DNA of 64,000 nt. It comes from an uncultured Gemmatimonadales bacterium (GTDB lineage Bacteria > Gemmatimonadota > Gemmatimonadetes > Gemmatimonadales > GWC2-71-9). How positions within the stretch are numbered: the first letter of the stretch is position 1; every line of letters starts with the position of its first letter. The notes under the pieces are model-generated. The model was not told where the DNA came from and ran no database searches. It worked only from the letters and a program-made list of their open reading frames with translations. The stretch covers positions 256,001-320,000 of the forward strand of contig CAWCFX010000004.1 in the NCBI GenBank assembly GCA_963795085.1. The letters are read 5' to 3'. Positions 1-64,000 of this stretch are shown piece after piece. The translations under genes were made by a program, and so were the position numbers.

Positions 1-1518
1 CACGATTTCTTCCAGCGCCTGCCGCATCTCCTCCTCCTGCCGGACGATCCCCACCTGGTCCTGCATGGTGTTCTGCAGGTCGCTCTGAATCCGGTAAGGG
101 CTTTCCGCGCCGGCCTGGCCGGCGCGCTCGAAAGGGGCGAGCGCCGTCCGGGCTGCTGCCTCGAGGGCGCCGGTGTCGATGGTGCCCTGGGGATTGGCCC
201 GCGCATAGGCGGCGGCCTCCTCGCCGGCGCGCTTGCCGAACACCAGCAGGTCGCTCAGCGAGTTGCCACCCAGCCGGTTGGCGCCGTGGAGGCCCGCCGC
301 GCATTCCCCGGCGGCGAAGAGGCCGGGCACGGTGGACATCTGGGTGTCGCCGTCCACCCGGATCCCGCCCATGATGTAGTGGGTGGTCGGCCCCACTTCC
401 ATCGGGGTGGTGGTGATGTCGATGTCGGCCAGTTGCTTGAACTGGTGGTACATGCTGGGAAGTTTCTTGCGGATGAGGTCCGCCGCATCGGGCAGCCGGG
501 CCTTGATCCAGGCGATGTCGAGAAAGACGCCGCCGTGGGGACTGCCCCGGCCGGCCTTCACCTCGCGCATGATGCAGCGGGCGACGTGATCCCGGGTGAG
601 CAACTCGGGCGGCCGGCGCGCGTTCTTGTCGCCCTGGGTATAGCGCCAGCCTTCTTCCTCGTTGTCGGCGGTCTGGTTGCGGTAGTTGTCCGGGATGTCA
701 TCGAACATGAACCGGCGGCCCTGGTTGTTGAGCAGGATGCCGCCCTCGCCCCGGACACCCTCGGTGACCAGGATGCCCCGGACGCTGGGAGGCCAGACCA
801 TGCCGGTGGGGTGGAACTGGACGAATTCCATGTCCTGGAGGGCGGCACCCGCGTGGTACGCAAGGGCATGACCGTCGCCGGTGTATTCCCAGCTGTTGCT
901 GGTGACCCGGAATGCCCGGCCCACGCCGCCGGTGGCGAGCACGATGGCCCGGGCCCGGAACAGCCGGAACCGGCCCCGCTCCCGGTCATATCCAAAGGCG
1001 CCGGCAACGCGGTCTCCGTCCTTGAGCAGCGCGATAACGGTGACCTCCATGTGTACGTCGATCCCCTGGTGGATCCCGTGGTCCTGCAAGGTGCGGATCA
1101 TTTCCAGCCCGGTGCGGTCACCGACGTGCGCCAGCCGGGGATACTTATGGCCGCCGAAGTTCCGCTGCAGGATCCTCCCGTCGGGGGTGCGGTCGAAGAG
1201 AGCTCCCCAGGCTTCCAGTTCGCGTACCCGGTCCGGGGCTTCTTTGGCGTGTAGTTCGGCCATGCGCCAGTTGTTGACGTACTGGCCGCCCCGCATGGTA
1301 TCGGCGAAGTGAACTTTCCAGTTGTCCCGGTCGTCGACATTGGCGAGGGCTGCCGCCACACCCCCTTCGGCCATGACGGTATGGGCCTTGCCCAGCAGCG
1401 ACTTGCAGACCAGGCCGACCGAGCCCCCGGCTGCCGCCGCGCCGATGGCCGCCCGGAGCCCGGCCCCTCCGGCGCCGATGACCAGCACGTCGTGGTCCAC
1501 CGTCTGGTACTCGGCCAT
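1..1518 (-). CDS. sdhA: Succinate dehydrogenase/fumarate reductase flavoprotein subunit (partial; runs off the left edge)
   Basis: Not in the ORF track. Manual translation from ATG at 1518 gives MAEYQTVDHDVLVIGAGGAGLRAA...KSLLGKAHTVMAEGG...QRNFGGH, containing the FAD-binding GxGxxG and the covalent-FAD His segment. The start overlaps the upstream stop (TGATG). Confidence 0.93.
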   Translation of the reverse strand, partial: MAEYQTVDHDVLVIGAGGAGLRAAIGAAAAGGSVGLVCKSLLGKAHTVMAEGGVAAALANVDDRDNWKVHFADTMRGGQYVNNWRMAELHAKEAPDRVRELEAWGALFDRTPDGRILQRNFGGHKYPRLAHVGDRTGLEMIRTLQDHGIHQGIDVHMEVTVIALLKDGDRVAGAFGYDRERGRFRLFRARAIVLATGGVGRAFRVTSNSWEYTGDGHALAYHAGAALQDMEFVQFHPTGMVWPPSVRGILVTEGVRGEGGILLNNQGRRFMFDDIPDNYRNQTADNEEEGWRYTQGDKNARRPPELLTRDHVARCIMREVKAGRGSPHGGVFLDIAWIKARLPDAADLIRKKLPSMYHQFKQLADIDITTTPMEVGPTTHYIMGGIRVDGDTQMSTVPGLFAAGECAAGLHGANRLGGNSLSDLLVFGKRAGEEAAAYARANPQGTIDTGALEAAARTALAPFERAGQAGAESPYRIQSDLQNTMQDQVGIVRQEEEMRQALEEIV

Positions 1519-2321
1519 CAGAAGATTCTCCAGTCCGTCCAGATCCCCATGGCGCAAAGGCGTACGTACAGGTCGGCGAAGGCGACGCTGAACAGGCTCA
1601 GCCAGGCAAACATCATGTGGCGGCGATTGAGCCGGCTGACGCACCGGTAGGCGGCGCGGCGAACGGGCCGGCCGGCCAGGCGGTCGTACACTCCGCCGAC
1701 CAGATGGCGAAGGGAATGACAGCCCAGGGTGTAGCTGCCGATCAGCAGCACGTTACCCAGGAGCACCAGGGTCCCGAGGCCGATACCGAACTCCGAAGCA
1801 CCGGTAGCGGGGTTGGTCCACCAGAAGGCCAACCAGACGTCATAGGAAAGCACGGCGATGAACACCAGGGCCAGGTAGAGGAAATAGCGGTGCACGTTCT
1901 GGAGGATGAGCGGGAACTTCGCCTCTCCCCGGTATCGGCTCCGGGGCTCCCCGACGGTGCAGGCGGGAGGATCGGCCCAGAATGCCTTGTAGTATGCGCC
2001 CCGATAGTAGTAACAGGTGAACCGGAACCCCCCTGGCGCCCAGAGGATGAGCAGCGCCGGTGAGAAGGGCAGCCACCCAGGCCACCACCCCGGTGCCGGC
2101 CCGAACCAGGCATGGGGCGTGCTCCCGAACAGCTCCGGCGAATAGAATGGGGAGAGGTAGGGTCCGTGGGTGTAGTGGGCGTTCTGGAAGGCCGCCCAGG
2201 TCGAGTAGACGATGAACCCGCTGAAAACAAGAAAAGTGACCAGCGGCTGCAGCCACCAGAGATCACCCCGACTCGTCTTTCCTGCCGAATTCTGGTAGAG
2301 CGGAAGCTCGGCGTGCGCCAT
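1518..2321 (-). CDS. Succinate dehydrogenase membrane anchor, Sdh1 (Rv0249c)-like
   Basis: About 5 hydrophobic segments and motifs FRFTCYYYRGAYYKAF, NVHRYF, LGCHSLRH, RRHMMFAW. Translationally coupled to sdhA. Confidence 0.8.
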   Translation of the reverse strand: MAHAELPLYQNSAGKTSRGDLWWLQPLVTFLVFSGFIVYSTWAAFQNAHYTHGPYLSPFYSPELFGSTPHAWFGPAPGWWPGWLPFSPALLILWAPGGFRFTCYYYRGAYYKAFWADPPACTVGEPRSRYRGEAKFPLILQNVHRYFLYLALVFIAVLSYDVWLAFWWTNPATGASEFGIGLGTLVLLGNVLLIGSYTLGCHSLRHLVGGVYDRLAGRPVRRAAYRCVSRLNRRHMMFAWLSLFSVAFADLYVRLCAMGIWTDWRIF

Positions 2322-2419
2322 CAACGGCTCCGGGCTGACAGGTACGCAAATGGGGGAGGAGAAACAAGAGCGGCAAGCGAGACCGGTGAACGGTACTCAG
2401 AGACGGGGATTCTTGCAAT

Positions 2420-2434
2420 CGAAAATGATTTGCA
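2420..2434. promoter_or_regulatory. Possible Fur-like operator in the divergent sdh / sensor-kinase intergenic region
   Basis: CGAAAATGATTTGCA matches 10 of 14 positions of the 7-1-7 Fur core TGATAATnATTATCA. It forms an AT-rich island in GC-rich DNA. Confidence 0.25.
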
Positions 2435-2475
2435 TGAACTTGAACCATGACCCTACCCGCCCGGCAAGGCATTTC

Positions 2476-6158
<3,683 letters not shown>

Positions 6159-6162
<4 letters not shown>

Positions 6163-6824
6163 AACTCCAGTTCGCTTTCCCGGCGGGCATCGGGCTCAAG
6201 CTTCATTCCGCGCCGAGCCCGCTTCTGCTGGGTCAACTTGGAGGCGGACTTGAGCATCGCCATGGGGCCGGGAGGCCCCTCCAGCCGGGTGAGCGAGGCG
6301 ATGACCTGGGCGCCGAAGCCGGCGGATGTGGCTTCCCTCGACAGGCCTTCCGGCGTCAGGATGAGGCATTCCTGGATGCGACCCGCCCGCTGGTCGCCGG
6401 TTGGATGGTCATCGTCATAGCGGAATCCCCCCATTTTCAGGAAGAACTCGATGGCGACCGCGGCGGCGCCCGGCTTGACGCGGGCCAGCACATGCGCGGC
6501 GTAGCAGTCGGCCTCCAGTTCATACTGCTGCATGAGATCGGCCCGGCCGCTTACCCGGGCGGGCACCCGCCGGTGACCGTACCGGATGTGGCCATACTCA
6601 TGGGCCAGGACAAAGGCGCTCAGGTTGGGTCCAAACCGGGCCATGAGCCGCGGGTTGTAGTAGATGACGGGATCCAGGGGGTCAGCCACGGCCACGGCCA
6701 CGTCCTGCAGGCTCGAATCGGCGACCTCTCGCACACTGACGGCGGGCCGATGGGCCTGGCCCGCGACGGACCCGACTCCCAGCACCATCATGACGAAAAG
6801 CACCTGCGGAAATCGCTGGGTCAC
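6159..6824 (-). CDS. Secreted zinc metallopeptidase (M48-like)
   Basis: Signal-like N-terminus, LAHEYGH zinc motif, ELEADCYA and HP..DQR, as in the M48 family. Confidence 0.7.
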
Positions 6825-6938
6825 GGCCGCTACACTCCGCCTCCGCCTGGTTTGGACGGGCAGGCCGGGAAGGTCTGCCTGGAGGTTTGTCAGGGTCTAT
6901 GGCGGCAGTAGGGGGGACCGCCTTCCTGGAGTGAATTG

Positions 6939-6953
6939 GCAAACTTTGTGCCG
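6939..6953 (-). promoter_or_regulatory. Sigma54-like promoter upstream of the M48-like peptidase
   Basis: Minus strand reads CGGCAC-AAAGT-TTGC, with exact GG-N10-GC spacing, about 115 nt upstream of the start. Confidence 0.45.
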
Positions 6954-7104
6954 AGCTGCCTCCCGCATACCCGAGGTGCAAATGACTGTGCCGCCTTGAT
7001 CTATAAGGTGGTGATCTACCACAAACTGGACTCCGGTGTCGAAATTCGAGTCGGCGGGATGGGAGTGGGGTACCCTGGAGGGGCGGAACTCGCGACAGGT
7101 CCTT

Positions 7105-8073
7105 TCAGTCTGCGGCGGCACCGAAACGGCGAACGATTTCGCCGGCCGGCTCAATCCGGTCGATGCCGGCCACGCTCTTCCCCGCCTGCCAGTAGTCATT
7201 TTCGCCGGAGGCGTCGAGAGAGGATCGCTTGAGCTGCCAGAGGGAGCGGAGAGCGTAGAGGGACCGCATGAGGTGCTTGGTGCGCCGGCGGCGCAACATC
7301 CAGCGGGCGAGTGCACCAGCCTTGAGGCCGACGCGTTCAATGTAGGGGGTCCGGATTACCGCGACGGGAACCCCGGTGATCCGTTCGCTGTGGACGATGT
7401 CCTCGGCGCGGGCGGCCAGGATGGCGCGCTTGTAGGGTTCGCTGGCCCGGCACTCAGGCGTGGCGATGAACCGGGTCCCCAATTGCGCCCCGGCGTACCC
7501 CATGCGTAGGGCACGGACATAATCCGCCTCGGTTCCGATGCCCCCGGCGCAAACGACCGGCAGCCCGAGGTCCCCGATCTCGGCCAGCAGGCGCTCCGGA
7601 TCGTGGGGCCCCGCGTGGCCGCCGGCCAGGCTGTTCACGCCGATCAGCCCGTGCACTCCCGCCCCCGCCCCTTTCGCAGCCCATTTTCTCTCCGTCACAT
7701 CGTGATAGACGATCCCTCCGACGCCGGTAACGCGGTCCACCACCCATCGAGGGTTGCCGAGCGACGTGACGAAAAACCGAATGCCTTCTTCCAGCGCGGT
7801 CTCGATCCATTGCTCCATCCGCCGCCGGTAGGTCCGGGACGACTGCTCGATCAGCGCGTTCATGCCCACCGGCTTGGCGGTCAGCCGCCGGATCAGGCGC
7901 AATCCTTCGCGAAAGTCATGGCCATGCACGTAGGTGAGGGAGATGGGCTGCACGACCCCGAGACCACCCGCCTCTGACACCGCGGCGACCAGTTCGGGAT
8001 TGGAGCAGGGATACATGGCGCCGCAGATGAGGGGGATCTCGATGCCGGCGTGACCGGTCAGGGCGGTGTTCAT
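7105..8073 (-). CDS. Nitronate monooxygenase (2-nitropropane dioxygenase) family flavoprotein
   Basis: PELVAAVSEAGGLG, AGGH, PVVCAGGI and QLGTRFIAT motifs. Confidence 0.88.
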   Translation of the reverse strand: MNTALTGHAGIEIPLICGAMYPCSNPELVAAVSEAGGLGVVQPISLTYVHGHDFREGLRLIRRLTAKPVGMNALIEQSSRTYRRRMEQWIETALEEGIRFFVTSLGNPRWVVDRVTGVGGIVYHDVTERKWAAKGAGAGVHGLIGVNSLAGGHAGPHDPERLLAEIGDLGLPVVCAGGIGTEADYVRALRMGYAGAQLGTRFIATPECRASEPYKRAILAARAEDIVHSERITGVPVAVIRTPYIERVGLKAGALARWMLRRRRTKHLMRSLYALRSLWQLKRSSLDASGENDYWQAGKSVAGIDRIEPAGEIVRRFGAAAD

Positions 8074-8579
8074 GCCGGGGCGAGCCGCCAGGTGACCCGG
8101 ATCCGGGCGACGGTTTCGCCCGATTCGTCCCGGACGTCGGCGCTGACCACCTGGTCCATCGGCTCAAGCAACGTCGGGGGGACCTGGCAGGCGCATTCTG
8201 CGACAAGGCGGCCGCGCGCCTTCCGGAGGAAATCGGCCTCCAGCCCGATCACGATACTGCGGACGCCGGGCGGCAGGCTGGCGATCATCGCCAGCCCGCT
8301 GGTCACCTCGCCCAGGTTGACCAGGGCGATGGCGTGAATCGACCGAAGGTGATTGCGGAGACCCCGACGGTCGCGCAGCGAGACCCGGGCAAAACCGGGA
8401 CGCAGCTCCTCGACCAGGGGCGAGATGCTTCCGGTGTAGGGCACCAACCACGCCAGCATGCGGCTGAACAGCCAGCGCCCGAAGGGGAATCGCTCCAGAC
8501 GCCGCCACCGGGAGAGGACGCCGTGCCCCGGCAGGGCGCCGGGCGCGACCGGCGCGCCGGTGGCGGCGGACTTCAGCAA
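8070..8579 (-). CDS. Hotdog-fold thioesterase-like protein (DUF4442/PaaI-like)
   Basis: PYTGSI, NHLRSIHAIAL and FLRKARG. Overlaps both neighbours. Confidence 0.75.
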   Translation of the reverse strand: MLKSAATGAPVAPGALPGHGVLSRWRRLERFPFGRWLFSRMLAWLVPYTGSISPLVEELRPGFARVSLRDRRGLRNHLRSIHAIALVNLGEVTSGLAMIASLPPGVRSIVIGLEADFLRKARGRLVAECACQVPPTLLEPMDQVVSADVRDESGETVARIRVTWRLAPA

Positions 8580-8965
8580 CTGCCGCCGATAGCTCCGGTG
8601 ATCCGGGCTGAAATCTCGCAGGATTCGATGCTTTCCCCCCGGGCGTTCCGGGCGGTCACCACGAAGTAGTACGTCGTGCCCGGGTCGAGACCGGCCGGGT
8701 GATCGAAGCTCAACTGCAGGCCGGGGTGGAACATGTTGCCGGGGAGCGCCGTGTGGTTGATGCGGGTGACGCCGCTTTGCGATGCCATGTAAATGCTGTA
8801 GCTGGCGGCACCGGCCGAGGCGGTCCAGGAAAGTGTCACATTACCGGCCACCACCTGGGCGGCCAGGCTGGTGACGGCACCCGGAGCGGAATTGGGCCCG
8901 GTGCCGCCGCTATCGCCTCCGCAGGCGGCCAGGGCCAGTGCGAGGATGGCCATTCCTCGGGTCAT
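8573..8965 (-). CDS. Small lipoprotein with a fibronectin type III domain
   Basis: Lipobox LAAC after ATG 8965; FN3 hallmarks VTLSWTA, YSIY and GTTYYFVVTARN.GES. Confidence 0.75.
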   Translation of the reverse strand: MTRGMAILALALAACGGDSGGTGPNSAPGAVTSLAAQVVAGNVTLSWTASAGAASYSIYMASQSGVTRINHTALPGNMFHPGLQLSFDHPAGLDPGTTYYFVVTARNARGESIESCEISARITGAIGGSC

Positions 8966-9070
8966 CGTGGGTACCTGATGAAAGGGGAACCGGGAAAATG
9001 CGGTTTTTCCCCAGGCTCGGCAAGCGCCCATGCATTGACCCGGCCTTTCCGGTGGTCTAGCATACAGCAG

Positions 9071-11861
<2,791 letters not shown>

Positions 11862-11865
<4 letters not shown>

Positions 11866-12977
11866 GCCGGCAATGCCCCGAGCTCGCGCATCAGGCGGCG
11901 GTCCATTCGGTCCTTGATGCCGAGGAGCCATCCACCCTCCAGGCTGAAGGCCCCGCGATGGAGCAGGGCCTGTCCGTGGCCGGTTTCAGTCCAGGTGGCG
12001 CGCTCCCGGAGACGGTACCTGTGCCGAGGCGACCGCCCCCCCAGCACGGCGAGCAGGTTGTCGGCAATGACCCGCGCGCTTTCGTGCGGATCCAGCCGGA
12101 TGGTTGCCGGATTTCCATCGTTGATCGTCACCGTTCCGGCCATAAAGAGTCCCGGTGCGTCCACCGCCTGGAGATGGCGGTCTACCAGCGGGATTCCATC
12201 CGCGCCGTGCCGAAGAGTGCCGCCATCGGCGTAGACCGGCGCTTCGTCGGCCGCCCAGACCAGGATGTCAAACGAAATGGTGGCGCCGTTCGAGAGCTGG
12301 AGTCCGCGGGCGCCGACCTCGGTGATCTCGGCGCCGAGGATGGCGGTGATGCCCTGGCGGCCGAGCGCCGTCTTCGCCAGCCGGGAGGACAGCCCCGGTC
12401 CGGTCCACGGCGCCGTTGCCGGTGAGATGATCGTCGTGACCGTTCGGGCCGGGGCCAGCCGGTCCATGACCGAATCCAGGGTCAACGCGATCTCCAGCGA
12501 TTCCGGCTGCCCCCCGACGATGGCGAGCCGCAGGATCCCTGCCTGCGCCTGGGCCAATCTTTCCAACGCCGGGACCAGGGCCATGGCGCCGGCAAGGGAA
12601 GGCACGAAGGTGGCGTGGCGGGAGGCGCCGGGAACGCGCGAGGCGTCCGGGAGCGGGCCCCGGGCGATCGACGCCGCATTATAAAGAACGACCTCGCCGC
12701 TGCTGGTCTTCACGGTTCGGGTCGTGGGGTTGATCGAAGTTATCCCGCTGTGTATGATCCGCACGCCAGCCGACCGGGCGAGATTTTCCAGGTTGATCCC
12801 TGCCTCGCTGGGCCGGTACCTTCCGGCCAGGAGGCCAGGCAGGGAACCCGGACTCATTTCAGTCTCAACCGACGAAATCAGAATGGCTTCGCGGGCAGGC
12901 TCCCGCCGCCGCGCCAGGCTCTTCATGAGCAGGAGGTGGGCGGGACCGGAACCGAGGAGGACAAGCCTGGGCAGCAT
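11862..12977 (-). CDS. FAD-dependent pyridine nucleotide-disulfide oxidoreductase family protein (resembles the NDH-like domain fused to SelD in some bacteria)
   Basis: LVLLGSGPAHL, LPGLLAGRY, IVGG and VDRHLQ...GLFMAG. Several cofactor motifs are degenerate. Confidence 0.65.
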
Positions 12978-13050
12978 CGCAGCAATTTAAGAATACCGGC
13001 CATATTTCGCCGCCAGCCCCCCTTGGCGGCCCTCTTCCCGGTGAGCCTGG

Positions 13051-14946
13051 ATGGACACTTCAAACCTGCCGGCTCTCCTCTCATTCACGGGGACCCTGGT
13101 TCAGTGCGCGGTCGCCTTCCTCACCGTGCTGTTCTTTCTCCTCCTCAGCCGTTATGCCGCCCGGCGCTCCTACTTTGCGGCCTGGACCTGGGGCTGGACC
13201 TTGCTGCTGCTGGCGATTCTCTCGGTGCTGGTCCGGTACCACGTTTTCCCCAGCCTCGGTGTCGCAAACCTCGAGGACATCCCGACACCGGCGACCCAAT
13301 CCCTCTATTTCATCTACCAGTACGGGAAGCTCATGTTCGGGGCGCTCCTGCTTTACGGGGTACTCCTGTACCGGGGGGATGCTCATGCGCGCGTGGTGCT
13401 GCGGGTCTCCCTGCCCATCCTGGGTCTGGTGGCGCTCGTCACGGTAGCCCTTTCCGGCGACCTCAACGAAGTGGTAGCCTGGCAGGCGGGCATCCTGACA
13501 CCGGTGTTCATCGCCTGCTCGGCCCTGCTGTTGGGCCTGCCTCTCGACCGGCAGACGCTCGGTTCCCGGATCGTGGGCGGCGTCTTTGCCGTTCTCAGCG
13601 CCCTGTGGTTCCTGTACTTCCTGGTGTTCACCCGGCTCGGCATCATGGCCGAGCGCACCCCGAATCCCTACGCACTGTTTACCATCAACAATTCCTTTCT
13701 GGATGCGCTGGTCGCCATGCTGCTGTCCATGGGCATGGTCGTCATGCTGATGGAGGACTCGCAGCGGGAGATGGAACAGTTGCAGTTGGAGCGTCAGGCC
13801 CGGGAAGCCAACGCGCGCCGAATGGAGACCGTCGGTCAGCTGGTGTCCGGGATCGCCCACGAGCTCAACAACCCGCTCGCCACGGTGCTCAGTTTCAGCG
13901 AGATCCTGCTACAGGAGCCGCGGACGGACCAGGACCGGCTGGCGCTGGGCGCCATCCGGGATCAGGGCCGCCGTTGCCGGACCCTGGTGCGGAACCTCCT
14001 GACATTCGTGCGGGAGGGGGCAATTCATCGGGAGCCGGTGGTCCTGCAGGAGGTGGTCGAGCGGGTCCGCAAGGCATTCGAGCCGGAACTGGCGCAGTTC
14101 GGCATCAGTTGCAAGGTGTCCCTCGCGCCCACCCTCCCGCTGGTGGAGGCCGACAGCGAAGGGCTGGAGCAGATGTTTACCAACCTGATGTCGAACTCAG
14201 TGCACGCGATCAAGCGATTCGGTGAAATTCGCGTCGCGGCCTCGGCTGCCGACGGCTGGGTGACGGTGATCGTGGAGGACAACGGCCCCGGCATTCCCGA
14301 GGAGATCCTGCCCCGGATCTTCGAACCGTTCTTCAGTGGCAGCCAGGTAGGCCGGGCCGGCATGGGCCTGAGCGTATCGCAGGGCATCGTGACCCGGCAC
14401 GGCGGTACTATCGTGGCCTCCAACCGCCTGGCGCCCGAGACGGGAGTACGGCTGACGCTCACCCTTCCCGCTCATGCACGCTCACTTTTGACGCCTGTGC
14501 CGGCGCGGCCCGCCCAGGTTCCCACGGCGGCCGCCGCTTCGGCCCGGAGTCGCCGGGTGCTGCTCATTGAGGACGAGAAATCGATCCGGGCGGCGCTTCG
14601 CCGGTTCTTCGAGAAAAAGGGCTGGAAGGTGGACGAGGTCGAAGGGGCGCTGGCCGGACACGACGTGCTGACGACTTCCGATCCTGACCGCTACGACCTG
14701 GTCCTGTCCGACCTGCGGATGCCGGACATGAGCGGCATCACCCTGCACGACCGGCTCCGGGGGGAGCGGCCGGAGCTGCTCGACAGGTTCATCTTCATCA
14801 CCGGCGACGTGGCCTCTCCTGAGGCGGCGGCGTTCGTGGCCAGCACCAGCCGCCCCGTCCTGGAGAAGCCGTTCGAGTTGAGCGCCCTGGCTGACGCGAT
14901 CGCGAAGGTCTTCCCCGAAGAGACGCCCGGGGCCGCGGCGCCCTAG
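13051..14946 (+). CDS. Membrane-bound hybrid sensor histidine kinase
   Basis: About 7 TM segments, H-box AHELNNPL, EDNGPGI, IFEPFF and C-terminal receiver VLSDLRMP. Confidence 0.9.
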   Translation: MDTSNLPALLSFTGTLVQCAVAFLTVLFFLLLSRYAARRSYFAAWTWGWTLLLLAILSVLVRYHVFPSLGVANLEDIPTPATQSLYFIYQYGKLMFGALLLYGVLLYRGDAHARVVLRVSLPILGLVALVTVALSGDLNEVVAWQAGILTPVFIACSALLLGLPLDRQTLGSRIVGGVFAVLSALWFLYFLVFTRLGIMAERTPNPYALFTINNSFLDALVAMLLSMGMVVMLMEDSQREMEQLQLERQAREANARRMETVGQLVSGIAHELNNPLATVLSFSEILLQEPRTDQDRLALGAIRDQGRRCRTLVRNLLTFVREGAIHREPVVLQEVVERVRKAFEPELAQFGISCKVSLAPTLPLVEADSEGLEQMFTNLMSNSVHAIKRFGEIRVAASAADGWVTVIVEDNGPGIPEEILPRIFEPFFSGSQVGRAGMGLSVSQGIVTRHGGTIVASNRLAPETGVRLTLTLPAHARSLLTPVPARPAQVPTAAAASARSRRVLLIEDEKSIRAALRRFFEKKGWKVDEVEGALAGHDVLTTSDPDRYDLVLSDLRMPDMSGITLHDRLRGERPELLDRFIFITGDVASPEAAAFVASTSRPVLEKPFELSALADAIAKVFPEETPGAAAP

Positions 14947-15036
14947 GCAGACCCGCCGCCTTGCCAGTTTGACAATCCCCCCATGCCAATCCGGGAAATG
15001 CGCGGGCCATTCTGACCGACGGACGCCGCCCCCGGG

Positions 15037-15052
15037 TGGCACATCGCCTGCA
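15037..15052 (+). promoter_or_regulatory. Sigma54-like promoter upstream of hsp20
   Basis: TGGCAC-ATCGC-CTGCA, one mismatch to TGGCAC-N5-TTGCA, 66 nt before the start. Confidence 0.6.
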
Positions 15053-15117
15053 TTCCCGGGGGCAGCCGCGATGGGCGGCATGTCCACGACCACGTTATGG
15101 AAATACAGGAGGATCGC

Positions 15118-15576
15118 ATGCGTATCACTGCCCTTTCCCGTCGCCCCCTGGATGGTGGCGAAATGGCCCAGCGGATGTTCAACCGGCTGTTTGACCAGTC
15201 GCTCAACGGGTGGCCCTACGGCGAGGATGCCACGCTGAATTCATCGTGGGCCCCGGCCTGCGACATCTTCGAGGACAAGGACGGCATCAAGATCGTCGCC
15301 GAGATCCCGGGGGTGAACCCGGAAGACGTCAAGCTTTCCATGGAAAACAACACTCTGACGATCCGGGGCGAGAAGAAGCAGGTGGCGGAAGAGAAGAGCG
15401 AGCGGGTTCACCGGTATGAGCGGAGCTACGGTATGTTCGAGCGCTCGTTCGCGCTGCCGGGCACCGTGGACCCGGAACGGGTGGAAGCGGACTACCAGCA
15501 TGGCCTCCTGACGGTCACGCTTCCCAAGGTCGAGCGGGCCAAGCCCCGCGAGATCCAGGTCCGGCTCGGTCAATAA
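15118..15576 (+). CDS. Hsp20/alpha-crystallin small heat shock protein
   Basis: WAPACDIFE, EIPGV, ERSYGMFERSFALP and GLLTVTLPK. RBS AGGAGG precedes ATG 15118. Confidence 0.95.
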   Translation: MRITALSRRPLDGGEMAQRMFNRLFDQSLNGWPYGEDATLNSSWAPACDIFEDKDGIKIVAEIPGVNPEDVKLSMENNTLTIRGEKKQVAEEKSERVHRYERSYGMFERSFALPGTVDPERVEADYQHGLLTVTLPKVERAKPREIQVRLGQ

Positions 15577-15594
15577 CCGGGTCTGGGGACTGCG

Positions 15595-15629
15595 GGATCC
15601 CCGGAGTCACTTCCGGGGATCCTTTTTTT
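15595..15629 (+). terminator. Intrinsic terminator after hsp20
   Basis: 11-bp stem GGATCCCCGGA/TCCGGGGATCC followed by T7. Confidence 0.9.
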
Positions 15630-15646
15630 GGTGGAGTCATGCCGGC

Positions 15647-17149
15647 TCAGTACCAGCCGATCGGCTTTTCGTCCAGGTTGATGAAGACCTGTTTGGTTTC
15701 CAGGTATTCCTCGACGCCCCAGTGGCCCAGTTCCCGGCCGAATCCACTCGCCTTGTAGCCGCCCCAGGGGGCTTCCACAAAGGTCGGCTGCATGTGGTTG
15801 ACCCAAACGATCCCGGCCTCGAGGGATTTTACCACCCGAAAGGCGCGAAAGATGTCCCGGCTCCAAACCGCCGCCGCCAGCCCGTAGGGCGTGGCATTGG
15901 CGATCTCGATGGCCTCGGCCTCGTCCTTGAATGGAATGACGCTCATCACCGGGCCGAAGATTTCTTCCTGGGCAATCCGGGCCGAGTTGCTTACGTCATA
16001 AAAGACCGTGGGTTCAACGTACCACCCCTTGTCGAACTGGCGGGGCACCCCGCCGCCGGCCGCGACCTTGGCCTCCTTCCGGCCGATGTCCAGGTATTTG
16101 GTGACCCGTCCGTGCTGTTCCTGGCTTACCAGCGGTCCCATCCTGGTGTCCCGGTCGATGCCCGGTCCCACCTTGATCGTCTTCGCCTTGGCGGCGACGG
16201 CATCGACGAACTTCTTGTAGATATCCTTCTGGACCAGGACCCGGCTGCCGGCGGAGCAGACTTCGCCCTGGTTGATAAAGACGCCGAACAGCGCACCATC
16301 GACCGCGCTTTCGAAATCGGCGTCGGCAAAGAAGATATTGGGCGACTTTCCGCCCAGCTCGAGGGAAACCCGCTTGAGCTGGTCGGCGGCATTCCGCATG
16401 ATGGCCTTGCCGACAGCGGCGCTGCCGGTAAAGGCGATTTTTCGAACATCAGGGTGCACCACCAGGGGCGCGCCGGCGCCGGGGCCATCCCCGGTGACGA
16501 TGTTGATCACGCCCGCGGGGACGCCCAGCTCTTCGAAATCCTCGGCAAGCTTGAGAATCGTGAGCGGGGTTTGTTCGGCCGGCTTGAGGACCATGGTACA
16601 ACCGGCGGCCAGCGCCGGCGCCACCTTCCAGGCCGCCATAAGCAAAGGGTAGTTCCAGGGAATGATCTGCCCGGCTACGCCTACCGGTTCCCGCATGGCG
16701 AAGGCGATTGCATCCGCCGGCACAGGAAGAACTTCGCCGTTGATCTTGGTGGCCAGTCCCCCGTAGTACTCGTAACAGGTGGCCGTGTCCTCAATGTCGT
16801 ACTCCGATTCGACGATCGGCTTCCCGCTGTTCAGGGTTTCCAGTTCCGCCAGTTCCGCTTTCCGGGCCCGGATTCGCTCCGCGATCCGGAAGAGAATGCG
16901 GCCCCGCTCCTGGGCGGAAGTGGCCTTCCACCCGCCATAGAAGGCCCGCTTGGCCGCCTGGGCGGCGGCATCGATATCGGCCGGTCCGCCGGCCGGTACC
17001 GTGGCGATGACACCCTCGGTCGCGGGATTGTACACCTCGAGGGTCCGGCCATCCCTGGCGTCGACGAACTTGCCGTCTATGTACATGCGGTAGGGCGTCA
17101 CGCCCGGTGTGCGGGTCTTCGCTTTGCGGGCTGCGGCGGGGGAAGCCAT
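15647..17149 (-). CDS. NAD-dependent aldehyde dehydrogenase (betaine-aldehyde/aminoaldehyde-like)
   Basis: IIPWNYP, FTGS, LELGGKSP, catalytic GEVCSAGSR and EEIFGPV. Confidence 0.93.
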   Translation of the reverse strand: MASPAAARKAKTRTPGVTPYRMYIDGKFVDARDGRTLEVYNPATEGVIATVPAGGPADIDAAAQAAKRAFYGGWKATSAQERGRILFRIAERIRARKAELAELETLNSGKPIVESEYDIEDTATCYEYYGGLATKINGEVLPVPADAIAFAMREPVGVAGQIIPWNYPLLMAAWKVAPALAAGCTMVLKPAEQTPLTILKLAEDFEELGVPAGVINIVTGDGPGAGAPLVVHPDVRKIAFTGSAAVGKAIMRNAADQLKRVSLELGGKSPNIFFADADFESAVDGALFGVFINQGEVCSAGSRVLVQKDIYKKFVDAVAAKAKTIKVGPGIDRDTRMGPLVSQEQHGRVTKYLDIGRKEAKVAAGGGVPRQFDKGWYVEPTVFYDVSNSARIAQEEIFGPVMSVIPFKDEAEAIEIANATPYGLAAAVWSRDIFRAFRVVKSLEAGIVWVNHMQPTFVEAPWGGYKASGFGRELGHWGVEEYLETKQVFINLDEKPIGWY

Positions 17150-17248
17150 GGCGGCACCTGGGTTGACCGTGAGGGAATTAGCGTCGGGGAATCCAAACTA
17201 TTCCCCCGGCGCCGTCGCTTCAATACGGGTTTAGGGCCGGGCGCGGGT

Positions 17249-18502
17249 TCACGCCGCGGCCACTGGACGGTGGGCCCGGACCGCCCCCCTCTCGCCGGGC
17301 GAGTCGGCCCCGGCCTGGCCGGGGCTGTCGTCCCGGACCTTCCAGGGCATGCCCAGAGGGCCCAGCCTGGCCATGAATGGATCGGGATCCAGCTGTTCCG
17401 GCGAAAAGACCCCTGCACCAGACCAGTCGCCGCCGGTGATCAATTCCGCCGCGATGACCGGAGGGATTCCGGTCTGGTAGGCGGTCGCCTGGACCCCCAG
17501 CTCCCGGAACACCGTCTCATGGTCGCTGACGTTATAGAGATAGTAAGCCTTCTCCACCCCGTGCTTCCGGCCTTTGACCAGGGTCCCGACGCAGGTCTTG
17601 CCTTTCATCCGCCCGGCCAGGTCTCTGGGTTCCGGCAACAGGGAGACCACGACGTCACGCGGTGCCACTTCCACCTCGCCCACCTTGATCCGGTCCGTCC
17701 GGCTCAGGCCGAGCTGACCCAGAACCCGGAGTGTGGAAAGGGTTACCTCGTCCATGCAGAGCTTGAAATCGATCACCCTGGCCTCTGGAAAAAAGCGGGG
17801 CAGGGTCCTGGACTCTTCATGATCCACGTAATAGCAGTTCAGCAACCCCAGCTCAGGGAAGTCGAACGGCTCGAAGCCGCTCAGGGGTTGTTCCAGCCGG
17901 TACTGTCCGTCTTTCCAGGACACCGCCTGGCAGAGGCACTCATCGATGAAGACCCAGGGGCTGAAGGCGGCGATAAAGCCGTCGTGGCCCTGGCAAATGG
18001 AGTTGTCGCCGTCCCGGACCCGGATCTCGGTGACTTCGTCCAGCAGGTGGCGGGCCGCATAGGCCGCGTACACGTTGGTGGTGCCGGGGTCGGCACCCAT
18101 GCCGAGCAGACCGAAAAGGCCTCGACGCCGGAAAGCGCCGTCCAGGGCGAACTGGTCCTCCATCTTGGGCAGGCCGTCGTCGGCAGTCCCGGCACTGGCC
18201 ATGTCGATATAGTGACAGCCCGCTTCGAGGCAGGCTTGCATGACCGGCAGGTTGGTCGCCGGCAGAGCGGCGTTGAGGAGGATGGTGGACCCGGTTTCCC
18301 GGATGGCCCGCATCAGGGCCGGGCGGTCGCCGGCATCGAGTTCGATGCTGGTGACCCGCGGGTCATTCAAGCGGTCGGACAGGCGGGAGGCGCGGCCGGG
18401 CGTCGCATCGGCAATGACGAGTTGCTCCAGCATCGCGCTCTGTTTGAACTTGAGGGCGGACACGGTCCCCACCGCGCCGGCGCCTACCAGCAGGACTTTC
18501 AC
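17249..18502 (-). CDS. Saccharopine dehydrogenase family protein (carboxyspermidine dehydrogenase-like fold)
   Basis: KVLLVGAGAVG, HYIDMAS, GADPG, HEE and AYQTGIPP. GTG start with RBS GAGGAG. Confidence 0.85.
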   Translation of the reverse strand: MKVLLVGAGAVGTVSALKFKQSAMLEQLVIADATPGRASRLSDRLNDPRVTSIELDAGDRPALMRAIRETGSTILLNAALPATNLPVMQACLEAGCHYIDMASAGTADDGLPKMEDQFALDGAFRRRGLFGLLGMGADPGTTNVYAAYAARHLLDEVTEIRVRDGDNSICQGHDGFIAAFSPWVFIDECLCQAVSWKDGQYRLEQPLSGFEPFDFPELGLLNCYYVDHEESRTLPRFFPEARVIDFKLCMDEVTLSTLRVLGQLGLSRTDRIKVGEVEVAPRDVVVSLLPEPRDLAGRMKGKTCVGTLVKGRKHGVEKAYYLYNVSDHETVFRELGVQATAYQTGIPPVIAAELITGGDWSGAGVFSPEQLDPDPFMARLGPLGMPWKVRDDSPGQAGADSPGERGAVRAHRPVAAA

Positions 18503-18801
18503 AAACTCCTCGTTTCATTGTTGGCGCGGCACTCGGTCTGGAATTGGGAGCCCGGGCCCGGATACCGGGTCGGCGCTCTGCTTCCTCGCCCCCGCCGCTG
18601 ATGGGGGCTCGCAGCTCAAGGAGATGGTCAGCTGCGAGAGTGGATCCTCCGCGTATTCGGAAGATGCACCCCCCCGTAACACCCGGGGTGGTATGGGCAG
18701 TCTACTACGGTCCCCCCACCCCCTGTCCAGACCCCCCGTCACGTCGACGGCCCGATAATCGGGCTCTTGACAGGCGGGAGGAGCCGGGCAACGGTTGGCC
18801 G

Positions 18802-18815
18802 CGTAAGATCTTACG
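18802..18815. promoter_or_regulatory. Perfect 14-bp palindrome, candidate operator
   Basis: CGTAAGATCTTACG in the 455-bp intergenic region. Confidence 0.35.
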
Positions 18816-18958
18816 GCACTTCATGTTGGCGATTCGCCAGGTTCATCTGGTGAACCCAGGCTGGAGTCGGCAGGCGGGCTCGATCCGCTTGTTGCCGACC
18901 ACCGAACCGGCGAGGTGGTCGCTTGGGCCGGTTGGAAGCAGATCACCCTTAGCCGTGG

Positions 18959-20524
18959 CTAGCCGTGGCCCTGGTCTTCGGCCAGCCGCAGCAGGCGGTC
19001 ATCCACCTCGGACAGGAGCTGCTCGTAGGCATCCCGGCCCAGCATGCCTTCGTGATAGCTCTCGATGATCTGGTCCTTCTCGACGATGAGCAGGTGCCTC
19101 CTGGCGCGGCGAATCTCGGCCCCCCGTAACTCTGCCTTTTCCATGTGCATGTCCCGCAGGCGCTGCTCTGCCGCCGCGATACGTTCCTGGTACTCCTCCT
19201 GCAGCGGCTCCAGCAATTTCCGGTCGGTGATACCCTTGCCGAGCTGGTCGATCTCCCGGCTTGCGGCCTGGGCCACCATCAACTGGCCGCGGACGAATTC
19301 GTATCTCATCCGGGCTTCTTCCGTCCTCACCAGGCCGAGCCGGCGCAGGACGGGTGCCATGCTCAGGCCCTGGGTCAGAATCGAGAGGATGACCACGCCG
19401 AAGGTGGTGCTGACGAGGAGGCTCCGAAAGGGAAAATCACCGGGGAGGCTGAGCGCCAGGACCATCGACAGGCTCCCCTTCAATCCGCCCCAGGTGAGCA
19501 CCGTCCGCCAGGCGGGTTCCAGCCGTTCGTCAGAACGGGACAGCAGGCCGGCCACCCCGAAGACCACCGCGGCGCGGCTGACCAGGACCGCGACAAAGGC
19601 GGCCAGGATCACCTGCCAGGCTCCCAGCAGGTCGCCCAGCTTCACCTCGAAGCCCACCAGCAGGAAGACCAGCGAGTTGAGGGCAAAGGCTACGTACTCC
19701 CAGAAGGAGACCACCGCCACCCGGGTCGATGGGGACATGCCGGTGCGAGCGCCGTAGTTGCCGCAGAGCATACCGGCGACCACCGTGGCGATCACTCCGG
19801 AGCCATGGATGTTCTCCGCCCCGATGAACGAGCCGTAGGCCGCGATGGTGGTAAGGGTGATTTCGATCATGGGGTCATCCACCTTCTGGGTGACCTTGGT
19901 GACCGTGATGCCCACGAGGAACCCGACCACGGCTCCGATACCGACCACCCGCAGGAACTCGAGCACGACCGCGTTGACGCTGACGGCGGCGCCGGTCGCG
20001 ACGCCCACGGCCAGCGTAAAGAAGACGATCGAGGTGCCGTCGTTGAGGAGACTTTCGCCCTCGACCAGCGTGGCGAGCCGCCGGGGCGCACCAAGCGAAC
20101 GGAACAGGCTGACCACCGAGATGGGGTCGGTGGCGGCGATGAGTGCGCCGAACACCAGCGCGTAGCGCCAGCCGAATCCGCCATCAGGGTCGACCAGGCG
20201 GACGGCGGGGACCAGGATCAGCGCGGTGAGGATGATGGCGGCGAGCACGCCGGGAATGGCCAGGGAGAGGATGGTGACCCGGTTGCGCTTGAAGTCCGTG
20301 AGGTCGAGATGAAAGGCGGCTTCGAAAATGAGCCCGGGCAGAAAGACCGAGAAGAGCAGGGCCTTGGTGAGATGGGGCGGCTCCAGTGCGTGCAGCGCGC
20401 CGAGCGCGAGCCCTCCGAGGACCAGGGCCACGGTGTAGGGGACTCGAAAGCGCCGGGCGGCAATCGCGACCGCGGCGGTGACCACAAAGAGGAGGACGAT
20501 GATCGTATCGAGATGCATGCTCAC
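18959..20524 (-). CDS. CPA1 family Na+/H+ antiporter (NhaP/NhaG-like)
   Basis: FLPGLIFEAA, ATDPISV, EGESLLNDGT and WGGLKGSLS; many TM segments. Confidence 0.93.
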   Translation of the reverse strand: MSMHLDTIIVLLFVVTAAVAIAARRFRVPYTVALVLGGLALGALHALEPPHLTKALLFSVFLPGLIFEAAFHLDLTDFKRNRVTILSLAIPGVLAAIILTALILVPAVRLVDPDGGFGWRYALVFGALIAATDPISVVSLFRSLGAPRRLATLVEGESLLNDGTSIVFFTLAVGVATGAAVSVNAVVLEFLRVVGIGAVVGFLVGITVTKVTQKVDDPMIEITLTTIAAYGSFIGAENIHGSGVIATVVAGMLCGNYGARTGMSPSTRVAVVSFWEYVAFALNSLVFLLVGFEVKLGDLLGAWQVILAAFVAVLVSRAAVVFGVAGLLSRSDERLEPAWRTVLTWGGLKGSLSMVLALSLPGDFPFRSLLVSTTFGVVILSILTQGLSMAPVLRRLGLVRTEEARMRYEFVRGQLMVAQAASREIDQLGKGITDRKLLEPLQEEYQERIAAAEQRLRDMHMEKAELRGAEIRRARRHLLIVEKDQIIESYHEGMLGRDAYEQLLSEVDDRLLRLAEDQGHG

Positions 20525-20555
20525 CGAGAAGAAGGAGGAGAAGGGTTGCGCCGGC

Positions 20556-21584
20556 TCAGAAGGCTAGCTGTCCTCCTGCCTGGGCGCGGTGGCGGCTCCA
20601 GCCGGCGTCCTCGGGGTCGATGGCATAGTTGAGACGAAACAGGACGGCACTGATGGGCTGATGACTCATGCCGGCAATGATCAGGTCGGAGTCTGGGGCC
20701 AGCCCGTCGGGTCGCCACCCGTCCCACCGCATCAACAGGCGGGTGCGGGCCGCGATTTCGTATCCCAGGGTCAGGTGCCAGCCGGCAGGATGCACGGTGC
20801 CGCCGGCCTCCGGGTCAAGACTGGCCCGGATAAACTCGGCGGCGACCAGGGTTCTCTGCCCGGTCCAACGAAAATCGGCGCCCACCAGCAAGCGTTCCCC
20901 CGCGAACGAAGACACCAGCGACCCGAGGGTCACGTCCGCATCCCGGCTGTACGCCGCGTTGACGGCGACCTCCAGCCGCTGGGTGGCGCCGGCCACCGGA
21001 CCCACCGGCCAGACTGCGAGCCGCCCAGCGAATAGCAGCCGGTTGTCGTCATTGGCGGCGCCGGTGCCATTGCCGTTGAACAGCCCCCCGTTGTATACCA
21101 CGGCGCCTCCGGCGAAGTCCCCCCGGGCTTGAAGGCCGACCTGCCGGCCCGGCGCCAGGGTGGCCACCACGCGGGACCGTTCGATGAAATCCAGCCGGCC
21201 CGCTCCGGTGAGCAGCTCGCGACTGAATGGCGCCTTGAACTGGCCGCCCTCGAATGTTACCCCGCCGGTCCTGTAGCGCAGCGCGGCATCCAGAATGGGG
21301 CGAGACTGCACGAGGTTGGTCTGGAAGAAGTATCCGAAACCGCGGTCAAGATTCCCGCCCAGGCTGACCCGAAAGTTGGCGACCCGGAACCCGTTGGCGC
21401 CGCCGGTTCGCTCGTCCTGGAATTCGCCGGTGACCTGCAAGAGCGCGCCCAGGCTGATAGCATCGGTTTTGACGGCCGCCGCGAGCCGGTCGATCAGGGG
21501 CTCCTGGGCCGCCGCCGTAGGGCCAAGGCACAGCCCCAGCAACAGCGAGCCGCAGGCCCCGTGCAACGGGCGGCGTTTACCCAT
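20556..21584 (-). CDS. Outer-membrane porin (OprO/OprP-like)
   Basis: Signal peptide after ATG 21584, GQFKAPFSRE, LDFIERS, GLFNGNG and terminal Phe. Confidence 0.75.
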   Translation of the reverse strand: MGKRRPLHGACGSLLLGLCLGPTAAAQEPLIDRLAAAVKTDAISLGALLQVTGEFQDERTGGANGFRVANFRVSLGGNLDRGFGYFFQTNLVQSRPILDAALRYRTGGVTFEGGQFKAPFSRELLTGAGRLDFIERSRVVATLAPGRQVGLQARGDFAGGAVVYNGGLFNGNGTGAANDDNRLLFAGRLAVWPVGPVAGATQRLEVAVNAAYSRDADVTLGSLVSSFAGERLLVGADFRWTGQRTLVAAEFIRASLDPEAGGTVHPAGWHLTLGYEIAARTRLLMRWDGWRPDGLAPDSDLIIAGMSHQPISAVLFRLNYAIDPEDAGWSRHRAQAGGQLAF

Positions 21585-23232
21585 CCTTCCCGCCCACCCG
21601 GCTGACCCGGAACGCGGGCGCTTCGTAGCCCGCAGCCAGATAGGAGGCCGGGATCGTGACCTGGTTACCGTCCCGCTGGGCCCGGTAGTGGGGCGACAGG
21701 ATCTCCACTCCTCCCTCATTGAACCGGTCCTGGATGTTCTGGTGCAGGAACGAATAGGTCCGCGCCATGACGGCAGGGGAACGGGTGTAAGCGTTGATCT
21801 CGTAACTGACGTAGAAATCGTCCAGGCTGGTCTGGAGGACAAAAGGCGCGGGGTCCTCGAGAATCTCCGGCGTGGCCTTTGCGGCGGCGATGAGCAACTC
21901 GTGGACCTCCTTCCAGGGCGCGTCGTACCCAATGGTGACCGTGGTGTGGAGGATCACCCCGGCGGCAGCCTGGCTGGTGAAGTTGACGACCTGGTTTCCG
22001 AGCACCGCCCCGTTGGGGATGGTCACGTCCACGTTCTTGATGGTGCGGAGCCGGGTGACCAGCAGGGTCCGCTCGATGACGTCGCCGGTCGTATCGCCGA
22101 TCCTGACCCGGTCTCCGATCTGAAAGGCGCGGGTATAGGTGAGCACCACGCCGGCCACGATGTTGCCTACTGCCCCCGAAGAACCCAGCGAGAACAGGAC
22201 CCCGACGAAGAGCGACACTCCCTTGAACGCATCGGAGCCGGCGCCGGGGAGATAGGGGAACATGACGACGAGGGCGAAGGCGATTACCAGGAACCGGACG
22301 ATGTTATACGTCGGCATCGCCCAGTCGGGATGGAAGCCCTTGAAGGTCAGGGTCCCGGTCTGGACAGCGGTAAAAATCAACAAGATCAGCTTGAGGATGT
22401 ACCGGGTGACCAGGACGATGACGATGATGAAAAAGATCTTGGGCAGATAGGCGAGGAATCCGACCCAGACGGAGCCCAGCGGGGTCAGCACGTACCCGAC
22501 GATCCGGCGCGAGTAGGGCGCGGTCCAGGGAAAGAAGCTGAGGACCAGGGGGACGTAGAAGTAGAGCAGGATGATCGTGAGTACCACGCGGAAGACCCGC
22601 GCCACCAGGGTCAGCGTCTCGCCCAGGCGCTGGGCGGAGAGAACCTCCAGTTTCTGGATGCGGAGGGCCGGCACCCGGGGTCCGGCCAGGAGAGAATAAA
22701 CCCGGGTGAAGACGATGATGAGCAGCTTGAGCAGCAGCACCAGGACGGCGGTGGTGACCACTACATAGAGGAAATCGAGGGCGAGGGCCCGGAGACTGGT
22801 TTCCCGGGTTGCCGCGGCCGCGGCAACCCGGATTTCTTCGACATAGGATCGGGCCAGCTCGGCGCGGGGCCGGCCGGTGGGTTCGGCGTCGGCGTCCAGC
22901 ACCGTCATCAGCACCGCTTCGCCGGCCAGGATCTCGCTGTGGCCTTCGACTTCCGTCACGACGAGACTGTCGAGCCCGGTCGCGATCGCTTTCCGGTTCT
23001 GGGAGATGCGCTGGCTGACGGCCGCGGCCCGCTGCTCTGGGGAGAAGGGGCCCAGCCGGCTGTAGAGGTAGAACAGGGTATCCAGCTCAAGCACCACGGC
23101 GGCCCCAGCACGGGACGGGGCCAGGGAGTCAGCCGGGGCGGTGGAATCCGTGGGAGCCTGGGCCTGGATCGGGCCGGCCGACCCGGCGAGAAGGATGCCC
23201 AGCAGCGCAAGCATGCGGGGACGGCGGGTCAT
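21577..23232 (-). CDS. MscS family mechanosensitive channel with N-terminal extracytoplasmic domain
   Basis: FSLGSSGAVGNIVAG, FQIGDRVRIG, VTIPNG and IQDRFNEGGVEILSPH. RBS GGAGA before ATG 23232. Confidence 0.92.
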   Translation of the reverse strand: MTRRPRMLALLGILLAGSAGPIQAQAPTDSTAPADSLAPSRAGAAVVLELDTLFYLYSRLGPFSPEQRAAAVSQRISQNRKAIATGLDSLVVTEVEGHSEILAGEAVLMTVLDADAEPTGRPRAELARSYVEEIRVAAAAATRETSLRALALDFLYVVVTTAVLVLLLKLLIIVFTRVYSLLAGPRVPALRIQKLEVLSAQRLGETLTLVARVFRVVLTIILLYFYVPLVLSFFPWTAPYSRRIVGYVLTPLGSVWVGFLAYLPKIFFIIVIVLVTRYILKLILLIFTAVQTGTLTFKGFHPDWAMPTYNIVRFLVIAFALVVMFPYLPGAGSDAFKGVSLFVGVLFSLGSSGAVGNIVAGVVLTYTRAFQIGDRVRIGDTTGDVIERTLLVTRLRTIKNVDVTIPNGAVLGNQVVNFTSQAAAGVILHTTVTIGYDAPWKEVHELLIAAAKATPEILEDPAPFVLQTSLDDFYVSYEINAYTRSPAVMARTYSFLHQNIQDRFNEGGVEILSPHYRAQRDGNQVTIPASYLAAGYEAPAFRVSRVGGKDG

Positions 23233-23317
23233 GGTGTGTCTCCTGGGAATGGCTGGACGGAACCCCGGCAATATATATCGGGGCATTATCTTGTGAGCGT
23301 TCGCGAAAGGGGCCGGC

Positions 23318-23902
23318 ATGACGATGATCTCCGCGGCGGTACTCCTGTTCCTGGTGATGGATCCGCTGGGCAACGTGCCGTTTTTTCTCACCGAGCTGAA
23401 ACGGGTCCGGCCGGAGCGGCAGCGCCGGGTGGTGGTCCGCGAGCTGGTCATCGCGCTGGGCGTGATGGTCGTCTTCCTGTTCACCGGAGGGCTGATGCTG
23501 GACCTGCTGCACATTTCCGGCACGGCGCTGACCGTCGCGGGCGGGGTCATCCTTCTGCTGATTGCCCTGCGGATGATCTTTCCGGCCCGGGACCACTCGC
23601 TGCAGGAAGCGGTGGCGGGCGAGCCGTTCATCGTCCCGCTGGCCATTCCCTACCTGGCGGGCCCCTCCGCCCTGGCCACGGAGCTGTTGATCGTCAACCA
23701 GGATCCGGGCCGCTGGCCGGAGTGGCTGGCCGCGGTCACGCTGGCCTGGCTGGCGACGGCGGTCATCGTCTTCTTCAGCACCAACCTGGGACGCATCCTG
23801 GGCGAGCGGGTGTTGATCGCAGTGGAGCGGCTGATGGGAATGGTGCTGGTCGCCGTGGCGATCCAGATGCTGCTTACCGGGCTGGACCAGTACTTCGGCT
23901 GA
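23318..23902 (+). CDS. MarC/YhgN family membrane protein
   Basis: MDPLGNVP, IVPLAIPYLAGP and ERLMGMVL. Confidence 0.92.
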   Translation: MTMISAAVLLFLVMDPLGNVPFFLTELKRVRPERQRRVVVRELVIALGVMVVFLFTGGLMLDLLHISGTALTVAGGVILLLIALRMIFPARDHSLQEAVAGEPFIVPLAIPYLAGPSALATELLIVNQDPGRWPEWLAAVTLAWLATAVIVFFSTNLGRILGERVLIAVERLMGMVLVAVAIQMLLTGLDQYFG

Positions 23903-26312
23903 GCGTGTCGGTCACGGTCCGGACCAGGACTTCGGGGCTGAACGGTTTCTGGATGAATGCCGCGCCCGGCTCCAGGAGACCCCGGCGGGAGATCTCTCCG
24001 TCGGTATAGCCGGACATGAAAATCACCGGCAGCCCGGCGACCTGGGCCCGCACCACCCTGGCCAGTTCATTCCCATTCATGCGCGGCATGATCACGTCCG
24101 TGAGGAGCAGCGCGATGCGCCCGGCCTGGCCGCGGAACAGCGCCAGCGCCGTCTCGCCGTCGGGGGCCTCCAGCACCCGGTAGCCGGCTTCCGTGAGGGC
24201 CCGGGTCACTACCTGGCGCACGCCTTCCTCGTCTTCCACTACCAGGACGCCCTCGCCGTTGCCCCGGGGGATCGCGTCGAGCGGCACGATCACCGGAGAC
24301 TGGGTCTCACGGCTTACCGGAAAGTAGAGCTTGAAGGTGGCCCCCCGGCCGGGCTCGCTGTACGCCCACACATATCCGTCGGATTGCTTGACAATGCCGT
24401 AGACGGTCGCCAGCCCGAGGCCGGTGCCCTGGCCGACCGGCTTGGTGCTGAAGAACGGCTCGAAGACGTGCTCCATGGCGTCGCGTCCGATCCCGTGGCC
24501 GGTGTCGCTGACCGCCAGGCGGACATACTCTCCCGGCTGGATGACGATGTCCGGCCGGGCCCGCGCGTAGTCGGAGGTCAGCGTGGTCACTGCGGTCTCG
24601 ATGCTGAGGGTCCCGCCGCCCGGCATGGCATCCTTCGCGTTGATGGCCAGGTTCAGCATGGCGTGATGGAGCTGGCCGGGATCGGCGCGCACCAGCGCCG
24701 GCCGGCCGGCGAGATCCAGGGTGATGGTATAGTCCTCACCGATGGCCCGCCGGAGCGCCGGCTCCCAGTCCCGGATGACCTGGTTGAGATCCACCACCTG
24801 CCGGTTCATCACCTGGCGGCGGCTGAACGCGAGCAGTTGCGCGGTGACACCGGCGGTGCGTTCGGCCGCCTCCTGGATCAGGGTGACGTCCTGCCGGACC
24901 GCCTCGGGCAGGTCGGGCCGCATCAGGACGAAGCGGGACGCACCCAGCACCACGCTCATCTGGTTGTTGGTTTCGTGGGCGACACCGCCCGCCAGCCGGC
25001 CGACCGACTCCATGCGGTGGGCCTGGCGGATTCGCTCCTCCGAGACCCGCCGATCGGTCACGTCCATGCAGACCCCGGTCATGCCCTTCGGGTTCCCGGT
25101 TTCGTCCCGCACGACGTGGCCCTGGTCGGCGATCCAACGGACCTCGCCGTTGGGGAGGACGATGCGGAACTCGTAATCCAGCTCGCCATCCTGCTCCAGG
25201 CTGAGCCGGATGGTCGCTTCTACGGTGGGGCGATCCTCGGGATGAACCCGCCCGATGAAATCCCCGTACCCGGTCACCGGGTCCGCCCGCCCCAGCCCAT
25301 AGAGACCCTTCATGTTTTCGTCCCAGGAGAGGGTGTCGTCCTCCATGGACCAGAACCAGGTCCCCATGCGGGCGGCATCCAGCGACCGGCGTAGCTGGTC
25401 CTTGCTCCGGCCCAGTTCCTCCCGGGCGGCGTTCCGCTCATGGCTCACCGCGGCGGCCAGAACCAGGCCGGTCCCTGCGACGATAACGAGATAAATCGCG
25501 ACCGCGAAAAGCGTTTCCAGCGGCGATGCCGACAGAAAGGGGCCCCTGCCTTCCAGGGTGTGCCAGACGGCGACCAGGGACACGACAAAGGTGAGCAGGG
25601 TGGCTCCGCGGCTTCCAAAACGAAGCGCGGCCCAGAGGACGAAGGGGAACAGCAGGAAGGGATATTCCAGGTGGGTGAGGAAGCCCGGCTGCAGCCACCG
25701 GCCCAGCCCCAGCTCGGCTGCGGCGGCGGTTCCCAGGCAGACGGCGCTGATCTCGATGATGCCCCGGGCGCCGCGGGAGGGTCGCGCGGGTTGCCAGGCC
25801 AGGAGGAGCGGCGCTACAACCAGGGCGCCGAGCAGGTCACCGGCCCACCAGGTCGCCATCCCGGTGGCCATGCCGGCCGGGAGGTCATGCAGCAACCGGA
25901 GGGTGCCCACCCCAAGCACCGCGCTTACCAGGGCGCCGGCCGGTGCGGCCACCAGGACGAGGGTCCGGACGACCCGGATGTTTTCCAGGTCCGGCCGCGC
26001 CCCACCCACTCGCCGAAGCAGTAGCGCGGCGGTTACCGCCTCCAGCGTGTTGCCGACCGCGATGCCCGCCGCGGCCAGGATGGGAATATCGGTGCCGGCG
26101 TTGGCAAGAAAGGCGCCCAGCAGGACGCCGGGCCAATAGCGGGGGCCGAGGAGCACCAGCGCCGCCATCGCGATCCCGGTAGGCGGCCACACCAGCGAGA
26201 TGCTTTGCCCGATGGACGCGAGTTCGAGTCCCAGCCGGGCGGCGAGATAATACGCCAGAGCCAGCAGCGCGAATCGCGCCGCATAGTGAACGGGAGAATC
26301 TGGCTGGGTCAT
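23874..26312 (-). CDS. Hybrid sensor histidine kinase (MASE1 - PAS - HisKA - HATPase - REC)
   Basis: VWPPTGIA, WWAGDLLG, PAS VHPEDR, H-box AHETNNQM, TKPVGQGTGLGL and LLTDVIMP. Confidence 0.92.
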   Translation of the reverse strand: MTQPDSPVHYAARFALLALAYYLAARLGLELASIGQSISLVWPPTGIAMAALVLLGPRYWPGVLLGAFLANAGTDIPILAAAGIAVGNTLEAVTAALLLRRVGGARPDLENIRVVRTLVLVAAPAGALVSAVLGVGTLRLLHDLPAGMATGMATWWAGDLLGALVVAPLLLAWQPARPSRGARGIIEISAVCLGTAAAAELGLGRWLQPGFLTHLEYPFLLFPFVLWAALRFGSRGATLLTFVVSLVAVWHTLEGRGPFLSASPLETLFAVAIYLVIVAGTGLVLAAAVSHERNAAREELGRSKDQLRRSLDAARMGTWFWSMEDDTLSWDENMKGLYGLGRADPVTGYGDFIGRVHPEDRPTVEATIRLSLEQDGELDYEFRIVLPNGEVRWIADQGHVVRDETGNPKGMTGVCMDVTDRRVSEERIRQAHRMESVGRLAGGVAHETNNQMSVVLGASRFVLMRPDLPEAVRQDVTLIQEAAERTAGVTAQLLAFSRRQVMNRQVVDLNQVIRDWEPALRRAIGEDYTITLDLAGRPALVRADPGQLHHAMLNLAINAKDAMPGGGTLSIETAVTTLTSDYARARPDIVIQPGEYVRLAVSDTGHGIGRDAMEHVFEPFFSTKPVGQGTGLGLATVYGIVKQSDGYVWAYSEPGRGATFKLYFPVSRETQSPVIVPLDAIPRGNGEGVLVVEDEEGVRQVVTRALTEAGYRVLEAPDGETALALFRGQAGRIALLLTDVIMPRMNGNELARVVRAQVAGLPVIFMSGYTDGEISRRGLLEPGAAFIQKPFSPEVLVRTVTDTLSRSTGPAR

Positions 26313-26337
26313 CAGGCTGCAGCGACGCGGGAGACCA

Positions 26338-26679
26338 TCAAAATTTCCTGGATTTGCGGCTCTTCTTCCGGCGGGCCACCTCGACCGCGCCGCTTACCCA
26401 CTCGGCGAGGGTGTCGGGATCGTCGAGCGCCTCCTCCGGCAACTGGTAATACTGCATGACCTCGCCCCCGGGCATGAAGGGAGGCATGCCACGGGCTTCG
26501 AAGGCATGTCGGTTCTGGTCATCAACCTTCAGGTAAACCAGGTCGTCGTCCATCAGGGCGAAGAACGCATCGCCGGCGTACAGTCCGACTCCTCCAAACA
26601 TGCTGCGAGCCCGGATATCTCCGCGGACCCGGGCCAACTGCTCCAGTACGTAGGTTCGGAAGCTGGCGCTGACGCTCAT
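26338..26679 (-). CDS. TfoX/Sxy N-terminal domain protein
   Basis: RSMFGGVGLY, VYLKVD and MQYYQLP. ATGA overlap with the upstream gene. Confidence 0.85.
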   Translation of the reverse strand: MSVSASFRTYVLEQLARVRGDIRARSMFGGVGLYAGDAFFALMDDDLVYLKVDDQNRHAFEARGMPPFMPGGEVMQYYQLPEEALDDPDTLAEWVSGAVEVARRKKSRKSRKF

Positions 26680-27137
26680 GGCGTGGTTCCTATGCCCGCC
26701 CCGCGGGCCATTCCGGCGGCCAGCAGCACCATGAGCACGACGAGAATGGCCTGGATGGTGCTGGTACTCGCGAACCGGCCGGCCCGCCGGGTGTCGGGCT
26801 CGGTGCCACCGCGGACCGCCATCCGCCACTTGATCAGCGTCATCATCGGGGCGATCTCCAGGGCCAGGACACCGAGAAACAGCAGCATCTTGGTCCAGAA
26901 GAGATGGTTCCCAAGGTAGTAGGCGGTGGCCTTTTCCAGTCCCATGAAGAGCCGGAGTAGCCCGGTGGACACCCAGAGCAGGGCGGCGATGCCCCACCAG
27001 GTATCGGCCCGGAACACGGCGGCCAGGCCGGGCCGGTCCAGCGGGCCCCGGAGGGCGTGGGCCCGTGCCCAGACCGCGCCCAGGCCCAGGCCGAGGCCCA
27101 GGAGATGAAATGAGGCAGCCAGCCAGCGAAGGATCAA
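26676..27137 (-). CDS. DUF2214-like membrane protein
   Basis: HLL...DTWWGIAA..STGLLR..EK..YYLGN.LFWTK and AGMARG. Confidence 0.8.
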   Translation of the reverse strand: MILRWLAASFHLLGLGLGLGAVWARAHALRGPLDRPGLAAVFRADTWWGIAALLWVSTGLLRLFMGLEKATAYYLGNHLFWTKMLLFLGVLALEIAPMMTLIKWRMAVRGGTEPDTRRAGRFASTSTIQAILVVLMVLLAAGMARGAGIGTTP

Positions 27138-27159
27138 GCGGGGAGGCGCGGTAGAAGAA

Positions 27160-28047
27160 TCACGCCCGGCTCCCGCGGGCTCGTCCGGCCAGGATGGTAA
27201 TGTTATCGCTGCCGCCGCGCTCCAGCGCCATTTCGAGCAGGGAAGTGCAGAGTTGTTCGGACGAGGTCATGGTGCGGCACTGCTGGGTGATCTCGTCATC
27301 GCTGACGTGCTTGGTCAGCCCGTCGCTGCAAAGAAGGATGACACAGCCGCGGGGGGTGATGTCCAACAAGGCAATTTCGGGTTTGGCCTCCTCGCCGCCG
27401 ATGGCGCTGGCCAGCACGTTGCTGTAGGGAGACTTGGAGGCCTGGTCGGCCTTGATGACCCCCGCGTCCACCAGGTACTGGGCCACGGTCTGGTCCCGGG
27501 TTACCTGCTTGAGGACGCCGTCCCAGTAGTAATAGCACCGGCTGTCCCCGACCTGGACCACGTACATGCGGGGCCAGACCGCGATAGCGAGCGTCAGGGT
27601 GGTGGCCATCCGCTGGTCGGCACGGGCCGCTTCCTTCCGGACGGTGCCGTGCGCTTCCAGAACGGCGGTCTGCAGGGCGGTAGAAAACTCCTTCTCCTCG
27701 GAGGCGTTCGACGCGTGATAGCAGCGCATCGTGCTGCTCACATAGGAGGTGATGGCGGTGGTCGCCAGCTGGCTGGCCTCGCCCCCGGCCGCCGACCCGC
27801 CCACCCCGTCCGCCACCAGCATGATGGTTCCCAGCCGCTCGCCCCGGAGCGGCAGCTCGTCCGGCCCCGGCAGACTGGTGCCATGCACGACGATCTGCTG
27901 GTGAAGGGTGCAGAGGAGAAAGTGGTCCTGGTTCTCGGTCCGGACCCGGCCGGGATGGGTAAGTCCGAACAGGTCCAGTTCCTCGTCCCTGGGCCGGCCG
28001 GCGGGAAGCGGCGGCGACGTTGTAGTGAGCAGGCGAGCGGTGGCCAT
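27160..28047 (-). CDS. PP2C (PPM) family Ser/Thr protein phosphatase
   Basis: GRVRTENQD, VADGVGG, VGDSRCY, LCSDGL and GGSDNIT. Confidence 0.93.
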   Translation of the reverse strand: MATARLLTTTSPPLPAGRPRDEELDLFGLTHPGRVRTENQDHFLLCTLHQQIVVHGTSLPGPDELPLRGERLGTIMLVADGVGGSAAGGEASQLATTAITSYVSSTMRCYHASNASEEKEFSTALQTAVLEAHGTVRKEAARADQRMATTLTLAIAVWPRMYVVQVGDSRCYYYWDGVLKQVTRDQTVAQYLVDAGVIKADQASKSPYSNVLASAIGGEEAKPEIALLDITPRGCVILLCSDGLTKHVSDDEITQQCRTMTSSEQLCTSLLEMALERGGSDNITILAGRARGSRA

Positions 28048-28105
28048 GGGAACTCCTGGAGACAGTGCTCAAGCTTGGCGCACCCGCCCGGTTCATGCAA
28101 GCAGG

Positions 28106-29965
28106 TCAGGGGGGAGGCTGCCCCCAGGGCCGCAGCAGGCCGTACTCCGCCGCTGCCTGGATATCGGCGAGCCGCCCGGCGGTGGCGCCAAAACCCCACA
28201 GCTGGACAAACCCCGCCCATGGCCGGTCGGCCCGCCAGGTCTTGACCCAGGCATTGGCCTGTCCGAGCTCGTCGACGGCGAGCGCGGTGGTGACCGCGGT
28301 TACGTCAACCGGGTAGTCTCCCCGGTGCCAACCCTCGATTCCCCAGGCGCGACCGTCGGCGGTGGGATGCCCGGCATGTTCGTTGTAATCCATGGACGCG
28401 GTCGGAAGGCCGAGCAACGATTCGGTCCGCGCGAAATTCTCTGTCTCGACCAGGCGGCCGTTGGCGTCGTGGACCAGGGATCCCGGTGGGGCGCCCAGCC
28501 AGACCACCTTGCCGCCGGCGCGGAGGTACCGGGTAAACAGGACATCGGTGTCCATCACCGGCGCCACTTCGCCGGGCAGAACGTCCATGGCGAAGACCAC
28601 GACGCTGGGAAGGCCGTCGCCGATCCGTTCAGTAAAAAACCGGGCCAGGCCGGCGGCATCCAGTGATTGGTAGCCCTGGTCGCGAAAGTGCTCCAGGGCC
28701 AACCGGCTACCGGGAACAAAGGCCTGGCCGGCCCGGCTGGAGTCGTAGAATACCGCCATCCGGGGAATGGCATCCATCACCCGGGCGATGGCCACGATGC
28801 TGCCGGCATCGGTACCCAGGAAAATGACGTCGTTCGACACCACGGGTGTCGAGACGACCGATCCATCCATCCGGAGTCGCCATTTTTCGCGGCCGCTGGC
28901 GGCCTCGAGAACGCGCAAGTCGCCCCAGGGCGCATCGGTGCGGTAGGTCGCGATCACCAGGTCGGACCCCGCCAGCACCGGCGATGCGAGCACGTTGGCC
29001 CCGATCGGTTGCCGCCACAGCTCCCGCCCGGTTTCCGCGTCGAGCGTCTGCATGAAATGGCCGTCGGAACTTCCTGCGTAGACCCGTCCCCCAGTCACCG
29101 CCGGCGACCCGATCACCCAGGAGGTCCCGTGACTGGCCCGCCATTTCCGGGATCCGGTGGCGAGGTCCAGGGCATAGACCCCGCCATCGCGCGAGCCGAC
29201 GAACACGGTTCCGTTCATGATTGCCGCGGAACTCTGGATGGCGCGCCGGTCGTAGCCGAACCGGTTGGAGTCGAGCGTGTCGCCCTCGGTTCGGTGGACC
29301 CACCGCTCGGCACCGTCGCGCCGGTCAAAGGCATAGACCCGGCCATCGAAGGAGCCCGCGATGACCAGCTCGGCGGACAGGGCGGGGGTGGCCCGGAGTC
29401 GCCCGCCGGTCCGCCCTTTCCATATTTCACGTCCCGAGGCGAGATCGAGGGCATAGAGGAAACCGTCCTGCCCCCCGATGAATACCGTGTCGCCGGCGAT
29501 GGTGGGCGAGGAGACGAGGATGTCCCACCCGCCGCCCCGGCCGGTATTGAGGGCGAGGGCGGGGCCGGTGGATTTCGACCACCGTGCTGTCCCGGTATTC
29601 TGATCGACGGCAAAGATCCGCCCCGCGAGCGTCGCCGCTACGACCAGGCCGCGCGCTACCGCCGGCGAGGCGTGCACCGGGCTCCCGGCCTCAAATCGCC
29701 AGGCCAGGGCCCCATTCTTCTTTTCCAGGGCGTAGAGAAAACCATCCCCGCTCCCCACGTAAACCCGGCCGTCCGAGACGGCAGGCGTCGAGCGCACCAT
29801 CCCGCCGGTTCGGACCCGCCACTGGACGCCGCCCTGTCCCCGGAAGAGGGAGCCGGCGGATGCCCCGGCATGGGTTGGTTCGCCCCGGAACATGGCCGAC
29901 CCTCCGACTTGGGAAGCATCACCGGAGGCGCAGGCGGCGAGGAGGCAGAGGCTCGCGATTCTCAT
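28106..29965 (-). CDS. Lipoprotein with PQQ-like beta-propeller repeats and an uncharacterised C-terminal domain
   Basis: Lipobox LAAC and repeated S[ST]P-V...G-DG-[LV]YA[LF]D...G...W units. Confidence 0.85.
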   Translation of the reverse strand: MRIASLCLLAACASGDASQVGGSAMFRGEPTHAGASAGSLFRGQGGVQWRVRTGGMVRSTPAVSDGRVYVGSGDGFLYALEKKNGALAWRFEAGSPVHASPAVARGLVVAATLAGRIFAVDQNTGTARWSKSTGPALALNTGRGGGWDILVSSPTIAGDTVFIGGQDGFLYALDLASGREIWKGRTGGRLRATPALSAELVIAGSFDGRVYAFDRRDGAERWVHRTEGDTLDSNRFGYDRRAIQSSAAIMNGTVFVGSRDGGVYALDLATGSRKWRASHGTSWVIGSPAVTGGRVYAGSSDGHFMQTLDAETGRELWRQPIGANVLASPVLAGSDLVIATYRTDAPWGDLRVLEAASGREKWRLRMDGSVVSTPVVSNDVIFLGTDAGSIVAIARVMDAIPRMAVFYDSSRAGQAFVPGSRLALEHFRDQGYQSLDAAGLARFFTERIGDGLPSVVVFAMDVLPGEVAPVMDTDVLFTRYLRAGGKVVWLGAPPGSLVHDANGRLVETENFARTESLLGLPTASMDYNEHAGHPTADGRAWGIEGWHRGDYPVDVTAVTTALAVDELGQANAWVKTWRADRPWAGFVQLWGFGATAGRLADIQAAAEYGLLRPWGQPPP

Positions 29966-30110
29966 TGGGTCTCAATAAAAATTGGGTGTATCGGGCGACG
30001 CAGCAGGTCCATCACGAACAAACTAGCGGTCCGCGGCTGCCCTGTTTTGTACAGGGCTCACACCGCTGGCACAGAGGTCATCGGAAGAAGGGCCGGGGGT
30101 TATGGGGCCG

Positions 30111-31730
30111 CTACTCGCCTGCCCGGAGTGCCGTTCCATTCCCCGCCCCCACCCGAGCCCCATCACGGAGCGCCACCCGCCCGTTCACGATGACGACCTG
30201 GATACCAGCGGGATACTGGAACGGGTCCTCAAAGCTGGCTCGGTCGGCTACGGTGGCCGGATCGAGGACCACCACGTCGGCTGCCATTCCGGTTCCCAGC
30301 CGGCCGCGGGTGGCCAGGCTGGCCCGGGAAGCCGGTGCCGCGCTCATCTTGCGAATGGCCGATTCCAGGCTGAGCGCCTTCCGTTCTCGCACATAGCGGC
30401 CGAGAACTCTCGGGTAGGAGCCGAGGCCGCGCGGGTGGGGGTTGCCCCGCCGGGCCGGGCCCTCGGTGGCGAAACTTCCCCCGTCGCTGCAGACCATGCC
30501 CAGGGGGTGGGCCAGGATGCGCTCCAGGTTCTCCTCGCTCATGGCGAACCCCACCATGCCGACACCGCCCTGGCTCTCCCGCAGCAGTGCGGCGGCAAGG
30601 TCATAAGGATCCTGGTTCCGCTCCGTGGCGAGGGCGCCCAGCCGCCGGCCCTCCGCGCCCCGGCCGCCGGCGGCGCGGACGCTGGTGATCATGGCATTGT
30701 CCCAGCCGCCGATAAGTGCCACCTTCGCCAGAGTTTCTTCCCGAATCCGCGCGGCGGTGGCGGGGTCCGCGAGCCGGGCGAGGAACGCCTCGGTGCCGCC
30801 GTCCCGGCTCCAGACCGGAAACAGGTTAGTGAGGCCGGTGGAATAGGCTACGTAGGGGTAGCGATCGAACGCGATGTCGAGGCCGCGCGCCCTGGCCGCT
30901 TCGATGGTGGCAAAGGCCTGGCCGAGCCGGGGCCAGTTCCGCGGTCCCTGGGTCTTGAGATGGGAAATCTGGAGAGGGGTAACGGCACCTGTCGCGACCG
31001 CGATGGCTTCCTCAATGGCCTCGATCAGTCGGTCATCTTCGTTCCGCATGTGGGTGGCATACACCAGGCGCCGGCCGGCCAGCGGCCGGCAGAGCGCGAC
31101 GAGTTCCTCCCGGGACGCGAAGGCGCCCGGAGTGTACTCCAGCCCGGACGAGGCCCCGCAGGCACCCTGCCCCACAGCTGCCTCCACCATCCTGCGCATG
31201 CGTTCCAGTTCCGCCGGAGATGCGGGGCGGTCGGCGTCGCCCACCACGGCTCCCCGTACCGATCCCAGCCCCACCATCGAAGCGACGTTCACCGCCGGTT
31301 CATAGCTGTCGATTCGCTCGAAGTAGCTGGTGAAGGAATCGGTTTCCGATCCGGTGGCCGCGGATCCCCCGTCCTGCCCCACGACGATGGTCGTTATCCC
31401 TTGCCGGATGAGTGACTCGGCCCGGGGGTCCTCGGCCAGCGAGCCATCGCCATGGGAGTGGATGTCCACGAAGCCGGGACAGACGGCCGAGCCGGACACA
31501 TCAATCTCTTCCTTACCCCGCCCGGCGATCCGGGACGCCAGTTCGGCGATGCGCCCGCGGGAGATGCCCAGGTCTCCCCGGATTCCAGGAGAGCCGCTCC
31601 CATCGAAGAGGGTGCCCCCGCGGAGGACGAGATCATGGTCGGCGCGACGGGCGAGCAGGTTGGGTCCCGCGGCGAAGGCGGCCAGTACGCCGCCCGAGGT
31701 TTGCAGGAACGATCGTCGGCTCGTTGTCAT
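30111..31730 (-). CDS. N-acyl-D-amino-acid deacylase family amidohydrolase with Tat signal
   Basis: SRRSFL twin-arginine motif, PGFVDIHSH, THMRNE, ISHLK and HPRGLGSYPR. Confidence 0.9.
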   Translation of the reverse strand: MTTSRRSFLQTSGGVLAAFAAGPNLLARRADHDLVLRGGTLFDGSGSPGIRGDLGISRGRIAELASRIAGRGKEEIDVSGSAVCPGFVDIHSHGDGSLAEDPRAESLIRQGITTIVVGQDGGSAATGSETDSFTSYFERIDSYEPAVNVASMVGLGSVRGAVVGDADRPASPAELERMRRMVEAAVGQGACGASSGLEYTPGAFASREELVALCRPLAGRRLVYATHMRNEDDRLIEAIEEAIAVATGAVTPLQISHLKTQGPRNWPRLGQAFATIEAARARGLDIAFDRYPYVAYSTGLTNLFPVWSRDGGTEAFLARLADPATAARIREETLAKVALIGGWDNAMITSVRAAGGRGAEGRRLGALATERNQDPYDLAAALLRESQGGVGMVGFAMSEENLERILAHPLGMVCSDGGSFATEGPARRGNPHPRGLGSYPRVLGRYVRERKALSLESAIRKMSAAPASRASLATRGRLGTGMAADVVVLDPATVADRASFEDPFQYPAGIQVVIVNGRVALRDGARVGAGNGTALRAGE

Positions 31731-32560
31731 GGCTGTCTCGGTGATTGAGGGGTCATCAGGCGACGGACCAGGAAGGCCAGGCTCAGGGTGGCCAGAACGG
31801 ACCAGATGGGCACTGCCTTGACCGGCGATTCCAGGAAGGTCCCGGGGACCACGGCGACCCACGCGGTCACCATTCCGGCCCGAACCCGGACCAGGCGAAG
31901 GGGTTCACCAGTGCGATCACCCGATGCCTGGACGCGGGTGGTGCCCGCGATGACGATCAGCCAGGCAGCGGCGATCAACCCGGCGGCCACCAGCGGCAGC
32001 CCCGATGGTGGCGGACGCCCCGGGAGCCCGCGCCAGGCCAGGACGGCCACGGCTGCCGCCAGGGAGAGGGCCGCCGGAATCCATTGCCGGCGCCGTGGCT
32101 CGGGCAGCGTGGCATCCAGCGCGAACGCCAGCGCGCCCAGGACCCCGGGCCAGGGGCTTCCCGATTCGTACATGACCCAGCCCAGCAGGAGGAGGGCGGC
32201 GGCGGAATCCAGCGGGGTGGCCGGAATTCCCACCGTGCGGTTGACGATCCGTACTGCCACGAGCACCGCGAAGGCGAGCAGCAGGCTGGAGGAGGGCCAC
32301 GCCACGGACGCGGTCCACCCCAGCGCCATGGCGGCAAAGGCGGCGGGATTGTCATCGGGCGCCAGCTCCCGCGCCAGGGCCCACGCGACAAAGGCCGCCA
32401 ACCCACCTCGAAAGCCGAATCGCAGGCTCTCCCAGAGGGAATGGGACTGCATCAGCCAGATCAGGCCGGCGACCGCGCCGGCCAGCGGAGCCAGCACCAA
32501 GACGGCGAGATTGGTCGGGTAGCTCGGATCGAGCTTACGCCCGATGGCTGACCGGATGAT
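31727..32560 (-). CDS. Multi-pass membrane protein of unknown function (start unresolved)
   Basis: About 9 hydrophobic segments and motifs IGRKLDPSYPTN, WALARELAPD, RIVNRTVG. Its stop is coupled to the deacylase start. Confidence 0.65.
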   Translation of the reverse strand: MIRSAIGRKLDPSYPTNLAVLVLAPLAGAVAGLIWLMQSHSLWESLRFGFRGGLAAFVAWALARELAPDDNPAAFAAMALGWTASVAWPSSSLLLAFAVLVAVRIVNRTVGIPATPLDSAAALLLLGWVMYESGSPWPGVLGALAFALDATLPEPRRRQWIPAALSLAAAVAVLAWRGLPGRPPPSGLPLVAAGLIAAAWLIVIAGTTRVQASGDRTGEPLRLVRVRAGMVTAWVAVVPGTFLESPVKAVPIWSVLATLSLAFLVRRLMTPQSPRQP

Positions 32561-33326
32561 GGACCGTGTTGGTGAGGATGAAATCGTCTTTGTCCCGGTC
32601 CCAGGTGTGTGTGTCCGTGACGATTTCGCCGGGGTGCACCCGGTGCACGAAGCAGGAGTTGGGCTCGCCGCGGGCCCGGGTCGAGGTCGTCGTCCCGGCC
32701 TGGAAAACGGGGACGTGATAATCGGGGACCTGGTAGCGGGCGGTGTTACCGACATAGGCCAGGTGAAGGTGGCCGGCAAGAAACATATCTATGCCGAGGC
32801 GGGCGAACACCGGCATGGCTGTTTCGATCCCGTCCACCACCTCGACACCCTCGAGGCCTTCGGGCAGGTCGAAGGGATGGTGCCCGACCAGGATCTTCAC
32901 CTGGCCGGCCAGCTTCCTCACGTCGGCTTCAAGGTAACGCAGCTGCTCGGCGCTGATGGCGCCACCCTTGATCACCAGTGACCGGGCGGTGTTGACGGTG
33001 AGCACCGCGATCTCCTCGTCCACATAGCGGGGCGAGAGGTCAGGCGTGATCAGCCGCCGGTAGCGATCCAGCGGGTGCAGCAGCCGGCGATACAGGTTGT
33101 AGGCCGGGACATCGTGGTTACCGGGGGTGACGACCTGGGGCTGGGGCAGCGAATCGAGAAAGGCCCGGGCCGCGAGAAACTGGTGCTCCCGCGCCCGCTG
33201 GGTCAGGTCGCCGGAAACGACGACCACGTCCGGCCTCAGGGCATGGGCCAGCCGGCGCAGCGGATCCAGCGTCGGGAGATAGATCATCCCGAAGTGCAGG
33301 TCGGAGATGTGCAGGATGGTCCTCAT
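32535..33326 (-). CDS. Calcineurin-like metallophosphoesterase
   Basis: HISDLHFG, SGDLTQ, PGNHD, GHHP and LAGHLH. Confidence 0.92.
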   Translation of the reverse strand: MRTILHISDLHFGMIYLPTLDPLRRLAHALRPDVVVVSGDLTQRAREHQFLAARAFLDSLPQPQVVTPGNHDVPAYNLYRRLLHPLDRYRRLITPDLSPRYVDEEIAVLTVNTARSLVIKGGAISAEQLRYLEADVRKLAGQVKILVGHHPFDLPEGLEGVEVVDGIETAMPVFARLGIDMFLAGHLHLAYVGNTARYQVPDYHVPVFQAGTTTSTRARGEPNSCFVHRVHPGEIVTDTHTWDRDKDDFILTNTVHHPVSHRA

Positions 33327-34216
33327 GCCGGACGCTCCCGGGGGACGACGACCTGGAGCGCGCCGGGATGAATCGCGTAGTGCAGCGGCGGTTTGAGAAT
33401 GGTGACCTCGCCATCCAGGGAGATCCGCAGGCGGCGGTGCCGGGCGTCGATCCAGCACTCGCTGGTGCGGAAGGCATCGAAGTCCTCCCCGGGCCGGACC
33501 TGGCCGAGCAGGGCCCGAATCGAAAACCAGATGAGACGGTAGCGCCCCTGGGCGCGGGGGATGTAAATGCAGAGCTGGCCCTGGTCCAGGGTCTCGCGGG
33601 CGGGCAGCCGTACCCCGTCAAAGAGATATTCGTTGTTCCCCACGAAGACCGCCGACGTCCGCCGGAGGACTTCCTGATCCTCGATGCTGACCTTGATGCC
33701 GAGCCGCTCGTAGTGGGCCAGCGCCTTGAGGGTAGCCCAGATGGCGGCAGGCCACTTGGCCAGGCCGTCCCGCTGCTTGAGCTCCCGGAGCCGGACGATC
33801 GAAGGATAGAGCCCCAGCCCGGAATTGTTGAGGAAGATACGATCGTTCACCTGGGCGTAGTCCACGCTCGCCAGGTTCCCCGCGGTGAGCACTTCGATGG
33901 CGGATTCGATTTCGAGCGGAATCCCCAGGTCCTTGGCGAAGTGGTTGAGGGTCCCCAGGGGAAGCACGCCGAGCGGCGTGCTGGAACCGGCGAGCGCGGC
34001 CGCGACCGAACTGATGGTGCCATCGCCGCCGCCGGCCACCACGATCCGGCTGCCCTCCTCCGCCGCGGCCCGGGCCAGGCCCGTGACATCAGATTCTCCG
34101 TCCATGAATACGATATCGGCGTCGTCGACGAGACTATGGATCAGGTGGGTCAGCCGGTCCCGGGCATCCTCGTCCTTGATACTGCCGGCGCGGCCGTTGA
34201 TCAGGAATCGAATCAT
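33323..34216 (-). CDS. Diacylglycerol kinase family (YegS-like) lipid kinase
   Basis: GGGDGT, LPLGTLNHFAKDL, FVGNN and SLDGE. Confidence 0.9.
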   Translation of the reverse strand: MIRFLINGRAGSIKDEDARDRLTHLIHSLVDDADIVFMDGESDVTGLARAAAEEGSRIVVAGGGDGTISSVAAALAGSSTPLGVLPLGTLNHFAKDLGIPLEIESAIEVLTAGNLASVDYAQVNDRIFLNNSGLGLYPSIVRLRELKQRDGLAKWPAAIWATLKALAHYERLGIKVSIEDQEVLRRTSAVFVGNNEYLFDGVRLPARETLDQGQLCIYIPRAQGRYRLIWFSIRALLGQVRPGEDFDAFRTSECWIDARHRRLRISLDGEVTILKPPLHYAIHPGALQVVVPRERPA

Positions 34217-34340
34217 AGGGGTGGAGTATCCATCAAACCGGCCGGGGAGGATGTAACCGGGGTTACAGGGACGCGGCCTCGATCCTTTTGGCCCGTAATG
34301 ATTTATTATTCCCGGCCTGCCTCCCCCACACCGGACGTGT

Positions 34341-35690
34341 ATGGGCGTGATCCACCTCCAGACCGAGATCCCCGGCCCGGCCAGCCGTGCCCTGCTGGCC
34401 CGGCGGGAGCGCGCCGTGTCGCGGGCGGTGCCGGCGACCACCCCGCTGGCCATCGTGCAGGCCGACGGTGCGATGGTGACCGACGCCGACGGCAACCGGC
34501 TTATTGATTTCGGGGGCGGGATCGGCACCCTTAACATCGGCCACCGGCATCCCGGGGTCATTGCCGCCATCCGGGAGCAACTGGACCGCTATCTCCACCT
34601 GGCCTTTCCGGTGTCGACCTACGAACCCTACGTGGCCCTGGCCGAGCGGATGAACCGGGTGACCCCGGGCGCCCACGAGAAACGCACCCTCTTTCTCAAC
34701 AGCGGGGCGGAAGCGGTGGAGAACGCGGTCAAGGCGGCCCGCTTCTTCACCGGGCGGCAGGCCATCGTCTGCTTCGACCATGCCTTTCACGGGCGCACCA
34801 ACCTGGCCCTCGGCCTGACAGCCAAGGTGATGCCCTACAAGAAGGGATTCGGCCCGTTCGCGCCGGAGATTTACCGGATTCCCTTTCCGTACTGCTACCG
34901 CTGCCCGGTGGCGGTACGGCGGCCGGCGGGAACCGGTGAGGCCTGCTGCCAGGCCAGCCGGACGTACCTGGACCAGCTGTTCGCCGGCGGGGTTGATCCG
35001 GGTTCGGTGGCGGCCATCGTCATGGAACTGGAACTGGGCGAGGGCGGGTTCGTGCCGGCGCCTGCCGAGTACGTCCGGGAACTGGCCGGGTTCGCGAAGG
35101 CGAACGGCATCCTGTTCATCGCCGACGAAATCCAGACCGGTTTCGGCCGCACCGGCAGGATGTTCGCGTCCGAACACTATGGCCTGGTGCCGGACCTCAT
35201 CGTCACCGCAAAATCGCTGGCGGGCGGGTTGCCGCTGGCCGCGGTGACCGGCCGCGCCGACATCCTTGATGCGCCGCAGGTCGGCGGCCTCGGCGGCACT
35301 TACGGCGGTAATCCCCTGTCCTGCGCGGCGGCGATCGCCGTGCTCGACGCGATGGAATCGGAGCAGATTACCGAGCGGGGCGCCCGGGCAGGCCAGCGGA
35401 TCCGGGAGCGGTTCCAGCGCTGGGCGGCCACTGATCCCGGTATCGGCGACGTCCGGGGCCTCGGCGCAATGATGGCGCTGGAACTGGTGCGCGACCCGGT
35501 CACCCGGGAACCGGACAAGGAACGCACCGGCCGGGTGCTTACCGAAGCACTGTCGCGAGGCGTGATCCTCCTCTCGGCCGGGACCTTTGGCAACGTGATC
35601 CGGGTGCTGGTGCCCCTCACCGTGAGCGACGACATCCTGGAGGAAGGCCTGGCGGTCATGCAGCAGGCGCTGGAGGCCACGCGGGGATGA
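34341..35690 (+). CDS. gabT: 4-aminobutyrate aminotransferase (class III PLP enzyme)
   Basis: IDFGGGIG, NSGAEAVENAVK, AFHGRT, DEIQTGFGRTG, AKSLAGG and GGTYGGNP. Confidence 0.9.
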   Translation: MGVIHLQTEIPGPASRALLARRERAVSRAVPATTPLAIVQADGAMVTDADGNRLIDFGGGIGTLNIGHRHPGVIAAIREQLDRYLHLAFPVSTYEPYVALAERMNRVTPGAHEKRTLFLNSGAEAVENAVKAARFFTGRQAIVCFDHAFHGRTNLALGLTAKVMPYKKGFGPFAPEIYRIPFPYCYRCPVAVRRPAGTGEACCQASRTYLDQLFAGGVDPGSVAAIVMELELGEGGFVPAPAEYVRELAGFAKANGILFIADEIQTGFGRTGRMFASEHYGLVPDLIVTAKSLAGGLPLAAVTGRADILDAPQVGGLGGTYGGNPLSCAAAIAVLDAMESEQITERGARAGQRIRERFQRWAATDPGIGDVRGLGAMMALELVRDPVTREPDKERTGRVLTEALSRGVILLSAGTFGNVIRVLVPLTVSDDILEEGLAVMQQALEATRG

Positions 35691-36550
35691 AGAAGCTCCG
35701 GTTCTGGCACTACCTCAAGGCGGCCTTCAACGCACGGCCCTTCGGCATGCTGGTGCCGCCCAACTGGATCGGGCTGGCGCTGTTCGGCCTGCTGGGACTG
35801 ATGAACCCCGGCTTCTGGGTAATCGGGGCGGGACTGGAGCTGGGATACCTGGGCGTGCTGATCACCAGCGGCCGTTTCCAGCGCGCGGTCGCCGCGCGGC
35901 ACAACTCGGCCACAACCGACCAATGGGGCGGCCGGGTGGAGGAACTGGTGGGCCAGCTCAGCGAAGCCGACCAGCGGAAATACGTCGCCCTGCTGGCCCG
36001 CTGCCGCTCCATCCTCGAGCAGCAGGGCCAGGGCGCGGAAACGAGCCTGGTCCAGGGCCTGGAAAGCCAGAACACCAGCCTCAGCCGGCTGGCCTGGCTC
36101 TATCTCCGGCTGCTGCTGATGCGCCGGGCTATCGACAAGGTGCTGGTGGACGACGGCGACCCGGGGAACCGGCACCTTTCCGATCGGATCACCACGCTGG
36201 AAAAGCGGCTGGCCGACGAATCGATCGGCGAAGACCTGCGCCGGAGCCTGGGCGGTCAACTGGCGATCCTGCAGCAGCGGATGGCCCAGCGCACCGAAGG
36301 CGCGGAGAAGATGGCCTTCCTCGACGCCGAGCTGACCCGGATCCATGAGCAGGTGGAACTGATCCGGGAACAGGCGGTGCTGTCCACCGACCCGGACCTC
36401 CTGTCGCAGCGCATTGACGAGATCACGACGACGCTGGGCGGTACCTCCCAGTGGATCCGCGACCAGCAGCAGGTGTACGGCGTCCTGCAGGACCTGGCCG
36501 CCGAGCCTCCACTCCTACCGCTCCGATCCCGGGGCAAAGCGAGCCAGTGA
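35687..36550 (+). CDS. Membrane-anchored coiled-coil protein (2 N-terminal TM segments)
   Basis: Two hydrophobic segments followed by long heptad-rich helices. ATGA overlap with gabT and GTGA overlap with the AAA gene. Confidence 0.8.
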   Translation: MKKLRFWHYLKAAFNARPFGMLVPPNWIGLALFGLLGLMNPGFWVIGAGLELGYLGVLITSGRFQRAVAARHNSATTDQWGGRVEELVGQLSEADQRKYVALLARCRSILEQQGQGAETSLVQGLESQNTSLSRLAWLYLRLLLMRRAIDKVLVDDGDPGNRHLSDRITTLEKRLADESIGEDLRRSLGGQLAILQQRMAQRTEGAEKMAFLDAELTRIHEQVELIREQAVLSTDPDLLSQRIDEITTTLGGTSQWIRDQQQVYGVLQDLAAEPPLLPLRSRGKASQ

Positions 36551-38298
36551 CCACTCCGCCGCTTCCCGCGGGCGCTCCGAACGGGACCGCGCTGCCGCCC
36601 TGGGCCGCCGAAATGCGGGACCTGTTCCGGTCCGGCTCGGTGGCGCAGTTCATCGTGCACGGCAACATCTTCGATGTGGTTCCGGCGGGCGGCAAGTTGT
36701 ATCCGCTCAAGCGGTTCATGGAAGAAGTGATGTTCGAGGTGTACGACGTGGTGCTGACCTACGACCGGGGCCGGGGTATTCGCGCCGCCCGGGGCGGCGA
36801 GGACTGGGGCGACTGGCTCAAGGGCGCCGTCGGGATGGATGGCAGCATGCTGGCCCAGCTCCGGGAGCCGGGCCCGGCGCTGGAACTGCTCGACCGGTAC
36901 CTGCTCAGGTCGCTCAACCTCCAGGCGCTCAAAGGCGGCGCCAGCGGCGCGCCCCGGATCGCGGTGGTCATCGATTTCGCCGAGTTCGTGGTGCCCCGGG
37001 GAGACGCGCTGGCACTGGGAGGGCCGTTCAGCGCCAACGTCGTGAAGACCCTGGGCTGGGCCAACGATCCGGCGGTGCTGCAGTCGAACATCATCACCGT
37101 GCTGCTCACCGAGGAGGCGGGGGATCTCAATGAGCTGGTCATGGAGAATCCCCACCAGGCCACCCTGCGCATTCCGCTCCCGGGCGAAGCCGACATGCTG
37201 GAGTACGTGAACACGCTGGCCGCCACCCAGTTTCCGGAACTGGCCGCGAAGTCGGAGGTCCCGCTGGAGGTGCTGGCCCGGCGGCTCACCGGGTTGAGCC
37301 GGATCGGCGCTAGGACAGTGATCGCCCTGGCCCTGCGCAACCACCGCACGATTACGGCGGCCTGGCTGGCCCAGATGAAGAAACAAATGATCGAACGGGA
37401 GTGCCAGGGCCTGCTCGATTTCGTGGAGTCGCCGTTCACCCTGGATCATGTGGCCGGCCACGAGCCGGTCAAGGTCTGGCTCCGGGAGGATACCCTGCTA
37501 CTCAAGCGGGGCGCTCTCCATGCGCTGCCCATGGGGTACCTGATCACCGGCCGGATCGGGACCGGCAAGACCTTCCTGGTGCAGGCCTGGGCCGGGGAGC
37601 TGGGGATCCCCTGCGTGGTCTTCAAGAACTTTCGCGACCGCTGGGTGGGGGCCACCGAATCCAACCTGGAAAAGATCTTCGCGGTCCTCCGGGCGCTGGG
37701 CCAGGTCGTCGTTTTCGTGGACGAGGCCGATCAGGCGGCCGGCAAGCGGGAGGGCGGCGACGGGGACAGCGGGCTCTCCGGCCGGGTCTATTCCATGCTG
37801 GCCAAGGAGATGTCGGACACCCGGAACCGGGGGCGGATCATCTGGGTCTTCGCGACATCGCGCCCCGACCTGCTGGAGGTGGATCTCAAGCGGCAGGGCC
37901 GGCTCGACGTCCATATCCCGCTCTTCCCGCCCCAGACCCGGGACGAACGGCGTGCCCTGCTGCTCGCGGTCGCCCGCAAGCTCAAGGTCCCGGTGACGGA
38001 GGCTGACCTGCCGCCGCTGCCGGAGAACCAGGACCTGGGCGGCAACGAACTGGAAGGGATCCTGGTGCGGGCGCTCCGGGTCCTTGAGCTGGCCCCGGAG
38101 CCGCGGCCGCCGCTCAAGGACATCCTGGCCCAGGTGTTCAGCGAGGTGCGGCCCAGCGCCCATACCCGGAAACTGGAGTACATGGACCTCGTCGCGGTGA
38201 AGGAATGCACCGACGCCCGCTTCCTCCCCCTTCGCTACCGCGACATGGCGCCGGAGGAAATCGAGCGGCAGATTGATGAACTCCGGCGGTTTATCTGA
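36547..38298 (+). CDS. Classical-clade AAA+ ATPase with probable degenerate N-terminal AAA-like domain
   Basis: Walker A GRIGTGKT, pore loop RWVGATE, Walker B VVFVDEAD, sensor-1 FATSRPD and Arg fingers KRQGRLD. N-terminal IAVVIDFAE resembles a decayed Walker B. Confidence 0.9.
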   Translation: MTTPPLPAGAPNGTALPPWAAEMRDLFRSGSVAQFIVHGNIFDVVPAGGKLYPLKRFMEEVMFEVYDVVLTYDRGRGIRAARGGEDWGDWLKGAVGMDGSMLAQLREPGPALELLDRYLLRSLNLQALKGGASGAPRIAVVIDFAEFVVPRGDALALGGPFSANVVKTLGWANDPAVLQSNIITVLLTEEAGDLNELVMENPHQATLRIPLPGEADMLEYVNTLAATQFPELAAKSEVPLEVLARRLTGLSRIGARTVIALALRNHRTITAAWLAQMKKQMIERECQGLLDFVESPFTLDHVAGHEPVKVWLREDTLLLKRGALHALPMGYLITGRIGTGKTFLVQAWAGELGIPCVVFKNFRDRWVGATESNLEKIFAVLRALGQVVVFVDEADQAAGKREGGDGDSGLSGRVYSMLAKEMSDTRNRGRIIWVFATSRPDLLEVDLKRQGRLDVHIPLFPPQTRDERRALLLAVARKLKVPVTEADLPPLPENQDLGGNELEGILVRALRVLELAPEPRPPLKDILAQVFSEVRPSAHTRKLEYMDLVAVKECTDARFLPLRYRDMAPEEIERQIDELRRFI

Positions 38299-38356
38299 GG
38301 GGGCCGCCGCCCCCGGTCCACCCGTTTGCCCTTCTTAGCTCACAGGAGACTCTCTG

Positions 38357-39097
38357 ATGGCAATTTTCTCGAGGATCGGGCGCCTTTTCCGGGGCTTTGT
38401 CAGCCTGTTCATCAGCGGCATCGAGGAGCAGAACCCCGAGGCGCTGATGGAGGCGGCGAAACAGGATTTCCGCCAGAAGATGGTCCAGTACAACCTGGCC
38501 CTGGCCCGGATGGGGGGCGTGGCCGAGCGGCTCAAGAACCAGGTGAAGGGCAAGGTGATCCGGATCGGCGAGCTGGAGCGGCGGGTGATGGCCAATCACC
38601 AGGCCGGGAACCTCGAACTGGCGGGCAGCCTGGCCCGGGAACTCCAGGAACTCAAGACCGATGTCACGACCGATACTGACGAACTGAAGGAAACCGAGGA
38701 GGCGTACCAGGCCAACCTCCGGCAGGCCAAGGTGGCCCAGAAAGATTTCGAGGACAAGATCCGCCGGCTGGATAAGCAGCTCTCCCAGGTCAAGATCAAG
38801 GAAGCGCAGGCCGAGGCTGCGGCGGCCCTGGGGAACGCGGCCTTCAAAGTCGGCGATCTGGGCGATACGATGAAAACGGTCGAGGATGCGCTGCAGAAGC
38901 GGTACGAGGTCTCGGCCGGCAAGGCCCGCCTCGCGAAGGACCTGGTGGACATGGACCGGGTGCAGGAGAAAGAGGGCGAGCGTAAGGCGCTGGAACAGGC
39001 AGCCCTGGCCGACTTCCTGGCCTCCCAGGGCATCCAGGCCAGCGGGACCGCGGCGCCCCAGCCGACCGAGAAAGAGATCGGGCCGAAGGGAAGCTGA
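38357..39097 (+). CDS. pspA: PspA/IM30/Vipp1 family protein (ESCRT-III superfamily)
   Basis: Amphipathic N-terminal helix MAIFSRIGRLFRGFVSLFISGIE, then NPE and a long coiled-coil hairpin; 246 aa; RBS AGGAG. Confidence 0.85.
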   Translation: MAIFSRIGRLFRGFVSLFISGIEEQNPEALMEAAKQDFRQKMVQYNLALARMGGVAERLKNQVKGKVIRIGELERRVMANHQAGNLELAGSLARELQELKTDVTTDTDELKETEEAYQANLRQAKVAQKDFEDKIRRLDKQLSQVKIKEAQAEAAAALGNAAFKVGDLGDTMKTVEDALQKRYEVSAGKARLAKDLVDMDRVQEKEGERKALEQAALADFLASQGIQASGTAAPQPTEKEIGPKGS

Positions 39098-39158
39098 CGG
39101 GATGTCAGTCCGCTGATGTCAGATCGCAGAGTGAAACCATCCACGCCAGGAGCCTCCT

Positions 39159-40805
39159 GTGGCCGGTGAACCGCGGGTCACCCCGTTTGGCAAGCTGATC
39201 TCCCTTCTCCTCGTGCTCGGTGTAGTGGCGGTGGGGATCTACATGGTCAAGGGCAAGAGCGGGGGGTCTTCGTCCGGCGAGCGCGAGGAGAGCGGGCCCG
39301 CCGAAGTCGCGCAGCTGCAGGTGGAGGTGCCGCGGCTGGCGCCCCCGGCCGCCCACCAGCTCCAGGACAAGACCGTCCCCATCGAAATCAGCGAGTATGC
39401 CGGCTATGCCGGCCTGATCGCGGCCAACGGCGGCCTGGCGCCCAACGAGAACTCGGTCTTCTACCGGAACGGCGGGTTCAAGGTCCGGCTCACGGTGAGC
39501 GAGGAAGAGAGCTGGTCGGCGCTCAACTCGGGCGCCCTCGCCGGCTCGGTCACGACGGTGGACGTGCTGGCCGTCTATGGCCGCCAGTTCCAGGTCACGG
39601 TGCCGGCCCAGATCGGATACTCGCGCGGCGCCGACGGGCTGGTGGTCCGCAGCGAGATCGGTCGGGTCAACGCCCTCCGCGGCAAGGTGATCGCCGCGGC
39701 CCAGTTTACCGAGGTCGATTTCTTCATCCGCTACCTGGCCCAGGAGGCCGGGCTGGGCGTCAATGCGCTGCCCAGCCTGGACGCAACGCCGGATCCCACC
39801 CGGATCAACCTGGTTTACACCGAGGACGGCTTCAGCGCGGGCGACCTCTTCCTTCAGGACCTCACCTCGGGCGCCAACCGGCTGGCGGGCTGCGTCACCT
39901 GGGAGCCCAAGACCTCCGAAGTGGTAGAACGGAGCGGGGGGCAGGCCAGGGTCCTCACCACCAACAAGAACCTGCTGATCGTCGCCGACATCCTGGTGCT
40001 GAACCGCGGGTTCGCCGACCAGAACCCCCAGATTGTCGCCGGATTGGTCCGGGGACTGCTGGAAGGGAACCGCATGGTGCGGGATGACCCGGAAGCCCAC
40101 CTGGATGTGATTGCCCGCGCCTTCAAGTGGAGCCGGGAGGATGCCCGGAGCGAACTGGCCAAGGTCCACCTGTCCAACCTGCCGGAGAACCTGGCATTCT
40201 TCAGCGGAGCCATCGATGCGGCAGGCAGCTTCGGCGGTATTTACCAGTCGGCGGTGCTGGCCTATGGCTCCGGACTGATCAAGGACCCGGTGGACGCGGA
40301 GCGCTTCATGGACCTCGCCGCGCTCAACGCGGCGAAACAGTCCGGCGCCTTTGCCGAGCAGGCGGTCGCCATCGCGCCGATCCGGTCGGGAACCCGGGGC
40401 ACCGTCGAGACCGACCCGCTCCTGAGCAAGGACATCCGGTTCCTCTTTCAGCCCAACTCGTCGGTCCTCGACCTGGAGAACCAGGACAACCTGGCCAATC
40501 TGGACGCCATCAAGCGGCTGCTGCAGGTGAGCCCGGGATCCACCATCCTGCTCCGGGGCCATGTGGACAATGCCCTGGTCGCCCAGTTCCGGCAGCAGGG
40601 CGGCGAGTCCTTCGTGCGGCAGATGGCGCTCAAGGCGGTGGAACTGAGCAAGAACCGCGCGGCGGAGATCCGCCGGGTGCTCACCGAGCGGCTCCGGGTG
40701 GATCCCAAACGGCTGGAAGTAGTGGGCCGCGGCTGGGAAGAGCCAGCCGGCACCGACTCGGAGCAGAACCGGCGGGTCGAAGTGCAGTGGTTCACGGTCG
40801 AGTAG
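39159..40805 (+). CDS. Membrane-anchored substrate-binding protein (NMT1/SsuA-like) fused to a C-terminal OmpA-like peptidoglycan-binding domain
   Basis: N-terminal TM anchor; SRGADGLV, VTWEP and IVADILV in the SBP region; OmpA motifs RGHVDN, LSKNRA, GRGWEEP and NRRVEV. Confidence 0.85.
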   Translation: MAGEPRVTPFGKLISLLLVLGVVAVGIYMVKGKSGGSSSGEREESGPAEVAQLQVEVPRLAPPAAHQLQDKTVPIEISEYAGYAGLIAANGGLAPNENSVFYRNGGFKVRLTVSEEESWSALNSGALAGSVTTVDVLAVYGRQFQVTVPAQIGYSRGADGLVVRSEIGRVNALRGKVIAAAQFTEVDFFIRYLAQEAGLGVNALPSLDATPDPTRINLVYTEDGFSAGDLFLQDLTSGANRLAGCVTWEPKTSEVVERSGGQARVLTTNKNLLIVADILVLNRGFADQNPQIVAGLVRGLLEGNRMVRDDPEAHLDVIARAFKWSREDARSELAKVHLSNLPENLAFFSGAIDAAGSFGGIYQSAVLAYGSGLIKDPVDAERFMDLAALNAAKQSGAFAEQAVAIAPIRSGTRGTVETDPLLSKDIRFLFQPNSSVLDLENQDNLANLDAIKRLLQVSPGSTILLRGHVDNALVAQFRQQGGESFVRQMALKAVELSKNRAAEIRRVLTERLRVDPKRLEVVGRGWEEPAGTDSEQNRRVEVQWFTVE

Positions 40806-40819
40806 CGGGTGCCCGGTCC

Positions 40820-41190
40820 TGGCGGTCGCCCTCGTAAGCGCGTTGGAGCACCCGCGGACATCGTGATTGATCTCCGCCACCGCACTCACGGCCGATCCGG
40901 TGGGTGATCCGGTTGCCCTTCCGTTCGCCTCCGGTTGAGACCAGACGTCCCACCGGTTTCACGCCGCGTAGACAGAGACCCAGGCCACCCGGGCCTGGGT
41001 GGCCGGCTTCACCCGGGCAAAGACCCGGCGGCGGTACAGGGGCACGAGGGTTTTTACCGGCGACATGGTGACATCGGGCCCCAGCCCCAGGGCGACCGTC
41101 AGCAATGCATCGAGGATCGGCCGGAGCGCGGCCTCCTTTCCCGAGAACATCGCCTCTACCCGGGCGCGTCGAGGAGATACCGGGCCGCAT
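40820..41190 (-). pseudogene. Frameshifted remnant of a DUF5655-like protein gene
   Basis: One plausible protein can be read only by switching frame about four times: YLLDAPG / VEAMFSGKEAALRPILDALL...KTLVPLYRRRVFARVKPATQARV / LGLCLRGVKPVGRLVSTGGERKGNRITHRIG / VSAVAEINHDVR / VLQRAYEGD. Confidence 0.7.
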
Positions 41191-41299
41191 CCGCCGCGGT
41201 GCCCATCCGCCGAATGCCGGGATGCAGGGTGTACGGGTAAACAGGATCCATGCCGTCTCGCTGGATGATGTGTGCGCCTCCCCCGTCGGAGAGGACCGC

Positions 41300-42571
41300 G
41301 TGGCTTCCATCTGGCTCAAGGATATCGCCGCTACGGAGGAATCCGTGCCGCCCCTGCCGGCCCGCGCCGATGTGGTGGTGATCGGCGGCGGCTATACCGG
41401 CGTGGCCGCCGCGCTGGCGCTCGCCGCAGCGGGAGCGAGCGTAACGGTGCTGGACCGGGAGGCGATGGGCTTTGGGGCCAGCACCCGGAACGGGGGGTTC
41501 GTGCTTCCCGGGTTCAAGCGGGAGTACTCCGCGCTGCGGCGCGCCTGGGGCCAGGACGCGGCCCGGCGGCTCTTCCTGGAGTCCCTGGAATCCATCGTCT
41601 CGCTCGAGTCGCTCATCGCGGCAGAGTCCGTGGATTGCGATTTCCGGCGGGTGGGCCATATCACGCTCGCCGAAACGGCCGGCCAGCTACGGTCGCTCGA
41701 TACGGAGCGCACACTGCTCGCCGGTTCAGCCGGCCATGCCACGCACCTGTTGGAATCATCCGACCTGGGCCAGGAGATCGGGTCGCCGCGCTACCTCGGC
41801 GGGCTCCTCGATCCGGCGGCCGGTTCGCTGCACCCGGCCCGGTTGTTTGCCGGGCTGCTCCGGGCGGCGGTGCGGCGGGGGGCGGTCGCGCTGGCTCGAA
41901 CCGAGGCCACCCGGATCGAAGGGACTCCCGGCAAGTTCGTGGTCCATACAAGTCGCGGCCCGATTCCCGGCGCGCACGTGCTGGTCGCCACCAACGGGTA
42001 CAGCGGCCCGGTCCACCGGGGGTTTCGCCGCCGGGTGGTCCCCGTGGGCAGCCATATCATTGCCACCGCGCCGCTGGCCCCGGAGCTGGCCCGGGATCTC
42101 ATTCCACGCCAGCGCGTGCTGAGCGACAGCCGCCACCTGCTGCACTACTTCCGAATGTCGTACGATGGCCGGCTGATCTTCGGCGGCCGGGCGTCCTTCC
42201 GCACGGCGGGGGGAGAGTCGGACCCGGTGGCGGCCGCCGTCCTTCGCGAGGACATGGTGTCGGTGTTTCCCCAGCTTCACGGCTGTCCGGTCGAACGGAC
42301 CTGGTCGGGGAACGTGGCCTTTACCCGCGACCGGATGCCTCACCTGGGCCGGCTGGACGGGGTATATGCGGCGGGCGGGTATTGCGGACACGGGGTCGCC
42401 ATGGCCATATACCTTGGCACCCGGGCCGGGGAGCACCTTGCCCGCGGCGCTGCGCTTCCTTTCCTGAGCACCCTGAGTTTCCCGGCGGTGCCGCTCTACA
42501 CCGGCCGGCCCTGGTTTCTTCCCCTGGCCGGTGCCTGGTACCGGCTGCTGGATTGGACGGCGCGCCGCTGA
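41300..42571 (+). CDS. FAD-dependent oxidoreductase, DAO family (PuuB gamma-glutamylputrescine oxidase-like)
   Basis: DVVVIGGGYTG, GASTRNGG, LVATNGY and GYCGHGVA. GTG 41300 follows GGAGAGG. Confidence 0.85.
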   Translation: MASIWLKDIAATEESVPPLPARADVVVIGGGYTGVAAALALAAAGASVTVLDREAMGFGASTRNGGFVLPGFKREYSALRRAWGQDAARRLFLESLESIVSLESLIAAESVDCDFRRVGHITLAETAGQLRSLDTERTLLAGSAGHATHLLESSDLGQEIGSPRYLGGLLDPAAGSLHPARLFAGLLRAAVRRGAVALARTEATRIEGTPGKFVVHTSRGPIPGAHVLVATNGYSGPVHRGFRRRVVPVGSHIIATAPLAPELARDLIPRQRVLSDSRHLLHYFRMSYDGRLIFGGRASFRTAGGESDPVAAAVLREDMVSVFPQLHGCPVERTWSGNVAFTRDRMPHLGRLDGVYAAGGYCGHGVAMAIYLGTRAGEHLARGAALPFLSTLSFPAVPLYTGRPWFLPLAGAWYRLLDWTARR

Positions 42572-42604
42572 GAGCGGCACCAGGCCAACTCGATCGGGGA
42601 CATC

Positions 42605-43747
42605 ATGAGCCCACGGCAGGAAGCCAGCGATCTGGTCCACGCGCTCGAGAGCGGCGCCATTACCCGGCGCGCATTCGTGCTGCGGGCCGCGGCGCTGGGC
42701 CTCAGCCTGGGGACTATCGGCCTGGTCCTCGGCGCCTGCCGGGGCAAGGCCGAGCCGCCCGCCGCCGAGGCGGACCTGGGACCCATCGGCACCGCACTCA
42801 GCATCTACAACTGGTCGGACTATATCGCGAAAGAAGCCATCACCGGCTTCGAGAAGGAGTTCGGGGTCAGGGTCTCCTACAACACGTACGAAAGCAACGA
42901 GGAACTGGCCGCCAAGCTGCAGACCGGCATCTCGCCCTATGACCTGGCGGTGCCCTCCGGTTACCTGGTGCCCGCGCTGGCGGCGGCCGGCCTCCTCGCC
43001 CCGCTCAACCGCCAGTACCTCACCAACTGGGACAATATCTCGCCCCTGTTCCTTGACCTGGGCAGCGACCCGGGGAACCGGTACTCGGTGCCCTGGCAGT
43101 GGGGCACGACCGGGGTGGCCTACCGGAGCGACAAGCTGGCCGCACCCCCGGCCAGCTGGGGCGTTTTCCAGGATCCCCGCTATCGGCGGCGGATGACGAT
43201 GATGGACGAGGGGCGCGAAGTGATCGGGGCCTGGCTCCGCTACCGGGGCCATTCCGTGAACAGCGTGAGCGGGCCGGAACTCGACGCGGCACGCGCCGAT
43301 GGCCTGGCGGCCGCCGGTCACCTGGCGGGCTTCGTATCGGGACCGGTCAAGGACCGCCTGGTCTCCGGCGAAATCTGGGTCGCCCAGCTCTGGAACGGCG
43401 ACACCACCCAGGCCCGGGTCCGCGAACCGGCGATCGCTTATGCCCTGCCCGCGGAGGGCGGCACGATCTGGACCGATTCCCTGGTGGTCCCCCGGTCCGC
43501 GCCCCACAAGCGGGCCGCGCACGAGTTCCTGAACTACATCCTGCGGCCCGACGTGGCCGCTTCCATTTCCAACGCCACCGGCTATGGATCCCCCAACGCG
43601 AAGGCGGTGCTGGACCAGCCGGTGCCTTTCCCCGCGCCGGATGAACTCTCCCGCCTGGAATACCAGGCCGACCTGGGTGAGAAGTCCTATCTCTGGGACC
43701 TCATCTGGTCGGACATCCGGGCCCACGGAGCCGGCTCACTCTCCTGA
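42605..43747 (+). CDS. Spermidine/putrescine-binding protein (PotD/PotF-like), Tat lipoprotein
   Basis: TRRAFV and LGAC lipobox; IYNWSDYI, YESNEE, DPGNRYSVPWQWGTTG and EGGTIWTD. Confidence 0.9.
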   Translation: MSPRQEASDLVHALESGAITRRAFVLRAAALGLSLGTIGLVLGACRGKAEPPAAEADLGPIGTALSIYNWSDYIAKEAITGFEKEFGVRVSYNTYESNEELAAKLQTGISPYDLAVPSGYLVPALAAAGLLAPLNRQYLTNWDNISPLFLDLGSDPGNRYSVPWQWGTTGVAYRSDKLAAPPASWGVFQDPRYRRRMTMMDEGREVIGAWLRYRGHSVNSVSGPELDAARADGLAAAGHLAGFVSGPVKDRLVSGEIWVAQLWNGDTTQARVREPAIAYALPAEGGTIWTDSLVVPRSAPHKRAAHEFLNYILRPDVAASISNATGYGSPNAKAVLDQPVPFPAPDELSRLEYQADLGEKSYLWDLIWSDIRAHGAGSLS

Positions 43748-43761
43748 ACGGACCCCCGCCC

Positions 43762-45102
<1,341 letters not shown>

Positions 45103-45108
<6 letters not shown>

Positions 45109-45168
45109 GGGAATTGAGGGAATTGAGGGAAGGTGAGGAGTGGATCCCGTCCCCAATTCCCTCAATTC
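45103..45168. repeat. (AATTGAGGG)x3 tandem repeat with an inverted partial copy; probable hairpin between convergent genes
   Basis: Copies at 45103, 45112 and 45121; complementary CCCCAATTCCCTCAATTC at 45151-45168. Confidence 0.8.
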
Positions 45169-45181
45169 TCCTCCACCGCTC

Positions 45182-46003
45182 TCAGTCTCCGCTGGCCCAG
45201 CTCAGCGTCACCCCGAACCAGAGCTTGACGCTTTCGTCCGGCTTGCTGGGTTTGTTGAACTTGGTGTACTCATCGCCGCTGAACTGGACGTGCAGGGCCG
45301 GGCTGATCGCGAACGGTCCGGCCATGAACTCGGTGGAGGCGGAGAGGTCCACGTGGGTGAGCCCGTTGCCGGAGAAGTTGGCCGATTCCGACGGGTCGCT
45401 GTCGTTGACGCCCTGGCCGGCGCTGAGCCCGGCCAGCGCGCCGAGGGAGAGGGAGACGGATTCCGAGAGGGGAATCCCGTATCCGATACTCCCCTCGAGA
45501 TACAGCCCCTTGATCTTGTCCACGTCGTAGTACGCGGCAACCTGCGGCGAGAGGACGTGAGCCAGGCCCAGCCGGGCGTAGATTTCCAGGGTATTGGCAT
45601 CGCTGGTCAGGCCGGGGGGATCGTTGGGGTAGAGGTACCCGACGGCGCCCAGCCCGAGCTCCACGTCCCCGAAGGCATGGGTGTATTCAATCCAGGGATC
45701 GAACTCGCTGACATCGGGACCCCCCTCCCCGCCGCCCAGGCTGACCTCGTCGGCGCCATCGTACTTGCCCAACTCCACGTTGCTCCATCCGCCGAGCGTG
45801 AAGGCGCCGTTCTCCCCCACGGGAAAGGACAGCCAGAGATCCGGCTGGATCACCGGCTTGCTGGTGAGGGTGAGCCCGCGCCAGACATACGCGCTGAATA
45901 CGCCTACGTCAATGCCGACCGATACCTGGGCGGATGCGGCCGGCGCGCCCAGCATCAGGGCGGCCGCACTCAACATCAGGCTACACCGGGAGGAGCGGAG
46001 CAT
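45182..46003 (-). CDS. Putative outer-membrane beta-barrel protein (TorF/Gcw_chp-like)
   Basis: Signal peptide, SAYVWRG, PVIQP, WSN and GYLYP; alternating beta-strand pattern. Confidence 0.75.
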   Translation of the reverse strand: MLRSSRCSLMLSAAALMLGAPAASAQVSVGIDVGVFSAYVWRGLTLTSKPVIQPDLWLSFPVGENGAFTLGGWSNVELGKYDGADEVSLGGGEGGPDVSEFDPWIEYTHAFGDVELGLGAVGYLYPNDPPGLTSDANTLEIYARLGLAHVLSPQVAAYYDVDKIKGLYLEGSIGYGIPLSESVSLSLGALAGLSAGQGVNDSDPSESANFSGNGLTHVDLSASTEFMAGPFAISPALHVQFSGDEYTKFNKPSKPDESVKLWFGVTLSWASGD

Positions 46004-46111
46004 GTTCTCTCCTTAGAGGGAAATAGGCGTTGGTCTATTGCGGAACGTCCACTACTATGCGGTGCGCTGGCTAATAAGTCCAGCAGGCATAAGGCGTTAC
46101 CCGGCGCACGG

Positions 46112-46127
46112 CGGCGCGACTATTGCA
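46112..46127 (+). promoter_or_regulatory. Sigma54-like promoter upstream of the HEAT-repeat gene
   Basis: CGGCGC-GACTA-TTGCA with GG-N10-GC spacing, 44 nt before ATG 46171. Confidence 0.4.
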
Positions 46128-46170
46128 TGAATGCGGAGTCCCCTGACCCCTGGCCCATTGACGTGGAACC

Positions 46171-47535
46171 ATGATCCCTGTTCGGCCTGCCAATCCGTTT
46201 AGCGCTCTTTTCACCACCTATTTTGGCCAACTGGTGGTGCTGTTGCGCCGGCAACCGGATGATGTAAGCGCCCAGAAAGGTGCCTTGCGGAGCGCCATGG
46301 CGGTCCTCCGGCATGGGCCGGTGCGGATCGAGGCTGGCATCGAGTACTCCGACGTCCTGGACGACGCCACCCTCAAAGGCCGGCTCCTGGCCCGGTATGT
46401 GGACTACATCGAGTGCGGGGCCGATTCGCCCGCCGCCGAGGTGCTGGAACTGGCCCGGGCGCTGGCCGCCGATACGGGACCGATTCCCCAGAGCGTGTTG
46501 ACCCGGGTCGAACTGGTCACCATCCCCGGGATGGCCCGGGTTTCCGACGCGGTGGCCGCGCCTCCCACCCCGCCATCGGCCGGACGGCAGCGAACCATGT
46601 CCGGGCCGGTGGGCAACGCGGAGCAGCTGGCAGCCGCGCTCGAGCGGGCGATCACGACCGGGTTCTGGATGGAGGCCGTCCATGCTGCCCAGGCCCTGAT
46701 CCGGCTCACCCCTCAGTTTCCGGAGCACGAACAGCGCGCCCACCTGCTCGCCCTGCGGCGCGCTTTCACCCGGCCGATCCTCGAACAATTCATCGCCTTT
46801 GCCATGCGGGCCACCGAAGAACAGGCCCGGGTGGCCGAAATCCTCAGTTACGGGGGACCGGAAGCCATCGAGCTGATGGTGGACCAGGTTCGGGGTGGCG
46901 AGGTGATCGGTCCCCGAAAGTTCCTCTATGACGTGCTGGTGGCCACGCCGGCCTCGCTGCCCCTGCTGCTGCCGCTGCTGGAAAGTCCGGTGTGGTATGA
47001 AGTGCGGCACGCCGCCGACCTGGTGAGCCGGCTGGGCGCGGCAGAAGCGATTGACCCGCTTCGGCGGGCCCTCAAGCATCCGGACCCCCGGGTGCGCCAG
47101 GCGGTGGTCGAGGCGCTGGGCCGGTTCCCCGGCAAGGAAGTGGTAGAACCGATTCGGCGAACCCTGGGAGACCCCGACCCGGGTCCCCGAGCGAGTGCCG
47201 CGTTCGCCCTGGCCCAGCGGCATTCGCCCGGCTTGGCGCTGCCGATCCTGGTCGCGCTGGAATCAGAGAAGGACCCGGATGCGTGGAACGCGCTGGTCGA
47301 GGCGCTGGCCCGGATTGACTCCCCGGAGGCGGTCTCCTCGCTCGCGGGGATGGCCCTGGGCAAGCGTTCGCTGCTCCGACCGGGCCGGTCCATGGGGCAG
47401 CGGCTGGAGATTATCCGGGCGCTGGCCCGGGCGGGGACGCCCGGCGCGCGCGGTGCGCTGGAGAGAATTGCGGCGGAGGGAACGGCCCAGATCCAGAGCG
47501 CGGCGGCTGCCGCGCTCCAGGATCCGCAGCGCTAG
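46171..47535 (+). CDS. HEAT-repeat domain protein
   Basis: C-terminal repeats WYEVRHAA, HPDPRVRQAVVEALG and DPDPGPRASAAFALA. Confidence 0.8.
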   Translation: MIPVRPANPFSALFTTYFGQLVVLLRRQPDDVSAQKGALRSAMAVLRHGPVRIEAGIEYSDVLDDATLKGRLLARYVDYIECGADSPAAEVLELARALAADTGPIPQSVLTRVELVTIPGMARVSDAVAAPPTPPSAGRQRTMSGPVGNAEQLAAALERAITTGFWMEAVHAAQALIRLTPQFPEHEQRAHLLALRRAFTRPILEQFIAFAMRATEEQARVAEILSYGGPEAIELMVDQVRGGEVIGPRKFLYDVLVATPASLPLLLPLLESPVWYEVRHAADLVSRLGAAEAIDPLRRALKHPDPRVRQAVVEALGRFPGKEVVEPIRRTLGDPDPGPRASAAFALAQRHSPGLALPILVALESEKDPDAWNALVEALARIDSPEAVSSLAGMALGKRSLLRPGRSMGQRLEIIRALARAGTPGARGALERIAAEGTAQIQSAAAAALQDPQR

Positions 47536-48173
47536 CGGGGATGCACTCCCAGGGACTCCAGGTGCAGGCTGAGGTTGTGATTGGCGCGCAGGCCCACCAC
47601 GCCCCTGGTGTCCACCTGGGCGGCCGGCACGGTATGCACCGGCTTACCGTTGACCATGAAGGTCACCGAGTCGGCGCCCACTTCGAAACTCAGTTCATTC
47701 TCCACCGGTCCGTCGGTCTTGCCCTTGACGATGGCTTCGCTGTCGGTCCAGTTCACCACGGTGGACGTCTCGGCCCCGGTCCGGCGCTTGATGAGAAACT
47801 TGCCGTCGCCACGAACCAGGAAATAGGTATAGCTCACCGTGGGGCCGGAGAGATTCTGGCCGCCCAGGAACAGTCCGTAGCCCTCGTGGTGTCCGGCACC
47901 GGGGAAGAGGTGCACCTTGGCCACCGCGTGGACCGGCCCGGTCGCCCGGTCGGTTTCGCGGTAGAGGATCACGGCGGGCCCCGTGGTCAGGTGCCAGCCC
48001 GGCGCCATGACCTCATACTTGAGGTTGGTCAGCGGGCCGCCGTTGTCGGTGCGGGCGCTCCACCCGGCGGGCAGTGCGCCGCCCGCGACGTTGCGGTCGT
48101 GATCGTCGTGCTGCTGGGCGGCCAGGGGGCCGGTGGCCAGGGCCAGCGCTGCTAGGGCAAGGGTAACTCGCAT
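47532..48173 (-). CDS. Secreted beta-rich hypothetical protein (concanavalin/DUF1080-like)
   Basis: Signal peptide MRVTLALAALALATGPLAA; EGYGLFLGG, YTYFLVRGDG and VTFMVNG. Confidence 0.7.
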   Translation of the reverse strand: MRVTLALAALALATGPLAAQQHDDHDRNVAGGALPAGWSARTDNGGPLTNLKYEVMAPGWHLTTGPAVILYRETDRATGPVHAVAKVHLFPGAGHHEGYGLFLGGQNLSGPTVSYTYFLVRGDGKFLIKRRTGAETSTVVNWTDSEAIVKGKTDGPVENELSFEVGADSVTFMVNGKPVHTVPAAQVDTRGVVGLRANHNLSLHLESLGVHPR

Positions 48174-48293
48174 ATGAACCTCTGGGGTCAGGCAGGTTGA
48201 GTGAGGGTCCCGGTCCGCCGGACGCTTGCGAAACCCGGGGTTACGACAGTAATCTACCGCTCGGACCGGCGCCACTCACGGGAGCTCTTGATC

Positions 48294-48464
48294 ATGTTTG
48301 ATGTTCTCTTTGTTCTCTTCGCCGCTATTGGTGCCGCCCTCATCCTGGGCGCGCTGACCTACGTCACCCTCCTCATCGGCGGGCTGGTCAACGGCATGGT
48401 GGTTCTCCTGGCCGGGCCGATCATCGACCGCATTATCGAAAAGCGAAAGGCCCGTACCGCCTAG
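48294..48464 (+). CDS. Small membrane protein (56 aa)
   Basis: GGAG upstream; hydrophobic stretch of about 42 aa, then a basic tail EKRKARTA. Confidence 0.55.
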   Translation: MFDVLFVLFAAIGAALILGALTYVTLLIGGLVNGMVVLLAGPIIDRIIEKRKARTA

Positions 48465-48826
48465 CTCGACGCCCCGCCCGACCCGGTCTCGCCCTGCGGC
48501 GTACTCGCCGTTTTTCTTGCCCCATCACAGTTGATTCGAAGCCCGGCCAGCCCCTCGCGAAGTCCGCGAATCCGGGTTTGCAGCCCCCCGGTCCGCCGGG
48601 CCAGGCTGCCCATGTTCGCAGCCGCCTGGGCGACGGCGCTCAAACCCAGGCCCGCCGAGCCGGATTTGAGTTCGTCCAACTGGCGCACCAGGCTGCGTGC
48701 GGCAGATTCGGCTTCGGAGGGGGAGGTCAGTTTCTCGACCAGGGACTGGATCCGCTGGATCTTCGGAACCTGGGAGTCCAGGTAGGCGAGTTGAGCCTGC
48801 TGTCGGGCGGAAAGTTTAACGGCCAT
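48461..48826 (-). CDS. Small all-helical protein, Hpt-like but lacking the phosphoacceptor His
   Basis: LVRQLDELKSGSAGLGLSAVAQAA resembles the Hpt pattern xHxLKGxxxxxG. Confidence 0.55.
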   Translation of the reverse strand: MAVKLSARQQAQLAYLDSQVPKIQRIQSLVEKLTSPSEAESAARSLVRQLDELKSGSAGLGLSAVAQAAANMGSLARRTGGLQTRIRGLREGLAGLRINCDGARKTASTPQGETGSGGASS

Positions 48827-49068
48827 GGGCGGAGAGTAAGCCCGGCAGGAGGGTGGGGCAACGCAGTACTAAGGGAATCCCTTGCTTTTTCGGCCTTTGT
48901 TCGGTATAGTGCCGCCCCTCGGCCTGGGCCAGTCGATTTCTTCCCGGTGATTTCGTCGCGACCCAGACCGAGTAGATTGTCCGGTTCCGCAAAACTTCTG
49001 TAAAGTGGTACCGTACGTTGCCTGACGACTGCCGCCGGCGGTCGCACCTGATCCAGCCTGGACCTGTC

Positions 49069-52000
49069 ATGAAACTCTCCGATATCGCCATTGAGCGCCC
49101 GGTCTTCGCCGGCATGATGAGTGCGGCCCTCGTGCTCTTCGGTATCCTCGGCTACAGCCGGCTGTCGGTGCGGGAATTCCCTGACGTGGATCCGCCCATC
49201 ATCTCGGTGAACACCGTGCTTCCGGGAGCGAACCCCCAGGTGGTGGAGTCGGCGGTCACCGACATTCTCGAGGAAGAGCTGAGCACCGTCGAAGGGCTCC
49301 GGACCATCACCAGTTCAAGTGCGGAGCAGTCCAGCAGCATCACCCTGGAGTTCAACCTCGACCGGGATGTCGAATCAGCCGCGCAGGACGTGCGGGACAA
49401 GGTGTCCCGGGTTCGGGGCCGCCTGCCGGAGGAAATCCTGGAGCCGGTGGTGGCGAAGCAGGAAGCGGACGCGGATCCTTTCTTCTGGCTCGCGCTCTCC
49501 GGTGCCAACTACGACCTGCTTCAGCTATCCGACCTGGCGGACCGCCTGGTCAAGAGCCGGCTGCAGACGCTCCCCGGCGTCGGCCAGGCGGGCATCTACG
49601 GCGAGCGCCGTTTTGCCATGCGGGTCTGGCTTTCGGCCGCCGAGCTGGCCGGCCGGGGTCTCACCGTGCAGGATGTTGAAAACGCGATCCGGACCCGGAG
49701 CGTGGAGATTCCCTCCGGGCGTATCGAGTCGGAGCGGCGGGAGTTCAGCGTACGCTCGCTGGGAGAACTCAAGACCCCGGCCGAATTCGCGGACATGGTC
49801 GTGGACAACAGTTCCGGGCAGCTGGTCCGGCTGCGGGACGTGGGCTCCGTCGAGCTGGGGCCGGAGGATGAGCGGAGCGCCCTCCGCTACAACAGCACGC
49901 CGGCGGTCGCCATCGGGGTCATCCGCCAGTCCAAGTCCAACCTGGTCGAGGTCGCCGATGCGATCCATGCGGAGCTGCCGGCGATCCGGGAGAACCTGCC
50001 GCCCGGGGTGGAGTTGTCCGTCGCGTTCGACCAGTCGGTCTTCGTCCGCCGCTCCATCAAGGAGGCCCAGGAGACGCTGGTCATCGCGGGCATCCTGGTC
50101 GTCATCATCATCTTCGTGTTCCTGCGCAACCTGCGGGCGACCATCATTCCCGGCCTGGCCATCCCCGCGTCCATCGTCGCGACGTTCGCGATCATGAACG
50201 TGCTGGGTTTCTCCATCAACAACCTCACGCTGCTGGCGCTCACCCTGGCGATCGGCATCGTGGTGGACGATGCCATCATCGTGCTGGAAAACGCCTATCG
50301 CCACCAGGAAGAACTGGGCGAGGATCCCAAGACCGCCGCCATCCGGGGCACCCGCGAAATCGCCTTTGCCGTCATTGCGACGACGATCTCGCTGGTCGCT
50401 GTCTTCACGCCGCTGGCCTTTCTCAAGGGCGCCACCGGCCGGCTGTTCAACGAGTTCGGGATCGCGGTCGCCGGCTCGGTGGTCATCTCCGGGTTCGTGG
50501 CGCTGACCCTGACCCCGATGCTTTGCGCCCAGATCCTGCGAGTTCCCAAGCAGCACGGCAAGACATTCAAAGCGCTGGAGCGCGGCTTTGAATCGCTTTC
50601 CCTGGGATATGCCCGGATGCTGCGATGGGCGCTCAACCACAAGGGGATCATCATGGCTGGCGCCCTGGCGACGGTCCTGCTGGCCGTTGGGATGTTCAAA
50701 GTGCTGAAACGGGAGTTTGTGCCGGCCGAGGACAAGGGCTGGTTCTTCATGTTCGTGCTGGGGCCCCAGGGCAACACCATGGAGTTCACCGACAGCTACA
50801 TGAAGCGGGTGGAGGAAGTGCTGGCGCGGACCGAGGAAATCGAGGGCTACTTCTCCATTACCGGGGGATTCGTTCCCGTCAACCAGGGGATTGCCTTTGT
50901 CCGGCTCAAGGACTGGGCCGACCGGGATCGCAAGGTCTGGGACATCATCAACGAGGTGCAGCCCCAGCTGTTCGGGATTCCCGGGGTGCTTGCATTCGCC
51001 AACAATCCACCCGCTTTCGGCTTCGGCCAGCCGGTGCAGTTCGTGGTGCAGCACTCCGACTTTGACCAGCTGAAAGCGGGCATGGCGGCCTTCACGGCCC
51101 GGGCTCAGCAGATCCCCGGGCTGACCAACCAGGACGTGGATCTCCGGGTCAACAAGCCGGAACTCACCGTCACCTTCGACCGGGACCGGGCCGAAGATCT
51201 CGGCATCTCGGTACGCGACATCGCCACGACCCTTCAGACCATGCTGGGGGGGCGCGAGGTCAGCACCTTTACCCGGGCCAACAAGCTGTATGATGTCATC
51301 GTCCAGGTCCGCCCCGAGGAGCGGGCGACGCCGGCCGACATGAGCGGCTTATACATCCGGGGCCGCCAGGGAGAACTGATCCAGCTCGACGCGGTCGCCC
51401 GGGTCAGCGAAGCGGTCGGGCCCCAGTCGCTCAACCACTTCAACCGGGTGCGCGCGTTTACTCTCTCCGCCGGGCTCGCGCCCGGTTTCACGCTGGGCGA
51501 GGCCATCGATTCGCTCCGTGCGGCGGCAGCCGAGGTCCTGCCTCCCGGAAGCACGACCGCGCTGGCCGGCGAGTCCCGGGAGCTCGAGGAAAGCGGAAAC
51601 GCCCTGTACTTCGCCTTCTTTCTGGCGCTCATCGTGGTGTTCATGGTCCTGGCGTCGCAGTTCGAGTCGCTGATCCACCCATTCACGGTGCTGTTGGCGG
51701 TTCCACTGGCCGTCACCGGGGCGCTGGTCACGCTCAAGCTGGCGGGGTCGACCATGAATCTCTACAGCCAGATCGGCCTCATCCTGCTGATCGGCATCGT
51801 GACCAAGAACTCCATCCTCCTGGTCGAGTACGCCAACCAGCTCCGCGACCGAGGCATGGACATCGTGTCGGCCATCCTGGAATCGGGCCGGATCCGGCTG
51901 CGTCCGATTCTCATGACGTCCTTCGCGACAATCATGGGAGCGTTGCCGATTGCCCTCGGGCTGGGCGCCGGTTCCATCAGCCGCCGTCCGCTGGGCTACG

Positions 52001-52137
52001 GCATCGTGGGGGGGGTGCTCTTCTCGACCGTGCTCACGCTCTTTCTCGTTCCGGTGGGGTACGTCCTGCTCGACCGGCTGGCCCGGAAGCCGTCCCCGGA
52101 GTCGGCCGCCAACGAGCCCGCCGAGGTGACAGCCTGA
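49069..52137 (+). CDS. RND efflux transporter permease (AcrB/AcrD/AcrF family)
   Basis: IERPVFA, REFPDVDPP, GIVVDDAIIVLEN, KNSILLVEYA and RLRPILMTS. Confidence 0.97.
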   Translation: MKLSDIAIERPVFAGMMSAALVLFGILGYSRLSVREFPDVDPPIISVNTVLPGANPQVVESAVTDILEEELSTVEGLRTITSSSAEQSSSITLEFNLDRDVESAAQDVRDKVSRVRGRLPEEILEPVVAKQEADADPFFWLALSGANYDLLQLSDLADRLVKSRLQTLPGVGQAGIYGERRFAMRVWLSAAELAGRGLTVQDVENAIRTRSVEIPSGRIESERREFSVRSLGELKTPAEFADMVVDNSSGQLVRLRDVGSVELGPEDERSALRYNSTPAVAIGVIRQSKSNLVEVADAIHAELPAIRENLPPGVELSVAFDQSVFVRRSIKEAQETLVIAGILVVIIIFVFLRNLRATIIPGLAIPASIVATFAIMNVLGFSINNLTLLALTLAIGIVVDDAIIVLENAYRHQEELGEDPKTAAIRGTREIAFAVIATTISLVAVFTPLAFLKGATGRLFNEFGIAVAGSVVISGFVALTLTPMLCAQILRVPKQHGKTFKALERGFESLSLGYARMLRWALNHKGIIMAGALATVLLAVGMFKVLKREFVPAEDKGWFFMFVLGPQGNTMEFTDSYMKRVEEVLARTEEIEGYFSITGGFVPVNQGIAFVRLKDWADRDRKVWDIINEVQPQLFGIPGVLAFANNPPAFGFGQPVQFVVQHSDFDQLKAGMAAFTARAQQIPGLTNQDVDLRVNKPELTVTFDRDRAEDLGISVRDIATTLQTMLGGREVSTFTRANKLYDVIVQVRPEERATPADMSGLYIRGRQGELIQLDAVARVSEAVGPQSLNHFNRVRAFTLSAGLAPGFTLGEAIDSLRAAAAEVLPPGSTTALAGESRELEESGNALYFAFFLALIVVFMVLASQFESLIHPFTVLLAVPLAVTGALVTLKLAGSTMNLYSQIGLILLIGIVTKNSILLVEYANQLRDRGMDIVSAILESGRIRLRPILMTSFATIMGALPIALGLGAGSISRRPLGYGIVGGVLFSTVLTLFLVPVGYVLLDRLARKPSPESAANEPAEVTA

Positions 52138-52162
52138 TGAATCCTTCAATCCCGATACTGGT

Positions 52163-53443
52163 ATGCTGCTAGCGCTTCTGGCCATGCTCCAGCTGGGCAC
52201 CGCCCAGGACTCGGTGCCCCGGGTGACCTTGAACCAGGCCCTGGAACGGGCGAGCCGGCTCGATCCGGACTATGTCCAGGCCCTGGGGTCGGTCGCCACC
52301 GCCGAGTGGGGGCGCCGCGCGGCGTTCCTGGCCTTCGTGATCCCCTCGGTGGACCTCCAGTTGGACTATACCAAGTATTCCACCGGGTTCTTCAACATCG
52401 GGACGCTGCAGCAATCGTCGACCTCCGCGACCTTCAACGCATCGGCCTCGTACGAGCTGTTTTCGATGCGGAAGTTCAGCGAACTTGGCCGCAGCCGGGC
52501 GGTGCTCGATGAAGCCGAGGCCGGAGGACTGCAGGCCCGGTTCGTGGCGGCGCTGCGCACCGAGTCAGCCTACTACGATGTGCTGGCCAACCAGGACCTG
52601 GCGCGGTTGGCCCTGGAACGTCAGCGCCGCGCCCGGGAGGCCTTCGGCGTCGCGCGGGCCCGGGTGCTGTCCGGGGCCGCCGTGCAGAGCGACTCGCTGC
52701 AGCTGATGCTGGAACTGACCGGCGCCGAGGTTGACGTGCTGCGCCAGCGCTCTGCCCTGCGGGTGGCCCAGCTTCAACTGGGCCGCCGCATCGGTACGCC
52801 CGGCCCGGTGGATGCCGTGCCGCTCGACTCCGCGGCCCTGGGGCCGCTTCCCATTGAACTGGACGCCGCCGTACAACTCGCGCTGGACCAGGGGCCCCAG
52901 TTCCGGGCCGCCCGCGCCAGCGAGCGCGCGGCCGAAGCGCTGCTCAAGGGCCGCCGTGGTGAGTATCTGCCCCGGCTCACCATCAACGCGGGGCATTCCC
53001 GGTTCGATACCGAGGTGTTCCCGGACGCCTTTGCCGTTTCGTCGCTGCAGCTCGCGGTGCGGCTCCCCATCTGGGACAACGCCCAGCGCGAGATCGGCAT
53101 TAGCCAGGCCCGGGTGACGCGCGATGTCTCCCGGGCCATCCGGGAGGACCTGGAGCGGTCGGCCCAGGCCGACGTGACCGCCGCGTACGAGGCCTACCAG
53201 ACCGCCCGCGCCACCGCCGAGTTGGGACGGACCGCGGTGCTGGTGGCCCGGGAGAACTACCGGGTGCAGGATGCCCGCTACCGGGCCGGGGCCTCGCCGA
53301 TTCTCGACTTGCTGGGCGCCCAGGTGAGTCTCACCGTCGCGGAGAGCAACCTGGTCCAGGCCCGCTTCGCGTTACGACTCGCGCTGGCGGGTCTCGAAGC
53401 GATCATCGGGCGGCGCTTGATCGAAGACAGGATATTACCGTGA
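52163..53443 (+). CDS. TolC family outer-membrane factor
   Basis: Signal peptide, AYYDVL, YLPRL, RLPIWD and RYRAGASPILDLL. Confidence 0.9.
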   Translation: MLLALLAMLQLGTAQDSVPRVTLNQALERASRLDPDYVQALGSVATAEWGRRAAFLAFVIPSVDLQLDYTKYSTGFFNIGTLQQSSTSATFNASASYELFSMRKFSELGRSRAVLDEAEAGGLQARFVAALRTESAYYDVLANQDLARLALERQRRAREAFGVARARVLSGAAVQSDSLQLMLELTGAEVDVLRQRSALRVAQLQLGRRIGTPGPVDAVPLDSAALGPLPIELDAAVQLALDQGPQFRAARASERAAEALLKGRRGEYLPRLTINAGHSRFDTEVFPDAFAVSSLQLAVRLPIWDNAQREIGISQARVTRDVSRAIREDLERSAQADVTAAYEAYQTARATAELGRTAVLVARENYRVQDARYRAGASPILDLLGAQVSLTVAESNLVQARFALRLALAGLEAIIGRRLIEDRILP

Positions 53444-54561
53444 ACCATCATACTGGCGGCGGAATAGTGACTGACTTCCGAGAGTTGTCTCGTACCCTCG
53501 TGTTGTTCCTGGGAGTGGCCGCGGCGGCCTGCGGAAAAAAAGACGCTGGCGCCGCCGGTGGCGAAGGGGGCGGCCCTCCCGGGGGGTTCGCCATGCCGGT
53601 GGAGGTCGCCGTCGCCAGCCGGGACACGGTGGTCGAAGCGCTCCAGGCGACCGGCCAGATCGAAGCCGTGCAGTCCATCGACCTGAAGCCGGAAGTGGAA
53701 GGCCGGATCACGGCCATCCTGATCAGAGAAGGCCAGAATGTGGGGAAGGGCGCCCCGCTGTTCCGCATTGACGATGCCGAGCTCAAGGCCCAGGTCGCCC
53801 AGGCCGAAGCGGAATGGGACCTGGCCAGCCAGGCGCTCAAGCGGACCCGTGACCTGCTGGCGCAGAACGCGTCGTCCGCCGCCGACCTGGAGCGAGCCGA
53901 GGCAACGGAGCGCTCCACCCGGGCCCAGCGGGACCTGCTCAAGGTGCGCGAGGACCGCACCACCGTCCGGGCGCCGTTCGGCGGCGTGGTGGGCCAGCGG
54001 TCGGTCAGCCTGGGCGACTATGTCACGACCGCCACGACGCTCATCTCGCTGCAAACGGTGGATCCGCAGCGGGCGGTCTTCACGGTCCCGGAGCGCTACG
54101 CCGAACGCCTGCAGTCCGGCCAGCGGGTCCAGATCCGGGTCGCATCGCTGGCGAACCGGGAGTTCACCGGGGTGGTGGATTTCGTGGACCCGGTGGTCCA
54201 GCAGCCGGCCCGCACCATCCTGGTCAAGGCCCAGGTGTCCAACGGGCGGCGCCAGCTGCAGCCGGGCATGTTCATCGAAGCCCGGCTGGCCACCGAGGTG
54301 CGGCCCAACGCCGTGCTGGTGCCCGAGGAAGCCATCGTGCCCATGCAGGGCGGCAGTTTTGTCTGGGTGGTGGTGGACGGCAAAGCCGCCCGGCGCGAGG
54401 TAGGGTTGGGAATCCGGATCCCCGGGTTCGTGGAAATCCGCAGTGGAGTGGACGAGGGCGAACAGGTCATCGTGGGCGGGATGGAGCGCATCGCGATGGA
54501 TGGCATGCCGGTCAACCCGGCGGTCGTGGAGCGTGCTGCGGCGACCCCGCGGGAGAACTGA
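53440..54561 (+). CDS. RND periplasmic adaptor (MFP) lipoprotein
   Basis: AAAC lipobox, EVEGRI, VRAPFGGVVG, LQPGMF and VLVPEEAI. Start may be GTG 53467. Confidence 0.93.
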   Translation: MNHHTGGGIVTDFRELSRTLVLFLGVAAAACGKKDAGAAGGEGGGPPGGFAMPVEVAVASRDTVVEALQATGQIEAVQSIDLKPEVEGRITAILIREGQNVGKGAPLFRIDDAELKAQVAQAEAEWDLASQALKRTRDLLAQNASSAADLERAEATERSTRAQRDLLKVREDRTTVRAPFGGVVGQRSVSLGDYVTTATTLISLQTVDPQRAVFTVPERYAERLQSGQRVQIRVASLANREFTGVVDFVDPVVQQPARTILVKAQVSNGRRQLQPGMFIEARLATEVRPNAVLVPEEAIVPMQGGSFVWVVVDGKAARREVGLGIRIPGFVEIRSGVDEGEQVIVGGMERIAMDGMPVNPAVVERAAATPREN

Positions 54562-54563
54562 CG

Positions 54564-54887
54564 CTACAACAACCCCGACTTGGCCGCCTGCCACAGTTTG
54601 CAGAGCCGGTCAAAACCATCCTGCAGGATCTCGACTTGCTGGGGACTGGGGCTGGCGGCGATGGCCAGTTCCAGTTCCCCCGCGATGATCCCCATCTCCC
54701 GGCGCGCCGCCCGGGCGCTTTCCTCCTTGATGCTGGCGATCACCTGTACCAGCTCGGCTCGGACTGCGGCATCGCCGGGCACCTGCCAGAGATACTCGGT
54801 CGAGGACTTCCCCTTGAAGCACAGTTCGCCCAGCGGATCCATGAGAGGGAACGAGGACCTGCGGGGGCCGGCAGGGGGCTGATTCAT
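54564..54887 (-). CDS. Small helical hypothetical protein
   Basis: 107-aa ORF with amphipathic helices, filling the gap between the MFP and DUF1810 genes. Confidence 0.55.
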   Translation of the reverse strand: MNQPPAGPRRSSFPLMDPLGELCFKGKSSTEYLWQVPGDAAVRAELVQVIASIKEESARAARREMGIIAGELELAIAASPSPQQVEILQDGFDRLCKLWQAAKSGLL

Positions 54888-54925
54888 GGCCTGCTCCGAA
54901 TCGAATGAGTACCGATGGGTGGCGA

Positions 54926-55381
54926 TCAGTCGCCGGTGCCGCGGTTCAGGAGGCGAAGCGTCTGTTCGTCCCGGGCGCCACCATAATACCTGGCGAGTAT
55001 CAGGTCAAACACCGAATCCGGCTGGGACACCTCCGCAAACAACGTCGCGCATGACCGGAGCTTCAGATCATCCGGCCGGCCGAAGATCTCCAGCGCGCTC
55101 CGGCCCTTCACCGCCATCGCTGCCTCGGCGCACTGGACCAGGCGGGGTCCCAGCACCGGGTGCGCCAGGTACGCCCGGGCCTCTTCGAGGTCCCGGATCG
55201 CGAAATGCCGTGCGGTGGCACTCGAACCCAGCCCGGCCAACTGGGGAAAGATGTACCACATCCAGTGGCTGCGTTTCCGGCCATCCGTGATCTCGGCCAG
55301 GGCTCGCTGGTAGTCATGCTGCTGGGCGCGGGTGAAACGCGCCAGGTCGAAACGGTCCTGATCCGGGAAGCTGGTCGTCAT
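54926..55381 (-). CDS. DUF1810 family protein
   Basis: GRKRSHWMWYIFPQL, YLAHPVLGPRL and DDLKLRSCATLF. Confidence 0.9.
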   Translation of the reverse strand: MTTSFPDQDRFDLARFTRAQQHDYQRALAEITDGRKRSHWMWYIFPQLAGLGSSATARHFAIRDLEEARAYLAHPVLGPRLVQCAEAAMAVKGRSALEIFGRPDDLKLRSCATLFAEVSQPDSVFDLILARYYGGARDEQTLRLLNRGTGD

Positions 55382-55495
55382 GTATGGCCGGTGAAGTTCC
55401 CCTGGACGCGGGCGGGGCCAGTCCCTGCGGCGGTCGAAATCAAATTATGTTGCCTGACGACGTGGTTCCAGTCGGCACCGACCCTTTCCGAGAGC

Positions 55496-55942
55496 ATGGC
55501 CATGGGACAGACCTGCCGCGAAATCATGACCCAGAACCCCGCCTGCGCCGAACCCGGCGACACGGTGGAACAGGTCGCGGTTCTGATGGGCACGCACAAT
55601 GTCGGCTCGGTCCCGGTCGTGGAGTCGCGGGAGTCGCTGTCGCCGGTCGGCATCGTGACGGACCGCGATCTCACGCTCAAGGTATTGGCGACGGGCCGCG
55701 ACCCGCGGCAGGTCAAGGTCGGCGAGGTAATGACCCCGCGCCCGATCACCTGCCACCCCGACGACCAGATCAGCCGGGCGCTGGAGACCATGGGCCGCCA
55801 CAAGGTGCGGCGCCTCCCGGTGGTGGAGCACGGCAAGGTCATCGGCATCATCGCCCAGGCGGACATCGCGATCCGCCTCAATGCCCCCGCCGACACCGCC
55901 GCCCTGGTCGAAGAGATATCCCGCGAGTGGAAGGACATGTGA
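55496..55942 (+). CDS. CBS domain pair protein
   Basis: IMTQNP, VGSVPVV, GIVTDRDL and VRRLPVV. Confidence 0.9.
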   Translation: MAMGQTCREIMTQNPACAEPGDTVEQVAVLMGTHNVGSVPVVESRESLSPVGIVTDRDLTLKVLATGRDPRQVKVGEVMTPRPITCHPDDQISRALETMGRHKVRRLPVVEHGKVIGIIAQADIAIRLNAPADTAALVEEISREWKDM

Positions 55943-57855
55943 AGCTCGCCCTCCTGTTCGCCGCGCTGGCGGGCCTGGCGCCCGGGATCCTCGATGCGCA
56001 GGTCGCCGGCCGGTGGAGGCTTTCGCTCGACCTGCTTCCCGGGTCTTCCGTCTCCGGTGAACTGGTCCTCACCGAAGAACCGGGTGGCAGGCTGCTCCTC
56101 GAAAATCGCGACTCCGCCTGGATGCCGCTGCGTGAGGTCCGCTTCGCCGGCGATTCCGTCGCCTTTACGGTGCTGGCCGGCTCCCGGCTGCGCTTTGAGG
56201 GAAGCCGTGCTGGATCCGCGCTTTCGGGCATCCTGGCGGCCGAAGGCGGCAGGCGGGTCCCCTGGCGCGCGGTGCGACTGGATCCGGAGGAAGAGTTCTA
56301 CGCGGCGGTACCGCGATTCGTCCAGCGCCAGATGACCATCGGCGCCGACCCACCCCTGGTCGTTCCCGGCCAGTGGCTGGCGGCCTCCCATGCCATGGGC
56401 GAAAGGCCCGAGTCCGCCACGACCCGGTACACCGAGGTCGCCCTCCGGTCGGGCCTCGCACCGCTTCCTCCCGACAGCGTCCAGGGGCTGGCGCTGTTCC
56501 GTGCGATGGGCCTGTTCGACCGCGAGGGGTTGCACCGGGCCGCGCTGGGCACGCTCGAGAACATGCGACGGTCGCTGGCGAACGACACCTCGGTGGCCCG
56601 GTTCGATAACCTCTTCCGGCCCGGTGGCCGCTGGCAGGTGGATATCCACGATGTCGCCCTGGCCCGGGCCCGCCGGCCTTTTCCGACCCTGCACTGGGCA
56701 TCCGCGGAGCCCGCGCTCGCCGCGGCGGGCCTCATCGAACGCCGGGCCGGAGTGGACGCGCTGCCGCTGGCCCTCTACCGTCTCGCCGTACAGGCCCAGA
56801 ACGATACCCTGGCCTGGCGGACTACAATCGCGACCATCCGGCAGGCGGACGCGTCGAGCGCAGCCGCGGTCCTGGCGCTGGTCTCAGGGTACGGCGAGGC
56901 GAGCGAGTGGTACGGGCAAGCCATGCAGTTCCTGCTCACTGCAGACTGGATCCCGGCCGGCGGCCGGACTCGTTCGGCGGCGGACCTGGTCCGCGAGGCG
57001 TGGGGTTCTTCGGCGCCGGTTCCCGACATCAGGGCACGGTCGTTTGGCTATCCCGAAGGCGCCGTCCGCATCGGGACCGACAGTCTGCTCGCCGCCCGGA
57101 TTCTTCAGCCGGAGAACGCCTCGGCGCGGGACTGGATTGCCCGCCACGGCTACCGCCGCCTCCTCCAGGCGATACACCGGCTTCGGGTGCCGGCCGGCGA
57201 GGCCACCCGGCTCGCGGCAGGGAAGGCTTCCTACCGGCTGAGTTCCGTCGAGTGGTATGCGGGAGAGTCTTTCAGCGGATTCCTGGAGCCCCGCGACCTG
57301 ATTCTCCTCGATCCCAGCTACAGCCCCTTGCTGGCGCTGGGGACCCTGGTGCATGAGTGGCAGCACATCCTCCAGGGCCGGGCGAGGCAGGTCCTCGGGC
57401 CCGGCGGCGGGTTTGCCCAGGACGGGGAACAGGTCCGGATTCAGGTCCCCGATCCTTTCCTGGCCGAGGGGCTTGCCGAGTGGATGACGGAAACCATCCT
57501 GGCGCCGGCCGTGGCCGAGTATCCGCTACTGGCGTTCGGCGAAACCGAGAAGCGGATCTCACTTCCGCAGAACGACCCGCACAACCTCGGTTATCTGCTG
57601 GTCCGGACGCTGGCCCGGACGCTCAACGATGTGGAGGCCACCCGCCGCCTGCTGGTGGAGGCGACCGGCGATGCCCGGGTCGTGGTGCTCGACCCCCGGA
57701 TCCGGCGGGCCTGGAGCCGGTTTCGGGGGCCGGACCGGCCGGTTGCCCGCCACGGGGATCCGGTCCTGCTGCCGGAGGCGATTTTCACGATCGAGGACGG
57801 CGAGCCCGATCTGGTTCAGTCCCGCATCATTGCTCCCTATATTTCGGCCCCATGA
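55939..57855 (+). CDS. Secreted protein with a gluzincin-type zinc metallopeptidase motif
   Basis: Signal peptide; LVHEWQH and downstream LAEGLAEW. Coupled to both neighbours. Confidence 0.65.
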   Translation: MKLALLFAALAGLAPGILDAQVAGRWRLSLDLLPGSSVSGELVLTEEPGGRLLLENRDSAWMPLREVRFAGDSVAFTVLAGSRLRFEGSRAGSALSGILAAEGGRRVPWRAVRLDPEEEFYAAVPRFVQRQMTIGADPPLVVPGQWLAASHAMGERPESATTRYTEVALRSGLAPLPPDSVQGLALFRAMGLFDREGLHRAALGTLENMRRSLANDTSVARFDNLFRPGGRWQVDIHDVALARARRPFPTLHWASAEPALAAAGLIERRAGVDALPLALYRLAVQAQNDTLAWRTTIATIRQADASSAAAVLALVSGYGEASEWYGQAMQFLLTADWIPAGGRTRSAADLVREAWGSSAPVPDIRARSFGYPEGAVRIGTDSLLAARILQPENASARDWIARHGYRRLLQAIHRLRVPAGEATRLAAGKASYRLSSVEWYAGESFSGFLEPRDLILLDPSYSPLLALGTLVHEWQHILQGRARQVLGPGGGFAQDGEQVRIQVPDPFLAEGLAEWMTETILAPAVAEYPLLAFGETEKRISLPQNDPHNLGYLLVRTLARTLNDVEATRRLLVEATGDARVVVLDPRIRRAWSRFRGPDRPVARHGDPVLLPEAIFTIEDGEPDLVQSRIIAPYISAP

Positions 57856-59447
57856 AACTCCCCTTTGTAACCCTGGGAATCCTGGCGCTGTACGGGAGCC
57901 CGCTCCCGGCCCAGGTGACCACGGCCGAGCAGACGGGGTATCGGGAGACTTCGGCCTACAGCGAGGTCTTCGGGTTCCTGGATTCCCTGGAACGGAGAAC
58001 CGGCGACCTGCTCCGCTGGCGGCTGGGCACGACAGCCGAAGGCCGGGAACTGCCGGTCGTCCTGGCGTCCCGGCCCATGGTGCACGGGCCAGCGGCGGCC
58101 CACCGGTCGGGCAAGCCGCTGGTCTATCTCCAGGCCAACATTCACGGCGGCGAAGTAGAGGGGAAAGAGGCGGTGCAGATGCTCCTGAGGGACCTGACGA
58201 CCGGTGCCCTGCGGCCGCTGCTGGACAGCATCATCCTGCTGGTTGTCCCTATCTACAACGCCGATGGGAACGAGCGCCTGGCCCCGGCCGACCGCAACCG
58301 GCCCGGCCAGAACGGGCCGCCGGAGGTGGGCGAGCGGTCCAACGGCCAGGGACTCGATCTCAACCGTGATTACGTAAAGCAGGAGGCCCCGGAAACCCGG
58401 GCCGCGCTGGCCCTTCTCGACCGCTGGAATCCGGATTTCTTCATTGACCTGCATACCACCAACGGCAGCTATCACGGATACCTGCTGACCTATTCCCCGG
58501 GGCTGAACCCCAACAGTGCACCGGCCAACGAATACGTGCGGGACCGGTTTCTCCCCGCCATCCGGGAACGGATGCGGCGCCGGCACGGTCAGGAGACGTT
58601 CTGGTACGGGAACTTCCGGAACCAGACGCCGGACTCGCTGGTACAGGGATGGGAGACCTACGATGGGCGGGCGCGCTACGGGACCAACCTGGCCGGGCTG
58701 CAGGGGCGGATTTCCATCCTGAGCGAGGCCTACAGCAACGCGCCGTTCCAGGACCGGGTGTCGGTGACCTATAACTTCGTCCGTGAAATCCTGAGCCTGG
58801 CCGCGGAGGAGCGGAGCCAGGTGAAATCGGTGGTCGCGGCGACCAGCCGCTACCGCCCCGACTCGGTGGTGCTTCGCTCCGCGCTGGCCCCGGCCACCGA
58901 GCAGGACGTGATCGCAGAGCTCACGGAGCCGGCCGGCGACGGGGCGGGGCCGTTCGCGCAGCGGCGGCGAACCGGGGAGTACCGCACCATTCGCATGCCG
59001 GTGTACGACCGGTTTGTGGGGGTGCGGCGAACAGCCCGGCCGGCGGGCTACCTGGTGCCGCCCCAGCACGGCCACCTGGTCACCCTGCTGCACCGCCAGG
59101 GTGTACTGGTCCAGCGGTTCCGAGTGCAGTGGAGCGGGGCGGCCGAAACATTCATGGTGGACAGCGTTTCGGTGGCTCGCGGCGTCTTCGAAGGGCACCG
59201 CACGATCGCGGTGGAGGGCCGCTGGGGCCGGGTCGAAGCCGTCGCGGCGCCCGGCTGGTTCTATGTTTCCACCGATCAGCCGCTCGGGGTCCTGGCGGCG
59301 TACCTGCTGGAGCCCGAGAGCGAAGACGGGTTCGCAACCTGGAACCTGCTGGATCGCGACCTCAGGCCCCGTGCCAGGTTTCCGGTCATCCGGGTCATCC
59401 ATCCCATCCTGGGCGGACTGGTCGTGGTCGGTCCGGAGGAGAACTGA
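57852..59447 (+). CDS. M14 family zinc carboxypeptidase
   Basis: IHGGEVEGKE, YNADG, DLNRD and IDLHTT; signal peptide. Confidence 0.9.
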   Translation: MKLPFVTLGILALYGSPLPAQVTTAEQTGYRETSAYSEVFGFLDSLERRTGDLLRWRLGTTAEGRELPVVLASRPMVHGPAAAHRSGKPLVYLQANIHGGEVEGKEAVQMLLRDLTTGALRPLLDSIILLVVPIYNADGNERLAPADRNRPGQNGPPEVGERSNGQGLDLNRDYVKQEAPETRAALALLDRWNPDFFIDLHTTNGSYHGYLLTYSPGLNPNSAPANEYVRDRFLPAIRERMRRRHGQETFWYGNFRNQTPDSLVQGWETYDGRARYGTNLAGLQGRISILSEAYSNAPFQDRVSVTYNFVREILSLAAEERSQVKSVVAATSRYRPDSVVLRSALAPATEQDVIAELTEPAGDGAGPFAQRRRTGEYRTIRMPVYDRFVGVRRTARPAGYLVPPQHGHLVTLLHRQGVLVQRFRVQWSGAAETFMVDSVSVARGVFEGHRTIAVEGRWGRVEAVAAPGWFYVSTDQPLGVLAAYLLEPESEDGFATWNLLDRDLRPRARFPVIRVIHPILGGLVVVGPEEN

Positions 59448-59448
59448 A

Positions 59449-59913
59449 ATGGCCGTGTTGAAGGCGGGTGACCGGGCGCCGGCATTCGCGTTGCCCGCTG
59501 ATACGGGAGAGACCATCTCGCTCGGCGCCCTCCAGGGCAAGCCGGTGGTGCTCTATTTCTATCCCAAGGACGATACCAGCGGGTGCACGACCCAGGCCTG
59601 CGAGTTCCGCGACAGCTGGCGCGAGGTCCGGCAATCAGGTGCCGTGGTCCTCGGCGTATCGCCGGACGGGGTGACGTCGCACCAGAAGTTCCGCCGGAAG
59701 TACGACCTGCCCTTCCCGCTCCTGGCCGACCAGGACCACGCTGTCGCGGAGGCCTACGGCGCGTGGGGCGAGAAGTCGATGTACGGCAGGAAGTACCAGG
59801 GAATCCTGCGGACCACGTTTGTCATCGGGGCGGACGGCAGGATCCTGAAGGTGTTTGAAAAAGTGAAACCCAGGGGCCATGCGGCCCAGGTGCTGGACAC
59901 GCTGCGGGGCTGA
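59449..59913 (+). CDS. bcp: Thioredoxin-dependent thiol peroxidase Bcp
   Basis: LYFYPKDDTSGCTTQAC, GVSPD and RTTFVI. Confidence 0.95.
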   Translation: MAVLKAGDRAPAFALPADTGETISLGALQGKPVVLYFYPKDDTSGCTTQACEFRDSWREVRQSGAVVLGVSPDGVTSHQKFRRKYDLPFPLLADQDHAVAEAYGAWGEKSMYGRKYQGILRTTFVIGADGRILKVFEKVKPRGHAAQVLDTLRG

Positions 59914-59974
59914 GCGGTCTCACCCGGGCGGCGGCCCGTCATGCCAATCAACAAAACGATGGAGTCATCGAGCG

Positions 59975-61045
59975 ATGCGAGGATGGAGTATTCTGGGAGC
60001 CGGCATGTTGGGGATGGGCGGGCTCGGCCTGGCATTGGCCGGCTGCGGCCGGCCCGGCACGGCGGCGGTCACGGTGCAGCCGGAGCCGGGCGAGGCGCAT
60101 CTGGCCAACATCCGGCAGCTTACGTCCGGCGGCAACAATGCCGAGTCGTACTTTTCCAAGTCGGGCCGGCAGCTGATCTTCCAGCGGCAGGAGGAGGTCA
60201 ACGCCGGCTGCGACCAGCAATACATCATCAATCTCGATGGTACCGGTATGCGCCGGGTCTCCAATGGCCAGGGCCGCACCACCTGCGGGTATTTCTACGA
60301 CAACGACCGCCGCATCTTCTACAGTTCGACCTTCCGGCACTCGCCCGCCTGCCCCGCGCCGCCAGATCGCTCCCGGGGGTACGTCTGGCCACTTGACCCC
60401 CTGGAGATCTACACATCCAGGACCGACGGTTCCGATCTGCGGCAACTGACCGATAATGGCGCCTACAATGCCGAGGGTACGCTATCCCCGGATGGCCGGA
60501 CCATCATCTTCACCAGCACCCGGGACGGCGATATCGAGCTGTACACCATGAACGTGGACGGCAGCAACGTGCGCCGGCTGACCCACCGGGTCGGCTACGA
60601 CGGGGGTGCCTTCTTCTCGCCCGACGGCCGCCATCTCGTGTGGCGGGCCGGCTATCCGGCCACCACCGCCGACACGGCCGACTACCTGGGCCTGCTGGCC
60701 CAGCGCCTGGTGCGACCCTCCCGGGTTGAACTGTGGATGGCCGATGCCGACGGCGGGAACCCGCGGCAGGTCACCCGGCTCGGCGGGGCCAACTTCGCGC
60801 CCTACTTCCATCCTGATGGCCGGCGGATCATCTTTTCGTCCAACTACGAGAATCCCCGGAGCCGGAACTTCGACCTGTTCCTCATCAACACCGACGGCAC
60901 CGGCCTCACCAGGATCACCTCGCACGGCGATTTCGACGGGTTCCCGGTGTTCAGCCCCGACGGGCGGAAACTGGTCTGGGCGTCCAACCGTCATTCCAGA
61001 GAAGAAGGCGAGACCAACCTGTTCGTGGCGGACTGGGTGGAGTAG
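59975..61045 (+). CDS. TolB-like lipoprotein with PD40 repeats
   Basis: LAGC lipobox; repeated SPDG/HPDG..I[IV]F.S units. Confidence 0.87.
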   Translation: MRGWSILGAGMLGMGGLGLALAGCGRPGTAAVTVQPEPGEAHLANIRQLTSGGNNAESYFSKSGRQLIFQRQEEVNAGCDQQYIINLDGTGMRRVSNGQGRTTCGYFYDNDRRIFYSSTFRHSPACPAPPDRSRGYVWPLDPLEIYTSRTDGSDLRQLTDNGAYNAEGTLSPDGRTIIFTSTRDGDIELYTMNVDGSNVRRLTHRVGYDGGAFFSPDGRHLVWRAGYPATTADTADYLGLLAQRLVRPSRVELWMADADGGNPRQVTRLGGANFAPYFHPDGRRIIFSSNYENPRSRNFDLFLINTDGTGLTRITSHGDFDGFPVFSPDGRKLVWASNRHSREEGETNLFVADWVE

Positions 61046-61107
61046 GGCATGCCTTCAGGTTTCAGACTGCTGATCGCCATCGCGGTAGCCACTAGCCGGG
61101 ACATTTC

Positions 61108-61860
61108 ATGAGCACGAGCACGACCCCGACCGCCGAGACCCCTGATGGAGGTTCTCACCACCCTCGCGCATTCACCGCCTGGCTCTGGGACTGGACCAAG
61201 TCCATCGCCATTGCGCTGGTGGTGTGGATGGTGCTTCGGACCTTTCTGATCGAAGCCTTCCGGATTCCATCCGGCAGCATGGAAAACACCCTGCTGGTCG
61301 GCGACTTCCTGTTCGTGAACAAGGCGCTGTACGGGGCCGAGGTCCCGTTCACCGGCCGCCGGCTCCCGGCGGTCCGCGAACCGGAGCGGGGCGACATCCT
61401 GGTCTTCGATTCGGTCGAAGAAGAAGACATGAAAGTGGTGAAGCGGCTGGTCGGCATGCCCGGCGATACGCTGAGCATGGTGGAAGGCGATCTCTTCCTG
61501 AACGGCCAGCGGGTGAACGAGCCCTATGCCGTGCGCAGCGATCCCAACAAAAGCGAAGAGCCCCTGCAGCGGGCCAAGATGCGCCGGTGGCAGGTCAACC
61601 ACCTGGTCGGCCGCGACCCCGCCACCTATCAGCCCGACCTGCATGACTGGGGACCGATCGTGGTACCGGCCGATTCGTTTTTCATGATGGGGGACAACCG
61701 GGACAGTTCCTACGACGGCCGCTACTGGGGATTCCTTCCCCGCCTTCATGTCCGGGGCCGGCCGCTGGTGGTGTACTTCAGCTACGATAAGACCAGCTAC
61801 AAGCCGCTGCCCTTTCTCTCCGCGATCCGGTGGGGAAGACTGCTGAGTACGCCGGACTGA
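61108..61860 (+). CDS. lepB: Signal peptidase I
   Basis: IPSGSMENTLLVGD, VKRLVGMPGD and MGDNRDSSYDGRYWG. Confidence 0.95.
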   Translation: MSTSTTPTAETPDGGSHHPRAFTAWLWDWTKSIAIALVVWMVLRTFLIEAFRIPSGSMENTLLVGDFLFVNKALYGAEVPFTGRRLPAVREPERGDILVFDSVEEEDMKVVKRLVGMPGDTLSMVEGDLFLNGQRVNEPYAVRSDPNKSEEPLQRAKMRRWQVNHLVGRDPATYQPDLHDWGPIVVPADSFFMMGDNRDSSYDGRYWGFLPRLHVRGRPLVVYFSYDKTSYKPLPFLSAIRWGRLLSTPD

Positions 61861-61864
61861 CCCG

Positions 61865-61890
61865 GCACTCTGCACTCTGCACTCTGCACT
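61865..61890. repeat. Heptamer tandem repeat (GCACTCT)x3 plus GCACT
   Basis: Fills the gap between the convergent lepB and MFS stop codons. Confidence 0.85.
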
Positions 61891-63064
61891 ATTTTTCTTC
61901 CGCCGCCCGAAGCGCCGCCCCGACCCCGGCCAGGGCGATGATGGCGCCCGCGAGAAAGACGGTACGTTCCCCGGCGACTTCCGCCAGGAACCCCGAGGTC
62001 GTCGGCCCCACGATCCGGGACACCGAGGCGATCCCCTGCAGGGTGCCCAGCGCGGCTCCCTGCCGGTGGGCCGGCGTTATCCTGGATACGAAACCGGTGA
62101 CGCTCGGCATGACGAGGCCGGTACCCAGAGCCATGCAGACCAGCGCCAGCAGGAGGGCCGCCAGCTCGAAGCGGGCCGCCAGGCCGGTGCCCTGGGTCGC
62201 GGGAACCAGCGCCATCCCCACCGCCAGCGAGGTGCCGCCGGCGAGCATCAGGGCCCGCTCCCCGAAGCGCCGCACCAACCCACCGATCAGCCAGCCCTGC
62301 ACCATCACCGATATCAATCCCAGCAGTACGAAGAAATAGGAAGTCGTGCGCTGGTCATACCCCAGGGTGCGGCCAGCGTAGAGGGGGAATACGACGTACA
62401 TCACCGTAAAGCTCAGCACCACCAGGAACATCACCGCGTAGGGCGCGACCAGGAGCCGCCAGGCGGAGGGGGCGAGGGTTCCTGCGTCCGACGGGCGGTG
62501 GACCCGGGTTTCCGGCAGCCGAAACCAGGCCAGGAGAAAACTGGCAAGGGAGATCCCAGCCGCGATGAACCCGGGCGCGCTGGCGCCCCACTGGACGGTG
62601 AGGCCGGCGATCGCCGGGCCCAGCACAAAACCGAGCCCGAACGCGGCGCCAATCAGGCCCATGGCGCGGGACCGGCCCTCGATCGGGGTGATGTCGGCGA
62701 GATAGGCCTGGGCGACGTTGACGGTCGCACCCATGCCGCCGGCCAATACCCTCGACAGCAGCAGGATCCAGAAACTGCCCGCGACCGCAAACAACAGGTA
62801 GCTGAGCGAACTGCCGACCAGCCCGATCAGGATGACCGGGCGGCGGCCCACCCGGTCGCTGAGCCGGCCCCACCAGGGCGCCAGCAGGAACTGCATCAGG
62901 GAAAAGCTGGCGACCACGATGCCGATGGCGGTTTCGCTGGCGTGGAACCGGGCCGCGTAGCCCGGCAGGAGCGGCAGGACAATGCCGAATCCGACCAGGT
63001 CGATGACGACCGTGACGAACAGGGCGCCAACCGCCGAGCCGCTCGGACGGTCAGCGCGCGGCAT
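61889..63064 (-). CDS. MFS transporter (TetA/DHA1-like)
   Basis: DLVGFGIVLPLLP, motif A GRLSDRVGRRPV and motif C GFVLGPAIAG. Confidence 0.92.
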   Translation of the reverse strand: MPRADRPSGSAVGALFVTVVIDLVGFGIVLPLLPGYAARFHASETAIGIVVASFSLMQFLLAPWWGRLSDRVGRRPVILIGLVGSSLSYLLFAVAGSFWILLLSRVLAGGMGATVNVAQAYLADITPIEGRSRAMGLIGAAFGLGFVLGPAIAGLTVQWGASAPGFIAAGISLASFLLAWFRLPETRVHRPSDAGTLAPSAWRLLVAPYAVMFLVVLSFTVMYVVFPLYAGRTLGYDQRTTSYFFVLLGLISVMVQGWLIGGLVRRFGERALMLAGGTSLAVGMALVPATQGTGLAARFELAALLLALVCMALGTGLVMPSVTGFVSRITPAHRQGAALGTLQGIASVSRIVGPTTSGFLAEVAGERTVFLAGAIIALAGVGAALRAAEEK

Positions 63065-64000
63065 CGGGATTCTTGGATGAAAAAAGGCCCGCAATCGCCG
63101 CCGCCACCGAGAGGCCCGCGGCGACGAAGAACGCCGTCTCGAATCCGCCGCGTTCCCCCACAAGGCCGATGAAGAGCGGCCCGATTACCCGGGCAATGGA
63201 GGCCACGCTGTGGAGGGCGCCCAGGGCCCGGCCCTGGTCTTCCCCGGCGGTGTTGCGGGAGACCAGCGCCGCCACCGCGGGCCATGCGAACCCGGTTCCC
63301 GCGGAGAGTGCCACCAGTCCGCCGACGAACAGGGCCCCTTCGGCCGCGGGGCTCCACTGGAGCCATCCGGGGAGCGGTATCGCGGCCAGCCCGGCCGCGA
63401 GCAGGAGGCTGCCCATGATCATCAGGACCCGTTCTCCGACCCGAGGAGCCAGCTTGCCGACCAGCCAGCCCTGCACCACCGCCGACGACACCCCCATCAG
63501 CACGAAAAACATGGAGGTCTCCCGCCGCCCCAGCCCCAGGCTTTGGACCGTAAACAGCGGGAACACCACCGTGATGACGGCGAAGCCGACGACGGATAGC
63601 AGCATGACCGCGTAGGGCGCCGTGACCGACGGCCAGGGCACCGCTCCGCGGGGATTCGCCGGGGTATGGCCCCGGGTCTCCGGGAGATAGCGCCAGCCGA
63701 GAACCAGGCTGAGCAGGCAGAAACCGGCGGCGACCAGGCCGGGAACGGTGGCGCCCGAGTGGCTGGTCAGCGCGGCGATGGCGGGGCCCACGATGAACCC
63801 GACACCAAAAGCGACCCCGATCATGCCCATCGCCCGGGAGCGGTTCGGCGCTGGAGTGATGTCGGCCAGATAAGCCTGGCCGACATTTACGGTGGCGCCG
63901 ATGCCGCCGGCCAGCACCCGGGAGAGCAGCAGCATCCAGTAATCATGGGCCAGCGCGAACAGCACGTAGGATGCGGCACTGGACGCGAGTCCCAGGAGAA
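63051..64000 (-). CDS. MFS transporter (TetA/DHA1-like), paralogue of the neighbour; 5' end outside the window
   Basis: SRVLAGGIGATVNVGQAYLADIT and GFIVGPAIAA. The frame stays open to the right edge. Confidence 0.9.
   Translation of the reverse strand, partial: LLGLASSAASYVLFALAHDYWMLLLSRVLAGGIGATVNVGQAYLADITPAPNRSRAMGMIGVAFGVGFIVGPAIAALTSHSGATVPGLVAAGFCLLSLVLGWRYLPETRGHTPANPRGAVPWPSVTAPYAVMLLSVVGFAVITVVFPLFTVQSLGLGRRETSMFFVLMGVSSAVVQGWLVGKLAPRVGERVLMIMGSLLLAAGLAAIPLPGWLQWSPAAEGALFVGGLVALSAGTGFAWPAVAALVSRNTAGEDQGRALGALHSVASIARVIGPLFIGLVGERGGFETAFFVAAGLSVAAAIAGLFSSKNPDAAR

Follow-up and report, generated by a model that had tools for sequence, protein, structure and literature searches.

The closest described system comes from comparative genomics: Ravi et al. 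2024 (mSystems, PMC11237479) list, in Text S2.2 and Table S3, an operon class that combines PspA, an inactive AAA plus a classical AAA, a transmembrane (TM) protein, and a PBPB-OmpA protein. The portions of that paper that treat these operons label the TM protein "Snf7," give OGG56892.1 from Candidatus Handelsmanbacteria as an example, describe an ABC permease and ABC ATPase as optional members of "longer operons" only, and include a Clostridium example of a PspA-AAA dyad without the TM protein (A1 in what follows). They also propose a connection with solute transport and already draw, as a prediction, the ESCRT-III/Vps4 analogy, i.e., ATP-dependent membrane remodeling like that of Snf7/Vps4. 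This cluster type and the Vps4 analogy are therefore not new, having been in print since 2024 on the basis of comparative genomics, and the remark in a preliminary description of our locus that surveys of the Psp system had noted such neighborhoods is borne out by exactly this class and analogy. With respect to the polymer itself, the passages of Junglas et al. 2024 on PspA rods refer to an unknown activity that would disassemble the rods, "in analogy to Vps4," and to an intrinsic weak ATPase activity of PspA proteins that also alters rod diameter, and a 2025 review states that a Vps4-like ATPase appears to be absent in bacteria. In the literature, we did not find an experiment on this module.

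Within the 64,000-nucleotide stretch of DNA analyzed here (the window), we observe the operon class of Ravi et al. in a compact form that lacks the ABC permease and ABC ATPase and comprises the following features.

35687..36550, + strand: gene 1, encoding A1 (P0001, 287 aa), a membrane-hairpin and helical-bundle protein (GC3 0.88, AF2 model)
35765..35866, + strand: membrane hairpin of gene 1, residues 27-60 (hydropathy and model helices)
36547..38298, + strand: tandem AAA ATPase (P0006, 583 aa), GTG start (ORF and homologue coverage)
36589..37446, + strand: degenerate N-terminal AAA domain, residues about 15-300 (hhalign of N half against C half)
37540..37920, + strand: active classical AAA module (PF00004, 84.2 bits, residues 332-458)
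38357..39097, + strand: divergent PspA/Vipp1 (P0003, 246 aa; PF04012, Vipp1 profile match, AF2/Foldseek)
38369-38425, + strand: PspA alpha0, N-terminal amphipathic helix (AF2 model)
39071-39085, + strand: PspA C-terminal KEIGP motif, after a variable linker (conservation)
39159..40805, + strand: membrane-anchored SBP-OmpA protein (P0004, 548 aa; hydropathy, profiles, PF00691)
about 39186-39248, + strand: N-terminal TM anchor of the SBP-OmpA protein (hydropathy)
40443-40778, + strand: C-terminal OmpA-like peptidoglycan-binding domain of the SBP-OmpA protein (PF00691, 44.7 bits)

The four co-oriented genes of 35687-40805 are all strongly coding, with GC at third codon positions of 0.86-0.89 versus 0.65-0.79 in the overlapping alternative frames. 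Gene 1 stops with TGA (36548-36550), and the GTG that starts the AAA gene is at 36547, indicating that the GTGA overlap between them, which the preliminary description had read along with the shared orientation of the four genes, is real. The ATG of gene 1 overlaps, as ATGA, the stop codon of a GABA aminotransferase gene that precedes it, and the pspA-like gene lies 58 bases 3' of the AAA stop, in a gene order of A1-AAA-PspA-SBP with housekeeping catabolic genes on both flanks. No ABC permease or ABC ATPase gene was found in the window flanks, and the best permease match of the genome (93% complete) is 30% identical (76 bits) and lies on a different contig. The best explanation is that the four belong to a single operon, of the class described by Ravi et al. 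Support from a promoter, a terminator, or RNA did not emerge for the locus, a point against this reading.

The search returned 542 relatives, of which the best 80 loci, from about a dozen phyla, were analyzed. All four families occur on one strand in 49 of these 80 loci, and in 36 of the 50 that have at least 5 kb on both sides, indicating that the linkage of the four genes is not due to chance; every match is on the AAA strand. A1 immediately precedes the AAA gene in 64/80 loci, a PspA-like gene is found in 62/80, and an SBP-OmpA gene is found in 53/80 (E ≤ 1e-20). A cognate ABC permease (39/80) and ABC ATPase (40/80) are always on the same strand, and 16/80 loci, window included, carry the compact variant of four genes without ABC genes. 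The two main AAA clades, split at a support of 100, differ in gene order, with the four genes staying linked. The preliminary description had made its reading depend on the four genes being kept together in other genomes; this bacterial four-gene cluster is real and widely conserved. Its distribution is patchy (13/201 genomes sampled in the phylum), and those listed AAA and PspA homologues that carry names belong to Gemmatimonadota, Acidobacteriota, and Planctomycetota. Smaller arrangements are also observed: PspA-AAA dyads without A1 (5/80), an AAA gene without any partner nearby (8/80, 6 of them with full flanks), and permease-ABC-A1-AAA without PspA in the fetched flanks (4 loci, 2 with full flanks), the last two indicating that the ATPase can exist away from pspA.

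In the second half of the ATPase, we locate Walker A (GRIGTGKT, residues 335-342, 37549-37572), Walker B (VVFVDE, residues 388-393, 37708-37725), the pore loop RWVG (residues 365-368, 37639-37650, read off the translation), and the SRH arginine fingers RQGR (residues 449-452, 37891-37902), as had been proposed for the pore loop, Walker B, and fingers. The catalytic motifs and the pore loop are preserved intact and without variation, with K341, D392, E393, R449, and R452 unchanged across 46 diverse homologues. Having Walker A/B, an aromatic-hydrophobic-Gly pore loop 1, and two Arg fingers, the protein falls in the classical AAA clade (PF00004). The sensor-1 region reads ATSRP (37852-37866), with Ser, not the more common Asn, at the sensor-1 position. 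Homologues of 560-584 aa show 94-100% coverage and 74-90% identity among the matches listed. The N half (residues 1-327) has no Pfam family, even at E ≤ 5, and aligns with the C half in the family alignment (hhalign, probability 89.7%, E = 1.8e-6, 198 columns in register). It has HGN at the Walker A site and IDFAE at the Walker B site; a Walker A motif is missing, as is the Glu of Walker B, and this half is a catalytically dead AAA paralogue.

The earlier comparison of the module with ESCRT-III and Vps4 holds for the classical AAA clade but not for a Vps4-like architecture. A Vps4 orthologue is ruled out by the missing MIT domain, by the score of the CdvC equivalog NF041006 (39.8 bits versus a cut-off of 650, below the CDC48, FtsH, and PAN models of NCBIfam at 68, 62, and 53 bits, CdvC rounding to 40), and by the nearest solved relatives, the best PDB matches being D2 domains of VAT/Cdc48 (117-127 bits). 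Assignment to the Cdc48/VAT subfamily TIGR01243 was likewise rejected (68 bits versus a cut-off of 802, a dead first ring, and no Cdc48-type N domain detected with Pfam). Overall, the similarity of the ATPase to Vps4 does not exceed its similarity to other classical AAA proteins, which we count against the mechanism considered below.

The AF2 model of A1 is all-helical (pLDDT 81), with two helices (27-39 and 41-60) that meet in an N-P-G turn to give a short membrane hairpin, after which comes a helical bundle. Kyte-Doolittle hydropathy of at least 1.6 is confined to the hairpin stretches. Of the "2-TM coiled-coil protein" first described, the two membrane helices are therefore retained, but the plain coiled coil is replaced by hairpin and bundle. 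Basic residues on either side of the hairpin suggest that both termini are inside, and the bundle would probably be cytoplasmic. P25, N26, W27, P41, G42, and F43 are invariant, and a C-terminal DLxxEPP motif is conserved. The homologues number more than 2,200; A1 itself is without a Pfam family, and no Pfam domain is found in its homologues among the 120 matches listed. The "Snf7" label given to this protein by Ravi et al. was not reproduced in our family, profile, or fold comparisons: Snf7 (PF03357) has no match for P0001, nor is it among the 25 most-matched of 77 families for 37 members (E ≤ 10), the A1 and PspA family profiles align with a probability of 0.2% (hhalign), and no ESCRT-III chain is among the listed Foldseek/VIA matches of the A1 model, in a comparison where helical bundles match unspecifically. 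The nearest named cluster in a language-model Atlas is the Rv2743c family (score 0.87), a lead only.

The third protein scores 36.5 bits with PF04012 (cut-off, 33.9), residues 3-216 covering profile positions 2-210 of 220, and because this margin is small, we sought additional support. Its family profile matches Vipp1 chains in PDB (6.2e-7), and Foldseek ranks 1-10 are all Vipp1/PspA (probability 0.87-1.00) at weak E-values (1.8e-3 to 0.13). In the AF2 model (helices 5-23, 27-82, and 86-196; pLDDT 82-96 over residues 31-140), alpha0 is followed by a long alpha1-alpha2/3 hairpin, the PspA/Vipp1 layout, and E. coli PspA 1-144 superimposes with an rmsd of 3.0 over 125 columns. The PspA/IM30 identity proposed at the outset, together with the PspA-type fold on which it had been staked, is hence upheld. 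In the C-terminal tail, G242 is invariant and K239 and P243 are nearly so. Listed homologues are 74-90% identical, and identity at this level among the matches listed for both AAA and PspA points to strong constraint on the two proteins. A second, canonical PspA is encoded elsewhere in the genome (159 bits) and is 27% identical to the module copy, indicating that the latter is a specialized paralogue. PspB and PspC models (PF06667, PF04024) match nothing in the whole genome (93% complete), and all 17 sigma-54-activator matches (PF00158) lie outside the window, in agreement with the initial observation that pspB, pspC, and pspF are missing from it. On the same grounds, a canonical Psp regulon (PspF-PspABC) was rejected as an identity for the locus.

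The fourth protein was initially described as a membrane-anchored binding protein with an OmpA domain, and each part is recovered. Its hydropathy maximum (2.42) falls at residues 12-30, the OmpA domain matches PF00691, and the binding domain, with a weak SsuA-family match (TIGR01728, 48.9 bits), is TauA/SsuA-like, of the NitT/TauT class. The family profile matches TauA (3.7e-10), SsuA (5.6e-9), and OmpA-like domains (down to 2.7e-15) in PDB. Identity between the two clades is about 30%.

We consider the best explanation, and a moderately probable one, to be an operon of the class of Ravi et al. with ATP-driven turnover of PspA polymers, docking by A1, and SBP-OmpA as tether or sensor. The remodeling of PspA polymers at the expense of ATP would be its best-supported mechanism, and we infer that the ATPase acts on PspA, that A1 recruits PspA, and that SBP-OmpA senses a ligand. 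As its family suggests, PspA would polymerize on the cytoplasmic face of the inner membrane via the amphipathic alpha0. Hairpin-anchored A1 in the same membrane may be the docking or nucleation site for PspA, the ATPase, or both, a role suggested by strict adjacency and translational coupling. The ATPase would form a hexamer, with the degenerate N-terminal ring as a platform on which the hexamer assembles and partners bind and the active ring, with its intact motifs, threading and extracting PspA subunits, perhaps via the conserved KEIGP tail, so that the polymer would be turned over as ESCRT-III is by Vps4. Since the ATPase has no MIT domain, it would have to recognize PspA, if at all, in another way, and since the intrinsic weak ATPase of PspA changes rod diameter, an external motor is not strictly required. 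Through its two domains, SBP-OmpA could connect this membrane site with peptidoglycan and with a small molecule in the periplasm, of the class bound by sulfonate/taurine-binding proteins. Where the operon is larger, it would feed a dedicated ABC importer; here, with no cognate importer found, it is more probably a wall tether or sensor.

The substrate of the ATPase could also be A1 or other membrane proteins, such as a linked transporter, in which case it would be a Cdc48/Msp1-style extractase or assembly chaperone, with PspA merely stabilizing the membrane at the extraction site. A1 and AAA are the tightest pair (directly adjacent in 64/80 loci, with a 4-base overlap in the window), the 4 permease-ABC-A1-AAA loci have no PspA in their flanks, and among solved structures the closest are those of VAT/Cdc48, which are general unfoldases. 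However, PspA linkage (62/80) is almost as frequent as A1 linkage, and PspA-AAA dyads do without A1 both in 5/80 loci and in the case from Clostridium given by Ravi et al., and we regard this alternative as rather unlikely. We are more skeptical that the module is in essence an ABC importer of the NitT/TauT type, tethered to the wall and taking up a sulfonate- or osmolyte-like solute, with PspA, A1, and the ATPase serving in assembly or quality control and the window representing a reduced remnant. The same-strand permease (39/80) and ABC ATPase (40/80), the TauA and SsuA profile matches, and the solute-transport link suggested by Ravi et al. all fit such a system, which is nevertheless distinctly improbable, as 16/80 loci, the window included, keep the four genes without ABC genes, the best permease match in the 93%-complete genome is just 30% identical, and the most conserved parts are PspA and AAA rather than the transporter genes (74-90% identity versus about 30% for SBP-OmpA between clades).

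An anti-phage defense cassette around an IetA-like AAA ATPase is highly unlikely. The patchy distribution of the module (13/201 genomes) would suit such a cassette, as would weak matches of the AAA module to IetA in PADLOC (best, 40.6 bits, E = 5e-11) and to NCBIfam IteA (22.8 bits), but these matches are limited to the generic AAA core, A1 and SBP-OmpA have no PADLOC match, and PspA has only two coiled-coil-level matches near E = 0.002. Furthermore, an IetS-type protease partner is missing from the cluster, the flanks consist of housekeeping catabolic genes, and 74-90% identity across phyla is unlike fast-evolving defense genes. The IetAS system was accordingly rejected, the other three operon proteins having no notable defense-family match.

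The preferred reading, turnover of PspA polymers, can be set against the known systems as follows. In the operon descriptions of Ravi et al., the same four families and domain architectures occur, the dead N-terminal AAA included, and the window has the dead and active AAA beside pspA, A1 directly upstream, and the SBP-OmpA fusion; it differs in its gene order (A1-AAA-PspA-SBP) and in missing the ABC permease and ATPase. Like canonical PspF-PspABC and actinobacterial PspA-PspM (Rv2743c), the module pairs PspA with a small membrane protein; unlike canonical Psp, it sits in a genome without PspB/PspC matches and a window without an enhancer-binding ATPase, and unlike PspF, its ATPase is of the classical AAA rather than the NtrC clade and carries no DNA-binding domain. 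The type II unfoldases VAT/Cdc48/p97 give the best matches of the active module and share the two-AAA-domain layout, whereas the first AAA of the module is dead and no Cdc48-type N domain was detected with Pfam. With ESCRT-III/Vps4/CdvC, the module shares a gene of the polymer-former superfamily beside a classical AAA with an aromatic pore loop. A membrane-anchored partner also occurs in both, CdvA in the Cdv system and A1 in the module. Unlike Vps4/CdvC, the module ATPase has no MIT domain and is a tandem protein whose first ring is dead, and its 60 best PDB matches do not include Vps4; the module PspA belongs to the PspA/Vipp1 branch of bacteria rather than to Snf7. If the module does resemble ESCRT-III/Vps4 in function, the resemblance would be convergent.

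We observe that the four co-oriented genes proposed at 35687-40805 in the preliminary description are all present and carry a strong coding signal, with GC3 values of 0.86-0.89 against 0.65-0.79 in overlapping alternative frames.

The module and its surroundings in the window
34341-35690: GABA aminotransferase gene, upstream of the module, its stop overlapping the start of gene 1
35687-36550, + strand: gene 1 (A1), membrane-hairpin protein of 287 aa
36547-38298, + strand: gene 2, tandem AAA ATPase of 583 aa
38357-39097, + strand: gene 3, the module PspA
39159-40805, + strand: gene 4, SBP-OmpA protein
41105-45108: downstream run of a DAO-type FAD oxidoreductase, a polyamine-type SBP (SBP_bac_8) and a second class-III aminotransferase
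45182-46003, - strand: Gcw_chp family protein, downstream
46162-47535, + strand: HEAT-repeat protein, downstream

The GTGA overlap described for the first two genes is real, because the TGA of gene 1 occupies 36548-36550 and the GTG of gene 2 starts at 36547; the ATG of gene 1 itself overlaps the stop of the aminotransferase gene. Genes 3 and 4 follow gaps of 58 and 61 bases, with AGGAG preceding the start codon in each. A promoter and terminator scan of 34000-41300 returned a single promoter-like site and a single terminator-like site, each on the minus strand, a yield no higher than in shuffled sequence. A sigma-54 consensus motif gave 16 matches in the window versus 22 expected, none of them on the + strand upstream of the operon. 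Among indexed sequencing runs, none of RNA was listed as containing the sequence, and the best DNA run shared 0.33 of the words.

With respect to the conservation of this linkage, a scan of one genome per species with a 12-row ATPase alignment yielded 542 relatives of the ATPase, and the loci of the best 80 of these were analyzed with family HMMs on six-frame ORFs. Every family match in the 80 loci lies on the ATPase strand. A1 is found directly upstream of the ATPase in 64/80 loci (4 of the other 16 are cut off at that end), a PspA-like gene in 62/80 and an SBP-OmpA gene (E ≤ 1e-20) in 53/80. All four families co-occur in 49/80 loci; of the 50 loci that have 5 kb or more of flank on each side, 36 carry all four. 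The four genes are thus conserved together, as the interpretation in the preliminary description requires.

Gene orders among the 80 related loci
A1-AAA-PspA-SBP (the order of the window): 16/80
PspA-SBP-permease-ABC-A1-AAA: 16/80
Permease-ABC-A1-AAA-X225-PspA-SBP: 8/80
PspA-AAA dyads: 5/80
ATPase alone: 8/80, 6 with full flanks

The cognate ABC permease is present in 39/80 loci and the cognate ABC ATPase in 40/80 (Pfam assignments checked on examples), and 20/80 loci carry an extra protein of ~225 aa, X225, between the ATPase and PspA. X225 reaches the cut-off of no Pfam family (DUF3584 matches weakly) and is unrelated to A1 or PspA by hhalign. In one Planctomycetota locus (L029, 7809-10661), a 951-aa ORF without a Pfam family lies between the ATPase and X225.

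Examples of X225 in related loci
L016: 6219-6905
L022: 7683-8366
L034: 5884-6573
L042: 7722-8387

The module is flanked in the window by genes of GABA and polyamine catabolism, and a link of the module to these pathways was considered. The flanking aminotransferase and oxidoreductase recur in 0/80 related loci; this context is therefore local, and the link was rejected. The Gcw_chp and HEAT-repeat genes farther downstream are without visible link to the module.

A FastTree phylogeny of 75 ATPase sequences (the window plus 74 loci, 6 loci having been dropped for want of a single ORF covering at least 480 profile positions), built without an outgroup and with support values that are local only, splits into two clades, at 100* support, that match the two gene orders. 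The window's starred set comprises 24 rows, namely the window, 19 Acidobacteriota, 3 Gemmatimonadota and 1 Myxococcota, and the 74 loci on the tree span 11 named phyla, with 16 loci having no phylum on record. Within the window's phylum, the ATPase occurs in 13 of the 201 genomes sampled, all in one family (12/96 there, 0/104 elsewhere), and its identities inside that family (72-76%) are no higher than to other phyla. This patchy pattern suggests some horizontal spread. Among the matches listed for genes 1-3, the named homologues that come closest belong to Gemmatimonadota MAGs. We take the tight synteny across phyla to be established, together with the four protein architectures and the dead first ring, the last as read from alignment.

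A single PF00004 module is found in the ATPase, and its Walker A, Walker B, W-V-G pore loop and two SRH arginines are all intact. These catalytic and pore-loop motifs are invariant in 46 diverse relatives, bearing out the aromatic pore loop, Walker B and arginine fingers noted previously. Judging from these intact motifs, the second AAA ring is predicted to be catalytically competent. Profile-profile comparison of the N half with the C half of the family alignment gave a probability of 89.7% (E 1.8e-6, 198 columns in register), with IDFAE aligned on Walker B and PLP on the matching turn, indicating that the N half is a dead AAA paralogue, in agreement with Ravi et al. Four longer relatives of 818-856 aa (P0374, P0382, P0387 and P0395), whose sequences were read by eye, have a second degenerate N-terminal AAA copy before the active module. 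An A1-ATPase fusion had been considered as an explanation of the 820-856 aa relatives and was rejected, the extension being this second degenerate domain.

Among solved structures, the active module comes closest to the D2 rings of VAT and Cdc48/p97 (117-127 bits), and its 60 best PDB matches include no Vps4. Furthermore, the NCBIfam models for CDC48 (68 bits), FtsH (62 bits) and PAN (53 bits) outscore CdvC (40 bits), all of them far under their cut-offs. By these comparisons the ATPase appears Cdc48/VAT-like with a dead first ring, and not specifically Vps4-like. The usual sensor-1 residue in classical AAA proteins is Asn; at residues 436-440 (window 37852-37866) the ATPase has Ser (ATSRP), and the position varies among the relatives listed, with TNRP in P0382 and P0438 and TARP in P0374.

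The module PspA passes the PspA_IM30 threshold narrowly (36.5 bits versus 33.9), comparison of its family profile with cyanobacterial Vipp1 chains gives 6.2e-7, and its AF2 model consists of alpha0 and a long hairpin, for which Foldseek ranks 1-10 are all Vipp1 or PspA structures with weak E-values (1.8e-3 upward). The product of 38357-39097 thus has the PspA fold that had been proposed for it. At its C terminus, a variable linker leads to KEIGP, a motif that is almost invariant. In a 1:1 complex prediction of the full-length ATPase (46 rows) with PspA (27 rows), run without controls, both runs scored 0.01, where the mark is 0.32; this outcome is counted neither way.

The reported lack of pspB, pspC and pspF in the window extends, for the first two, to the genome: PspB and PspC models found nothing in the 93%-complete assembly, and the 17 matches to the sigma-54-activator model fall elsewhere in the genome than in the window. 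A second, canonical PspA (PF04012, 159 bits), 27% identical to the module PspA, is encoded on contig 6 beside a CesT_Tir_1 protein, a pair that corresponds to the CesT/Tir-PspA dyad also described by Ravi et al.

The canonical PspA pair on contig 6 (locus L004)
1396-2157, - strand: second PspA
2160-2582, - strand: adjoining CesT_Tir_1 protein (91 bits)

Gene 4 encodes an N-terminal TM anchor and an OmpA domain with a binding-protein domain between them. The binding-protein domain is weak by single-sequence search, with no match to PDB sequences, and becomes clear with a 17-row family profile (TauA 3.7e-10, SsuA 5.6e-9). The module permease lacks a close counterpart in this genome (best match 30% identical), and X225 was not found in it with one query, which suggests that in the compact variant, which lacks the ABC permease and ABC ATPase, the SBP-OmpA protein acts as a tether or sensor rather than in uptake.

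Gene 1 matched no Pfam or NCBIfam family; it has >2200 homologues, with a Pfam domain in 0 of the 120 matches listed. It is hydrophobic only at a hairpin, whose two short helices (27-39 and 41-60) meet at an invariant N-P-G turn and which has basic residues on both sides; the rest of the protein is modelled confidently as an all-helical bundle (AF2 pLDDT 81, pTM 0.70). Foldseek with this model found no PDB structure at E ≤ 0.001, its top rows being BAR and other helical bundles; the best VIA matches (Z 9.3 in the wide search, Z 11.0 in the second look) are designed or unrelated helical repeats, at Z scores within the tool's unspecific range for helical proteins. The family profile has no PDB sequence match below E 0.01 and aligns to the PspA family by hhalign at a probability of 0.2%. 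No Snf7 match came up for gene 1 or in the 25 most-matched families of its 37 relatives, and the published 'Snf7' label of A1 was not reproduced with standard tools. In the language-model Atlas, the nearest named cluster is the Rv2743c family, that is PspM, the mycobacterial PspA partner (182/256 features shared); at 0.87, this match is below the 0.9 that the tool calls reliable and is a lead only.

With respect to mechanism, PspA would polymerize at the membrane, A1 would anchor or nucleate the assembly, an ATPase hexamer would thread PspA, possibly engaged via the KEIGP tail, and so turn the polymer over, and the SBP-OmpA protein would link this site both to the cell wall and to a solute in the periplasm. 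Against this stand the loci that have the ATPase without PspA nearby, the affinities of the ATPase, which are not specifically with Vps4, and the failure to reproduce the 'Snf7' identity of A1. We tentatively propose, as a reading that we rate somewhat below even, that the tandem ATPase is a dedicated disassembly and turnover motor for a bacterial ESCRT-III (PspA) polymer, recruited from Cdc48/VAT-like stock independently of Vps4, recognizing PspA by its KEIGP tail and kept at the membrane through the hairpin protein A1; the compact-variant SBP-OmpA protein, its transporter lost, would serve in the periplasm as a sensor tethered to the wall, positioning or triggering the machine. If true, this would be the first bacterial ESCRT-III/AAA machine and would overturn the statement, in a 2025 structural review (PMC7619361), that bacteria appear to lack a Vps4-like ATPase.

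It is now accepted that the ESCRT-III proteins of bacteria include PspA and Vipp1, and how their very stable polymers are disassembled in the cell is a live question. Junglas et al. 2024 (PMC11746142) report a weak intrinsic ATPase of PspA and speculate on disassembly by chaperones 'in analogy to Vps4'. The operon class is a concrete and widespread candidate for this step, and the module is of moderate interest because it makes bacterial ESCRT-III disassembly directly testable with purified proteins.

ESCRT systems with Vps4 are placed only in archaea and eukaryotes by Makarova et al. 2024, who also note that one type of archaeal ESCRT locus includes an SBP (ProX). Surveys of the kind mentioned in the preliminary description do exist: Ravi et al. 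2024 (PMC11237479) found PspA alongside a protein that has two AAA+ domains, of which the N-terminal one is inactive, as well as longer operons to which an ABC ATPase, a permease and a PBPB-OmpA protein are added; their proposal is that membranes are remodelled in an ATP-dependent way, which they liken to Snf7/Vps4. Credit for the idea is theirs, and the interpretation is already in print as a reasonable, unproven prediction. As had been anticipated, searches of the full-text literature turned up no experiments on operons of this class (subscription-only papers lie outside this search). To the work of Ravi et al. the window adds that the published 'Snf7' label of A1 was not reproduced with standard tools, that the four-gene core persists without the ABC transporter, and that the ATPase is, by its predicted affinities, Cdc48/VAT-like with a dead first ring and patchily distributed in its phylum. 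The module is not a new discovery; it adds one more member, of compact form, to an operon class that is already known and characterized only in silico. One published row of this class (OGG56892.1 in Table S3 of Ravi et al.) has the same gene order as the PspA-SBP-permease-ABC-A1-AAA arrangement found among the 80 related loci.
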